Under the pieces are notes generated by a model that had not been told where the DNA came from, did not search any database, and saw only the letters and a program-made list of their open reading frames with translations. From NCBI GenBank assembly GCA_951406725.2, contig OX597826.1, positions 33,852,001 to 33,916,000 of the forward strand: a stretch of DNA of 64,000 nucleotides, in the 5' to 3' direction. Source of the stretch: Octopus vulgaris. Its lineage: Eukaryota. Position numbers and translations under genes: made by a program. Below are positions 1 to 64,000 of the stretch, in pieces. Within the stretch, counting starts at the first letter, position 1. Each line of letters begins with the position of its first letter.

Positions 1-455
1 ACAGTGATGATGGTGACAATGATGACAATGATGTTGGTGGTGGTGGTAGTGGTGATGATAGTGGTAATGATGAGGATGATGATAATGATGGTGGTTGTAG
101 TGGTGGTGGGGTGGCAGTTGTGGTAGTGGTGATAATGACAGTGGTGGCTGTGATGGTGGTTGTGGTGATGATGATGTTGATTTGGTGATGAACATGATAA
201 TGATGATGATGGTGATGATGACAATAATGAAGATGATGATGATGATGATAGTGACAATGATGACAATGACGTTGGTAGTGGTGGTGGTGGTGGTGGTGGT
301 AGTGGTAATGATGAAGATGATGGTGGTTGTAGTGGTGGTGGAATTGCACTTGTGGTAGTGGTGATAATAACAGTGGTGGTTGTGATGGTGGTTGTGGTGA
401 TGATGATGTTGATTTGGTGATGAAGATGATAATGATGATGATGGTGATGATGACA

Positions 456-487
<32 letters not shown>

Positions 488-564
488 GATGGTGGTGACA
501 ATGATGATGACGATGATGATGTTGACAATGATGATTATGATGATGCTTTAGTGATTATTATGAC

Positions 565-602
<38 letters not shown>

Positions 603-810
603 CAACGATGATGATGAAGATGATGGTAAAGGTGCTTTAGTGATGATGAGGATGATGATAAAGGTGCTTTAGTGATGATGATGATGATGATGATGAGGAT
701 GATGATGATGATGATGGTGGTGCTTTACTGATTATGATGATAATGATGGTGATAACGATGATGGTGTTTTAGTGATGATGATGATTATGATGATGACGAC
801 GACAACGGCA
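1..810. repeat. Compound trinucleotide low-complexity tract (GAT/GGT/GAC) with an internal ~235-bp duplication
   Basis: GTGACAATGATGACAATGA occurs at ~13 and ~252; GATTTGGTGATGAA occurs at ~179 and ~411. Confidence 0.85.
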
Positions 811-2389
811 ACGATACATCCAAATCAGCAGGGACTACTGATTCTGTTAAACCTACAAAAGACAGAATGGACAGTGATAAACTAAATTTCTTCTTTCTTA
901 TGAATATTTATTTCATAATATTCTTCCTTGCTTTTACCTTACCATTTTCGTAGCCATTTCAACTCTTACTATCGTTGCTCTTCATAATTTTTCTTCTCAT
1001 TTCATTTCGTATTTCTTCAGCTTGGTCTTCTTATTACTGCATTATCATCTTCTTCCTCATCCTCTCTGTTATCTTCATCTTCTTTTTCATCTACATAATG
1101 ATCTTTTGGTCACAAATATAGCAATCACTAATACTATACAAATACAAAAATCCACAATAAACACAGCTCAAAACAAACTGGATACACACACACATACATA
1201 CACACACATACATACATACGTACACAAACTTATACATACATACATACACATGCATACATACATACAAACACATGCATACATATACATACACGCACACATA
1301 CATATACATACATACACACATACATACATACACATATATACATACATACATCATATATATATCTGCTAAATGAGTGCACATATAATATGTATATATATAT
1401 GCATATATATAAGTACATATATATATATACACACAGATACACACACAAATGCATATATATATATATACACAAAAATATGTCTGTACATATATGTATATAT
1501 ATATATTTAAAATATATATGTGTACACATACACATGTATATTGGCTGTATACACATGTGTGTATTACACACACACACACACTATATATATAGTGTGTGTG
1601 TGTGTGTGTTTATATAGGAAAGGAGAGGGAGAGAGGGGCAAGACATTTGTAGAACATGAGACAGCAGTGCTGCCACTCCAACTCAGAACATACCAGCTTA
1701 TATCAAATATCAAAGTATAAAACAAAAACAAAAGAAATGGAAAGAAAACAAAGCATAAAAATATGAGGGAAAAATTTACTCAAGAAACCACAGGACAAGA
1801 ACAATGGCGGAAAAGACAATACATGTCAATAATAACAACAACAAAACCACATCACCAATAACAACAACGACAACACCAATAACAACCACAGCAGCAACAA
1901 CAAAAACAATGATGTCAGTGACGATGACGAAAAGAAAATAGGAAAAATACTAAAAGCAAAGATTTGAAACCAGAAAACAAATGAAAAAAAAAAGAAAAAA
2001 AAAAGGAAGTGCCAAAGTAAAATTCTTGATATAAATGTGAAACATAAATGGAAATCCAAAGAAGGAATTGGTGTGAATATTTATCCGATAAGAGACGAGA
2101 TTAGAAGAGGACAGTCATTGGTTTGCTCTTTGGAAATGGATCCATTAAAATGTTTAATGAATTGTTTTTGTTTGTTGTTTATTTGAAGAACACACATAGA
2201 AGCACACACACATATATACATTCTCATACACACACACACACGTATATACATATTCATGCTCACAATGCACACATATGCACTTATACGCATATAGGTACAT
2301 GCCCATACACACACATACACACACTCATACATATACATACATATACAAATATGCACATATGCATATACACCCATACATACATATACACA

Positions 2390-2428
<39 letters not shown>

Positions 2429-3280
2429 TCTAATACACACATACACACACATGTATATACATATTCATACTCACAATGCGAACACATACACTTATACATA
2501 TATAGGTACATGCCCATGCACACACATACACACACTCATACATATACAAATATGCATGTACACCCATACATACACATACACAAATATATATATATATGTT
2601 TATATATATACACACACATTCTCATACACACACACAAATGCACCTCCACACATACATTCATATACACACGCTCGTACATACACATACATATATACATATA
2701 TACATACATTCATACACACACTCTCATACATACGTATACACATACACATATACATACACACATACACATATACATACATAAATACATCCTCATACACACA
2801 CAATGTGTATGTTATAATGAGCTTCTTTTAACGTGTTTTGCTTTTTTGTTGTTTTTTGTATTTGTAAATATTTTTGTTTTTCAGTGATAGCAAGAAGACA
2901 TTTTAGACATCGTTTTGTTGTTGATGTTGATGTTGTTGTTGTAACATAGTTGACAATAATGCAAAAGTTTGTCTGTGTGTCTATGTTGGTGGAGGGTCAT
3001 GGGATGTGAGAGAGATGAAATAATAGAGAGGGAGAGATGAGGGAGTGACAGGGAGAGAGTAAAAGGAAGAGTGTGGGAGAGAGAGAAAGAAAATAGAATA
3101 CAGGAAAGAGATATGAGTAAGGATTTGTTGCTTGAGATTATTGGAGGGACACACCATGCAGGGAGTGAAAAGGAAAGAGAGATCAAGGAGAGAGAGAGAG
3201 GGGGGGAGGGAGAAAGGCAGTGAGAGAAAAAAGAGGGAGAAAGAAAGGATAGATGTGGAAAAGAGAGTAAGGTAAGTAGG

Positions 3281-3318
<38 letters not shown>

Positions 3319-3760
3319 CATACATAGATAGATAGCGCAACTCATATATGCACTCATACACAGGTGAGAGAGAGAAAGAAGAGGAGAGAGGAGTGTGAGA
3401 GACGTCAGAGAATGAGGGTGGGAGGGAAAGAGGAATAAGCCAGATAAATAGATAGTTAGATACATATATGCATTCACCCAGAGAGAGAGAGAGAGAGAGA
3501 GAGAGGAGGAAGAGGAAGAGAGAATGACAGACAGAGACAGAAAGAGACAGAGGGCTACAGAGAGAGAGAAAGAGAGAGATGAAGACGAATGGGAGATAAG
3601 AGAAAAATATGGAGACACAAAGGAATACAAAAGGGACAGAATGTTCCAGTAAATTTCTGTCAGATAACGAAGAAGCAGAAGGAAAATTACAGGAAGAGAG
3701 ATGGGGACACAAAAAGAAGGAAGGCTACTAAAAGACAGACCTGAAGCTGCCAATAACAGG

Positions 3761-3814
<54 letters not shown>

Positions 3815-3865
3815 AGACACATGAGAGTGAGTTTAAATTCAATTAGAGAATGAATTCGTTAGATT

Positions 3866-4078
3866 TATTTCTTTATTTCCCACAAGGGGAAAAACAAGGA
3901 CAGACAAAGGGATTAAGTCGATTACATCGATCCCAGTGTGTAACTAGTACTTAATTTATCGACCCCGAAAGGATGAAAGGCAAAGTCGACCTCGGCGGAA
4001 TTTGAACTCGGAACGTAACGACAGATGAAATACGGCTACGCATTTCGCCCGGCGTGCTAATGTTTCTGCCGGCTCGCC
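3866..4078 (-). mobile_element. SINE family B (tRNA-derived) copy
   Basis: Minus strand GGCGAGCCGGCAGAAACATTAGCACG...GAGTTCAAATTCC (A/B-box-like), then GGTCGACTTTGCCTTTCATCCTTTCGGGGTCGATAAATTAAGTAC; about 25 related copies in the window. Confidence 0.85.
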
Positions 4079-4114
4079 ATTGCTAAACAAACATATTACT
4101 TGTTCGTGTGCTGA

Positions 4115-4290
4115 CGTCAGTATTCACCCAGGGTGGGTCTAGCCAGCTCTGACCAACAAGTTCATCACGTCCCTTATGAATACTGACCACATCCGACGGC
4201 TGGCTGTCGTCGAAGTTGTAATGGATATCCACTCTTGTGTCCCGATTGGCGATTCCACGCCTCTTCAGTTGTTCTCCAGTTCATTTTTGG
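4115..4290 (-). mobile_element. Decayed 3' end of an RTE-like LINE
   Basis: Minus strand reads ...EWISITTSTTASRRMWSVFIRDVMNLLVRAG*THPG*, resembling from memory the RTE C-terminal pattern DRxxWxxxIRDVVNxxxxAGSTRPG. Confidence 0.45.
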
Positions 4291-4677
4291 AGAACACACA
4301 TGAACACACAGAGAGAAGAGAGAAAAGAGAGAAAATGTGTGTGTGTGTGGCAAATCCATAGGGGTTTTACATCCTCGTAGGCACATTTAATTACACTGGA
4401 AGGGTCTAATTTTCCCGTAACATTTGTATCTTATGTGTTTATAAATCTTTGCTTTTAATAGTCGACAAACCTATGAGATGTTATTCAGGTACTTAACTAT
4501 GGGTGCACTGCAACTTATAGCAGAAACAGGTGTAAGCAAATGAAGTTCAAATATAATCATCGCTTTCGTTTGTCATTTAATTTTCATATTACCGCTCTAT
4601 ACTCATCTAACATTTCATTCTGAAGCATACATATACTAAATTCCACACCAGCTTTTTTTCTCTCACAAGGCCTAAGT

Positions 4678-4708
<31 letters not shown>

Positions 4709-4712
4709 CTAC

Positions 4713-4752
<40 letters not shown>

Positions 4753-4758
<6 letters not shown>

Positions 4759-4909
4759 TTGTTATCGCCATATTAATATGGCATTCTTATAGATATAAGA
4801 ATAATCGCTGCCGCTGGTCAGCTCCATGAGGCCACCGCCATCAAGATAGCTATTGATACACGATTATATCTATAAGAATGCCATATTAATATGGCGATAA
4901 CAATTAATT
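4753..4909. repeat. Fold-back: 46-bp perfect inverted arms (4753-4798 / 4864-4909) next to (AT)n
   Basis: AATTAATTGTTATCGCCATATTAATATGGCATTCTTATAGATATAA and its exact reverse complement. Confidence 0.9.
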
Positions 4910-5094
4910 TCCAGTAAACGCTGCCGTAATCTCTTTTATAGAGACTTAGTAATTTTCTAAGTTATATCTTAGAATGATCTTAAATGATCTAAGTTATATG
5001 ATGTATAAACATGTAAATATACAAATAAATATCTGTAAATATAAAAACCATCCGAATTTCTGAGTACCTCATTTCTTCTAATATATATATATAT

Positions 5095-5600
5095 ATAACT
5101 TATAAAACAAGGGCAAAAGAAAAATTCTAATGCCAAATATGCCGAAATTAGACAAATTGTCAGTAACCATTAGAATTTATGCGTCTCGAAACAAGCCGAT
5201 AGAAATTTCTAAAAAATTCCGTTATTACCGTATTGCTCCCAATTTCAAAGTTAATTCATAAGAATTTTCTTCTCCTCAGCGATGAATACGTAAGGCATAA
5301 ATGAAATACTTACTCATACTCATAGAAAAAGCAACCACTAAGTCCTGAGCAGACCTAAGTACCCCAAATATATCCAAAATAGAAAATCTTCAGAACATCT
5401 CGAGACACGTGTGATTCGAACTAGAAACTTTCACAGAGTGAGACAGTCTGGAAGTGAACACTATTAAATTTACATCTAATGTAGGATAAATTTTTTCGAA
5501 AAAAAAAATGTTATCAATGGCTAGCATATTAAAAAATACCTTTAAAGGTTAAATTTATAAATAACTTATAAAATAAGGGCAAAAGAAAAATTCTAATGCT
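5095..5600. mobile_element. ~466-bp unit with head-to-tail restart, embedded in (AT)n; probable Penelope-like non-autonomous remnant
   Basis: ATAACTTATAAAAYAAGGGCAAAAGAAAAATTCTAATGC occurs at 5095 and again at 5561. Confidence 0.55.
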
Positions 5601-5626
5601 AAATTCTAATGCCATATATATATAAT

Positions 5627-5886
5627 TTTTTATAATTATGAGTATAATTATAATTAGGGTTCAGCAAAAAATTTGTTTCACCACATACCAAGATTTTCTT
5701 ATGGTAGAGAAATAGCTAGTTTTAACTGCTTTTTCTAAATTTCGGTATGTGGTGAAGCAAATTTTTTGCTGAACCCTAATTATAATTATACTCATAATTA
5801 TAAAAACTTTTAAGTTTACCGATAATGGTTCTTTTAACATACCGAACTACTTGGTAAAATTATTAATTAATTAATTGATTTTACCC

Positions 5887-5890
<4 letters not shown>
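5627..5890. mobile_element. Fold-back element (63-bp arms 5627-5689 / 5744-5806); diverged relative of the 48-kb unit
   Basis: Arms differ by one mismatch; the reverse complement of 5690-5890 (AGGGTAAAATCAATTAATT...ACCAAGTAGTTCGGTATG...AGAAAAAGCAGTTAAAA...AAGAAAATCT) parallels 48031-48225. Confidence 0.7.
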
Positions 5891-5931
<41 letters not shown>

Positions 5932-6723
5932 TTCATTATCATCATCATCATCATCATCATTATATATTGTAGCTACACGTGTGCCACTGGCGATTTCTTT
6001 TTCTCTTTTTTTGGACTTTTCCCTTTCTCCTTTCCGACATAGAGCTATGCTCGAATCGTCAAACTCTCCTCTTTCACCGCGCGTCAAGTTAATACGCTTC
6101 TTGTTCACATCCTTTGGTTCGATGTCTTCCCTAGTTTTTTATTCGTTTTTCGAATTGACTATATATATATGCCAAACGAAACCCGGAAGATGGAATATAC
6201 GACAATTGTTTCAACACATCTAGCACGATCGCTCATGTGATTGATAATAAATTCTCATATATTGCCCATCTTCCGTCTTTCGTTTGCCATATACATAACG
6301 ATCACTATGACTGTGTTTTACCAGTAAGCTACCAGGTGAAAAACCATTCGTTTTATATATATATATAAGCATACATATACACGTGTACATACACATACAT
6401 AGATAAAAATGTTTTATTGAGATGATAACATCAACAAGAATAAATCTATTTCATTCCAGTTTCCAAATTATCATATGATTTCTACAAGTGTTGTAAGGGT
6501 CGTTGTCTGAATAAATCAACATATCCACTCCGCCATATTTAACTGAGTAATTAAAAAGCAATTGTCTATCTATCTACCCATCCCCACTCTCTCTCTAAAT
6601 ATATATATATTTCGTTTTGGGATTTGGTTTGCAAGATTCTTTATGCGAGTTCGTGTGTTGAAGTATATACTGTTGTGTCTGTGAAGAGTCATTCTCTTTT
6701 AGTGCCTCCCCCAGACACAACAG

Positions 6724-6759
<36 letters not shown>

Positions 6760-6872
6760 TGTATATATATAACAAAATAATAAATAAAACATATGCATAC
6801 ATACATATATGTACGTACCTACATTTATATGTATATATACATGCATATATGGGTATATATATATATATATAT

Positions 6873-7066
6873 ACTCTTTTACTTGTTTCAGTCATTTGAC
6901 TGCAACCATGCTGGAGCACCGTCTTTAGTCGAGCAACTCGACCCCGGGACTTATTCTTTGTAAGCCCAGTACTTATTCTATCGGTCTCTTTTGCCGAACC
7001 GCTAGCTTACGGGGACGTAAACACACCAGCATCGGTTATCAAGCAATGCTAGAGGGACAAACACAG

Positions 7067-7105
<39 letters not shown>

Positions 7106-7271
7106 CATATATACGACAGGCTTCTTTCAGTTTCCGTCTACCAAATCCACTCACAAGGCTTTGGTCGGCCCGAGGCTATAGCAGAAGACACTTGCCCAAG
7201 ATGCCACGCAGTGGGACTGAACCCGGAACCATATGGTCAGTTAGCAAGCTACTTACCACACAGCCACTCCT
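6873..7271 (-). mobile_element. SINE family A (tRNA-derived, internal (AT)/(GT) microsatellite), full length
   Basis: Minus head AGGAGTGGCTGTGTGGTAAGTAGCTTGCT...GGGTTCAGTCCC, tail GGTGCTCCAGCATGGTTGCAGTCAAATGACTGAAACAAGTAAAAGAGT; near-identical to 62683-63084. Confidence 0.9.
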
Positions 7272-7690
7272 AATCATCTTGTGTTTCTTCTCAAAAGTGT
7301 AAAGTGAAAAATATACAGCCACGTCAGAAGTATGTAGAGTCAGATGTTTATTCAAATTGTTGAACTGAATTCATTTCCTTGTGCCTAAAGAATCGGTGTA
7401 GCTGTCGTTAAGCAAACTCACACTTCAGCGAGCAGGAAATAAGGTATTTCGGACTCACAGCTTTAATTATTGTCGACTGTAAAAAAAATTGCCTTCGGAC
7501 ATAAGGACCCATTTTAGAAATAGGTAATTACAACACTCTACACACACAAATGTATGTATATGTGTGTATGTACGTGTGTATATAGAAATATATAATTTGA
7601 ATGTGTATATATATATATATATATATATATTTGGATAATATCATACTAAATTCTGGTGCCTTTAACTTAAGTACCATATCAAACTGAATC

Positions 7691-7761
<71 letters not shown>

Positions 7762-7776
7762 GTATATACGCACACA

Positions 7777-8145
7777 TATTCTTTTATTCTCTTATTTGTT
7801 TAAGTTATTTGACAGTGGCCATGCAGGAGCACCATCTTTAGTTGAAGAAATCGACCCCTGAACTTATTCTTTGTAAGCCTAGTACTTATTCTATTGGTAT
7901 CTTTTCGCTGAACCGCTAAGTTACGGGGACGTAAACACATCAACATCGGTTGTCAAATGATTGTGGGAGGACAAATACAGACATACATATACACACATAC
8001 ATATATGATGAGCTTCTTTCAGTTTCCGTTTACCAAGTCCACTCACAAGGCTTTGGTCGACCCGAGGCTAAAGTAGAAGATGCTCAAGATGCCACGCAGT
8101 GAGACTGAACTCGGAACCACGTAGTTGGGAAGCAATTTTCTTACC
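7777..8145 (-). mobile_element. SINE family A copy (older)
   Basis: Colinear with 6873-7271, with more substitutions. Confidence 0.85.
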
Positions 8146-8528
8146 GCCTATATATCTCTTATTATAAAAGGCAGATTTTATCTGCCTCCCTTTGGGAGTT
8201 ATAGAAATCTACAATATAGGATTTCTTCAATTACAATTTACCTAGCATTTTTAAGAGTACAATGCATCGCGTCATGCCAGGTCCAGTTTTTAAAATTTAA
8301 ACTCCAATTAAGCAAAATTTACAGAAAACTCACATTCTGGTGTGTGTGTCAAATGCTTTTCTTAGTCTGGTTTACACCACACGCAAACGCACACACACAG
8401 TGGGCAACGAATAAAATGAAAGCAATTCACTTACTGTAGTGAGTGATTCTTTCACTCTGCCTCCCACTTCCTCTTTCCACACATAGACACGCAAATATAT
8501 AAATAAAATTGTAAGCTAACGTGCGTGT

Positions 8529-8575
<47 letters not shown>

Positions 8576-8667
8576 TGTGAGGGTGCGTGTGTGTGTGCGT
8601 GTGCGTGAGTGTGTGACAGGAAAGTTTTTTACGACGAATATAAGACCTATATCCAAGTAGCAGAAAG

Positions 8668-8932
8668 ATAAGACAGTAAGGTGTGATTTGAGGGAGATTT
8701 GGCTGCTATTTCTACCATGTCTAGCTGCCATGTAGGGGTCTCCCTCATAGGCTCATACATACATATATACATAGATAAGACAGTAAGGTGTGATTTGGGG
8801 AAAATTTGGCTGCTATTTCTACCAGGTCTAGCTACCATGTAGAGGTCCCCCTCATTGGCTCATATATATATACATACATAAGACAGTAAGGTGTGATTTG
8901 AGGGAGATTTGGCTGCTGTTTCTACCAGGTCT
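8668..8932. repeat. Three tandem ~105-bp units of a dispersed repeat
   Basis: ATAAGACAGTAAGGTGTGATTTGRGGRARATTTGGCTGCTATTTCTACCA at 8668, 8775, 8878; related single copies near 30810, 31020, 32600 and 47680. Confidence 0.85.
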
Positions 8933-8998
8933 GTTAGGCCTTCTCATGTAAACTCAAGCTTTCTCATGCCTTGAACATAAGACCAAAGCAGAGAATGT

Positions 8999-9220
8999 AT
9001 TCTTTTATTCTTCTGCTTTTTCCAGCCATTGGTCTGTGGCCATGCTGGGGCAATGCCTTGAAGAATTGTAGTTTAATGAATCAACTCCAGTTTTATTTTT
9101 GTAAGCATTGTACTTATTCTATCTGTTTCCTTTGTCAAACCACTAGGTGACAGGGATGTAAACAAACCAACATTCGTTGTCAAGCAGTGGTGGAGGACAA
9201 TCACAAGCACAGACACGCAC
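8999..9220 (-). mobile_element. SINE family A 3' half (diverged)
   Basis: GGCCATGCTGGGGCAATGCC...TACTTATTCTATC...GGATGTAAACAAACCAAC. Confidence 0.75.
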
Positions 9221-9297
9221 ACACACACACATACATGCATACACATATACACACATACATACATACATACATATATATATATGTGTGTATATATATA

Positions 9298-9618
9298 TTG
9301 CAGCGTGGAAGGTGTTTGTAAGCCATTTAAGAAACACACAAAAACCGTTACATTCACTTCAACATTTAAATTTAATTTGCCAAAATATTTTCGTCGCTTT
9401 GAGACCGCGACCTGTTCACTGACAAAAATATCGTGCTAACAGGTCGCGGTCTCAAAGCAATGAAAATATTTTGACAAATTAAATTTAAATGTTGAAGTGA
9501 ATCTAACGGTTTTTGTGTGTTTCTTAAATGGCTTATAAACACCTTCAACGCTGCAACTGTTTTCGTTCCAGCACACGATCTCAGATCAAGTCACTTGCTA
9601 TGCAAGTACATCTCTGTA
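9298..9618. mobile_element. Fold-back HHR-bearing element, family G (arms 9298-9416 / 9438-9556)
   Basis: ~119-bp inverted arms, (AT)n on both flanks; a single-arm copy is at 19268-19465. Confidence 0.8.
9376..9426 (-). ncRNA. Minimal type I hammerhead-like motif, G3-C8 core variant
   Basis: Minus: TTTGTCA GTGAACA G GTCGC GGTCTCAAA GCGAC GAAA ATATTT TGGCAAA (stem I 7 bp, stem II 5 bp, palindromic AATATT stem III). Confidence 0.6.
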
Positions 9619-9720
9619 ACTATATATATATATTTATATATATATATATATGTATATTGGTAAAAACAGTAAGATAACAACAGAAAGAAAGAGACCTCAA
9701 TATTATGTAAATAGAGGAAA

Positions 9721-10115
9721 TCTTTATATATAAAAGTGAGGTTGTGTGTCTGTCTCCTACGATTTAAATTCCTAACTACTCCCACATTTTGCGGTGCAGT
9801 TTAACCAAAACCGGGTATCTTATAGTCGTGATTCATATCGAGACCGTCTGGGTATTAGCGCGCGTCTACGATGAGTCTACGATTTAAAAAAAAAATTACC
9901 ATCAATTTTTCCCATTTTTAATCCATTTTTGACATATATAAGGGAAGTAACTCTCTAAAATTTATTATTAAATCTCAGAACGTAAAAAGCTACAGTAACA
10001 CCCCTCCCCCTTCGTGGTTAGCCATATTGAGATGGCTATTATACTTTACATCTCTAAAAATGCTTATATAATTATTTCCCTTACAAACCCGAGCAACGCC
10101 GGGCGATACTGCTAG
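9721..10115 (+). mobile_element. Non-autonomous Helitron-like element
   Basis: A|TCTTTATATATAAA 5' end; subterminal hairpin CCCGAGCAACGCCGGG (10088-10103); CTAG|T 3' end; no TSD; second copy at 45423-45807. Confidence 0.8.
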
Positions 10116-10216
10116 TATATATATATATATATATATTTGATTTGATTTTGATTTTTCCAGTTTCAGCTCATGAGCTGTGGCCATGCTGGGGCACCGCCAT
10201 TTATATATATATACAC

Positions 10217-10239
<23 letters not shown>

Positions 10240-10247
<8 letters not shown>

Positions 10248-11334
10248 CGGCAAAATGTCTGTCTGTCTGTCTGTGTGCGCGTCCCTTATACAAATCTACA
10301 TTTCCTCAGTCACCCCGCAAAGCCATTAAAAAATCAATAAAAGTGACATATTCTTTCCAACTGTTCATTAGCATTGTACAGGTATACATGGAGGCACAAC
10401 TTGGTCCTTAACGTTATCTTCAATGCTATAAAGAACCAAATTCATCTCAACAACACTGAGAAAAAACCGTTGAAAGTACCATCTAGAGATTTCATTACCT
10501 TCGTGCGACCAGGTCAGCGGATCCGTTTCAAGAAGAAGATCAAGAAACTTTCTGAGAGAAATGAAAAGTGGAACGGCTATTGGGAAGTAACTGCAGATTT
10601 ACCTGGGTGCCAGGTTTTCTTTCCCATCCCAGTTACGAAAAAACCCAGATATTTTGATGTGGTGTGAAAGAAAGAAAGTTGTAAATATAGTCGAGTTAAC
10701 GGTTCCTCATAAAGATAATATGGACGCCGCTCGGGTTCGAAAATTGAACCGTTATATAAATCTCCTCGAGGAATGTGAAGACGCAGGCTGGAAAGCGGAA
10801 CATTTTCCTATCGAAGTCGGATGTAGAGGGTTTGTTGGACACAGCGTGAGACGACTGTTGTTATCGCTAGTCCTAACTCATCGTAAAGTCAATACCACCA
10901 TGACTGATATCCAATCTACAGTGGAGAAGGCTAGCCACTGGATTTGGTTAAAAAGAGATGATGAGCGATGGTTAGAAGGTTATTGAGTTTAATTTCATTA
11001 ACCAGCTGATCTAGCAAGCGGGACCTCATATCAGTGAGGGGGGCCGGTGCGCATTGATGCCGTCGAGAGGTAGGCCTCGAAACGGCGCGCATTCTCTCCT
11101 GATGACCCCATACACTTGCTGGCTTCGGCTTCCGCAATGTTTGCAAGACATTTGTGAATTGTCTATCCAAAACCTTAATCAAAACGCCCGAAACTTGATA
11201 CGCCAATTGAATGCCAGCTAGCTGTATGAGATTGGTCGGAGATTTGGACAGTACTCGCGTGTATGTGCGCACGCACGCAGCTGTATATGCATGCACTAGC
11301 ACTATGACCCGGCATTGCCGGGTCATAGTGCTAG
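10240..11334 (+). mobile_element. Second Helitron-like element enclosing a retrotransposon fragment
   Basis: Begins in (AT)n followed by (TGTC)n; ends in a 20-bp-arm palindrome (11295-11335) terminating CTAG|T. Confidence 0.55.
10347..10986 (+). pseudogene. 3' fragment of an RLE-type non-LTR retrotransposon ORF (HERO-like): end of zinc knuckle plus PD-(D/E)xK endonuclease, one frameshift near 10640
   Basis: HILSNCSLALYRYTWRHN...PDILMW...IVELTVP...RKLNRY...IEVGCRGF...EKASHWIWLKRDD. Confidence 0.8.
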
Positions 11335-14194
11335 TATATATATATATATATATATGTCTATGCATGTGTATGCCTGTGAATATATGTAATAGCTATTAGT
11401 TCTTACCGTATCAACTGGTGTAGGCAAGAGTAAATACAGAAAAGCCGAATTAGTTTGCATAAAGAATTAAATAAAAAAAAACCTCACTTTAGCTCCCAAC
11501 TTCAAAGGACAGTTAACTCCGAAGAGATTGCCTTAGATGTCAACAAGGGTACTCGTTAAGTTTTTACGTCCCTACTGCAACCATTCACCATTTGACATTT
11601 TTAGAAAATCTTCATCAATGACGATATCACAGTAGATGCAAATCTAAAGGTATGAGTTGAAAATAGCTTAGTTACCACCTAGCAGATATTAGCAAGAGCA
11701 TCAACAACAAACCGTAGTAGAAGGATATCGCGTATCTTTTCAGATTAAAATAGTTATTTGATAAACCTGCAAATTGCTACAACAATACACTATTTATAGT
11801 AGACTTACATCAATTTTTTGTTTGTTTACTCCTAAACCTGAATCCCTTCCCAGTTAATGAAATCAAAACCAGCGAAGTCGATAACCGTAATATGGTCTTC
11901 TTCTGCTGTCTATATAGCCATACTGTAAACTCTAGCATGAACATGACTTTTCTGTGGAGAAAGCTGTTTCAATGGACAGAAATATTAACAGGCAAAACGT
12001 GAAGGTTAGTTACGGTTACTTGACAAATGTGGAATGCATATTTACAGGACTTAGAAGTCTCTGCATAAAAATATGAAAACAAATAGTATCGAATAAGAGT
12101 GAAACTATGAACATATTGAGTTATGTCTCCTGGAATAGAATACAAACCTGAACCAACACCTTCTGTAAAGTCTCTGCAGAATATTGGCATGTACCCAGAA
12201 GGTCTAACTAAACTATTAAACGCAAGACAACCATTTTATTTACGTTTACAAGGCTAGCTCTTGAAAAGCAAGTTATTGCCATCTGTGTTTCTTGCTAAAT
12301 GTATATACATCGTTGAAAGGCAATTTGATATGGTTTGCGTCTGAGAGACCATCCCTTCAAACACATAGTGTGTTAAAACACAATGTGTATCGGAGCGAAG
12401 CGAACATCGTTGCAACAGTGACTCATGAGAACGCCGGGCACGTTTTTCCCTTCCAGGGACAGTCAGTGGCTGTGCACCCATTCGTTACCTGCTTAAACAA
12501 AATTCGTGCTTTAATATAATACATTCACTGGTTTTACAGAAAGCTTTCCAGTTGCAGAACCAACTCAGTAGACACAAATGAAACAGAAAGAAATCATGCT
12601 TTTCTATGGTGTATACACATTTTGTATGATCTACATATGTCAATTTTAATTTAATGCTGTTAAATACACATACACACACACATACATATGCACACACACA
12701 CATACACCCACACACACACGTATATGCACGTTGGAATTCAACACAGAAATATCAAATTCAGTGATCAAGACAAAGGAATTATATACAAAGATATATATGA
12801 CTTCCAGTGCCATCTATTTATTTATTGCACCCTTTGTGGAATGCTTCCAGTCTAGAGGCAATCTTTTTATGTGATAGTTATTAAAGAAGAGGGAATACAG
12901 AGATGATCCATCAAAATATGACCTCCATCATTGCTGTGTATCATCATGAAGTAATGTAATCATCGATCTAAAATGCAGCAAGTCTGACGATAAAGCGATC
13001 TGAAGGGAATTCAGCTGTTGACCTTTACTAAACAATGCAGACATTTTGACTATCCTTTCTCAGATATAGAACAACAAGACTAGGCCAACAATAATTTCTT
13101 ATAGCTCCAAGCATCAAAGGAACTTTCACATTGTCTCGAACAGTAATTCATAACCGAAGAAAAATTCGGGTGTTCTAGTGAGAACATTGCTTAAGGTTGA
13201 AACATATTTTATCGTTATTCACAATTTATATTCTTGCCGGATTTCTTTTCTTTAATGTTGATTTCAAGAATATTAATATTAAAATAATAGAATGTTATAC
13301 AATTCTTTTTATATTGCATACCAGACTGCATCGTTGAGGTAAAATAGTAAAAAGGAAGAAAATGTAAAAAGAATATTACAGAAAGAAAGCTTTAGCACAG
13401 ATGTTCTCACCCCGGGGTGGCTACTCACACTGGTGGTGTGAAATGGTATTTCAAGGTATGTAACGAAAAGCTAAATTATTTCTTTATCGAAATCGTTTTT
13501 CAGAAGAAAATTATTCATTAACACTTAAAAAACACAAGCTATGTTCTATTAAGTATACCAAGATCATTATTATTCTACATTTGTATATTTAACCCTTAAG
13601 GATTATAACCAACCTGAGTGAATCTAGATTCAATTTCCTTTCTTCAACCAAATGTGCCTGAATCTACAAGGTGATCCCTGAACCATAACCAGCAAGAAAG
13701 GACTACATTTTTGGTAAAGTTATGAATAGAAAGCAAAAACAAAGAATTCTTGTATTTTATGTTCTCAATTGTGATTGACGCCCCTGCTTACAGTTTTATT
13801 TTGTGTGTTTGTTAATTGATCAATTTACATTCGAATTAAAAGGTTTTATTTCATTTTGACTTCAGTTTGTTTCTATATGGTGTGGAAAAAGAAATAAAGA
13901 ACAGAAGTGTCGTATGTTCACTGATATTTGTGGTAAATAGAAATGTCTTTCTAAGGCTGCGTGTAAAATGCTTAACAACATTCATTAACAATTAACAGAA
14001 GCTTTGTTTCCTGCACATAGTGTTTTCTATTTTGGTCTTTAAATGAAAAAGAAAAGCAACAATTTATAGACACCGGGAGAGACATATGACAAAATAGTTG
14101 GTGTATGTCAATCTGTGACCAGCCATCAAAAATGAAAAAAAAAGATAATAATAAATAAACAATTATGCTATTTAATAAACAATTATGCCAGTGA

Positions 14195-14524
14195 AGGCGC
14201 ATGGCTCAGTGGTTAGAGCATCGAGCTTACGATCGTGAGGTTGTGAGCTCGAATCCCGGACCGGGCTACGTGTTGTGTTCTTGAGCAAAGCACTTTATTT
14301 CACGTTGCTCCAGTTCACTCAGCTGTAGAAATGAGTTGCGACGTCACAGGTGCCAAGCTTTGTCTTTCCCTTGGATAACACTGGTGGCGTGGAGAGTGGA
14401 GGCTGGTATGCATGGGCGACTGCTGGTCTTCCATAAACAACCTTGCCCGGACTTGTGTCTAGGAGGGTAACTTTCTAGGTGCAATCCCATGGTCATTCAT
14501 GACCGAAGGGGGTCTTTACCTTTT
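14195..14524 (+). mobile_element. SINE family C (tRNA head plus CORE-like block), full length
   Basis: A box TGGCTCAGTGG, B-box-like GCTCGAATCC, CORE-like GTGTTCTTGAGCAAAGCACTT...CTCAGCTGTAGAAATGAGT; 5'-truncated copy at 45947-46161; decayed head near 21840. Confidence 0.85.
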
Positions 14525-14629
14525 ATACCATATTCATGATGGTAACAATCTCTACCTTCTATTTGATAACTGGCAAATGGAAAAAAAAAGAGAAGGGAGT
14601 CGTTATAGCAATTGACTCGGCATTCTGAA

Positions 14630-14800
14630 GTTACCACCAAAAATCCACCTTTTTGTAAGCTCATTAGAAGCTTCTAGAAAATCGAATCAGGTGGTGGCTT
14701 GACGCTGGTTGGTCAGTTAATCGGCCGATCGCGTGAAATGACAGTGATCTCATGTGGTATCGGCACAGCTAGCCAGCGATTCGGTTTCAATTCTGCTACG
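14630..14800 (+). repeat. Unclassified dispersed repeat (second copy 39989-40146)
   Basis: GTTACCACCAAAA.TCCACCTTTT...TCATTAGAAG.TTCTA...TAATCGGC.GATC.CGTGAAA.GACAGTGA shared by both copies. Confidence 0.65.
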
Positions 14801-15881
14801 GAGGTTATTTAGTTATTAGAAAATTGGTATTTCTGTCTTCATGTGTGATATAATTTTTGAAGTAAGCATGAAAATTAGTTTCCTAGGTGTGCAGAAACAA
14901 AAAAATTAGGTATTATGGGTTTATCACAACCATGCTAGTAACAGTAGATGCATAGGCACACCAAGGGTCTTGTGAAAAGGGGGAAAACGATGCAGGCACA
15001 TTGTTTTGATGCAGATATTACCCAAACTGCACCACATACACCTTCATTGCCTTAACAATAAAAATAAACCAAATAATTAATATCACACATTGCTTCCCTC
15101 CTTGCTGTTTTTTGATAAAACATGTGTTTCAGTTTTAATGCTTCAAAGCTTTACTATTTCTCGTCCACGTAATTGAATGTAAGATGGTTATGGAGTCCAG
15201 AAATATAATACGTGTGCAATGTAATTGTAAATCTGAGGAGTGTTAGTCTCGTTTAGATGATGTGTGAGACATATGTGAGATACTCGTATTACAAACCTCA
15301 CAGATATTCGCAGAGAAATCGAAAGTGAAGGAGCAAAGAGGAGAAAAACATTGCAAGATGTCAACTAACCGTGAAAAGAGAAAATCAAATCTAGTCGTAG
15401 AGTGACATAAATGCTGTTGATATATAAGTGATAATGGAGGACTCTTCGTCGCGATAGTCTTTAAACCAGCACTTAAAATCAAAGAAGCCATTATTTCACA
15501 TTAGTTATAGGCACTTGCAGTTAGCAGTTTATTATTCTGGGTTGTTTCATTTTGCATTATTATCAGTAATTTAATTATCATTAGTATGAAGATGTTCTGG
15601 AGTGGGTTGGGACAGTTTGGCAGCATCACCCAGTCTTGCAGTAATGATATGTTACGGTTCTGACAGGAATAGGAAACAACAATAACATCATCATCATCAT
15701 CATCATAAACAACAACAACAACGATAGAATGAATAAATAAAAGAATAAAATAAGTCTGCGTTTTTAAAGCCTTATCCTTTCATGAAAAGCTAATTAGGAA
15801 AATTAGCCGAACAAAAGGAAAGGCTTAGATGAAATGGACAGACCTAATTGCCTTGATTAGGACACATGCAAATCCAATCCT

Positions 15882-16040
<159 letters not shown>

Positions 16041-16617
16041 ATCCTTTCTATTATACGCACAAGGTCCGGAATTTTGTGGGTGGGGGCTAGTCGATTACAT
16101 CAACCCCAGTGCACAACCAGTACTTATTTCATGAGCCCCGAAAGAATGAAAGGAAAGTCAAACTCGACGGAATTTGAACTCAGCTCGTTAAGACGGATGA
16201 AATGCTGCTAAACATTTAAGGCGGTGAGCTAGCAGAAGCGTTAGCATGCTGGGCGAAATGCTTAGTGGTATTTCGTCTGCTGTTACGTTGTGAGTTCAAA
16301 TCCCGCCGAGGTCGACTTTGCCTTTCATCCTTTCGGGGTCGATTAAATAAGTACCAGTTACGCACTGGGTCGATATAATCGACTTAATCCGTTTGTCTGT
16401 CCTTGTTTGTCCCCTCTGTGTTTAGCCCCTTGTGGGTAGTAAAGAAATAAGTATTTCGTCTGTCTTTACGTTCTGAATTCAAATTCCGCCGAAGTCGACT
16501 TTGCTTTTCATCCTTTCGGGGTCGATAGATTAAGTACTAGTTGCGAACTGGGGTCGATCTAATCGATTGGCCCCTCCCTTCAAAATATCGTGCCTTGTGC
16601 CTAGAGTAGAAAAGAAT
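16041..16617. mobile_element. SINE family B cluster: minus copy (16041-16215) next to a plus tandem pair (16218-16617)
   Basis: Conserved block GGTCGACTTTGC.TTTCATCCTTTCGGGGTCGA at ~16311 and ~16493. Confidence 0.85.
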
Positions 16618-16849
16618 GCTGCCAAACATTTTGTTTGGTTTATATTATATCATCGCCCCTCACCCAGTACTTGACTGGAACTTTGTTTTCTCAATTCCAA
16701 AAGAGTGAAAAGCAAAGTTGTGAGAAACGCAGGCCCCCAAATACCTAGGATACAATAAGTCAACAAACTAAAGTAATTAAAAAACAAAGCAAAACAAAAA
16801 GGTTTGAAGGAATTTTATCGACATATTGAATTAATACTTGAATCCTATA

Positions 16850-17378
<529 letters not shown>

Positions 17379-18772
17379 GAACTGGGCAAAAGAGATAAAA
17401 AAAGGCAAGAGGTTCCAATACTTTTGTTATACCGGTAATCAGTTTTAGTGATAACATTGTTAATTCGACGCTGAAAAACAAGCAAGACTAGATAGAAAAT
17501 AAATACAGTATTTAGAATACGCCACACAAAATCTTTTATCGAATGACTAAATGTTATATAGTTGAGACGAATATTGAGTGTTAGAGATATTTAAGCAAGT
17601 AGAAATATTGTATGAATGCGAATATGTCTTGTAAAGGCTTATGGAAAGTTAATGTGAGTAGCTACGAAACACGAATAAAACAAAACTGCTTGCTGTCTTC
17701 ATTGAAGGCAAGAAGAAGAAAACAGAGACTAAAATGATAGTAACGCGGAGAAAGGAGAAACTATAAAAGGAATCAGGAAAGGCTTAAAAACTCAGCTAAG
17801 CTAAAAATGGGGCTATAAAACATGAAGCTAAAGCGATGTCAAGAAAAAAGCCCGTGTAAGATCAACACCTGACAAAACTGACAAGGTGAAAGCGATACAG
17901 ATAATTCAAAGTACTGACAGCAGTATGGCACGGCATGTTTTACAAAATATAATGTTTCATATGAAAAAGATTATAAAACACGCGCAGAAGTAGATAAATC
18001 CATAATAGACGAAGACTGGAGCAAATCTGTAAAACATTTTGTAAATAAACAATTAAAGAGTAAAATAAATTGTTAAGAACAATTAACCACACACACAAAG
18101 AAAAACACACTCAGGTGGAACTTCGCAACTCTGATAACCGTCCGCTCTGATCACTTTCCTTGACCTCAAGTGGCCTGAACTCTTTACATGAACACCACCC
18201 TGTACTTAACTCCATGTCCCCCTACATGGCCTTGCTTTTTGCTTTTGAGCCAAAAAATTAACTAACTAACTAACTTTCTGTAGTCAAAGTCCCCCAAATA
18301 TAACCATACCTTCAACTTGAGATGATCTGAGATGGCCTGTTAAGAATTTTACTTTCGGCTGATTGTGACGCTTGTCTTCGGAATTAGACCATGTGAAGAG
18401 TCTTGATTTCTGTTCATAGTAACCCGTTATCTACAGGTACATCATTTGTATGGCTTTCAAAAGTAATCTATCGTCTAGGCGAACCTGATATTCGGTCTTC
18501 GCCTTCTTAGAGTACTATTTGTCTTGTCATCTTTTACATATGTATTTAGTTCGTTTTGTTTTGTTACGCCGTCAAGGTCAACGACATGGTTCTTGGTGTC
18601 TTTCGTGAGAAATACTGAGTGTTTGTCATAGTATTTTCAAGGGACAATACAATGGCTGCTTCATGTTGCCCATTTTTGGCCCTTTTAAATTGTGAAAGAT
18701 TTTTTCAACGAGATTCTTAAAAATTCACCTCACTTTTCTGGATATTCACAAAGTGAAGAGCCCGGACAAATA

Positions 18773-19231
18773 ATCCTTTCTACTACGGGCACAAGGGTCT
18801 GACATTTTGCGGTGGGGGTGCTAATCGCTTAGATCGACCCAAGTGTTCGACTGATACTTATTTTCATTGACTCCGAAAAGATGAAAGGTAAAGTCAACAT
18901 CAGCGGAATTTCAACTCAGAACGTAAAGACGGACGAAATGTTGTTAAGTATTTTGTCCGGCATGCAAACAATTCTGCCAACTCGCCGCCTTAAAGCCAGA
19001 ACAAAAAAAACTTTTCTGCTTTTGGTACGAGACTTGAAATTTTGGTGTGTGTGTGGTGGGGAAGTCGATTACATTGATTCCAGTGCTTCCGTAGTACATC
19101 TTTTATCGGCCCCGAAAGGATAAAAGCAAAGTCGACCTCGGCGAAATTTGAACTCAGAACGTAAAGATGGACGAACTGCCGCTAAGCATTCTGTCCGGCG
19201 TTCTAACGATTCTGCCAGCTTGCCGCCTTAA
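18773..19231 (-). mobile_element. Two tandem SINE family B copies
   Basis: Each ends ...TTCTGCCA.CT.GCCGCCTTAAAGCC on the plus strand (about 18990 and 19230). Confidence 0.85.
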
Positions 19232-19267
19232 AGCCGCAGAAAATAATAAAGAAAAGTATTTTGTTCC

Positions 19268-19465
19268 GGAGATGTACTTGCATAGCAAGTGACCTGATCT
19301 GAGATCGTGTGCTGGCACGAAAACAATTGCAGCGTGGAAGGTGTTTATAAGCCAATTAAGAAACACACAAAATCCGTTAGATTCACTTCAACATTTAAGT
19401 TTAATTTATCAAAATATTTTCGTCGCTTTGAGACCGCGACCTGTTCACTGACAAAATTCCGTGCT
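19268..19465 (-). mobile_element. Single-arm copy of HHR family G; G3-C8 hammerhead-like motif at 19405-19455
   Basis: Closely similar to 9298-9437 plus 9557-9614; minus TTTGTCA GTGAACA G GTCGC...GCGAC GAAA ATATTT TGATAAA. Confidence 0.75.
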
Positions 19466-20569
19466 GTATTTTGTTCGCGGCTGCAATAATTCCGCTAGTT
19501 CAGAGCCAAGGAAAAATACAGAGAGGCAGAGGTCATATGCAGCTAGAATTACTTTGTGAATACATATATATCCTAGAAAAAAGAAAAAACTCATAGAAAG
19601 CCAAAGTTGATCTGAGCTCACAATATAAGATCCGGACCAAATATCACAAGGCATTTTCTCGGATGCTCTACCAACTCAGCCAGTTCGTTGCTCATTTTTA
19701 GAGTATGCTAGGATAATTCCTTCCAGTTCTATCGGCACAAAACTATCGACACAATAATAAGGAAACAAGAGATATAACTAGATTAAACGAAGAGGCAGCC
19801 ACTGTTGGAGTGTCTAACCATTATAATATATGGTTAGATACTCCAGAGAGTGGTCTAGTTTTGTCTCTTGTTTCTTTATAATTGTGCCGACAGTTTTCTC
19901 ATCTTTCTCCGGGCTTCATTACCTACACATCACTGCAAAATAAATCAAATGGCACTGCTACTTGTAGCCCATGTAGCTGGCTTTGGGCTGGATCAGGAGA
20001 TTCTTGACCTTGGAACTGTAACTGGTAATGCAGTACGAGCAGAGATATCAACTCTCATGATCCTCATCCCTCGCACCGTTGTCTGTTCTAATTCTGCTTG
20101 TTGTCCTCATTTATTTATATTTTTCTTTTCCGAGCAGAAAGCCTTCTAAAGGTTCTTACTACCACATGTGTAGCAGTTGGACTTGTGGTCAGCCCCAAAC
20201 ATTTTATTGATGTTTTTCTCTTCGTTGTCTGAACGTATAACTCCATGGCAGCAATGTGACCCTCGGAGGTCATCAGAACATACAAGGCAATGCACTCTTC
20301 ACCAGACCCATATCACATGTTATTGTAAATCACGTCTACATTCAGCATTCGTCCATCCCCGTGTCACAAAAGCGACGACAACCCAAATGCCAACGTCAGT
20401 ATCAACATCACTAGTAAAAAATCGCAGTTAAAATTCTCTCGAATAGCATACCACTGTTACAAAGGGAAGAATGCACTTGGCACGTTTATGTCTTGGATGG
20501 AGGAAAATGACGGCTCGGTTATATAAACGGAATCATTTTGATCGTAGGTCTACAACACCGCTGAAGAAG

Positions 20570-20812
20570 GAAGAAGAAGAAGAAGAAGAAGAAGAAGAAG
20601 AAGAAGAAGAAGAAGAAGAAGAAGAAGAAGAAGAAGAAGAAGAAGAAGAAGAAGAAGAAGAAGAAGAAGAAGAAGAAGAAGAAGAAGAAGAAGAAGAAGA
20701 AGAAGAAGAAGAAGAAGAAGAAGAAGAAGAAGAAGAAGAAGAAGACGACGACGACGACGACGAAGAAGAAGAAGAAGAAGAAGAAGAAGAAGAAGAAGAA
20801 GAAGAAGAAGAA
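20570..20812. repeat. (GAA)58(GAC)6(GAA)17 microsatellite
   Basis: Read directly (counts by hand). Confidence 0.95.
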
Positions 20813-21391
20813 GGAGGAGGCGGCGGCGGTACTGTTGCCACCATCACCAACAACAGCAACAGATTAGTTATACACAAAAGTAAGAAATATGAAAACTTGA
20901 GAGTCTAAAAGAACGGTCGTAGAAACACAGCCATCGTTTATTGTAATAGAAACTTGTGTTTTTGTTGTCCCAGAATCTCAAAGACGTGGAACTACAGAGA
21001 ACACGATACTTGACTTTGGCACAACCCACCGACCTGCACCCAATACGTTTTGGAGAGAATGGTAAATGTATTCTTCCAAGGTGGAACAGAACTACTAGTG
21101 AACATTTAATCCCTTTTCGGGGGAAGATTTTTCTGCTTGAAATGTCAAACTTCTCATTTCACTTGAAGCAAAATAATTTATTCCACTTTGGGAATTTTTT
21201 GTATACCTCATAAAAATTTGATCTTAGAAACTAAAGATGATCACTAAATACCGCAAGGCACTGAATCTGATCCAGATTTTTTTTTCATTGTTACATTCAG
21301 ACTAGTCTGTCATTAAATAATTATATGAATGAAACATACAAACTCCGTGAAATATGCATATGTTGTTATTCATTTTAGTTTAGCTTAATAC

Positions 21392-21787
21392 TTTCTAATT
21401 TTGGTACAAGGCCAGCAATTTTGAAGGGAGGTAGAAATTCAATTACATTGATCCCAGTATTTGAATGGTATTTTATCGATCCCTGGAATGATGAAAGGCA
21501 AAGCAGCTCTCAGCATGATTTGAATTCAGAACGTAAAGACCCAAGAAATACCTATTTCTTTACTGCCCACAAGGGGCTAAACACAGAGAGGACAAACAAG
21601 GACAGACAAACGGATTAAGTCGATTATATCGACCTCAGTGCGTAACTGGTACTTATTTAATCGACCCCGAATGGATGAAAGGCAAAGTCAACCTCGGCGG
21701 AATTTGAACTCAGAACGTAGCTGCCGACGAAATACCGCTAAGCAATTTGTCCGACGCGCCAATGATTCTGTCAGCTCGCTGCCTTAA
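21392..21787 (-). mobile_element. SINE family B tandem pair
   Basis: Two GATGAAAGGCAAAG...TTTGAA.TCAGAACGTA blocks joined by CCTATTTCTTTACTGCCCACAAGGGG. Confidence 0.85.
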
Positions 21788-22761
21788 CGTTGTTTATGAT
21801 AACAGATTACAAATAAAATTGATTGCTAGCGAAGGCGAATGGGTTAGGGATTAGCAGTGTCGGACTCACAATTGTAAAGTTGTGGTTTCGTTTCTCGGAC
21901 TAGGCAGTGTACCGTGTCCTTGAGTAAGAATGACTCCTGTGGAAATGAGTATCAACAACAGTTATGGGTCAATCGTACGACGGATTGGATTCCCGTTCAG
22001 AAAGTAGGGAATATTGTATTCTCAGTCGCCTGTATGCCGTAGAAACCTGGATGATCTCTTTCCAATGGATCTGAAGGCTCTACAACAATGATAACAATAT
22101 TTTAATTGTTTGATAATGCAATGCCAGTGAAGTCTGCAATTTCAATAATCTCAAAATCTAAGCCGTGTTTCTGTGAATGTCCTGGTATATTCCACAATTT
22201 ATATTCTATAGTAAGACTATTCTAAATGTATACCTGTATGAGAGCTGTTTTATCATTATTATTATTCTTTTTTGCTTTTGTAAAATCTTCGTGGAGCTGG
22301 GTTGCATGCTGATACTCAACCATCTTTCCTTGACTGGGCTTTAAGCCAGCTACAGCAGAGTTTTCAAAGAGTCCCTTGATGTGAATACCGAAAGAATGAA
22401 TACATATGAAGGACCGGTCAACGAACATCTGGCCCCAGAGAACCCAGGAAGGCCTCAAACGCATGAAAGCCAGTTGGACAGGAGCTGGAAGTGGAAGCAC
22501 TGAGTGACTGATCAACTCCACTAAAGAAGGCTCGTTCTTTATGGATCTCACAAAATGGGAAGCTCTAAGTCTAAACGAATTAAATGAAAGCAGCATATTG
22601 GCAGGTTTGGGCATATAATCCCTTGAATCGTTAGAACGATGATTAAAGGGCCATGCGATATTTTTTCCATTTCCCTGCACTTTGAACTCAAATAACACTG
22701 AGGTCACGTTCTTGTAGTGATTGATACCAGACGTGTGTGTATTGAATCTTCTCTCCTGCTA

Positions 22762-22805
<44 letters not shown>

Positions 22806-23668
22806 CCTCTCACTCTCTCTCTCTCTCCTCCCTCTCACTCTCTCTCTCTTGGGGTTTCATTTCAGTATGAGAAAGGTTATGGACAACCACTCATAGCATC
22901 CCTTACTCAGAGATGGAGAAGGGTTGAGTGAGGAGACAACAATCTTGTCTTCAAGAAAAAATGTTATAATACTAAAACTGCTGCAGAGTGGACCGAGGAG
23001 GAAGAGGCACAGTGTAAAACAGAAATAAAAGAAGACTTAAGATACACCAGTGATAGACCAGTGTAAGATCTTTGCTGAAATACAAACATGCATGTATGGT
23101 AACAAATTTGAAATTATATTCAGGCATACCTATTGTGCTGTGACGACTGGCATGCCAAAAAATAGGCCCTATGTTTTCGCTGTGTGTCGTAGAAGGCGAC
23201 CAAATAAGGTTTAGGTAGGATCTGCTCTCTGACCTCGTAAAACCCTCACCATCAACGAATACCCAAACAGACCCATAGGCTGGAGAGCTTTCGCCTGAGT
23301 GGTGCTAGATTGTCAACCACAAGATTTAGTATGGAATCCCCAACAGATGGTAGATGCAGCGACGCGCCGTTACAGCGCATGTCCCCATACTGCTGTTGCT
23401 ACTGCTGTTGTTACTACTACTACTATTACTACTTAGGTACAGGTGGGGGGCAATGTACATGCATATACTTAGGGATTTGTTAGATGTCTTAAGTTCTTTG
23501 CTATTAAGAGTAAAGATATTTCTATGAGAGACAACAAAATGGGGGAAGAAATATTGTAGAAAACAAAGAAAGCGAACTCATCAGATACATCAAGGAATCT
23601 GGTTCCAGTTGATTATAAGACAAATGGCACACACACACACGCACACACGTGCACACGTGCACACGCAC

Positions 23669-23714
23669 ATGCAGAGTTGATGATATCTTGGAAATGCTTC
23701 CGTAGCTTGGATGA
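23669..23714 (-). other. Candidate 46-nt exon
   Basis: Pyrimidine-rich run ending CCGCAG, open frames (SSKLRKHFQDIINSA or HPSYGSISKISSTLH), GTGCGT donor; no homology recognised. Confidence 0.2.
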
Positions 23715-24105
23715 CTGCGGTGGGAATGGCGGCAGCAGTTGTTGGAGAAATAGCATAGGTGTGGGCGTTGGTGGCGGAAAGTAAATATTGCTTTAGCAGC
23801 ATTCAACTTTTGGCCATGGCAACGCTTCCCATCAACCACACGGCAATAATAAACATAACAACAACAACAACGGCAAGAACTACAATAACAAATATACCCA
23901 CAAGAAGGAGAGGAAGAAGAAGAACAACAACAACAACAATAGTAATGATTATAACGAAATAAAAAAGAAAACAAATACAACTTCAGCAAAACTAAAATAT
24001 TTTAGTTTGCTGAAGAAGAGGAAGAAAAAAAAGGAAAAGCAATGAAGGAAAAAAACGTGTAATTTAGTAATTTAATATGTTTAACGCCAAAATAATAATT
24101 ATACA

Positions 24106-24246
<141 letters not shown>

Positions 24247-25268
24247 ATCAGATACATCATCATCATCGTCATCATGGTCGTCGTCATTGTCGTTGTCGTC
24301 GTCATCATCGTCATACATAATTTGTTCGATACCTTCATTATGACTATTGATACTGTCATCAATCTTATTTTTCATCGTCGTCATCGTTATCGCTGTCGCC
24401 ATCGCTGCCGCTATCATCATCATCATCATCATCATCATCTTCCCTTCTCATTTGGGGGAAAAAAATATTATCAATTAACCACTAAATCCACCGTCAGCAA
24501 CTTCCACTCCTCCCCCTCTTCTTTCTCTCCGATTTCCGCCCCTCCTTCATCTCTTCCCCTTCTTTTCCCCCTCCTCCTCCTCCGCTTCATCCCCTCCTCC
24601 ACTCCATCATCTCTTGCTCCTCCCCTCATCCTCTTCTTCCTCCTCCTCCTCGAGTTATTCTCTCCACTATCACCGCCGCAAGAACCACGTTAGTCCTTTA
24701 CTACTATTACCCCCTCCCCTCCCTACATTGTAAGCGCAAAACCTCACCACCACCGCCACCACCACCATTACCACCAATGCCACCACCAACGCCACCACCA
24801 TTGTCCCGTCATGCTCTTGTTCTTGCAGACGAATCACATCAGTCTTTAGTTTTAGTTCCATCTCCCCAAACCCTTTGTCATTCTCAACGACAGATCGAAA
24901 GAAAGAAATACAGAGAGAGAGAAAGAGAGAAAGAAAGAGAGAGAGAGAGAGAGGGTGGATAGCGAGAAGGAAAGAATAGGATGAGGCGGTGTTGGGGAGG
25001 CCTGGGGGTGTTCTGGGAGACAACATGTAACCCACCCCACCCATCCCTAAAATCATCCTCCATTGATGTACAGATTAAAAAACAACAACAGTAACAAAGC
25101 AACGAATACACAAACAATATGTTACATGCCTCCGTTAGCAGGTAAACTTGATTGCCGAAGGGGCTGGACGGATGTTCGGAATTCCTCGCAACAACCTCTA
25201 CCAAAGATGAAATCTTCAGAAAGGCGTCTCCAAGGATTGTCGGCGGATTAGCCTGCCCGACCCCTTAC

Positions 25269-25402
25269 CTCTCCGCTTCTTCTCTAATTCTAAGATACAA
25301 CATCTTTCTCAAGCCTGACGACAATGGTAAACATTCTGCAAATTTATCAATGTTCAGAGATAAAGCTAAATATTTTTGCAATTTCGTTCCTTCTGGAAAC
25401 TT
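25269..25402 (-). other. Candidate exon in a unique-sequence island
   Basis: T-rich run then TTCAG acceptor (alternatives at 25393 and 25336); strong AG|GTAAGG donor at 25268; open frame ...KMLYLRIREEAE. Confidence 0.25.
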
Positions 25403-25602
25403 CTGAAGTACCATGAATAAATGAATAAATAAGAATAAATAAACAAACAAACAAATAAATTTAGAAATAAAAGCAAAAAAAAGAAAAACTCCCAGATAAA
25501 ATAAGATTTAAAAAGATACAAAAATCTCTGCAGAAAAGTTTTCAGAAAATGTTATTTTGATATTGTATACATAGATATGTACTTACATGCCAACATACGT
25601 AA

Positions 25603-25679
<77 letters not shown>

Positions 25680-25897
25680 CATACATACATACATGCGTTC
25701 CTGCCTATATTTTAATATTTACGCAGTATTTGTAGTTTAAAAATAATTTATGCACTGGTTATATCTATGCATCTATGTATGCTGTATGTATGCATGTATT
25801 TCATGTACATATGCACAGGTGTATACATGCATATAAATATGTCTCTATATGCGCGCGTGTATATCTATCTATCTATATATATATATATATGCTTCAC

Positions 25898-26080
25898 TTT
25901 TGGATTTGGTTTACAAGATTCTTAATGTGAGTTCGTGTGTTGAAGCATATTTTGTTGTCTGGGGATGGTCATTCTCTTTTAGTGCCTTATTATTTAACAT
26001 ACTCACTGGTAAAGTTTCCACTCATTTACTTAGTTATTTTTCTAAAATTTTCGTTGCGTCTTGCAACCTTTTCAATAGTC
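25898..26080 (-). mobile_element. HHR-bearing element family U; U3-A8 hammerhead-like motif at 26042-26080
   Basis: Minus: GACTA TTGAAAA G GTTGC AAGAC GCAAC GAAA ATTT TAG; relatives at 6610-6720 and 52506-52808. Confidence 0.65.
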
Positions 26081-26207
26081 GCTATATCTATATATATAAG
26101 AGAGAGAGTGAGATACTTGGGGAGAGAGATATATGTGTTTGTCTTTATGCATTGTTGTATATACGCGTGTATGTATGTGCACATGCATATATGTATGTAT
26201 ATATATA

Positions 26208-26256
<49 letters not shown>

Positions 26257-27479
26257 GGAATTTACAAAAAAAATACAAAACAAAAGACAAAGACGGGTGT
26301 GTAAACAACAAATAGATGTATTAGTTTAACACACCAACATATATATAACTGAGAAGACAAACAAGACTACTTACTTTTCCTGTATCCCCTACACATCAGC
26401 ACCATTGATCCTTAGATTAGATTATTTATACAAAAGTTGACCCTTACCAATGGTTAGCATATTTTATATTGAACAAGCTGAACCCTTAAAAATGTTGGGC
26501 TTTATAAACAATTCTTTTTTGTATTTTCCTTTATATATTTGCATAACATTATTTCATTGTGTTAAATATTTGGGTTATGTCATTGGTTTCGTCCCCTAGT
26601 TAAGGATTTCGATCGCATAACACTCAAACGCATATTGTGACAAGGAAAATATTATTATGAATATAAAAAACAGTAACCAGTGAAACAATTTAAAAGTTGG
26701 TTAGGAGAACTGGTTAAACGCTGAAAAAAATACTAGTATTTCATTACAGTCTTTTAAATATTGCTTTCGAATTTTGGCACAAGGCGAGCAATTTCGGGGA
26801 AGCGGGTAAGTCGATTTGATCGACCCCAGTGCTTGACTGGTACTGATTTTATTGATCCTGAAAGGATGAAAAGCAAAGTCGGTCCTGGTGGTATTTGAAC
26901 TTAGAATTTATAGACGGAAGAAAGTGCCGTTGGGATTTTCCTCGGCGTGCTTAACGATTCTACCTGCTTGCCACCCTGAATCCCTTAAAATTGTGAATTC
27001 AAATGACACAGAGCTTAACTTTGAATTTTGTTTTACTGTAATCAATAAAAGTACCAGTAAAGTACTGTGGGGAGGGGGGATTCATTTAACTATATTCTAC
27101 TATTCCAAAATATGTCTTTGACTATGTATGTAAGAGATCAACGTTTAACTGAATTTAACTTTGGTAGAATCTACTTCATAAATACAAAAACTGGTAATCA
27201 CGCATTCAAACCAGGAGGAATTCATGGAATGAGGAACTGTTACTAATAATTCTACAAAATGTGATGTTCTGAAGAATCTATAGAATCGTTATTTGTTTTT
27301 AATTTCATCATATTCAATATTGTTTATTGAATATGGCGACAAATTAAAGGGAAAAAATATAAATTTACCTGTGGAAATATTCCATTTATAGTTATTTTCC
27401 ATTTATTCTTATTTTGATTCACAGAAGCCGTCCATATAATGTGTGTGAAAAGATAAGGTATGCTGATTCCTCTATTCAA

Positions 27480-29340
27480 TATAGATTAATATTTATCTTA
27501 ATTAAAGGAAGAAGTCATTCAGGTGGTATTGAGTCAAAGATTTCTCAAACGGTTCTAGAAAAACCATCAAAATTAATAGTGTTTACAGATTATTCGCCCT
27601 GAATTCAAGAACAAAGACAAAATCTTTCTTGGAAGTTATAGGAATCCTCCCGATATGATGGAACAAAACAGGATTCAGAAGTAGCAATCCAAGAACCAAG
27701 TAAAAAATTCACTGAAGCTTTTTTAAAATTATTATATCAAAGCACTGGGGATAGGAAAACTGTGACATCACCAATCATTGGAGAAACTTTAGTCAAGCCT
27801 TGTACTCTCAAAATGGTAGAAATTATGCTGGGAAATGGACTGAGGAAAACCTTAGGAAGGAATTCTTCAAAGGAAGATACGCCACGTGACTTTGATAAGT
27901 TGTGCAGATGACCAAGTTGGAGGCATTTGGTTTATTTTCACTTCAGCTTGATGACTCAGTTAATGTAATATTGTGCTCTCAGTCCACTGAGGTCGACTTT
28001 GCCTTTCATCATTTCGGGGTCGATAAATTAAGTACCAATTGCGTACTGGGTAGATCTAATCGACTGGCCCCCACCCCCAAAATTTCGAGCCTTGTGCCTA
28101 GAATAGAAAAGAATATTGTGTTCCCAATGGTTGGTGTTTGCAAGATGTCTTTACAATGGTTAATTTAAAGAGAAGTTCCCTTTTTGTTTCCTCTTGGACC
28201 AATTACCAAATTCCATTGTAGTTTGGAAACAGGTTAAATTTTTCATCGAATCAGAGATCTTTTGTTGGGTGATGTTTATAAATTCTGTACATGTGGAACA
28301 TTAACTGTGTTATGAAATAAATCCGGATATTCCAGTTTGTGTAAAAATAAATGAGCTCCAACACTGAAAGGCATTCTTCGTATTGTCTTCAAAAATACTT
28401 CGAGCACTAGTACGGAGGATTTTAGATCAAATCATTGTGAATTGTGAATTTCTCAATACTGTAACTCTTAACTCATGATTTCTCAGTCTGTTATCCATTT
28501 ACACGGAAGAAGATCGATTGCTTCTTTCTTAAACATAAATTCTATGAATTTTTCAAGTGGAACGAGTATTTGAGCTTTGAAATGGGATCAAATATATTTT
28601 CGAAGTTCAGGATAAGTTGGAATATCTATTTTTTATGATTAATGACGAGGGACTAATTATGTATGTTGCTTATTTGCTCAATATTTTTGAGCATATAAAT
28701 ATATTGGACCTTCAATTTTTCACAAGCACGGAAAGAAAAACAAGCATTGCAAAATTTAAGAGCAAACAGGAAAATTAAAAGAGAAATGACATCATATAAA
28801 AAATAAAAACAAAGAAATGCTGCAATATTTGAGATATCATCATCAATTCTTGTTGCTGGCAGTGAAGACCAAGTGCTTTCCAAATTTTCCAAAAAATGAA
28901 ATTTTGCAACACTTGACAACACTAGAAAATTAATTCCACTAATATTTTGCCGAATCCAGCAACATAGAGTTGGATTTAGAGTAAAATCCTTTTAGATTCT
29001 CAGTTGAAAAAGTTCCTGGTAATTGTCAAGATGAATTTCTGAAACTGAAGAATGATTCGTTTATAAGAGATATGTTCAATGAGAAATTGTTGAACATGTT
29101 TCTGTGAATGTGCGATTCCTATCCAAAAGTGGCTGGGAGAATTATACATCCAATATTTCTGTTTGTATCCAAATATCTTTGTGAATCTATTTTTCTTTTT
29201 TCTTTTGTTTTTTTCAAATTCGTTGAAAGTTAAAACGAACAAGAACATAGATTAAACTAATATTCGTTCTGCCCTTTTAAATTCGGCTCCGTAAACCTAC
29301 AAACTGGCAAAAAAAAAGAGAAAAAAAAAGCACCTGGTTT
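27480..29340 (+). pseudogene. Highly decayed hAT (Buster/Charlie-type) transposase relic, interrupted by a SINE B fragment (27983-28115)
   Basis: Fragments KPSKL (~27560), IIGETLVKPCTLKMVEIMLG (~27774), FSLQLDDSVNV (~27935; cf. FSLQLDESTD), YPKVA and CESIF (~29120-29190). Confidence 0.7.
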
Positions 29341-29975
29341 CTCTTGATTGCTATCTTCAGCAGAATAATCTGAATTTAACACTGGCACTCATCGGACACT
29401 CGTTTCGTTTATTGAGAAATACTACAGTAACTTCAAACTGTTGAGTAATTAATTATAAATATACAAAAAAAAAATTCTTCTATGCTTATGAAAGATTTTA
29501 AATCCATCATCCTTTCTTTTGTTATTAAATTGGTGAGTCTCTATTATAAAGAAACAGTTCAATTAATTAACTAATTATATACTATTAAGAATAAATACTT
29601 CGACTCAAACAGTCGTAGAGAGGAAATAACCTGTTGAAGCGTGGGGTGGAGGAGATGTGCCTGGGGCTAAAAAAAGGGGGTGAGAATAACTGTTTTAAGA
29701 TCAAAGGGAAATTATTGAGATGGCGCTGGTGACAACTTAGATGGTGATTAACACCAACGCCACCACCACCACCATCATTACCGTCATAATGATTATGATT
29801 ATTATCATGACCATGGCGGTCGTGATAATGATGATGGTGATGATGATGATGATACCACTTCCACCACAATCACCGACACCACTCCCACCACCACCACCAC
29901 CACCACTGCAATCATGTTGATGTTGATGGTCATAATCATCATTATCATCATGATCATCATCATTCATCATCATTA

Positions 29976-30648
<673 letters not shown>

Positions 30649-31244
30649 TATTGTAGTCATCGTTGTCGTCGTCAACGACAACAGCTCAGCTATCGGGGAC
30701 ATTTTTGTTTTTTTTGGCAAATAGCGGAAAGCAAATTGCTTCATATTGCCAATGATAAACCAGTGATTGCGTTGATGTTGTTTTGCTGCTGTTTCCTTCT
30801 ACGTGGTCTGTAGACTTGCTAGAAATAGCAGTCATACATGTCCCATTTCTTTACACGAAGATTACGCTAGATGTGATACCGGATTCCTTGCACATGACAG
30901 TATGTCAAAAATGATCACAGCTGGAATACTTTTTGATAAGATTACTCTGTCGTGGTTAACCTGGGGTTAAGCAAGAAAACAACAGTTATAACAAAAAGCT
31001 ACTGACGAGACATTTATGTGGTCAATCGACCTGCTAGAAGTAGCACCCAAACCTCTCTCAACTGTCATTATATTGTTACGAAAGGGTCGCATAGAAAGTT
31101 GTAGTGCAAGATATACAAAACTACAAAGTGATGTTGAATAAAATATTAATGATCTATTTGACCGTGGTCTGACCTAGGGCTAAAATAATAACAAATTCCA
31201 CCGAAACTAATCGCTTGAAGAATTTTGAAAATGTAAAATGCTGA

Positions 31245-32012
31245 TTTCAAATTTTGGCACAAGGCCAGCAGTTTTTGAGGCGGGGATAAGTTGATATCAT
31301 CAACCCCAGCACTTAACTGGTATTATCGACCCCCGAAAGGATAAAAAGCAAAGTCAACCGTGGCGAAATTTGAACTTAGAACGTAAAGACGGACGAAATG
31401 CCGCTAAACATTTTTTGTCCGGCGTGCTAACGACTCCGGCAGCTCACCGCCTTAATGCAAATATAGATTAATTTGTCAGTGGGCAGTTAAGTTTAATTGG
31501 TAAAGCACCTGACCGGTAATCGAAGGGATGTGAGTTCGAGTCTCATGGCTGGTTGCTGGTAATTTTTTCTGCTCTATATGGACATTTTATCCTGTCTCTC
31601 CTGTTCTATCAGCGTTTCTGCATTTGAAAATAAATCATTATCCTATCTGTATCTTTACGTTCCGAGCTCAAATTGTGTTGAGGTAGGCTCCCTTTCATCC
31701 TTTCGGGGGTCAATAAAATGAGTAGCAGTTAGATGCAGGTAACTTACCCGATTCCCTCGACATTGCTGGCTTTGTTCCAAAATTCGAAATGAGTATTTAA
31801 AGACATTAAGGCACCGAGCTGGCAGAATCGTTAAAATGCCGAACAAAACACTTAGCGGCATTTTCGTCCGTTTTTACGTTCTGAGTTCAGTTTTGCCTTT
31901 CGTCCTTCCGAGGTCGATAAAATAAGCACCATCTGAGCTTTGGGATTGATGTAATGGACTAACCCCCTCCTCCTCCGGTAATGCTGGTCTGGTGCCAAAA
32001 TTTGAAACCAAT
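31245..32012. mobile_element. Cluster of three SINE family B copies (31245-31454 minus; 31655-31785 and 31808-32012 plus)
   Basis: Family B conserved block in each. Confidence 0.8.
31481..31554 (+). pseudogene. tRNA-derived sequence (tRNA pseudogene or head of another SINE)
   Basis: D-arm-like GTTTAATTGGTAAAGC, T-arm GTGAGTTCGAGTCTCAT; anticodon and acceptor stems imperfect. Confidence 0.55.
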
Positions 32013-32835
32013 ATTTGAAGGCATTTCATAACAAGAAAAAAGAAAATGGCAAAATAAATTCTGTCTTTCAGAATATTCCTTTAGAATCCAATGCCAGTTT
32101 TGGAAGATGACATAAAATAAGAGAATTTGGCAAATGTTGAAAGGTAAAAGACGAAATGGACACCTTAAAACAACGTGTGATAATGTAGTAAAGAAACAAA
32201 AATTTTCAACAGATAGAGAGAGAAAGGGAGGGAGAGAGAGAGAGAGGGGGGAAAGAGAGAGAGAGCGAGAAAGAGAGAGGGAGAGAGAGAATATGTGAAA
32301 TTAAGGATGAAGAAAAATTGACCAACAGGAAAGAGAACTGAAAAAGTATTTGGCAAACGTACGACAGTGGAATTTAAATCGTGTTTTTGCAATGATACAT
32401 GCACAGAGAATCTGTGATTGCATTGCCCTTGTTGTTGTTGTTGTTTTTGCTGTTGTTGTTGCTGTTGTTTCTCCATTCAACATCAGCCTCGATTGAGCCG
32501 ATGTGCAAACGTAGGCAGTCCATGAGTACCAACCCAATTTAAAATAATCTGTTTTGTTTTGTATATCAGTTTTTCTCACTTTATTATTTTTTTTTCAGGA
32601 CAGTAGTTTGTGATTTAAGTGAGGTTTGGTTGCTATTTCTAGCAAGGTGAACGAATACGTAGAGGTATTCTTGATAACGCGTTGTATGTTTGTGAGCATT
32701 TGTATGTCATATATGCTCTAAAGTTGTCTTTCTATTTCTGTTAAATGGTCTGCATAAACATGTCTGTGTATGTGCGTGAATATGTATAGATTGACAAACA
32801 GATAGATAACTAGTTTGATAGATATTCACAAGAGC

Positions 32836-33185
32836 AGGTGGAGGACCTCATCTTCGTTTCAAAGATGTCTGAAAGAGAGGTATGAAGTCGCTTGATCTGG
32901 ACGTCCAGAGATGAGAGGAGGTTGCAAACGATCGCGCACACTGGAGGAAAATACTGCAAAAGGGAATAAATAGATCGGAGAAAGAAAAGCAGGAACTCAC
33001 CGTCAAAGAGAAAGCGCGCTCGACAGAAGGAAAAATCCGTAGCACCGACAGAGAGGTTCTTCAAATACAGTCACTGTATGCGTGACTGCCACTCCCCAAC
33101 AGGCGCTGCACCACCATCAGCGGCTGACACGATTTCTTTGGGTGCAGATCCCTAGCCTCTCGAGACCGACGGATGCCTACTAGAT
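32836..33185 (+). mobile_element. 3' end relic of an RTE (BovB-like) LINE
   Basis: GGPHLRFKDV*KRGMKSLDLDVQR*EEVANDRAHWRKIL...FKYSHCMRDCHS; tail CGAGACCGACGGATGCCTAC. Confidence 0.7.
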
Positions 33186-33279
33186 ATTCGATTATTGCAA
33201 AACCTAGCTGTATGTGAAATTAAAATGTAAACACATCCCATCTATGCGTTTGATTCATATCATCCGAACAGATGGAGCA

Positions 33280-33723
33280 GATGTATGCCATTGTACAGCA
33301 AAAATACACGGCATTAGTTAAGAGTGAGCGAGCTCTTTTTGTAAGAAGACGACGCGAATCGTCATATCGCTCAAAGTAGCCAGTATAAACGTCAGGAAGT
33401 TGAGGTAATCAAGCTGATTCCTCATCCATTATATAGTCTTGACCTAGCTTCTTCAAATTGTGAATTGTTCCGATCCATGGCTCACTTCCTGTGCTTGCGA
33501 AGCTTCATCAACGAAGCGGAAGTGGAAGCTTCACTGAAGGAATTCTTGGCTTTGAAGGACAAGAACCGGTATCAGCCTGGGATAAAAAAAAAAAAAAAAC
33601 TGGCAAAAAAAGGTGGCTTTAGACAGTGCAACACGATGGTCTCTTCGTTGAATGCTAGGCTACTTTTGTTGTAACTTGACGAATAAGGAAAATAAGTTAC
33701 CAAAATATTGCAATATTTTTAAT

Positions 33724-33725
<2 letters not shown>
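33280..33725 (+). pseudogene. Mariner transposase C-terminal relic
   Basis: LIPHPLYSLDLASSNCELFRSMAHFL...EVEASLKEFLA...YQPGIK (cf. PHPPYSPDLAPSDYHLFRSL). Confidence 0.75.
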
Positions 33726-33768
<43 letters not shown>

Positions 33769-35432
33769 TATGCGCACACACACATACGAACAGATATACA
33801 ACTATAGTAAATATGTCAACGCATGTCAAAGACATTTAATATTTGTATTGAGAGTTTCTGATCTACACTGGGATTGCTGAAAGTTTTACATCCCTAAAAC
33901 CATTCAGATCTTGCGCTCCTAAGAGATAAGCGAGACCTGTGCGTCCTGAAGAAGGCTGACTCCTATTGGAGAATGTGTGAAGCTCATTCCTAGTAATCAG
34001 TACGCCTGGGTCATATAGTTAGCTGACTGTTGAATGGGCAACAGCTCTGACGCAATAGATAAGTGTACACTTACTTATTGTACTAGTGTTTTTCCTCAAC
34101 CAGAAGTGTATAAGTACAGTGTATAATGTCCGTGGAGCTTCAGACAACTCAATATTCAGCAGTTTGCTTCGCTTTTACAAAATATCATAGATAAAAACAT
34201 ATTTCTCAATAATATAAACCAAGCTCTCAAATATAGAGCAATTTAATGTAGATGAGGGTTGGATAATTTCACTTTTATTGTTCATATTCCTTCGTTAGGA
34301 TAAGGAATTAAATGTGGCGCTCCTACATTTTCTGAACTTAGAATCTTCCAGCCGAACAAACTCGATTTACCAGTCCACTAAATCCCTTCTGCCTTACTGA
34401 AAACTGTGCACTTCAACGATATTTCAGATCTCACTGTCCGAGAAGTATTATTGATGTTTATATCAACATTTTATGTAGCTATGCTTTTACATGTAAATTG
34501 ACAGTGTTATGTTGCGTGTGCACCTGATCATTATATATAAATGTTTGTATGCGTATATGTTTGTAAAGATATACATTACACACACACACACGCATACACA
34601 CACATATGCGTATATATATGTATGTGTAGGTGTGTGTGTGTGTGTTTATACACCCACAACCATACACACACAGACACACCCATATCTGTCATGTCACGAA
34701 ATGGCGAAACTTTAAGTTGTAATGTGAATATTAATATAGAAAAATTATACAGATAAAGTGAACACACAAACACACACACACACACACACATGTATTTATA
34801 CGCATGTGTATATATATATTATGCATATATATGTGTGCTTGAGAGAGAGAGAGAGATACAAAGAAATAATGAGTGAGAGAGAGAAGAAGAGGGAGAGAGG
34901 GTGACTGTATGTGTGTGTCTTTACATATGCATACATATGTATATATATATGTGTGTTTATATACATACATGTATGTATATATTTGCATACACACACACGC
35001 ACGTATATTCACCAATTATTAGAAACTGTAGTTAACTTTATAGCTGCCATTACCACTTTCTGCAAACCTTGTGCAATTGGTTTAACATAGAAATACGGTA
35101 ATATCTTCAGCTGAAGCATCTATATTCAGCTGGAAAATGCATGAGTTTATGGCTCTGGAAATGGTGTTTATTTTTAAGAGAAATTTAATGTTTTGGGAAC
35201 TTGAAGTGCTGATAAATATTTATGGGGTTTTTCAATTTAATAGTTTTTAACATGTTACAATGGTCATACACTTGTAAATTTAGGAGACACTTTCAAAATG
35301 AAATGTTTTCAAATTCAAATTTTCGCACTCTTTTTTCAATTTTGTCTTCCTTTTTGCTATCGTTTCTACTAATCTCTCTCCCTCTCTTGATCCCCCTCTC
35401 TCTCCAACACACTCTCCTTCTCTATCTCCCCC

Positions 35433-35464
<32 letters not shown>

Positions 35465-35523
<59 letters not shown>

Positions 35524-35569
35524 GTATCTATATCTTTGTCTTTGATTCCTGCTATCTGTGTGTCTGTCC

Positions 35570-35656
<87 letters not shown>

Positions 35657-35658
35657 AT

Positions 35659-35733
<75 letters not shown>
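35465..35733. repeat. (ATCT)n tetranucleotide tracts
   Basis: Read directly; similar (AGAT)n tracts at 3280-3320 and 44204-44440. Confidence 0.95.
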
Positions 35734-35734
<1 letters not shown>

Positions 35735-36250
35735 TGCCTATCAATTCATTTATACACATATGAAGTTAATGTATACACATTTGTCTCTATGAATACAACT
35801 GCATTAGTATTTAGTCATATATATATATGTGTGTGCTTGTTTCTGACAGTCTGTCCGTATGCATACACGCTTACATATAGTTACATGTGTATATACACAA
35901 GCGTAGTCAGTAAATGTGCCTTTGAAAGTGTAATTAAGATATATATTTCTATGTTATATACATCCATATATGCTATAAGTTACGTAGATTAATTTCCATA
36001 TTCACATGACCACACGCTGCTCTGAAAGCAGATCACCACTGAATTGACTGTAACGCAATGTAATGTAAAACCTCCATAGTCGATGTGAAATTAATATTCT
36101 CCTGGATAAGGCATTGACGCACAACAGGTAACATTCTCCCTTTGACTTATATACACACGCATAAACACATTCGCTCATATACAAGGAGGCGCATATGTTT
36201 GAGAAAAAACACATACACACACACATATATATATGTATGCATATACCTAT

Positions 36251-36478
36251 GTGTGTGTCTTTGTCTGTGTTTGTCCCCACCATCACCGCTTGACAACCGG
36301 TGTTGATGTGTTTATGTCCCCGTAACTTAGCGGTTCGACAAAAGAGACCAATAGAATAAGTACTAGGCTTTAAAAATGTCCTAGGGTCGATTTGTTCGAC
36401 TAAAATCTCTTCGAGGCGGTGTTCCAGCATGGCCGCAGTCAAATGACTGAAACAAGTAAAAGAATAAAAGAAAAAGAA
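36251..36478 (+). mobile_element. SINE family A 3' half
   Basis: CCGCTTGACAACCGGTGTTGATGTGTTTA...GGTGTTCCAGCATGGCCGCAGTCAAATGACTGAAACAAG; further partial or decayed copies at 40950-41370, 41820-42012, 45210-45400, 52270-52885 and 63440-63760. Confidence 0.85.
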
Positions 36479-38924
36479 AGAATGCAAATCAAAAACTGGA
36501 AAACAACAACAGTCAGAAGCACATTCACAGTCTGTCCATATGCATACACGCTCAGAGAAAGTAAGATGGAAAAACAGAGGAGCTTCGACGTTTCGGACAT
36601 GGTTCTTCGCCAGAAAGAGGTAAGAGGAAAACGTCCAGAGAGAAGAAAAGGTATAGGCCAAGAAAAGTTATATGGTACTCATCTGTTTACTTCTACAATA
36701 TAATCGCGTTTTCATATATCTATGTTATTTTAAAGAGATTATTGTAGATATTTTAAAATTGATGTGCTGACCTCAAAACTTGCTATGGAGTCACAATCGA
36801 GAGTTATAGCAACGAAACCTTAAATTCACACCTAATCACATTATAAAAATTGAACGACCACAATATAATTAAATAGTCTTTACTATACTCTTTAAAAATT
36901 AAAACAAAATTAAAATAAAATCCGGAGCGCCCTTCGTCATTGCTCAACTCCTCCAGGACTTACCTAGGCCTACACACCACCAACACCTCCATTATCAGTA
37001 ATACTAGCAACAACGACTGCAATAACAACATTTTAAACTGTAGAGAACTAACTAGTTGTTGAGAGATAATTCTCTATCGCAGTGTAAATTGGTTTTATTA
37101 CAATCATATATATATTGATAAATGATCGAGAATGTTTTACAAGTAAAAACGTTCAATGTCTTAATTACCAATGAAGCATGACCAATAAAAAGGAAATATC
37201 CGTTGATACAACAGAACATGAATACATATAACACTATGTCAACTATTTCAGTGTTATTCAAAGTATTGTCCTTTTCGCTATTTTGCTCCAACACTGAGTG
37301 CATCTGGCGCCGTCTTTACTGATTTATTTGTGGCTCTTCTCATATCCTTGCTGTCCTTTTAAAGGCTTTTGATGGTTGAGTCGAAGCAAGAAAGACAGCG
37401 CATGTAACCCCTTTCAAGACCTCTGAGACATCAGGGAAGAAAAAAAGTAATTTTCAACTCAGACGCCCAACCTGAGTACGTGGCCATAGAGTGGGCTCTC
37501 CTAAAAGCACCCAAGGACCAGGTGCCTCGGATTAAGTTTATCATCTCCAAACCAAAGGAATAAACAAAAAATCTATATCTCAACGCAATTTTAAAAAAAA
37601 ATAGCCCATATTTCAGACCCTCAAGAGACGTAGGTAACCTATCTCCTCCAAGCTACGATACTACTCTTCGACCATTCCTAACATAAATTAGATCAATACC
37701 AAACTACTTCGAATTACAACTGAGCTGTCTGGATCGTTCATGGCTGCTGATATTTTGTTGCAAATGATATTATTACTACATCAAGTTCTTTTGAAATCCT
37801 TATTTTTCGTTGCTTTGCATTTTCTCTCAAGGAATATTATAGCATTATACTATCACGAATACTGGTTGACTGTTGTGCTGTGGTTGAATTGAAAATATGT
37901 CTTTTGGCGGCGTGAACAAAATTACTTGAAGAACACCCGCAAACATTTAATTGAAGTACTTATTGTCACTCATAAAGACAATCTGGTCATTTACAGTTAA
38001 CAACGGCGATAATCACAGACTGGGAAAGAAATACAGCTCTGAGATTACAGCATGTTATCGGTATGGCTACATGCAGTCTGCCCAACATAATTGAAATCAA
38101 TTGCTGTAACTTTGTGGTGACGGAAATCTTTGGTAATCTCTCTTAGAACGTCTGCGTTGGTCGTCTGCCCAAAAGCCTGGAACCGTAAGAGTTGCAAGAA
38201 TGGAGACATATCATCAAGATACTCTCAATAATCTACATGGCAAAAGATGAGACGTGTGAATGAGTCGGCCGTTCTCAACACTATGCGAAGCGTTTAGGTG
38301 CCACAACGGATTGATAGACTAATCATGTGAAGCTATTGTGGTTTGCTGACCGCTGACCTAGTGGTTGGGGTTTCAAATCACCGCTACAATACAAAAGAAA
38401 AAAATGTCGAATATATCGGCAATATTTTTGGTCTAAATCCCAAAGGCAGCTTTTTTTTGGTGTAATTCTTTGCTAAAGAGAGTTCAACAGGAAGGGCAAT
38501 AAATTGATAAATTCGCAAAACAGAGACTGATAACAATTTATTGCGGCTCTCCATGCAAGAAATATCTTGGGATTGTAATATAATATAAAGATTTATTTAT
38601 TAATAGTCCTTAAAGAGGTGGCCCTATTTCACAAACTGAAGCTGATCATCAAAACAAAATGTTTTGTATTATTCTACATAAATATATATAGATAAAAAAA
38701 CAGCACACAAAAGTTTTTGTTCAACGCTTCAATAGCTCATTAGAATTTCCAAACTTGTTTATACTCTTTTTTACATGCAAATTTATTTTTTATTGAAAGT
38801 AATCTGATATTTGATAAAATTATTTCTTTTAGATATGCAACACGATGTTCAAGTACTTTTGTGCTGCCGGGTATATTGAATTCTAATTTAGAACAAAGCC
38901 TCAACGCCAGACAGATACACTAAT

Positions 38925-39456
38925 TTATCATCAGTGGAGGAACGAAAATGGAAAGATGACCTCTGCGGAATTTGAACTCAGAACGTAAACAGACGGAAGA
39001 AGTACTACATGGCATTTTTTTCCGAAACTATGATTCTGCGAGTTCGCCGCTTTTGTGCCAGATATATTGGTTTCACATTTTTGTATTATGTCCAAAATGT
39101 TGGAGGAGAGGGCTTGTCGATTACATCGATACCCATCTCGAAAAGAAGAAAAGCAAAGTCGTCGTCAACGGCTGAATTTGAACTCGGAACATCAAAGACG
39201 GACGAAATGTCACCAAGCATTCCACCCGGAGTGCTAACAGTTCTGCCAGCTCGCCACCTCGTTCTGATGCCAAAAATTATTGGGTTCAACTTTCGGGGAA
39301 AGGAGTAAGTCAACATCGACCCCAGTACCCATCTCAAAAAGATGAAAAGCAAAGTCGTCATCAACGGCGGAATTTGAACTCGGAACGTTAAAGACGGACG
39401 AAATGTCACTAAGGATTTTAACCGGAATGCAAGCGATTTTGCCAGCTCACTGCCTT
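38925..39456 (-). mobile_element. Three tandem SINE family B copies
   Basis: ACCCATCTC.AAAAGA.GAAAAGCAAAGTCGTC.TCAACGGC.GAATTTGAACTCGGAAC is duplicated at ~39131 and ~39327. Confidence 0.8.
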
Positions 39457-40346
39457 GTTTTTATGCTAGAAATGTTACAAACCATAGAAATAGAAAACGA
39501 AGCTTAATACTTTATAATCGGAAAACAAGGTGCAACCAGGAGGTTAAGTAATTTGCATCTCAAGCACATGGTTTTAAGTTCAATCTCACTCAGCGGCATG
39601 AACGGGCAAATCTTTTCTACTGTCGGATGATGTGTGTTTGTAGTTGCGAAATGGAGTCGGTGATAAATGAAAATGTTCTTTTAGGACTGTGTATAAAATG
39701 ATTAACATCACACACGAGCGATTAACAAAAGAATTATTCACTGCACACATTTCTTCTTGTGTTGGTCTTTGGATGGGAAATTAGAACGACAGTTACACAT
39801 CGGGGGAGACATACTAGTGGGGTCGACGACAAAATGGCTGGTACAGATCAATTTGTGATTAGGCCATCACAACTGGGAAAATAATCACACTAAAATCATG
39901 ATGGCAAAATCCGTACCTTCTTCTATTTGCAACGAATAATGAGTAAAATGAGAATAAAAACATTAAAGCGGCAGCTTCAACATTGTGATGTTACCACCAA
40001 AACTCCACCTTTTATATGGATCATTAGAAGGTTCTATAAAGCTGACGCTGATTGGCTTATTAATCGGCTGATCACGTGAAACGACAGTGAATTCACCGTG
40101 ATGTCAGCACGGTGAGTTCCAGTGATTCGGTTACTCTACTGTAACAACAGTTTGAACAATCCATTAGCAGTGGAAGTTGATTGTTGGAAACCGTGGAAAT
40201 CTGTCGGATAGTTTTGGGAATTTGTAGTTAGACGAGCTGGTGGCGAGATTTTGGCTTCGTGAGCGTTTTTGACACGCAACGCATACACATTTAGTGTGCG
40301 TTTGCGTGCGTGCGTGCGTGTCTGTGTGTGTGTGTGTGTGTGTGAG

Positions 40347-40410
<64 letters not shown>

Positions 40411-40841
40411 GGGAGAGCGTCTCTCACTGCTTCGTCAGCGTACAATCGATGCTGCGTAAAAAGAAATACTTAGCTAGCATAAACCATTCAGACAATGGAA
40501 ACATTAATTAAAATACGTGCCTGAGTAATATAAACACTGGGGTCGATATAATCGACTAAAACTTTTTGAGACAGTGTTCCAGAATGGCCGTGCTCACCAT
40601 TCAACGAAGATCGTAAAAAGAATATAAACCAATAAAAAGAACATCTCCTATTGTCTATCCTACTTATATACCCAGGTTATAATTGAGTGGCTTATCTGTC
40701 ATATAACTTCAGTTAAACTTTCATAAACACAGAAAATATAAATGAAACACAAAGTGTCTTTATATTGCTACGCCAGACATTTAAAGAAGCGATAGATAAT
40801 TCCGTTATCTTAACGTGTCTTTAAAGAGCCAACAGTCATTA

Positions 40842-40894
<53 letters not shown>

Positions 40895-41741
40895 TTGTTG
40901 CTGTTACAATGTTTAAAAAATTGTATGTATTTATTATGCATGAGATAACAAGGTCACTTCTCGACTGCATGGTTTTGGGGGTTCAGTCTTATTTCGAGGT
41001 GCGTTGGACAGGTTCATTCTGGCATAGGCCCGAACAGATTAAGGCCAAGTGAGAAAATTTGGTAGTGGGGGAAACTATGCAGCAGCCTAGTATATGTGTG
41101 GATGTATATTTGTGTGTACGTGTGCATATAAGTGTGTAGAGGCGTGCGGGTATATGTGCGTATCTTTGCTTTTGTCTTTCGCCATTCGGCGAGTAGTTGT
41201 TGGCTTGTTTACGTCTTCAGTGTCTTGCAGCTCGAAAAAAAGAGAGATCCGTAGAATAAATACTGTACGTATAAGGAGAAGGAGCACTAGGATCCATTTG
41301 ATCGATTAACCGTTGAAGGAGATGCCCCAGAATGGCCGTAGTTCAATGACTAAAATCATTGATTGAATATAAGAATTTAAGACTTAACAAGCACTAAAAA
41401 TATCTCACAAAGATTGAAGGAACAACTGGAACGATTCATTCCTTTCGGGAATTCCTGCTTTTCATCGTATTTAACATTGTAACTTCCCTCTTCGTCTTCA
41501 CAAAAACTAAGGAAGTAATACATAGCACTACTTGTGTATGTATTCATATATGTCTGTCTGTCTATATGTATGTATGTACGTACGTATGTATATAGGTGTG
41601 TATCATAAGGTAAGGTGTTTTGATATGATATACATACATTGAAATACACACACATACACACATACAACAATATCTGCTTCAGCACACGATTTCACATCAG
41701 GAATCTTGCAATACAAATTGATAAACGTACATATATATATA

Positions 41742-41818
<77 letters not shown>

Positions 41819-42009
41819 GTATATGTTTGTGTGTCTGTGTTTGTGCCCCACCATCGCTTCACAACCGATGTTGGTGTGTTTACGTCCCCGTAAAATTGGC
41901 GGCTAGGCAAAAGAGACCGATAGAATAAGTACTAGTCCTGGGATCGACTTGTTCGACTAAAGGCGGTGCTCCAGCACTGCCGCAGCCAAATGACTGAAAC
42001 AAGTAAAAA

Positions 42010-42076
<67 letters not shown>

Positions 42077-42151
42077 GGGTCGTTTGTAGCAATACATAAA
42101 TCCAGAGGAGAAGCACACCCTAAGATGTAAAGTTGTACCTATTACAGTTGA

Positions 42152-42337
42152 GTAGACCGGTTTATGGGGTTAGCCTGTGTTTCTCGCTCATAAGAGGTTT
42201 GGCCTTATGGCGTATCTTCAGATCTTAATCGCTGCTGAAGAGGTCTCTGACCAGCAGTGTTTGGGGTTTGAAGATACGCCGTAAGGCTAAACCCCTTATG
42301 AGCGAGAAACCCAGAGCAACCCCATATACCGGCCTAC
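42152..42337 (+). ncRNA. Long rod-like hairpin with partial hammerhead core at its apex
   Basis: ~85-bp stem, many mismatches being G-U on the plus strand; apex GCTG CTGAAGA GGTC TCT GACC AGCAG. Confidence 0.5.
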
Positions 42338-42783
42338 CCTACAATAATATATATATGTATATATATGTGTGTGTATGGATACACACATATATGCATACAT
42401 ATATTAATATCTATATATATGTACAAATACATACATACATACGTATGTATGTGTGAGTGTCCGTGTGAATGTATGTGTGTATGTGTTATGTATGATGCCT
42501 AAGCAATAAGAGTCAATATTAAACGTCTGTTCGACTGAAGAATTTTCAGCATTGCGCAGTTATCATAGAAAACACTTTCAGGATAAATTGCTCACCATTT
42601 CTTCGAAATAATCTGAAATGTGTCAAAATACTGATAAGTTTTATATGTGACAGCCGAATATTTAGTGCTATGTTCTATAATTATGTATCAATAGCGAATA
42701 AAAATGAAAGTTCTCTTGTGAAAGATATGGATATAGTAAGGATTAAATTGAAGAACGCCTGTCTTTCCTTGCTCTCCCTCTCA

Positions 42784-42824
<41 letters not shown>

Positions 42825-43130
42825 TCTCTAGTCTATCATTTGCTCCAATCCTTTCTTTCCCGCTCATATTATATCTCTTTGCTTTTAATTTCCTTCGATC
42901 TGTTTTTCTTAAAAACACCCCTCTTTCTACGAACTACGCCATTTTTTTCTGTATTTTCCACACATACCGTTTCATTGCTGTGTGTGTGTGTGTGCGCGTG
43001 TGTGTGGGTGTGTGTGTGTGCTTGTGCATTCACTTATATGCAAATGCACTTATGTTTAATATTACAAATATACATTATACATAAAGATGTTTATATGCAT
43101 ATATCTATCTATCTATGTATATATATATAC

Positions 43131-43179
<49 letters not shown>

Positions 43180-43267
43180 TATGTATATCCATCTATCTAC
43201 TACTATATATGTGTGTATGTACGTATGTGCCTCTACATATGCGTTTCTCTCTCTATCTATATATATG

Positions 43268-43304
<37 letters not shown>

Positions 43305-43382
43305 TAATATATATATATATATGTATATATATATTTTAATATATATATTAATATATATATATATATATATATATTTATATTA

Positions 43383-43416
<34 letters not shown>

Positions 43417-44115
43417 AAATTTATATGTATATATGTATATACACACACACAGATACACATATATTTATTAGTATATTAGTATATGCGTGTGTGTGCGTGC
43501 ATGTGTGTATGTGCACGTATGTGTATGCGTGTGTGTGTCTGTATGGCTATGTGTATGCAGTTATTCATAATTTCAGGCTAACGTATCTCTTTCTACACGC
43601 ATGTGTATGTGGGCCTATGTGTTAGTATGCACATGCCCATGCATGTGTGCATGTATCTAAGACGATATTCCAAGGTTTAATCAAAGAAGATGGTACTCAA
43701 TAACCGTGAAAGAGTTTCTAATTATTTATTAATATATTGGAACTTAAAATTTCACTGCTTCATTACTGAGTTTCATGTCGTCTGATGATTACCTTGCGCT
43801 GACATGAAACCCCATTAATGAAGCTGTGAAATTTTATATCGAAATACACCCACCCAACCACACACACACACCTTCGCACATATATGTATATCGATATAGA
43901 TATGTATAAATAGGTGTGTGTGCGCGTGTGCATGTGTATATGTAAACACGAACGCGTACATGTATACATATCTATATTTACATATACGTATGTGTGTATT
44001 AAATTGATATTCAGGGCAAGCGAGTAAGTACATGATATATATATATATACATATACATATATATGTATATACATATATATGTGTATGTGTGTGTGTGTAT
44101 TAATAAATTAATATA

Positions 44116-44176
<61 letters not shown>

Positions 44177-44214
44177 GTGTATATATATGTGTGTGTGTAT
44201 GTAGAGATAGATAA

Positions 44215-44270
<56 letters not shown>

Positions 44271-44296
44271 ACAGACAGACAGACAGACAGACAGAC

Positions 44297-44357
<61 letters not shown>

Positions 44358-44368
44358 GATATATAGGC

Positions 44369-44423
<55 letters not shown>

Positions 44424-45422
44424 CAGATAGATAGATAGACAGAGAGATATAGATGGATAGGTGTTCATGCATATGCAAAAGGCATGTGTGTATATGGCAT
44501 GAATATGTTTGGAGATTTATATTTAAATATTCCTTTTGTGTACGAGCGTACAGTACTTTAGGTGCAAATAGGACTTTCCATGCACATGTACTAACGAACG
44601 TATGTATATATGTATATGTACCTATATATGTATGCATATATGTATGTGTCTGCAAGTACGTGTACATACATACGTACTTACATAAATGCAAACACATCTA
44701 ACAATGCGTAAGTACACTTATATACACACAAATGCACTCGCACATAGCTGCACAGTTGGTTGCATACAAAAATAATTTATCTCGTATATCTATATATATG
44801 CATGTTTCCAGAATATGAATGCGGTTACCTCTTACATGCGATGGTTTCTTCAAACATTAGCTTAAAATTACAACATATACAAAATATCGGTGTTTCATCC
44901 AAGCTAAAACAATCAGTAATAGCATAACAGAATATCTGCAAGCAATTATCTAAGTAATTGTTTGGAGTATGGCATACGGAAGCTAGATCTACAATTCTCA
45001 TTCATAGCAAGGTACTGTGTTTATATTTTGGGAGGGTCACTATGCCAATAATGAACCCACGCCCTGGTTCTGTTTCACTGCTTTTAGTATTTATTTGTTA
45101 ATAGGTCAGTTATTTGACTAATTAACTCATGAACAGTTTGGTTAATCGCTCGGCTAATCAATCAATCATTTATGTTATATTTCTTGTATGTTTTATCGTT
45201 TGTCATCTTCTTTCAGTCATTCAACTACTGCTATGCTATCATGCCGCCTTGAATGGTTTGGTCAGATAAATCGATGTTAACATTTATTTTTTAAAGTGTC
45301 GTACTTTGTCTTTGGGGCTCTTTTGTGGAACCATTATTTATGGGGATATAGGCAAACCAACACCAATTGTCAAGCATGGGGTAGTAAATACAAACACACA
45401 CACGAATATATATATATATATA

Positions 45423-45807
45423 CTAGCAGTATCGCCCGGCGTTGCTCGGGTTTGTAAGGGAAATAACTATATAAGCATTTTTAGAGAGTTATAGCCAAAA
45501 ACTGCATTAAAAATGGAAAAAAATGATGGTAATTTTTTTTTAAATCATTGACTCATCGTAGACAGTTTTAGAGAGTTACTTCCCTTATATAATAGCGAAA
45601 AAATGCATTAAAATGGAAAAAAATGATGGTAAATTTTTTTTTAAATCGTAGACTCATCGTAGACGCGCGCTAATACCCAGAAGGGCTCGACATGAATCAC
45701 GACTATAAGATACCCGGTTTTGGTTAAACTGCACCGCAAAATGTGGGAGTAGTTAGGAATCTAAATCGTAGGAGACAGACACACAACCTCTGTTTTATAT
45801 ATAAAGA
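45423..45807 (-). mobile_element. Non-autonomous Helitron-like element (same family as 9721-10115)
   Basis: Minus A|TCTTTATATATAAAA ... CCCGAGCAACGCCGGGCGATACTGCTAG|T; internal ~90-bp module duplicated. Confidence 0.8.
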
Positions 45808-45910
45808 TATATAATATATATACGTTTATATATATATATATATATGTGTGTATATTAAATATATGTATTTATGTGCATATATATATATGTATATATATTG
45901 AATGTATGTA

Positions 45911-45946
<36 letters not shown>

Positions 45947-45947
<1 letters not shown>

Positions 45948-46161
45948 CAGCTGTAGAAATGAGTTGCGACGTCACTGGTGCCAAGTTGTATCGACCTTTG
46001 TCTTTCCCTTGGATAACACTGGTGGCGTGGAGAGGGGAGGCTGGTATGCATGGGCGACTGCTGGTCTTCCATAAACAACCTTGCCCGGACTTGTGTCTAG
46101 GAGAGTAACTTTCTAGGTGCAATCCCATGGTCATTCATGACCGAAGGGGGTCTTTACCTTT
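45947..46161 (+). mobile_element. 5'-truncated SINE family C copy in (AT)n
   Basis: Near-identical to 14319-14524. Confidence 0.85.
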
Positions 46162-46509
46162 ATATATATATATATATATATACACATGCATATATGGGTA
46201 CAGGACGTTACCAACGGTGCAAATAACATGAACTACATAAAGAACGAGAAAACATGGAAAACAGGACAAGTAAACACAGAGAGAGGACCCTTCATCAGTT
46301 GTCGGCTGTCTATCTACTCCTCGAGCCACCCGCAGATTCCTCTACCAAATTCTCTCATTCTCTCCCATCGAATTAGCCGACCCGTCCAAAATGCCACATA
46401 TTGGGACTGAATCAAAATCTGCCGGGTTTGCAAATCACATACCCTTTCTTATTTTCGAGCCAGACCTACTCTCAGTTGCCGATGACATTTACAATTGAGT
46501 TAGTTTTGC

Positions 46510-47411
46510 TGAACCGTTAGCATCCCGGACAAAAGGCTTTGCGTCATTTCGTTCGTCTTTATGTTCCGAGTCCATATGCTACAGAGCTTGACTTTGCCTT
46601 ATATTTTTTCCAGGACGCTGAAATAGGTACCAGTCATATACTGGAGTCGATGTAATCGACCAGCCACCTTCCCCGCAATTTTCAAGCCGTGTGTCTATCG
46701 TAGGAAGGAGCATAATATATTAATCAATGACAGGGCAGCGAGTCGGCAGAATCGTTAGTACGCCGGACGAAATACTTAGCGGTGTTTCATCTGACGTTAC
46801 GTTCTGAGTTCAAATTCCGGCGAGGTTGACTTTGCCTTTTATCCTTTCGGGATCGATTAAATAAGTACCAGTTACGCACTGGGGTCGACGTAATCGACTT
46901 AATCCCTTTGCCCTTGCTTTAAAGAAATACATATCAATCAATGACCAATATTCACGTATGCTCAATGCCCAACTATTCCGTTTGAACTCAGAACGTAAAG
47001 GCGGACGAAATACCCATTTCTTTACTACCCACAAGGGGCTAAACACTGAGGGGACGAAAAAGGACAGACAAACGGATTAAGTTGATTATATCGACTCCAG
47101 TGCGTAACTGGTACTTATTTAATCGACCTCGAAAGGATGAAAGGCAAAGTCAACCTTGGCGGAATTTGACCGCAGAATGTAACGGCAGACGAAATACCTA
47201 TTTCTTTACTACCCACAAGGGGCTAAACACAGAGAGGACAGACAAGGAGATTAAGTCGATTACATCGACCCCAGTGCGTAACTGGTACTTAATTTATCGA
47301 CCCCGAAAGGATGAAAGGCAAAGTCGACTTCGGCGGAATTTGAACTCAGAACGTAATACCGCTCAGCATTTCATCCGGCGTGCTAACGATTCTGCCAGCT
47401 CGCCGCCTTAA
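46510..47411. mobile_element. SINE family B cluster (two plus copies, then a minus tandem array 46981-47411)
   Basis: Family B conserved blocks; other copies at 26764-26975, 53104-53320, 55072-55270, 62206-62402, 63297-63447 and 63805-64000. Confidence 0.8.
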
Positions 47412-47967
47412 TCGTTACTTGCGTGAATACCAATTAAGCTAACAAAAATCAACTTGGAAATGCTTCCAATTATATTGCATGAAGGTAAAAAGCCCAATAT
47501 ATTCATATATCGGAGCATCGAAGCTAACACCTACATAACACACAAATCCACAAGTAATAACACATTTCCATTCACTTCTACCATTTATATATGCTCGTAT
47601 ATGCATACATGCGTGTATATACAGGAATATAAATGAGGGTGATTGTTAACAAAAAATTCCATAGCCAATAGGAGGGCGCATATGTGGCCACTCGATCTGC
47701 TGGAAACAACAGCAAATTCTGTATCAAATTGTATTGTACTTTCTTGACAACGAATATGTTTGCTAATGTGGTCCGTGGTTCATTGTGTACAGGAAAAAGA
47801 AGAGATGGCCATGCCTGGAATCTAACTGATATTCTACTTGATTTGTGGTTATTCAATAAGTATTTAGATATTTGCACGCACAAAAAGTGCATACATATAC
47901 ATACATATATATAAATATATATATATATGCATATATATATAAATATGTATATATACATATATATATA

Positions 47968-48020
<53 letters not shown>

Positions 48021-48022
<2 letters not shown>

Positions 48023-49586
48023 CAACAATTGAGGGTAAAATTAATTAATTAATCAATTTCACCAAGTATTCAGTATGCAAAGGGACCATTTAAGGCGAAT
48101 TCAAATTATTACATTATATAAAAGGGCTTAGTAAAATAAATTACTTTGCCGCATACTGAACTCATTAGAAATAGCAGCTAAAAAAAACTTTTTTAAAACT
48201 ATTTCCAATACTTAAAGAAAATCTCTCTCATATAGTGTTTGCTCAATTCAACTCACAAAAGTATGGGGATAGAGACATTAAAAAATCAAATGCAAAGGTT
48301 ATTTGAGAACGTACGTTTCAAGATTAGTCAAACTCGACACTTCTATCATCAGCTCAGAACTCCCTGGTTTGGATTTGAAAACACTGAAAGTGGGAGCATA
48401 CCTTTTCGGCTTCAATCGCTTCTGAAGACCTGCTCGAAACTAACAGTGCCAGCAAATTCAAATATGTAAGCGAAGAATTTCTGCTCTCCCCTTTCCACCA
48501 GCGTGGGTTAAAATCAGTAAACACTGTGCTTTTTTCGGTAAAATCCGAGGCATTAAATAGAGAGAGATGAATTATAATTTCAACAATTGAGGGTAAAATT
48601 AATTAATTAATCAATTTCACCAAGTATTCAGTATGCAAAGGGACCATTTAAGGCGAATTCAAATTATTACATTATATAAAAGGGCTTAGTAAAATAAATT
48701 ACTTTGCCGCATACTGAACTCATTAGAAATAGCAGCTAAAAAAACTTTTTTTAAACTATTTCCAATACTTAAAGTATTCTGGGAGTTCTGAGCTGATGAT
48801 AGAAGTGTCGAGTTTGACTAATCTTGAAACGTACGTTCTCAAATAACCTTTGCATTTGATTTTTTAATGTCTCTATCCCCATACTTTTGTGAGTTGAATT
48901 GAGCAAACACTATATGAGAGAGATTTTCTTTAAGTATTGGAAATAGTTTTAAAAAAGTTTTTTAGCTGCTATTTCTAATGAGTTCAGTATGCGGCAAAGT
49001 AATTTATTTTACTAAGCCCTTTTATATAATGTAATAATTTGAATTCGCCTTAAATGGTCCCTTTGCATACTGAATACTTGGTGAAATTGATTAATTAATT
49101 AATTTTACCCTCAATTGTTGAAATTATAATTCATCTCTCTCTATTTAATGCCTCGGATTTTACCGAAAAAAGCACAGTGTTTACTGATTTTAACCCACGC
49201 TGGTGGAAAGGGGAGAGCAGAAACTCTTCGCTTACATATTTGAATTTGCTGGCACTGTTAGTTTCGAGCAGGTCTTCAGAAGCGATTGAAGCCGAAAAGG
49301 TATGCTCCCACTTTCAGTGTTTTCAAATCCAAACCAGGGAGTTCTGAGCTGATGATAGAAGTGTCGAGTTTGACTAATCTTGAAACGTACGTTCTCAAAT
49401 AACCTTTGCATTTGATTTTTTAATGTCTCTACCCCCATACTTTTGTGAGTTGAATTGAGCAAACACTATATGAGAGAGATTTTCTTTAAGTATTGGAAAT
49501 AGTTTTAAAAAAGTTTTTTTAGCTGCTATTTCTAATGAGTTCAGTATGCGGCAAAGTAATTTATTTTACTAAGCCCTTTTATATAA
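48021..49586. mobile_element. Head-to-tail plus inverted array of a ~557-bp HHR-bearing unit (Penelope-like / retrozyme-like) in (AT)n
   Basis: Unit 48021-48578 restarts at 48579 and runs to 48774; from 48781 the sequence is its reverse complement, again running through the head-tail junction near 49123; copies differ only at a few positions. Confidence 0.85.
48789..48841 (+). ncRNA. Minimal type I hammerhead motif (also 49345-49397 plus and 48304-48356 minus)
   Basis: TGAG CTGATGA [TAGAAGTGTCGAGTTTGACTAATCTT] GAAA C GTAC G TT| CTCA; palindromic ACGTACGT stem III, GUU triplet; stem II closes U-U rather than G-C. Confidence 0.65.
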
Positions 49587-49611
49587 TATATATATATATA
49601 TATATTGTATG

Positions 49612-49664
<53 letters not shown>

Positions 49665-50126
49665 GTATATATGTATGTATGTATATATATATATATGTTT
49701 GAATGTATATACATATATAGATATATACTTGTATATATATAAATGTATATATGTATAAATATATGAGTTTGTATGTATACGCACACACACATAAATATAT
49801 ATATATATATATGCATTCATGAATGCATATGCAAGTAATATATATGCGGTTGTGCGTTTCATATGAATATATGCATCCCAAAACAGTGACCTCAGGCAGA
49901 CGTCTATATATATACTTTCAAGATTACCATCAGCACGTATGTAGATCTTACACACACTCCCTCGCATATATATATACATCAATAGACACGAGACAAGCAA
50001 CAAATATGCATACACACATATATGCATGCATACACACACACGCGCGAGCATACATTTATACGAGTGTGAGTCAGAGAGTGGTGGTGCAATTTTTATTTGC
50101 ATTACTTTTTAACTCAGTCTTATACA

Positions 50127-50159
<33 letters not shown>

Positions 50160-50272
50160 ATATACGTACATACATATATTTATACATACATATATAGATA
50201 GATACATACATACATACACACATATATATACATATATGTATGTATATATATAATTATAAATATATATATATG

Positions 50273-50304
<32 letters not shown>

Positions 50305-50361
50305 ATTAAGCATATGTAGTATGTATGTATGTATGTATCTATCTATATATGTATCTATCTG

Positions 50362-50403
<42 letters not shown>

Positions 50404-50967
50404 TAGATATATAGATAGATATATATATATACACATACATACATATATCGGGAGTAAATTGAAATAGCAATATTAACATGAAAATACCATTAGCAAAGGT
50501 TTGCCTGCCAAAAAGAAGGTTAGCAGAGCACAGAGAGAAAATATGGGACTCACAATTGTGGGTAGGTGTGAAACAATAACAGTATCAAGCAGGGGTGGAG
50601 AGTGTAACTATTGATTAGAGAAGCAGATAACGGTAGAGAGAGGGGGAGAGATGCGGGAAGAGCTGAAAGGGGGAGTGTTCTCTACCGTTAATTCATATTT
50701 ATATTAATCTAAAAGTAGATGATTTAGTTTCTTACATATTTGTTTTCATTAGCTTATTTCTGTTTTTTTTTCTTTTTAGATTTATATATTTCCCCCAGTC
50801 ATCGTTGTCGTCGTCGTCGTCCTCCCCCTCCTCTTCGTCACCACTATCTGAGTATTTCTAATGTTCAATCAAGATAAAGGAAGAAAAAATTAGGAACATT
50901 TGCATTGTTTTCCTCTGTGTATATGTATGTGTGTGTGTAAGCGTGCGTGTCTGTATAAGTGCATGAG

Positions 50968-51023
<56 letters not shown>

Positions 51024-52505
51024 TACAAATTTACACACATATGCACACAAACATATGTATATATAAGCATAGGCATACATATTAAAAATATATGTGTGTA
51101 TATATGCATACATACATACATACATATATACATATATATAGGTGAAGAAAAGCGAGTGATTGATCTATAAATATACATATGTACGTATATGTATATATTT
51201 GCATATATATTGTATATGCGAATATATGTATGCATATATACATATATATGCTTATTTATATATGTTAACATAGGTTCATATGTGTGTGTGTGTGTGTGTG
51301 TGTGTACACACTCAAGCATTCACATATACATATGTTTATGTGTGGGTGTACATATAGTAATTATATGAATAAATAAATTGGTGAATTATACTGTGAATCG
51401 TTTCCGTGCAAAGCAGATTAATAAGAAAGCCCAATAATTGAGAAAATATATAAAATACAGAGGGATAATATTTACAGAGCTATATAGATGCAACGAAAAC
51501 GAAAAGGCACTTGAAAATAAAGCCAAAGACGCATATTGATATAAAAATATCGTAATTACTATAACAGCTCCTAATTATCTAAACTAGTTTCCACACATTT
51601 TCTGGTGACACAGTAACACTCTCAAGTTTGGGTATAAATTTGTTAGCGATGTTTTTTTTCAGAATTGTTGAGTTTGTTGGCAAATGATTGTTTGGCTTAT
51701 ACTAGGTATGAAACTCCGATTTACAACGCATTATAAATAACGTGTGTGTGTGTGTGTGTGTTATTGTATATATATATATATATATATATAAGTATACATT
51801 GGTAAAACAACGGAATAGTTTACATTGGTATAACAACAAGTCGGTTTAAAGTTAGTAATAGTCAGCATAAATATACATTTAGAACACAACATCACAGCGA
51901 AGATTGGATAATATTTCAACGGTGCACATATGGCATTGGAAAATCAATAAGTTAAATCAAAACTATCAGTCTGCTGCTTTATTTAAGAAAATAGAAATCA
52001 TAATCTGTTGCTTAAAAGTACACTCGCAAATTATTCATGTTGAAACAATAACAAGACACGTATTAATCATGTAATGTTAGTTTTTTCTTCCAGATACATG
52101 ACAGAAAATATTATTTATAATAAAATATCCATTAATACGATAGGAAAATATGAAATCCTAAAATATAAACGACATATATTTTAATTCATAAATTTTACCT
52201 TTTCCGTTTCCTTGACGACTGTTTATAATAGATTTCATGTGATTTCCCCTTAGCTTGGCTTTGTGGTTATGAAGCTAGGCGCAGGCATGAGTGGGTGGTT
52301 AACAAGTGCGTGCTTTTAGGGTTAGTCGTAGGTATTTATAAATGCGAGTGTGTGTGTGTATTTATGTGTGTACCTTTGTCTTTGTCCCCCACCCACCATC
52401 GCTTGGTTTGTTTACGTTCATGTAACTAAGCTGTTTGGCAAATAAAACTGATAAAATTAGTAACATTTTTTTTTTTCACAAACAGAAATATTGTAGTAGT
52501 AGTAG

Positions 52506-52808
52506 TCTGTTGTGTCATGGGAGAGTCATTTTCTTTTTGTGTCTTATAATGTAACACACTCACCGGTAAAATTTCCACTTATTTTTATTTTCTTAAAATC
52601 TTCGTTACGTCTTGCAACCTTTTCAATAGTCTGCAAGACGCAACGAAGATTTTAGGAAAATAAAAATAAGAAATAAGTGGAAATTTTACCGATGAGTGTG
52701 TTACATTATAAGGCACAAAAAGAAAATGACTCTCCCCAGACACAGCAGAATATGCTTCAACACACGAACTCATATAAAGAATCTTGCAAGCCAAATCCGA
52801 AAACGAAA
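52506..52808. mobile_element. Fold-back copy of HHR family U inserted in a decayed SINE A
   Basis: Arms 52506-52616 / 52632-52749; TGTAGTAGTAGT on both flanks (TSD-like). Confidence 0.75.
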
Positions 52809-53564
52809 TGTAGTAGTAGTGTTATAATATCCCTTCAAGGCCGTGACCCAGCATGGCCGCAATCCTCTGACTGAAACAAGTACAAGGTAATCTCAAAGAT
52901 AACAAATATAATTAGATTTGGTTTAATTTTCTTCTCACATTGTCTTCGTTATACGATTTTTTTTTTGTTTTTTGAGGAGTGGTGTTGGGTAAATATTTGC
53001 ATATTGATTATCAATAAACTACTTGAAATGAACCATATGAATATTCAGTGCTTTTCAAAAGGTCTTTCCAGTTTAAGAGACATTTAGTACGAACGAGATC
53101 GTTAAAGCGGCAAGCTGGCGGAATAGTTAGCATGTTGAGCGAAATCCTTTACGGCATTTCTTCCAGTTTTACTTTGTGTGCCAAGTTCAAATCCTACTTA
53201 GATGTATTTTGTCTCTTATTCATTCGGGCTCGATAGAATAAAGTACAAGTCCAATTCTGTAATCGACTAATTTCTTCCCATTAAAATTGCTGATCTTGTG
53301 CCAAAATTTGAAACCATTATTGATCAGTAACAAAAGACTAAATGGCACTGGAATCTAGAAGTATTTTAGTGCTTGTATCAATTTGTCTTGAGAATGCGAG
53401 TTCAGCTTTCAATCTAATAGGGAGCAAGAAAATATTCTGTTTTAAACACCAAATTTGTAGAAAATTATTCTAAGATTTCGTTGAATGAAAGTTCCTCGTG
53501 GGCCTGGAAAAGGCAACAGGCCATAATTCAGAAATAGTTCGAGCACTATTACACTTAGAAAATT

Positions 53565-53734
53565 ACTTACATTATTTACATTTGACAGATATTTGTCCTC
53601 TTCTTGTTTGTTGTTAACACAACGTTTCGGCTGATATACCTTCCAGCCTTCATCAGGTTTCTTGGGGAAATTTTGAACCTAGGTTCTCATTCCTAATGTA
53701 CTTTTCGATGTTGTTGCTGTTGTTATTATTGTCA

Positions 53735-53790
<56 letters not shown>

Positions 53791-53855
53791 TCAATGCCTG
53801 GAATCGAACTTGGAATCTTGGGGTTAGTAGCCCGCGCTCTTAACAACTACGCCAA
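53565..53855 (-). mobile_element. tRNA-headed SINE-like element with (AAT)n spacer and hammerhead motif (53616-53661)
   Basis: Minus: TGGCGTAGTTGTTAAGAGC...AGTTCGATTCC, (AAT)n, then GAAAC CTGATGA A GGCTG GAAGGTATAT CAGCC GAAA CGTT GTGTT. Confidence 0.7.
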
Positions 53856-53886
53856 ATCTTACAACGAGAGATATTCAGCAACAGTA

Positions 53887-54174
53887 TTATGGAGTAAAGA
53901 TTGTTTGCCAGCATAACATAGCATTTCAGGTTTAGGACGAATATTGCTGTAATTTAGCCCTAGGAGACATCATCTCCAGCGGGCTATACGGCATGATCTG
54001 TGTCGCTATAGTTTCGAACAAGGGTGGGTACTAGATTCCCTTGTTCGAAAATGTAAGGACACAGATCGTGTCGTACAGTCAGCTGGAGACGATGTCTCCT
54101 GGGGCTAAATTACAGCAACATTCATCCTAAACCAGGACTACCATGTCATGTTGGCAAACAATCTTTACTCCATT
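53887..54174. mobile_element. Palindromic MITE/foldback, ~138-bp diverged arms
   Basis: ATGGAGTAAAGATTGTTTGCC...TTTCGAACAAGGG / CCCTTGTTCGAAA...GGCAAACAATCTTTACTCCAT with a 13-bp spacer. Confidence 0.75.
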
Positions 54175-55799
54175 ATTGCACTTATTCTTGGATAACTATA
54201 TTTCAATCTCTCTATAACACCTTTGATGGTGTGAAATAGTGTAGGGAAGGAAATAAGATAAATAGATAATTTTAGAAATCTGTCGATTTACATCTTTCTA
54301 AGAAATCATTATTATATAATTGTATAGTCGTAAGAAATCCAATTTTACATTTAGAATCGTGCATCTTTGATTGAATATATATACTCCTATAATAGGATAC
54401 AGTCTTTTTCTACTTGAATTAGGAATAATCAAAGAACTGGTAATATTATTTGTACCGTTCTGAGATGTCTTAAAATTCCATAACAAAGTACGTTATGTTT
54501 TGAGCAGCAGAGAACAAGCTAACAAAAATATATATGCAAAGGAATAAATTGCGCAAATAAAGAAATAAAATTATCAAAATTACTTGTATCTTTGATGTTT
54601 GCTAACAGAGATGATTTGTTTCTCTTTTGAAATTTAATTATAAGTGATCAATAATTGATCTGATATTTACAATTCTGCTCTTCACAAGAAATTTATACTA
54701 ATATATATGTGCATACGTGCATACAAGCGCATACAAATACACACATACATACGTACATGCATATATATATATATATGTATGTATGTGTATATGTTTGTAT
54801 GCAAATAAAACTTAAAGACTATTTGAATATTCTAAGACATGTGTTCTAACAAAGCAATGTTCCTACGTGGAGAAATGATCATAGCATTAAATTAACACAT
54901 TATGGTATTTAGTCAAGTTATTTTACGCTTTGAGTTCAATTCTCTCCGAGGTTAAATTTTTCCACACCACTTCCCGGACAAAAAAAATTGAATACCAGTC
55001 AACTGCAGGGGTCGATTAAATTGACTATACTTTCCATCAACTTGTCTTTTGACAATATTTATTTTGTGTAAGACGGCGAGTTGGCAGAATCGTTAGCACG
55101 CCAGACAAAATGCTCAGCGCTATTTTGTCTGTCCTTACGGTCTGAATTCAAATTCTGTTGGGTTAATTTTTTTTCCGGGGTCGTTAAAATAAGTACCGGT
55201 GCTTCACGGGGGACTGATATAATCGACTTACTCATCCGAAATTGCTGGCCTTCTGCCAAAATTTGAAATCATTATTATTGGAATTACAAGTAATGCATGA
55301 GTCTTTTCTGAGATCGTAAGGTTCAGATAATTATATTAGATTACTCTTTGAAATGGTTAGAGCCTTGTTTTTCTTTTTGTTTTTCTACAGAGCGAACTGT
55401 TGTACTTTTAATCGACTGCAAATCACATCAGACAAAAATCTTCAAGCCACTTCTGTTGCCTATAAATGTAGTAAAAGTTCATTAAACAATGCGGACCTGG
55501 ACACACCATAAAACGGTCACAGATGGAATACATTTGGTTATTTCCCACTAAAGATTTCACAAAACTTAGAGGTCGTATGCAACAACCTTATAATCAGTTT
55601 TATGAAAAGCTTTTTATAAGATGTCTACGTCTGTGAGCCATCAGCCAAGACAGGTTCAACGAAAGAATGACAATTATTGATTTTAAAAGATGTGCTTGAA
55701 TCATCTGTCGAAATTTTGGCCGATTTATTGCAAGCTATGTTGTTGCCCTACGGGTGAGAAAATCGTTTTTGAGCACATCTCATATGAATCTAGGTATCT

Positions 55800-55906
55800 C
55801 GAATACTCCGGAAGGTGCTCGAAATATAAGAGGTGTTACCTTAGTTCACTGGTAGTGAACAGCTGACAATGTAGTACATCTCCAGTGTTAGAAGCTGTGC
55901 AAAGGC
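55800..55906 (+). mobile_element. Extreme 5'-truncated R4/Dong-like LINE (last codons plus 3' UTR)
   Basis: CGAATACTCCGGAAGGTGCTCGAAATATAA = RILRKVLEI*, paralleling HILRRTLSIQ* and HILRKILSM* of the neighbouring elements; followed directly by (AAT)n. Confidence 0.55.
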
Positions 55907-55977
<71 letters not shown>

Positions 55978-55981
55978 TAAC

Positions 55982-56061
<80 letters not shown>

Positions 56062-56090
56062 TAATAATAATAATAATGATAATAATAATA
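55907..56090. repeat. (AAT)n tract (tail/target of Dong-like elements)
   Basis: Read directly; further tracts at 59165-59182 and 61892-62060. Confidence 0.95.
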
Positions 56091-59000
56091 AAATAGTAAA
56101 ATAATCAAAGAACTGAAAACCACAGAGCTCAAAATGGACCGCCGACCATACCGCCCAAGAATCAAAATAGACGAAACAATAACACCAATTATAAACAGCA
56201 TAAACCTAGCCGTCACAGAACTAATAGCCACTGAAACAAAAAGCGATATCACTGAGCTAAATGACTTAATATACGCAGCAGCCACTGCAGCCACAAAAGA
56301 AGCTGAATACTCACTCAAACCCATCCAAACAGGAGTACCACCACCCAAACAAACTGTGGATAAATAACATCCAAAACAAAATACAAAAAATGAGAAAAGA
56401 TCTGTCGATTCTTAATGAAATCAGCAAACAATCAACGCTACTGAGCAACAAAAAGAAAACAAAAATACTCCGCAAATATAACATCACAGAGAAAGATTTA
56501 CCTGAAATAAAAGAAAAGCTGAAGCAAGATATCCTTCCCAAAGCACAAAGGATCCGCCGGTACGAGAAACGCCAGCGCTTCTTTGAACAAAACAAAAAGT
56601 TCAACTCCAGCCCCAAAAAGTTCTACCAAGAACTTGGCAAAAATAAAATAGAAGTCACAGCAGCACCAACGGCAGAAGAATTGGAAGAATTCTGGAGAGA
56701 AATATGGTCGGCGAACGAACAACCAAAAAAAGGAGTATCAAAATAACAAACTCGGCATCTGAACAACTTTGGACCCCCATAACAACTGAAGAGGTCACCC
56801 AGGCACTGCAAAGACTAAGCAACTGGAAGGCACCTGGGCATGACAAGATCCCCAACTTCTGGTTGAAATATCTAACAGGAATGCACAAAAAGCTGGCTGA
56901 AAACTTTAACAACATACTAGCAGAGCCAGAGACAATGCCTGAATGGCTCACGAAGGGGAAAAACCTCTTAATTCCCAAATCAAATGAGACAGCAAAACCA
57001 GAATACTACAGACCAATAACCTGCCTCCCAACAATGTTCAAGGCATTTACTGCAGTGATATCGCAAAGGTTGAACAAGCACCTGGACGAAAACAACCTGT
57101 TCCCAGAAGAGCAGAAAGGATGCCGCAAAGGCTCATATGGCTGTAAAGATCAACTATTGATTAATAAAGCCATAACTGAAGACAGCCACAGAAAGAAGAA
57201 AGGCCTCAGTATGGCCTGGATTGACTACAAAAAGGCGTTTGATAGCATCCCCCACACATGGATCCTCGAAACACTAGCCATTAACAAAGTAGCACCAACA
57301 ATCATAAAATTCATAGAGCACTCTATGAATAAATGGCAAACAGTCCTACACCTCCAAACAAAAGAGGGACTCATGAAAACCAAAGACATCCCCATTAGAA
57401 GAGGAATATTCCAGGGAGACACGCTCTCTCCACTCCTTTTCTGCTTGGCACTGTCACCTCTATCTGCTATACTAAATAGAACTGGATGCAGATATAAATG
57501 TTACGGCAAAACGATCAGCCACCTTTTATATATGGATGACCTAAAACTATACGCTGCAAATGACAAGCAGCTGGAAACACTATTAAAGACAGTTCATGGA
57601 TTTACCAAAGAAATAGATATGAAATTTGGATTAGAAAAATGCGCCAAAGTAACCCTGAAAAGAGGAAAACTAGTTAAGAGTAGCAACATCAGACTAGATA
57701 AAACCAATGAAATAAAAGAATTAGACCAAAGCCAAACTTACAAATACTTAGGAATCCATGAACTAGATAAGACACAACACACACAAATGAAAGAGAAAAT
57801 AAAAAAAGAATATTATAGACGAGTTAGATCAATACTAAAAACAGAGCTCAATGCTAAAAACAAGATAATAGGTATTAACACTTTAGCTGTCCCAGTTATA
57901 AGTTACAGCTACAATATCCTTAACTGGACACGAAATGAACTGACCAAAATAGATAGGAAAACAAGAAAAATAATGACAGGATCTAGGATGCATCACCCAA
58001 AATCTGACATAGAAAGACTATATATACAACGTATAGAAGGTGGTAGAGGCCTTATACAACTGCAAAAATTACTATAAAATAACCACCATAGGACTGCAAA
58101 AATATCTACTTCAGAAGGAAGGAAAACTGATACAAATAGCGGCAAAACACGAGCAAAACAAAAAACTGTTCTCAGTATTTAAGGAAGCTGACAAATACAA
58201 ACAAGAAATCATACCACCTAATAAATATGAAGAAGAAGAAGAAGATGAAGAAACAACAAAAGCTATAAAACAAATGAAATCCAAACTAAAAATAGAACAG
58301 CAACGAACCATGATAAAACGATGGCAAGAAAAGCCCCTTCATGGTAAATACTGGACTAAACTAAACGCAAAAGAAATAGACAAAGAAAAATCCCAGCAAT
58401 GGTTGAGAAACTCAGGACTCAAAGCAGAAACAGAGGGATTTTTAATTGCAGCACAAGACCAAAGCCTCCCCACCAGAAATTACCAAAAACATGTAATGAA
58501 AAGAAATATTACAAGTAACGGCAGAATATGTGGAGATGGACAAGAAACAATAAATCATATCTCTAGCTGCCCAGTCCTGGCTAAGAAGGAATATATTCAC
58601 AGACATGACAGAGTTGGAACCTACATACATTATGGAATAACAACAGAAAAAAGATGGTATAGGCACACACCAGAAAAGGTCACAGAAAACGAGAAAGCAA
58701 CCATACTCTGGGATATGCCGATACACACAGATAGAGAAATTAAGGCCAACAGGCCAGATATAGTTGTCAGAGATCATGAAGAAAAAAATGCTTTCTAATT
58801 GATGTATCAATACCGGCAGATGACAACGTGTCTCTAAAAGAAATAGAGAAACTCTCAAAATACAAAGACCTAGAAATAGAGGTAACCAGAATGTGGAATC
58901 TGAAAACAGAAACAATTCCTATCATAGTAGGTGCATTAGGCATGATAAAAAAATATTCAGACAAATACATAACAAAAACACCAGGACTTACAAACACATA

Positions 59001-59164
59001 TAACATACAGAAAATTGCACTACTAGGCACTGCACACATCCTACGCAGAACACTTTCCATACAATAACCATCAGAGCATCACAACAAATCACAGCACATA
59101 CCCAAGGCACACAGAGCTGCGCTCGGTAGTGAAGTGAAAGCACGCTATAAAAATAAAACTACTG
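56091..59164 (+). mobile_element. R4/Dong-clade non-LTR retrotransposon, 5'-truncated, subfamily 1
   Basis: RT and RLE domains; (AAT)n on both sides. Confidence 0.92.
56134..59067 (+). pseudogene. Disrupted RT + restriction-like endonuclease ORF (pieces 56134-56367, 56390-56746, 56704-58077, 58040-58798, 58828-59067)
   Basis: WKAPGHD, YRPITCL, WIDYKKAFDS, GIFQGDTLSPLLF, YMDD, YKYLG; RHD, NRPDIV, KYKDL; first zinc-knuckle Cys mutated (GRIC). Confidence 0.92.
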
Positions 59165-59182
59165 AATAATAATAATAATAAT

Positions 59183-61670
59183 AGAAGATAGGAAAAACAA
59201 CAGTTACTGTAAAGTCTGTACCATCAAAAGAAGAAGTGCAAGGATTTTGGAATAAAATTTGGGCAGAAGAAAAAACACACAGCGAAAAGGCCCCCTGGAT
59301 TGATAGAATATCTAAAGAACTGGACTCCTTAGAAGAGCAAAAGTGGGAGGGTGTCAAGGTAGAAGATATAAGATCTGCTCTCAGGAGGTGAAGCAAATGG
59401 AAGTCTCAAGGAAAGGATAAAATCCCTAACTTTTGGTTGAATGCCTTTCCAGAGAGCCATGAACTGCTAGCAGAACTTTACAATGATACTTTGCAACACC
59501 CTAGTAGGATGCCTCCTTGGTTAGTTAATAGGTTAACATTCCTGCTTCCAAAAAGTGAAGAAACAAATGAACCCAAAAACTATAGACCCATAACCTGCTT
59601 AACAACTATGTATAAAACACTAACATCTGTCCTGACGGAATATACCTATAGTTTTTTGACAGACAGCAGCATATTCCCTAATGAACAGAAAGGATGTAAA
59701 CGTGGATCCTACGGTTGTAAAGATCAACTACTCATCAATAAGATGATCTTAGAAGATTGTCACAAACGACACAAAAACTTATCAATAGCCTGGATAGACT
59801 ATAAAAGGCTTTTGATAGCCTACCACATAGCTGGATTAATAAATGCCTAGAAATGTATAAGATAGCACCTGCTCTGCGAAACTTTTTGTCTGTAAGTATG
59901 AGATCATGGAGAACCACACTAACTTTGAACAGTGACAATGAATCTCTAAATGCTGGTGATGTAAAAATTTCATGTGGCATTTTCCAGGGTGACTCACTAT
60001 CACCGCTCCTCTTCTGTTTAGCCTTAATACCTCTCTCAAAACCTAATACCTCTCTCAATGATGCGCAGTACGGATATAAAATGTTTGATAAAAATATAAA
60101 TCATCTCATTTACATGGATGATTTAAAGCTCTTTGCAAAAAATGACCAACAACTCAAGGGCTTACTAGCGATTGTCAAACAATTCAGTGATGACATCAGA
60201 ATGCAATTTGGCCTCGATAAATGCGCAAAAGCTACCTTTATCAAAGGAAAAATGACAGAAACATCTAACGTTAACCTTGACCAGCAGAATGTCATAAAAG
60301 AATTAGACCCAGCAGAGAACTACAAGTATCTAGGGGTAATTGAAGGAGAAGGAATAAGGCATTCAGAGATGAAGGAAAGGATCAGGAGAGAATGCTATCG
60401 CAGAGTAAGAGCAATACTCAAGACAGAGCTGAATGCGAGAAACAGGATCGAAGCGATCAATGCATTAGCCATACCAGTCGTGACTTACAGTTTCAGTATC
60501 GTTAACTGGTCAATTACTGAAATATGTAATCTTGACAGAAAAATACGAAAACTGTTGACAATGCATAGAATGCACCACCCTAAGGCAGATACAGAACGAC
60601 TTTATCTGCCAAGAAAAGAGGGAGGCCGTGGACTTTTACAACTGGCAATAACAATGAAGATTGCTACAATTGGCCTAGACACCTACCTGAAAAACTCTGA
60701 GGACTGGATGTTAAAACTTGTCTCAAAACATGAAAACAAGAAAGCATCATACTCAGTAACAAAACAGGCAAAGGAATACCTAAGTGAATTCCGAATACAA
60801 CAAATTTCGGAATTAGAGATAGACATACAAGAAACAGGCACAGAAAAAGCTAAGCGCATGAAAACCCGTGCTAAATCTGCAGCCTTAGATATTCTGAATG
60901 ATAAATGGCAAGAAAAACCTCTCTATGGCAAATACCCAAAGAGAGCAAATAATGCAGATGTTGACAAAGCCCTGACCCATCAATGGCTAATGGCCTCTGG
61001 CTTAAAATCTGAAACAGAGGGGTTTATCATAGCAGCTCAAGATCAATGCCTACCAACAAGAAACTACCAGGCCAACATATTAAAGATCAGAAGCAGTCCA
61101 ACGTGTCGTGTATGCAAGCAACAAAATGAAACCATTGACCATGTGGTCTCCAAGTGCAGTCTTCTAGCGCCTACAGAGTATCTCAACAGGCACGATAGAG
61201 CTGCACAATATATTCACTGGGTAATCTGTAAAAACCTGGATTTGCCCCATGAAAAAAACTGGTGGGAACACAAACCACCCCCAGTGCTTGAAAATGACCA
61301 CATCTCACTCCTCTGGAACTTCACCATTCAAACTGACAGAAAGATAGATGCAAATAGGCCAGACATCATATTGAAAGACTTCAAACAAAGAACATGCCTC
61401 CTCATTGATATGACTGTCCCAATCGATATAAACGTATCTGTCAAGACCTACCAAAAACTGAGCAAATATAAAGATCTTGAAATAAAAATCAGCAAAATGT
61501 GGAAGCTGAAGACTAAAACAATACCTGTTGTTATAGGAGCCCTGGGAATGATAGCAAAAGGGGCAGATAGCTACCTAACTCAGATACCAGGAAACCCAAA
61601 AATGGCAGAAATTCAAAAGATAGTGCTCATGGGAACTGCTCATATCCTACGCAAAATACTTTCTATGTAA
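59183..61670 (+). pseudogene. RT + CCHC + RLE ORF with a stop near 59388 and a frameshift near 59806; open from 59853 to 61670
   Basis: GIFQGDSLSPLLF, YMDD, YKYLG, CRVC...HVVSKC, RHD, NRPDII, LIDMTVP, KYKDL. Confidence 0.92.
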
Positions 61671-61891
61671 TCTCAAGGTTTAAAACAAACATAATTTTCG
61701 GTTTTAAAAAAAAAAAAAAAAAATTATTTAAAAATTTTTTTTAGACATTCATTAGTACAACACCCCACCCCCCAAATATATGGCACACTAGGCATAACAA
61801 GAACATGAACTTCCAACCCTGTTGTCTCTTGAGGTCTCTGGGTGAGACTTGGAGCCAACTTGTACAAATATAAAGCAAAAGTCAAACATAG
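59183..61891 (+). mobile_element. R4/Dong-clade non-LTR retrotransposon, 5'-truncated, subfamily 2
   Basis: Begins after (AAT)6 and ends GTCAAACATAG(AAT)n; same domains as subfamily 1 but clearly divergent, with an unrelated 3' UTR. Confidence 0.92.
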
Positions 61892-61928
61892 AATAATAAT
61901 AATAATAATGATAATAATAATAATAATG

Positions 61929-62050
<122 letters not shown>

Positions 62051-62067
62051 TATAATAATAATGATGA

Positions 62068-62150
62068 TGATGAAGGCTGGAGGGTATAACAGCCGGAACG
62101 TTGTGCTAATAACAAGATGAGAACAAATATCCGTCAAATGTAAATGATGC
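62068..62150 (+). mobile_element. Decayed tail of the HHR-SINE family seen at 53565-53855
   Basis: TGATGAAGGCTGGAGGGTATAACAGCCGGAACGTTGTG...ACAAATATCCGTCAAATGTAAAT; core C3 lost and GAAA changed to GGAA. Confidence 0.7.
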
Positions 62151-62682
62151 TATGCACTATTTCTTCAATGATTCAGCAAATTGTTAGTATAAGATTCGAA
62201 GTCTAAGGCAGCGAGCTAGCAGAATTATTTGCATGCCGGACAAAATGCTTAACGACATTTTGTCTGTCTTAACGTTGTGAGTCCAAATTCTGCTAAGTGA
62301 GACTTTACCTTTCATTCTTTCGGGGTCAATTAAATAAGTACCAGTGAAGCACAAGTGTTGATGGAATCAACTTGCTGGACTTCTACCAAAATTTGAAACC
62401 AATCTACGATTTGGAGTTGACCAATCATCTTGATTTTTTATGAGCCTTGGTTTAACATTGAATAAAAGGTGATATGGAATTATCACTATTTTCAGATTGA
62501 AGAGCGAAAGAAAACTCTTTGAATTTGTTAATAAACATTGGTGACATACTCTGAGTAATTTTTATGCCATCATTCACCTTATACCAGCCAATGGTTCTTA
62601 GAATTTGCGGAGGTATTGGAACTAAGTTTCACTTTAACTGGAACAATAGATTGTCGAGTGTTTGCTGTTGTTCCACCAGTTT

Positions 62683-63084
62683 GCTGTGTGGTAAGTAGCT
62701 TGCTAACCAACCACATGGTTCCGGGTTCAGTCCTACTGCATGGCATCTTGGGCAAGTGTCTTCTGCTATAGCCCCGGGCCGACCAATGCCTTGTGAGTGG
62801 ATTTGGTAGACGGAAACTGAAAGAAGCCTGTCGTATATATGTATATATATATAAGTGTGTGTGTATATGTTTGTGTGTCTGTGTTTGTCCCCCTAGCATT
62901 GCTTGACAACCGATGCTGGTGTGTTTACGTCGCCGTCACTTAGCGGTTCGGCAAAAGAGACCGATAGAATAAGTACTGGGCTTACAAAGAATAAGTCCCG
63001 GGGTAGATTTGCTCGACTAAAGGCGGTGCTCCAGCATGGCCGCAGTCAAATGACTGAAACAAGTAAAAGAGTAAAAGAGTAAAA
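62683..63084 (+). mobile_element. SINE family A, young near-full-length copy
   Basis: GCTGTGTGGTAAGTAGCTTGCT...GGGTTCAGTCC...; tail (GTAAAAGA)n. Confidence 0.9.
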
Positions 63085-63573
63085 TACAATGATGCTAGTC
63101 TGGGTTCGATCATCGTTTAGCAATTCCAAAGCTCAAAGTTGATTACTTGCAAGCATAGAAGTTGAGTTCTTAGAAAGACAGGTGTATTTCTTCACTGAGA
63201 TCAATCAATTTTTCTGCATTTCCAATTGACTAAAAGTTTGCTAGATTAGAGTTGACCTTTGGATAAAAAGCAACAACAATGACGATAACAATAATGATTT
63301 CAAATTTTGGCACAAGGCCAGCAATTTCAGGAGAGGAGGTAAATCGATTGCATCTCCCTTAATTCATCGATCCGGAAAGGATGAAAGACAGAATTTGGCA
63401 GAATTGAACTCAGAAACAAAATGCTGCTAGCCATTTTCCTTGGCATTCTTTTACGTATTTCAGTCGTTTGAGTGCGGCACTGCTAAGTTACGGGAACGTA
63501 AACACACCAACATTGGTTGTCAAATGATGGTGGGGGACAACACAGACACAAGCACACGCACATACACACACAC

Positions 63574-63609
<36 letters not shown>

Positions 63610-64000
63610 AGCTTCTTTCAGTTTCCATCTGCCAAATCCACTCAGAAGGCTTTGGTTGGCCCGAGGCTATAGTAGAAGACACTTACCCAAGGTGCCACGC
63701 AATGAGACTGAACCCGGAACCATGTGGTCGCGAAGCAAACTTCTTATCATACAGCCAGACTTGCTAACGATTCTGTCACGTCACCAACTTAAACAATAAT
63801 AATGTTTTCTACTTAAGGCACAAGGGGTGATATTTTGGGGGTGAGGGATAGCCAATGACATCGACCCCAGTGCGTAACTGGTACTTATTTCATTGACCCT
63901 GAAAGGATGAAAAGCAAAGTCGACATTGGAGGGATTTGAACGTAAGAATGGATGAAATGCTGCTAACCATTTTGCCTAGCATGCAAACGATTCTGCCAGC

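Follow-up and report, generated by a model that had tools for sequence, protein, structure and literature searches.

Positions 48021–49586 of the window, the whole 64,000-nt stretch of Octopus vulgaris DNA that was analysed, are best read from the sequence as a single young insertion of a genome-wide non-coding family, with two diverging arms between (TA)n tracts. The family belongs, by its sequence features, to the non-LTR retrozymes, and carries a clear insertion footprint of Penelope-like elements (PLEs) with a tail about three times the usual length. We hold with considerable confidence that this retrozyme is likely mobilised in trans by a PLE, from two fixed start sites ~95 nt apart on one, probably circular, RNA. 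The sequence basis of the proposal is established and comprises family size, (TA)n targets, two fixed ends and their pairing on opposite arms, arm likeness, a predicted cut site that is read through, and a ribozyme core and fold that are conserved.

Anatomy of the insertion and its family

Unit positions are numbered m1–m556 after the predicted 556-nt monomer at 48838..49393 on the plus strand. The left arm (48021..48774, minus strand, read from 48774 down to 48021) runs from m91 to m556 and then from m1 to about m286/291, and its outer end, ..GTTGAAA followed by a TA repeat, is the family-wide E291 end. Six filler nucleotides at the inversion point (48775..48780), the initial letters of which form a short hairpin with the left-arm end, separate it from the right arm (48781..49586, plus strand), which comprises m500–556, one full unit and m1 to about m193/196 and stops at the family-wide E196 end (..CCCTTTTATATA, then a TA repeat). 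On the plus strand lie also a structured end module, m115–291 (48952..49128), and the ~95-nt 'tail' separating the two fixed ends, m197–291 (49034..49128). The (TA)n target tracts occupy 47891..48020 on the left (TRF and sequence) and 49580..49812 on the right (TRF); with (TA)n on both flanks of insertions, any target-site duplication is masked. A short interspersed repeat occurs nearby, at 46700–47400, in three or four diverged copies that face either way.

Exact-match analysis found 48021–48186 repeated at 48579–48744 with a period of 558, and 48781–49029 recurring at 49337–49586 with a period of 556–557. Positions 48110–48774 are the reverse complement of 48928–49590 over 665 nt, with 99.1% identity, four mismatches and two gaps, and the two arms thus differ at few sites. 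The initial annotation had reported head-to-tail copies of period 558 and a large inverted copy, and both agree with these matches; it had seen the inversion itself and missed its meaning as the two-start-site footprint of a PLE. Its finding of no recognisable protein likewise stands, as no non-repeat ORF of at least 100 codons overlaps the locus and the longest such frames fall below 100 codons. Because the closest other array seen (L031) differs from the window locus at only ~6 of 556 positions, the window insertion is taken to be young.

The monomer has 1652 candidate places in the genome (2.8 Gb in 227 contigs), 40 of which were scored. Exact E291 ends (m~291, then TA repeats) number 837 and exact E196 ends (m~196, then TA repeats) 486, against none for the reversed controls of either, giving a family of at least 837 insertion ends with units of 545–560 nt. 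Subfamilies span ~84% to 99% identity. Units adjoin directly in arrays of up to ~16 head-to-tail copies with no ORF between them. The family presents several of the features by which retrozymes are recognised: tandem units each with a type I motif, dispersal over many loci, a GC content below 50%, and neither coding capacity (no non-repeat ORF of at least 100 aa) nor framing by LTRs, as the units abut. Family, footprint and array data all support the initial description of a retrozyme-like, non-coding, young and PLE-dependent element. Literature searches, mostly of open texts without supplements, found neither a 556-nt family nor two-armed retrozyme insertions described. Among the subfamilies, one of 545 nt (L369, L373, L379) lacks 17 nt at the tip of a long hairpin, where a UUCG-like loop is left, and a divergent one (L078, G000:C1:91804837-91806829) has a longer, fully paired stem I.

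Predicted hammerhead ribozyme and monomer fold

Three identical type I hammerhead motifs were found at the locus. The two on the plus strand, at 48789..48841 (motif at 48793) and 49345..49397 (motif at 49349), have predicted cuts after 48837 and 49393, 556 nt apart, where the initial annotation had placed them; the third, which it had not counted, lies on the minus strand at 48304..48356 (CTGATGA from 48352; predicted cut after 48308). In the motif, stem I (UGAG/CUCA plus a longer distal helix) is followed by CUGAUGA, and stem II (a U-U base, AGA/UCU and GUC/GAC) by GAAA; stem III has 2 bp and a palindromic GUAC loop, and a GUU triplet precedes the predicted cut. The U-U at the stem II base and the ACGTACGT palindrome are present as first described. 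The caveat raised at that time over the U-U has an active precedent in the axolotl HHR_Amex2, which has the same U-U helix II base and a 2-bp helix III with a tetraloop and for which the open text of Cervera & de la Pena 2020 (PMC7229834) gives 22% cleavage of the monomer and far more efficient cleavage of the dimer.

Rfam returned no hammerhead match for the locus, either at the gathering score or at E≤10. The core pattern was matched 2025 times genome-wide and once in the reversed control, and the motif is therefore commoner than chance. At 11 core positions in 84 arrays, one change was counted in 924 array-positions, against 3.7% elsewhere, and the core is invariant over subfamilies down to ~84% identity. 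Variation within the motif is mostly confined to N7 (U/C/A), the stem II base (U-U, A-A, A-U) and loop II. The predicted cut triplet at 248 scored junctions is GUU in 235 and GUA in 13 (as in L369), never NUG. Since these counts come from related arrays rather than from independent events, and since the end module is conserved to about the same degree as the ribozyme, the conservation of the core is support, not proof, for a ribozyme.

The predicted active fold (-8.3 kcal/mol) lies 4.7 kcal/mol above the local minimum (-13.0), and the palindrome duplex has -9.8 kcal/mol, two copies pairing through the palindrome when folded without constraints. In these models a double hammerhead formed via the ACGUACGU palindrome would be the likely cleavage form. 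The monomer as a whole (34% GC) has a predicted circular fold of -136.6 kcal/mol with a z of -4.3, and none of 60 shuffles was equally low; such a highly self-paired fold is a further feature of retrozymes. Among 14 units across subfamilies, 7 of 158 pairs vary on both sides, with 12 cells against 3.4 in shuffled data, a count for which the structure was taken from the same alignment and the units are related. A hammerhead-like core of another family (CUGAUGA, a 7-bp stem II and GAAAC) lies elsewhere in the window at 53616–53656 on the minus strand, with a second, degenerate copy at ~62065–62110 on the plus strand; stems I and III close poorly.

Two fixed ends and the template RNA

Insertions were sampled from their fixed ends. 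The sample took in 60 of the 61 E291 matches that come first on contig C1, and 40 E196 matches without an exact E291 partner (35 on C1, 5 on C2); two of the latter were dropped, one unoriented and one a segmental duplicate, leaving 98 end-anchored loci. Two arms are present at 73 of these, pairing E291 with E196 in 72 and E291 with E291 in one (L078), and never E196 with E196. Seen from E291 (n = 60), the inverted arm ends at m191–207 in 44 loci and at m286 in one, and is lacking in 15; seen from E196 (n = 38), it ends at m290–293 in 28 and at m196 in none, and is lacking in 10. The 25 loci scored as one-armed include at least two (L110, L179) with small or complex inverted pieces that the script missed. 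The start sites are not simply the best TA-like 12-mers, a candidate that was rejected because neither is among the top-scoring windows; E196 holds TATATA, and E291 only TATA.

PLE insertions carry an inverted 5'-truncated copy plus a tail at one end only, as the open text of PMC8557442 describes. In the anole PLE, reverse transcription begins internally at two positions and the tail corresponds to the gap between them, and the protein cuts and extends both target strands in vitro (PMC11167929, open text). Two coding PLE families in the octopus genome also have two alternative (TA)n ends, 32 nt apart. Judged by its sequence, the two-armed pairing of E291 with E196 is this 'tail' footprint: an inverted copy with a one-sided tail is seen at 72 of 73 two-armed loci, and TA repeats, an AT-rich or microsatellite target, adjoin the far end in 93 of 98 cases. 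The tail, as the gap between the two fixed ends, is ~95 nt.

Between the arms of one locus the mean difference is 1.2%, and the median difference to other loci is 5.2%, and at 41 of 56 loci no more than two other loci are closer than the partner arm. At all 24 multi-unit loci the units are several-fold closer to one another than to the median other unit, and three of these loci have a unit that is identical at aligned positions to one present in another locus. Array L145 differs by 0.08% within itself and by 3.0% from the nearest other locus. Eighteen strictly private variants are fixed in every copy of their own array, and among these there is no A>G excess that would speak for fixed RNA editing (A>G 3, T>C 2). 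Adjacent units are no closer than distant ones (nine arrays, p=0.95), and the arrays have therefore not mainly grown stepwise. Of 171 arms, 88 run across the predicted cut site and three end no more than 5 nt away from it, where 2.8 would be expected. A single length is shared by all 248 junctions scored, with a search pattern that requires intact flanks and leaves badly damaged junctions uncounted. A cleaved linear monomer as template was therefore rejected, since the cut site is read through with no excess of stops and a single junction length. Arm likeness, read-through and star-like divergence together suggest that at each insertion one RNA was likely copied from both target strands. We lean towards a circle as that RNA because of the near-exclusive use of two different start sites and the star-like long arrays.

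The mechanism that we propose would begin with transcription of an array and self-cleavage of the RNA, likely as a double hammerhead, to yield a 556-nt monomer that would be ligated into a circle. The PLE would nick the (TA)n tract on both strands, and a dimer of its RT/GIY-YIG protein would prime one antisense cDNA at m~291 and another at m~196, either of which could lap the template more than once. Repair joining the two cDNA 3' ends would produce the inversion, and a single retained cDNA would leave a one-armed, 5'-truncated copy.

A rather unlikely alternative keeps the same element and the same PLE-type twin start and takes as template an uncleaved multimeric read-through transcript, with the ribozyme weak or acting later and no circle copied. 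According to the open text of PMC11167929, the anole PLE mainly uses RNA that has not been cleaved, and mutating the ribozyme does not abolish insertion; because of this result an uncleaved multimer explains arm likeness, read-through and unit distances nearly as well. The alternative is also kept alive by the pattern of one array, L041 (G000:C13:6665370-6668136), in which two variant sets alternate with a period of 2, as would arise if the template was dimeric or if two units were duplicated later. Weak stems II and III, the GUU triplet and the coinciding inner ends of arms point the same way, as do the predicted Xenopus retrozyme dimers, eight of nine of which were uncleaved in the open text of Li, Clavereau & Pollet (Li et al. 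2026, bioRxiv 10.64898/2026.07.22.740005). However, arrays of 9–16 near-identical, star-like units such as L145 need a single-unit origin at some step, the ribozyme core has stayed invariant across subfamilies, and the same start site was used twice in only one of 73 two-armed loci, though a multimer has many sites on offer.

Fold-back could also account for the inversion, if the first cDNA snapped back, was copied as the second arm and joined the target at the TATATA of m~190, and this we regard as quite unlikely. In 26 of 73 loci the inner arm ends do lie within 15 nt of each other, where shuffling gives 5.5 loci on average and 14 at most, and the short hairpin lies at the inversion point of the window locus. 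However, the E196 arm extends upstream beyond the E291 arm, and so holds more template, in 30 of 72 loci (equal in 30, less in 12), and fold-back is therefore not the general cause. At the window locus, the right arm has 806 nt and the left arm only ~660 nt upstream of m196, and 10 of the 38 loci anchored at E196 have one arm only. The coinciding inner ends, whose hot spots at m40–60 and m398–410 were picked after the data were seen, may come from shared pause sites, broken templates or some fold-back.

It is very unlikely that monomers inserted singly and then grew by unequal exchange like satellites, the scenario proposed in the open text of Li et al. 2026. Variants common to blocks or to alternating units in a few arrays (L032, L037, L041) would fit such growth, but neighbouring units are no more alike than distant ones, the two arms can each hold several units with common variants, and both outer ends remain fixed.

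Returning to the circular template, we tentatively go one step further, in that each insertion may be the fossil of a double rolling-circle reaction, in which a PLE dimer holds one 556-nt ribozyme-made circle at two fixed sites 95 nt apart and copies it from both strands of the cut target, either RT being able to lap it many times. The ~190-nt end module would then mark a clan of protein-free circular RNAs that parasitise a long-tail PLE.

Candidate partner elements and related systems

The initial annotation had recommended a search for an autonomous PLE sharing the terminal sequence, and this search found PLEs in the genome and no match of the unit to any terminus inspected. It covered PLEs other than Naiads and scored 150 of 6136 candidates from a GIY-YIG family search, supplemented by three further protein searches. 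Two coding PLE families have RT plus GIY-YIG frames of 781 and 775 aa in many intact copies, and we take both to be Neptune-like from their Cys linker motif. Their tails are 32 nt, and the ~95-nt tail seen here matches neither family. Both families are very young, with dozens of near-identical copies (L181-L196, L291-L310); the 781-aa family has an upstream frame of 333–479 aa with no Pfam match, and the 775-aa family a hammerhead-like motif with a CCGAAGA core. In further PLE families (L341-L360, L353, L357), two ends lie roughly 50–60 nt apart as judged by eye, and tail length therefore differs between families.

BLAST and profile scans found the unit's end module as the element's own terminus at none of 120 PLE loci. 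Profile matches to the module occur at 4 of the 120 and at 2 of 8 further loci and, where inspected, are separate neighbouring insertions. Matches at L118, L198 and L296 were considered as PLE termini and rejected, being short sister elements inserted beside PLEs, and those at L325/L366 and L365 lie more than 1 kb past the ORF. No RT-GIY-YIG ORF is joined to any array inspected, nor is a PLE ORF joined upstream at the sister-family loci. The m115–291 module is ~70% alike in several other short non-coding families of the same two-armed form, and it is likely the part that the RT recognises. An older two-armed copy of a sister family, ~70% alike to m123–294, lies in the window at 5621–5907 and ends in TA and TTA repeats; this family has 2764 candidates in the genome.

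It could be held that the unit derives from a coding PLE, as its pseudo-LTR (pLTR) or 3' end, with the loci being PLE copies truncated at the 5' side, as the PLE footprint and the relation of Xenopus retrozymes to pLTRs in the open text of Li et al. 2026 might suggest. This is highly improbable: up to 16 units follow head to tail without an intervening ORF, the PLE ORF remnants of 10 retrieved loci are separate from the arrays wherever positions were compared, and among the loci inspected no PLE terminus matches the unit. The initial annotation had named such a pseudo-LTR origin as a result that would overturn its reading, and no PLE ORF was found joined to an array.

Contigs from 4 of 19 public runs cover the unit, with TA repeats joined at m291 in three of the four, near m193 in one, and an opposite-strand joint in one; they bear on the unit and its end junctions, the window locus with its flanks being known from the assembly. 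Because these runs are not on record as RNA, nothing is inferred from them on expression. A fold-back read or assembly artefact, which the initial annotation had also raised and which a 99% palindrome between microsatellites at a locus known from the assembly alone might suggest, is extremely unlikely, since the arms are of unequal length with four mismatches and two gaps and stop at distinct family-wide sites, dozens of loci repeat the architecture, and both TA-joined ends and the opposite-strand joint occur in public runs.

The family resembles the metazoan non-LTR retrozymes in its non-coding tandems, GC below 50%, one type I hammerhead per unit, self-paired fold and coexistence with PLEs (PMC7229834, open text). 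The same text gives units of 150–450 bp, against 545–560 nt here, reports expression and circles, whereas the present family is known from DNA sequence, and does not describe insertions of two arms with a pair of fixed ends; it offers PLE mobilisation only as a proposal. The working definition of vertebrate retrozymes, two consecutive units with complete type I motifs, describes these arrays, whose unit length falls within the vertebrate range of 51–972 bp (Li et al. 2026, open text). That text draws the retrozyme-PLE link from pLTR similarity and co-occurrence, and suggests local tandem growth. Here, in contrast, a pLTR match was sought and not found, the insertion footprint provides the link, and the arrays argue for one-step synthesis.

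EN+ PLEs (Neptune, Poseidon, Naiad) share with the family AT-rich or (TA)n targets, partial tandems, an inverted 5'-truncated copy and a one-sided tail, for which 30–40 nt is published against ~95 nt here (open texts of PMC8557442 and PMC11167929). Unlike these elements, the family has no ORF, and its arms often exceed one unit. L1 twin priming also makes inversions through priming on both target strands, with a linear poly(A) RNA and a first cDNA that stops near the second priming site. In contrast, the E291 arm here usually passes m196, often by whole units.

The class of element is known already, and it is the anatomy described here that makes retrozyme mobilisation directly testable. Re-entry of retrozymes into DNA is proposed in the open literature as the action of a PLE RT on a circle, and the octopus family would record that reaction in hundreds of young copies. 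It gives exact predictions, namely RT starts at m~196 and m~291, a cut after m556, read-through, and an enzyme-binding RNA module. With intact coding PLEs in the same genome, the published in vitro PLE assay offers a test both of circle against multimer and of the partner enzyme. Elsewhere in the window, two LINE-type RT frames on the plus strand (56647–58074, RVT_1; 59805–61667, RVT_1 with zf-RVT) lie between AAT repeats and are unrelated to the retrozyme.
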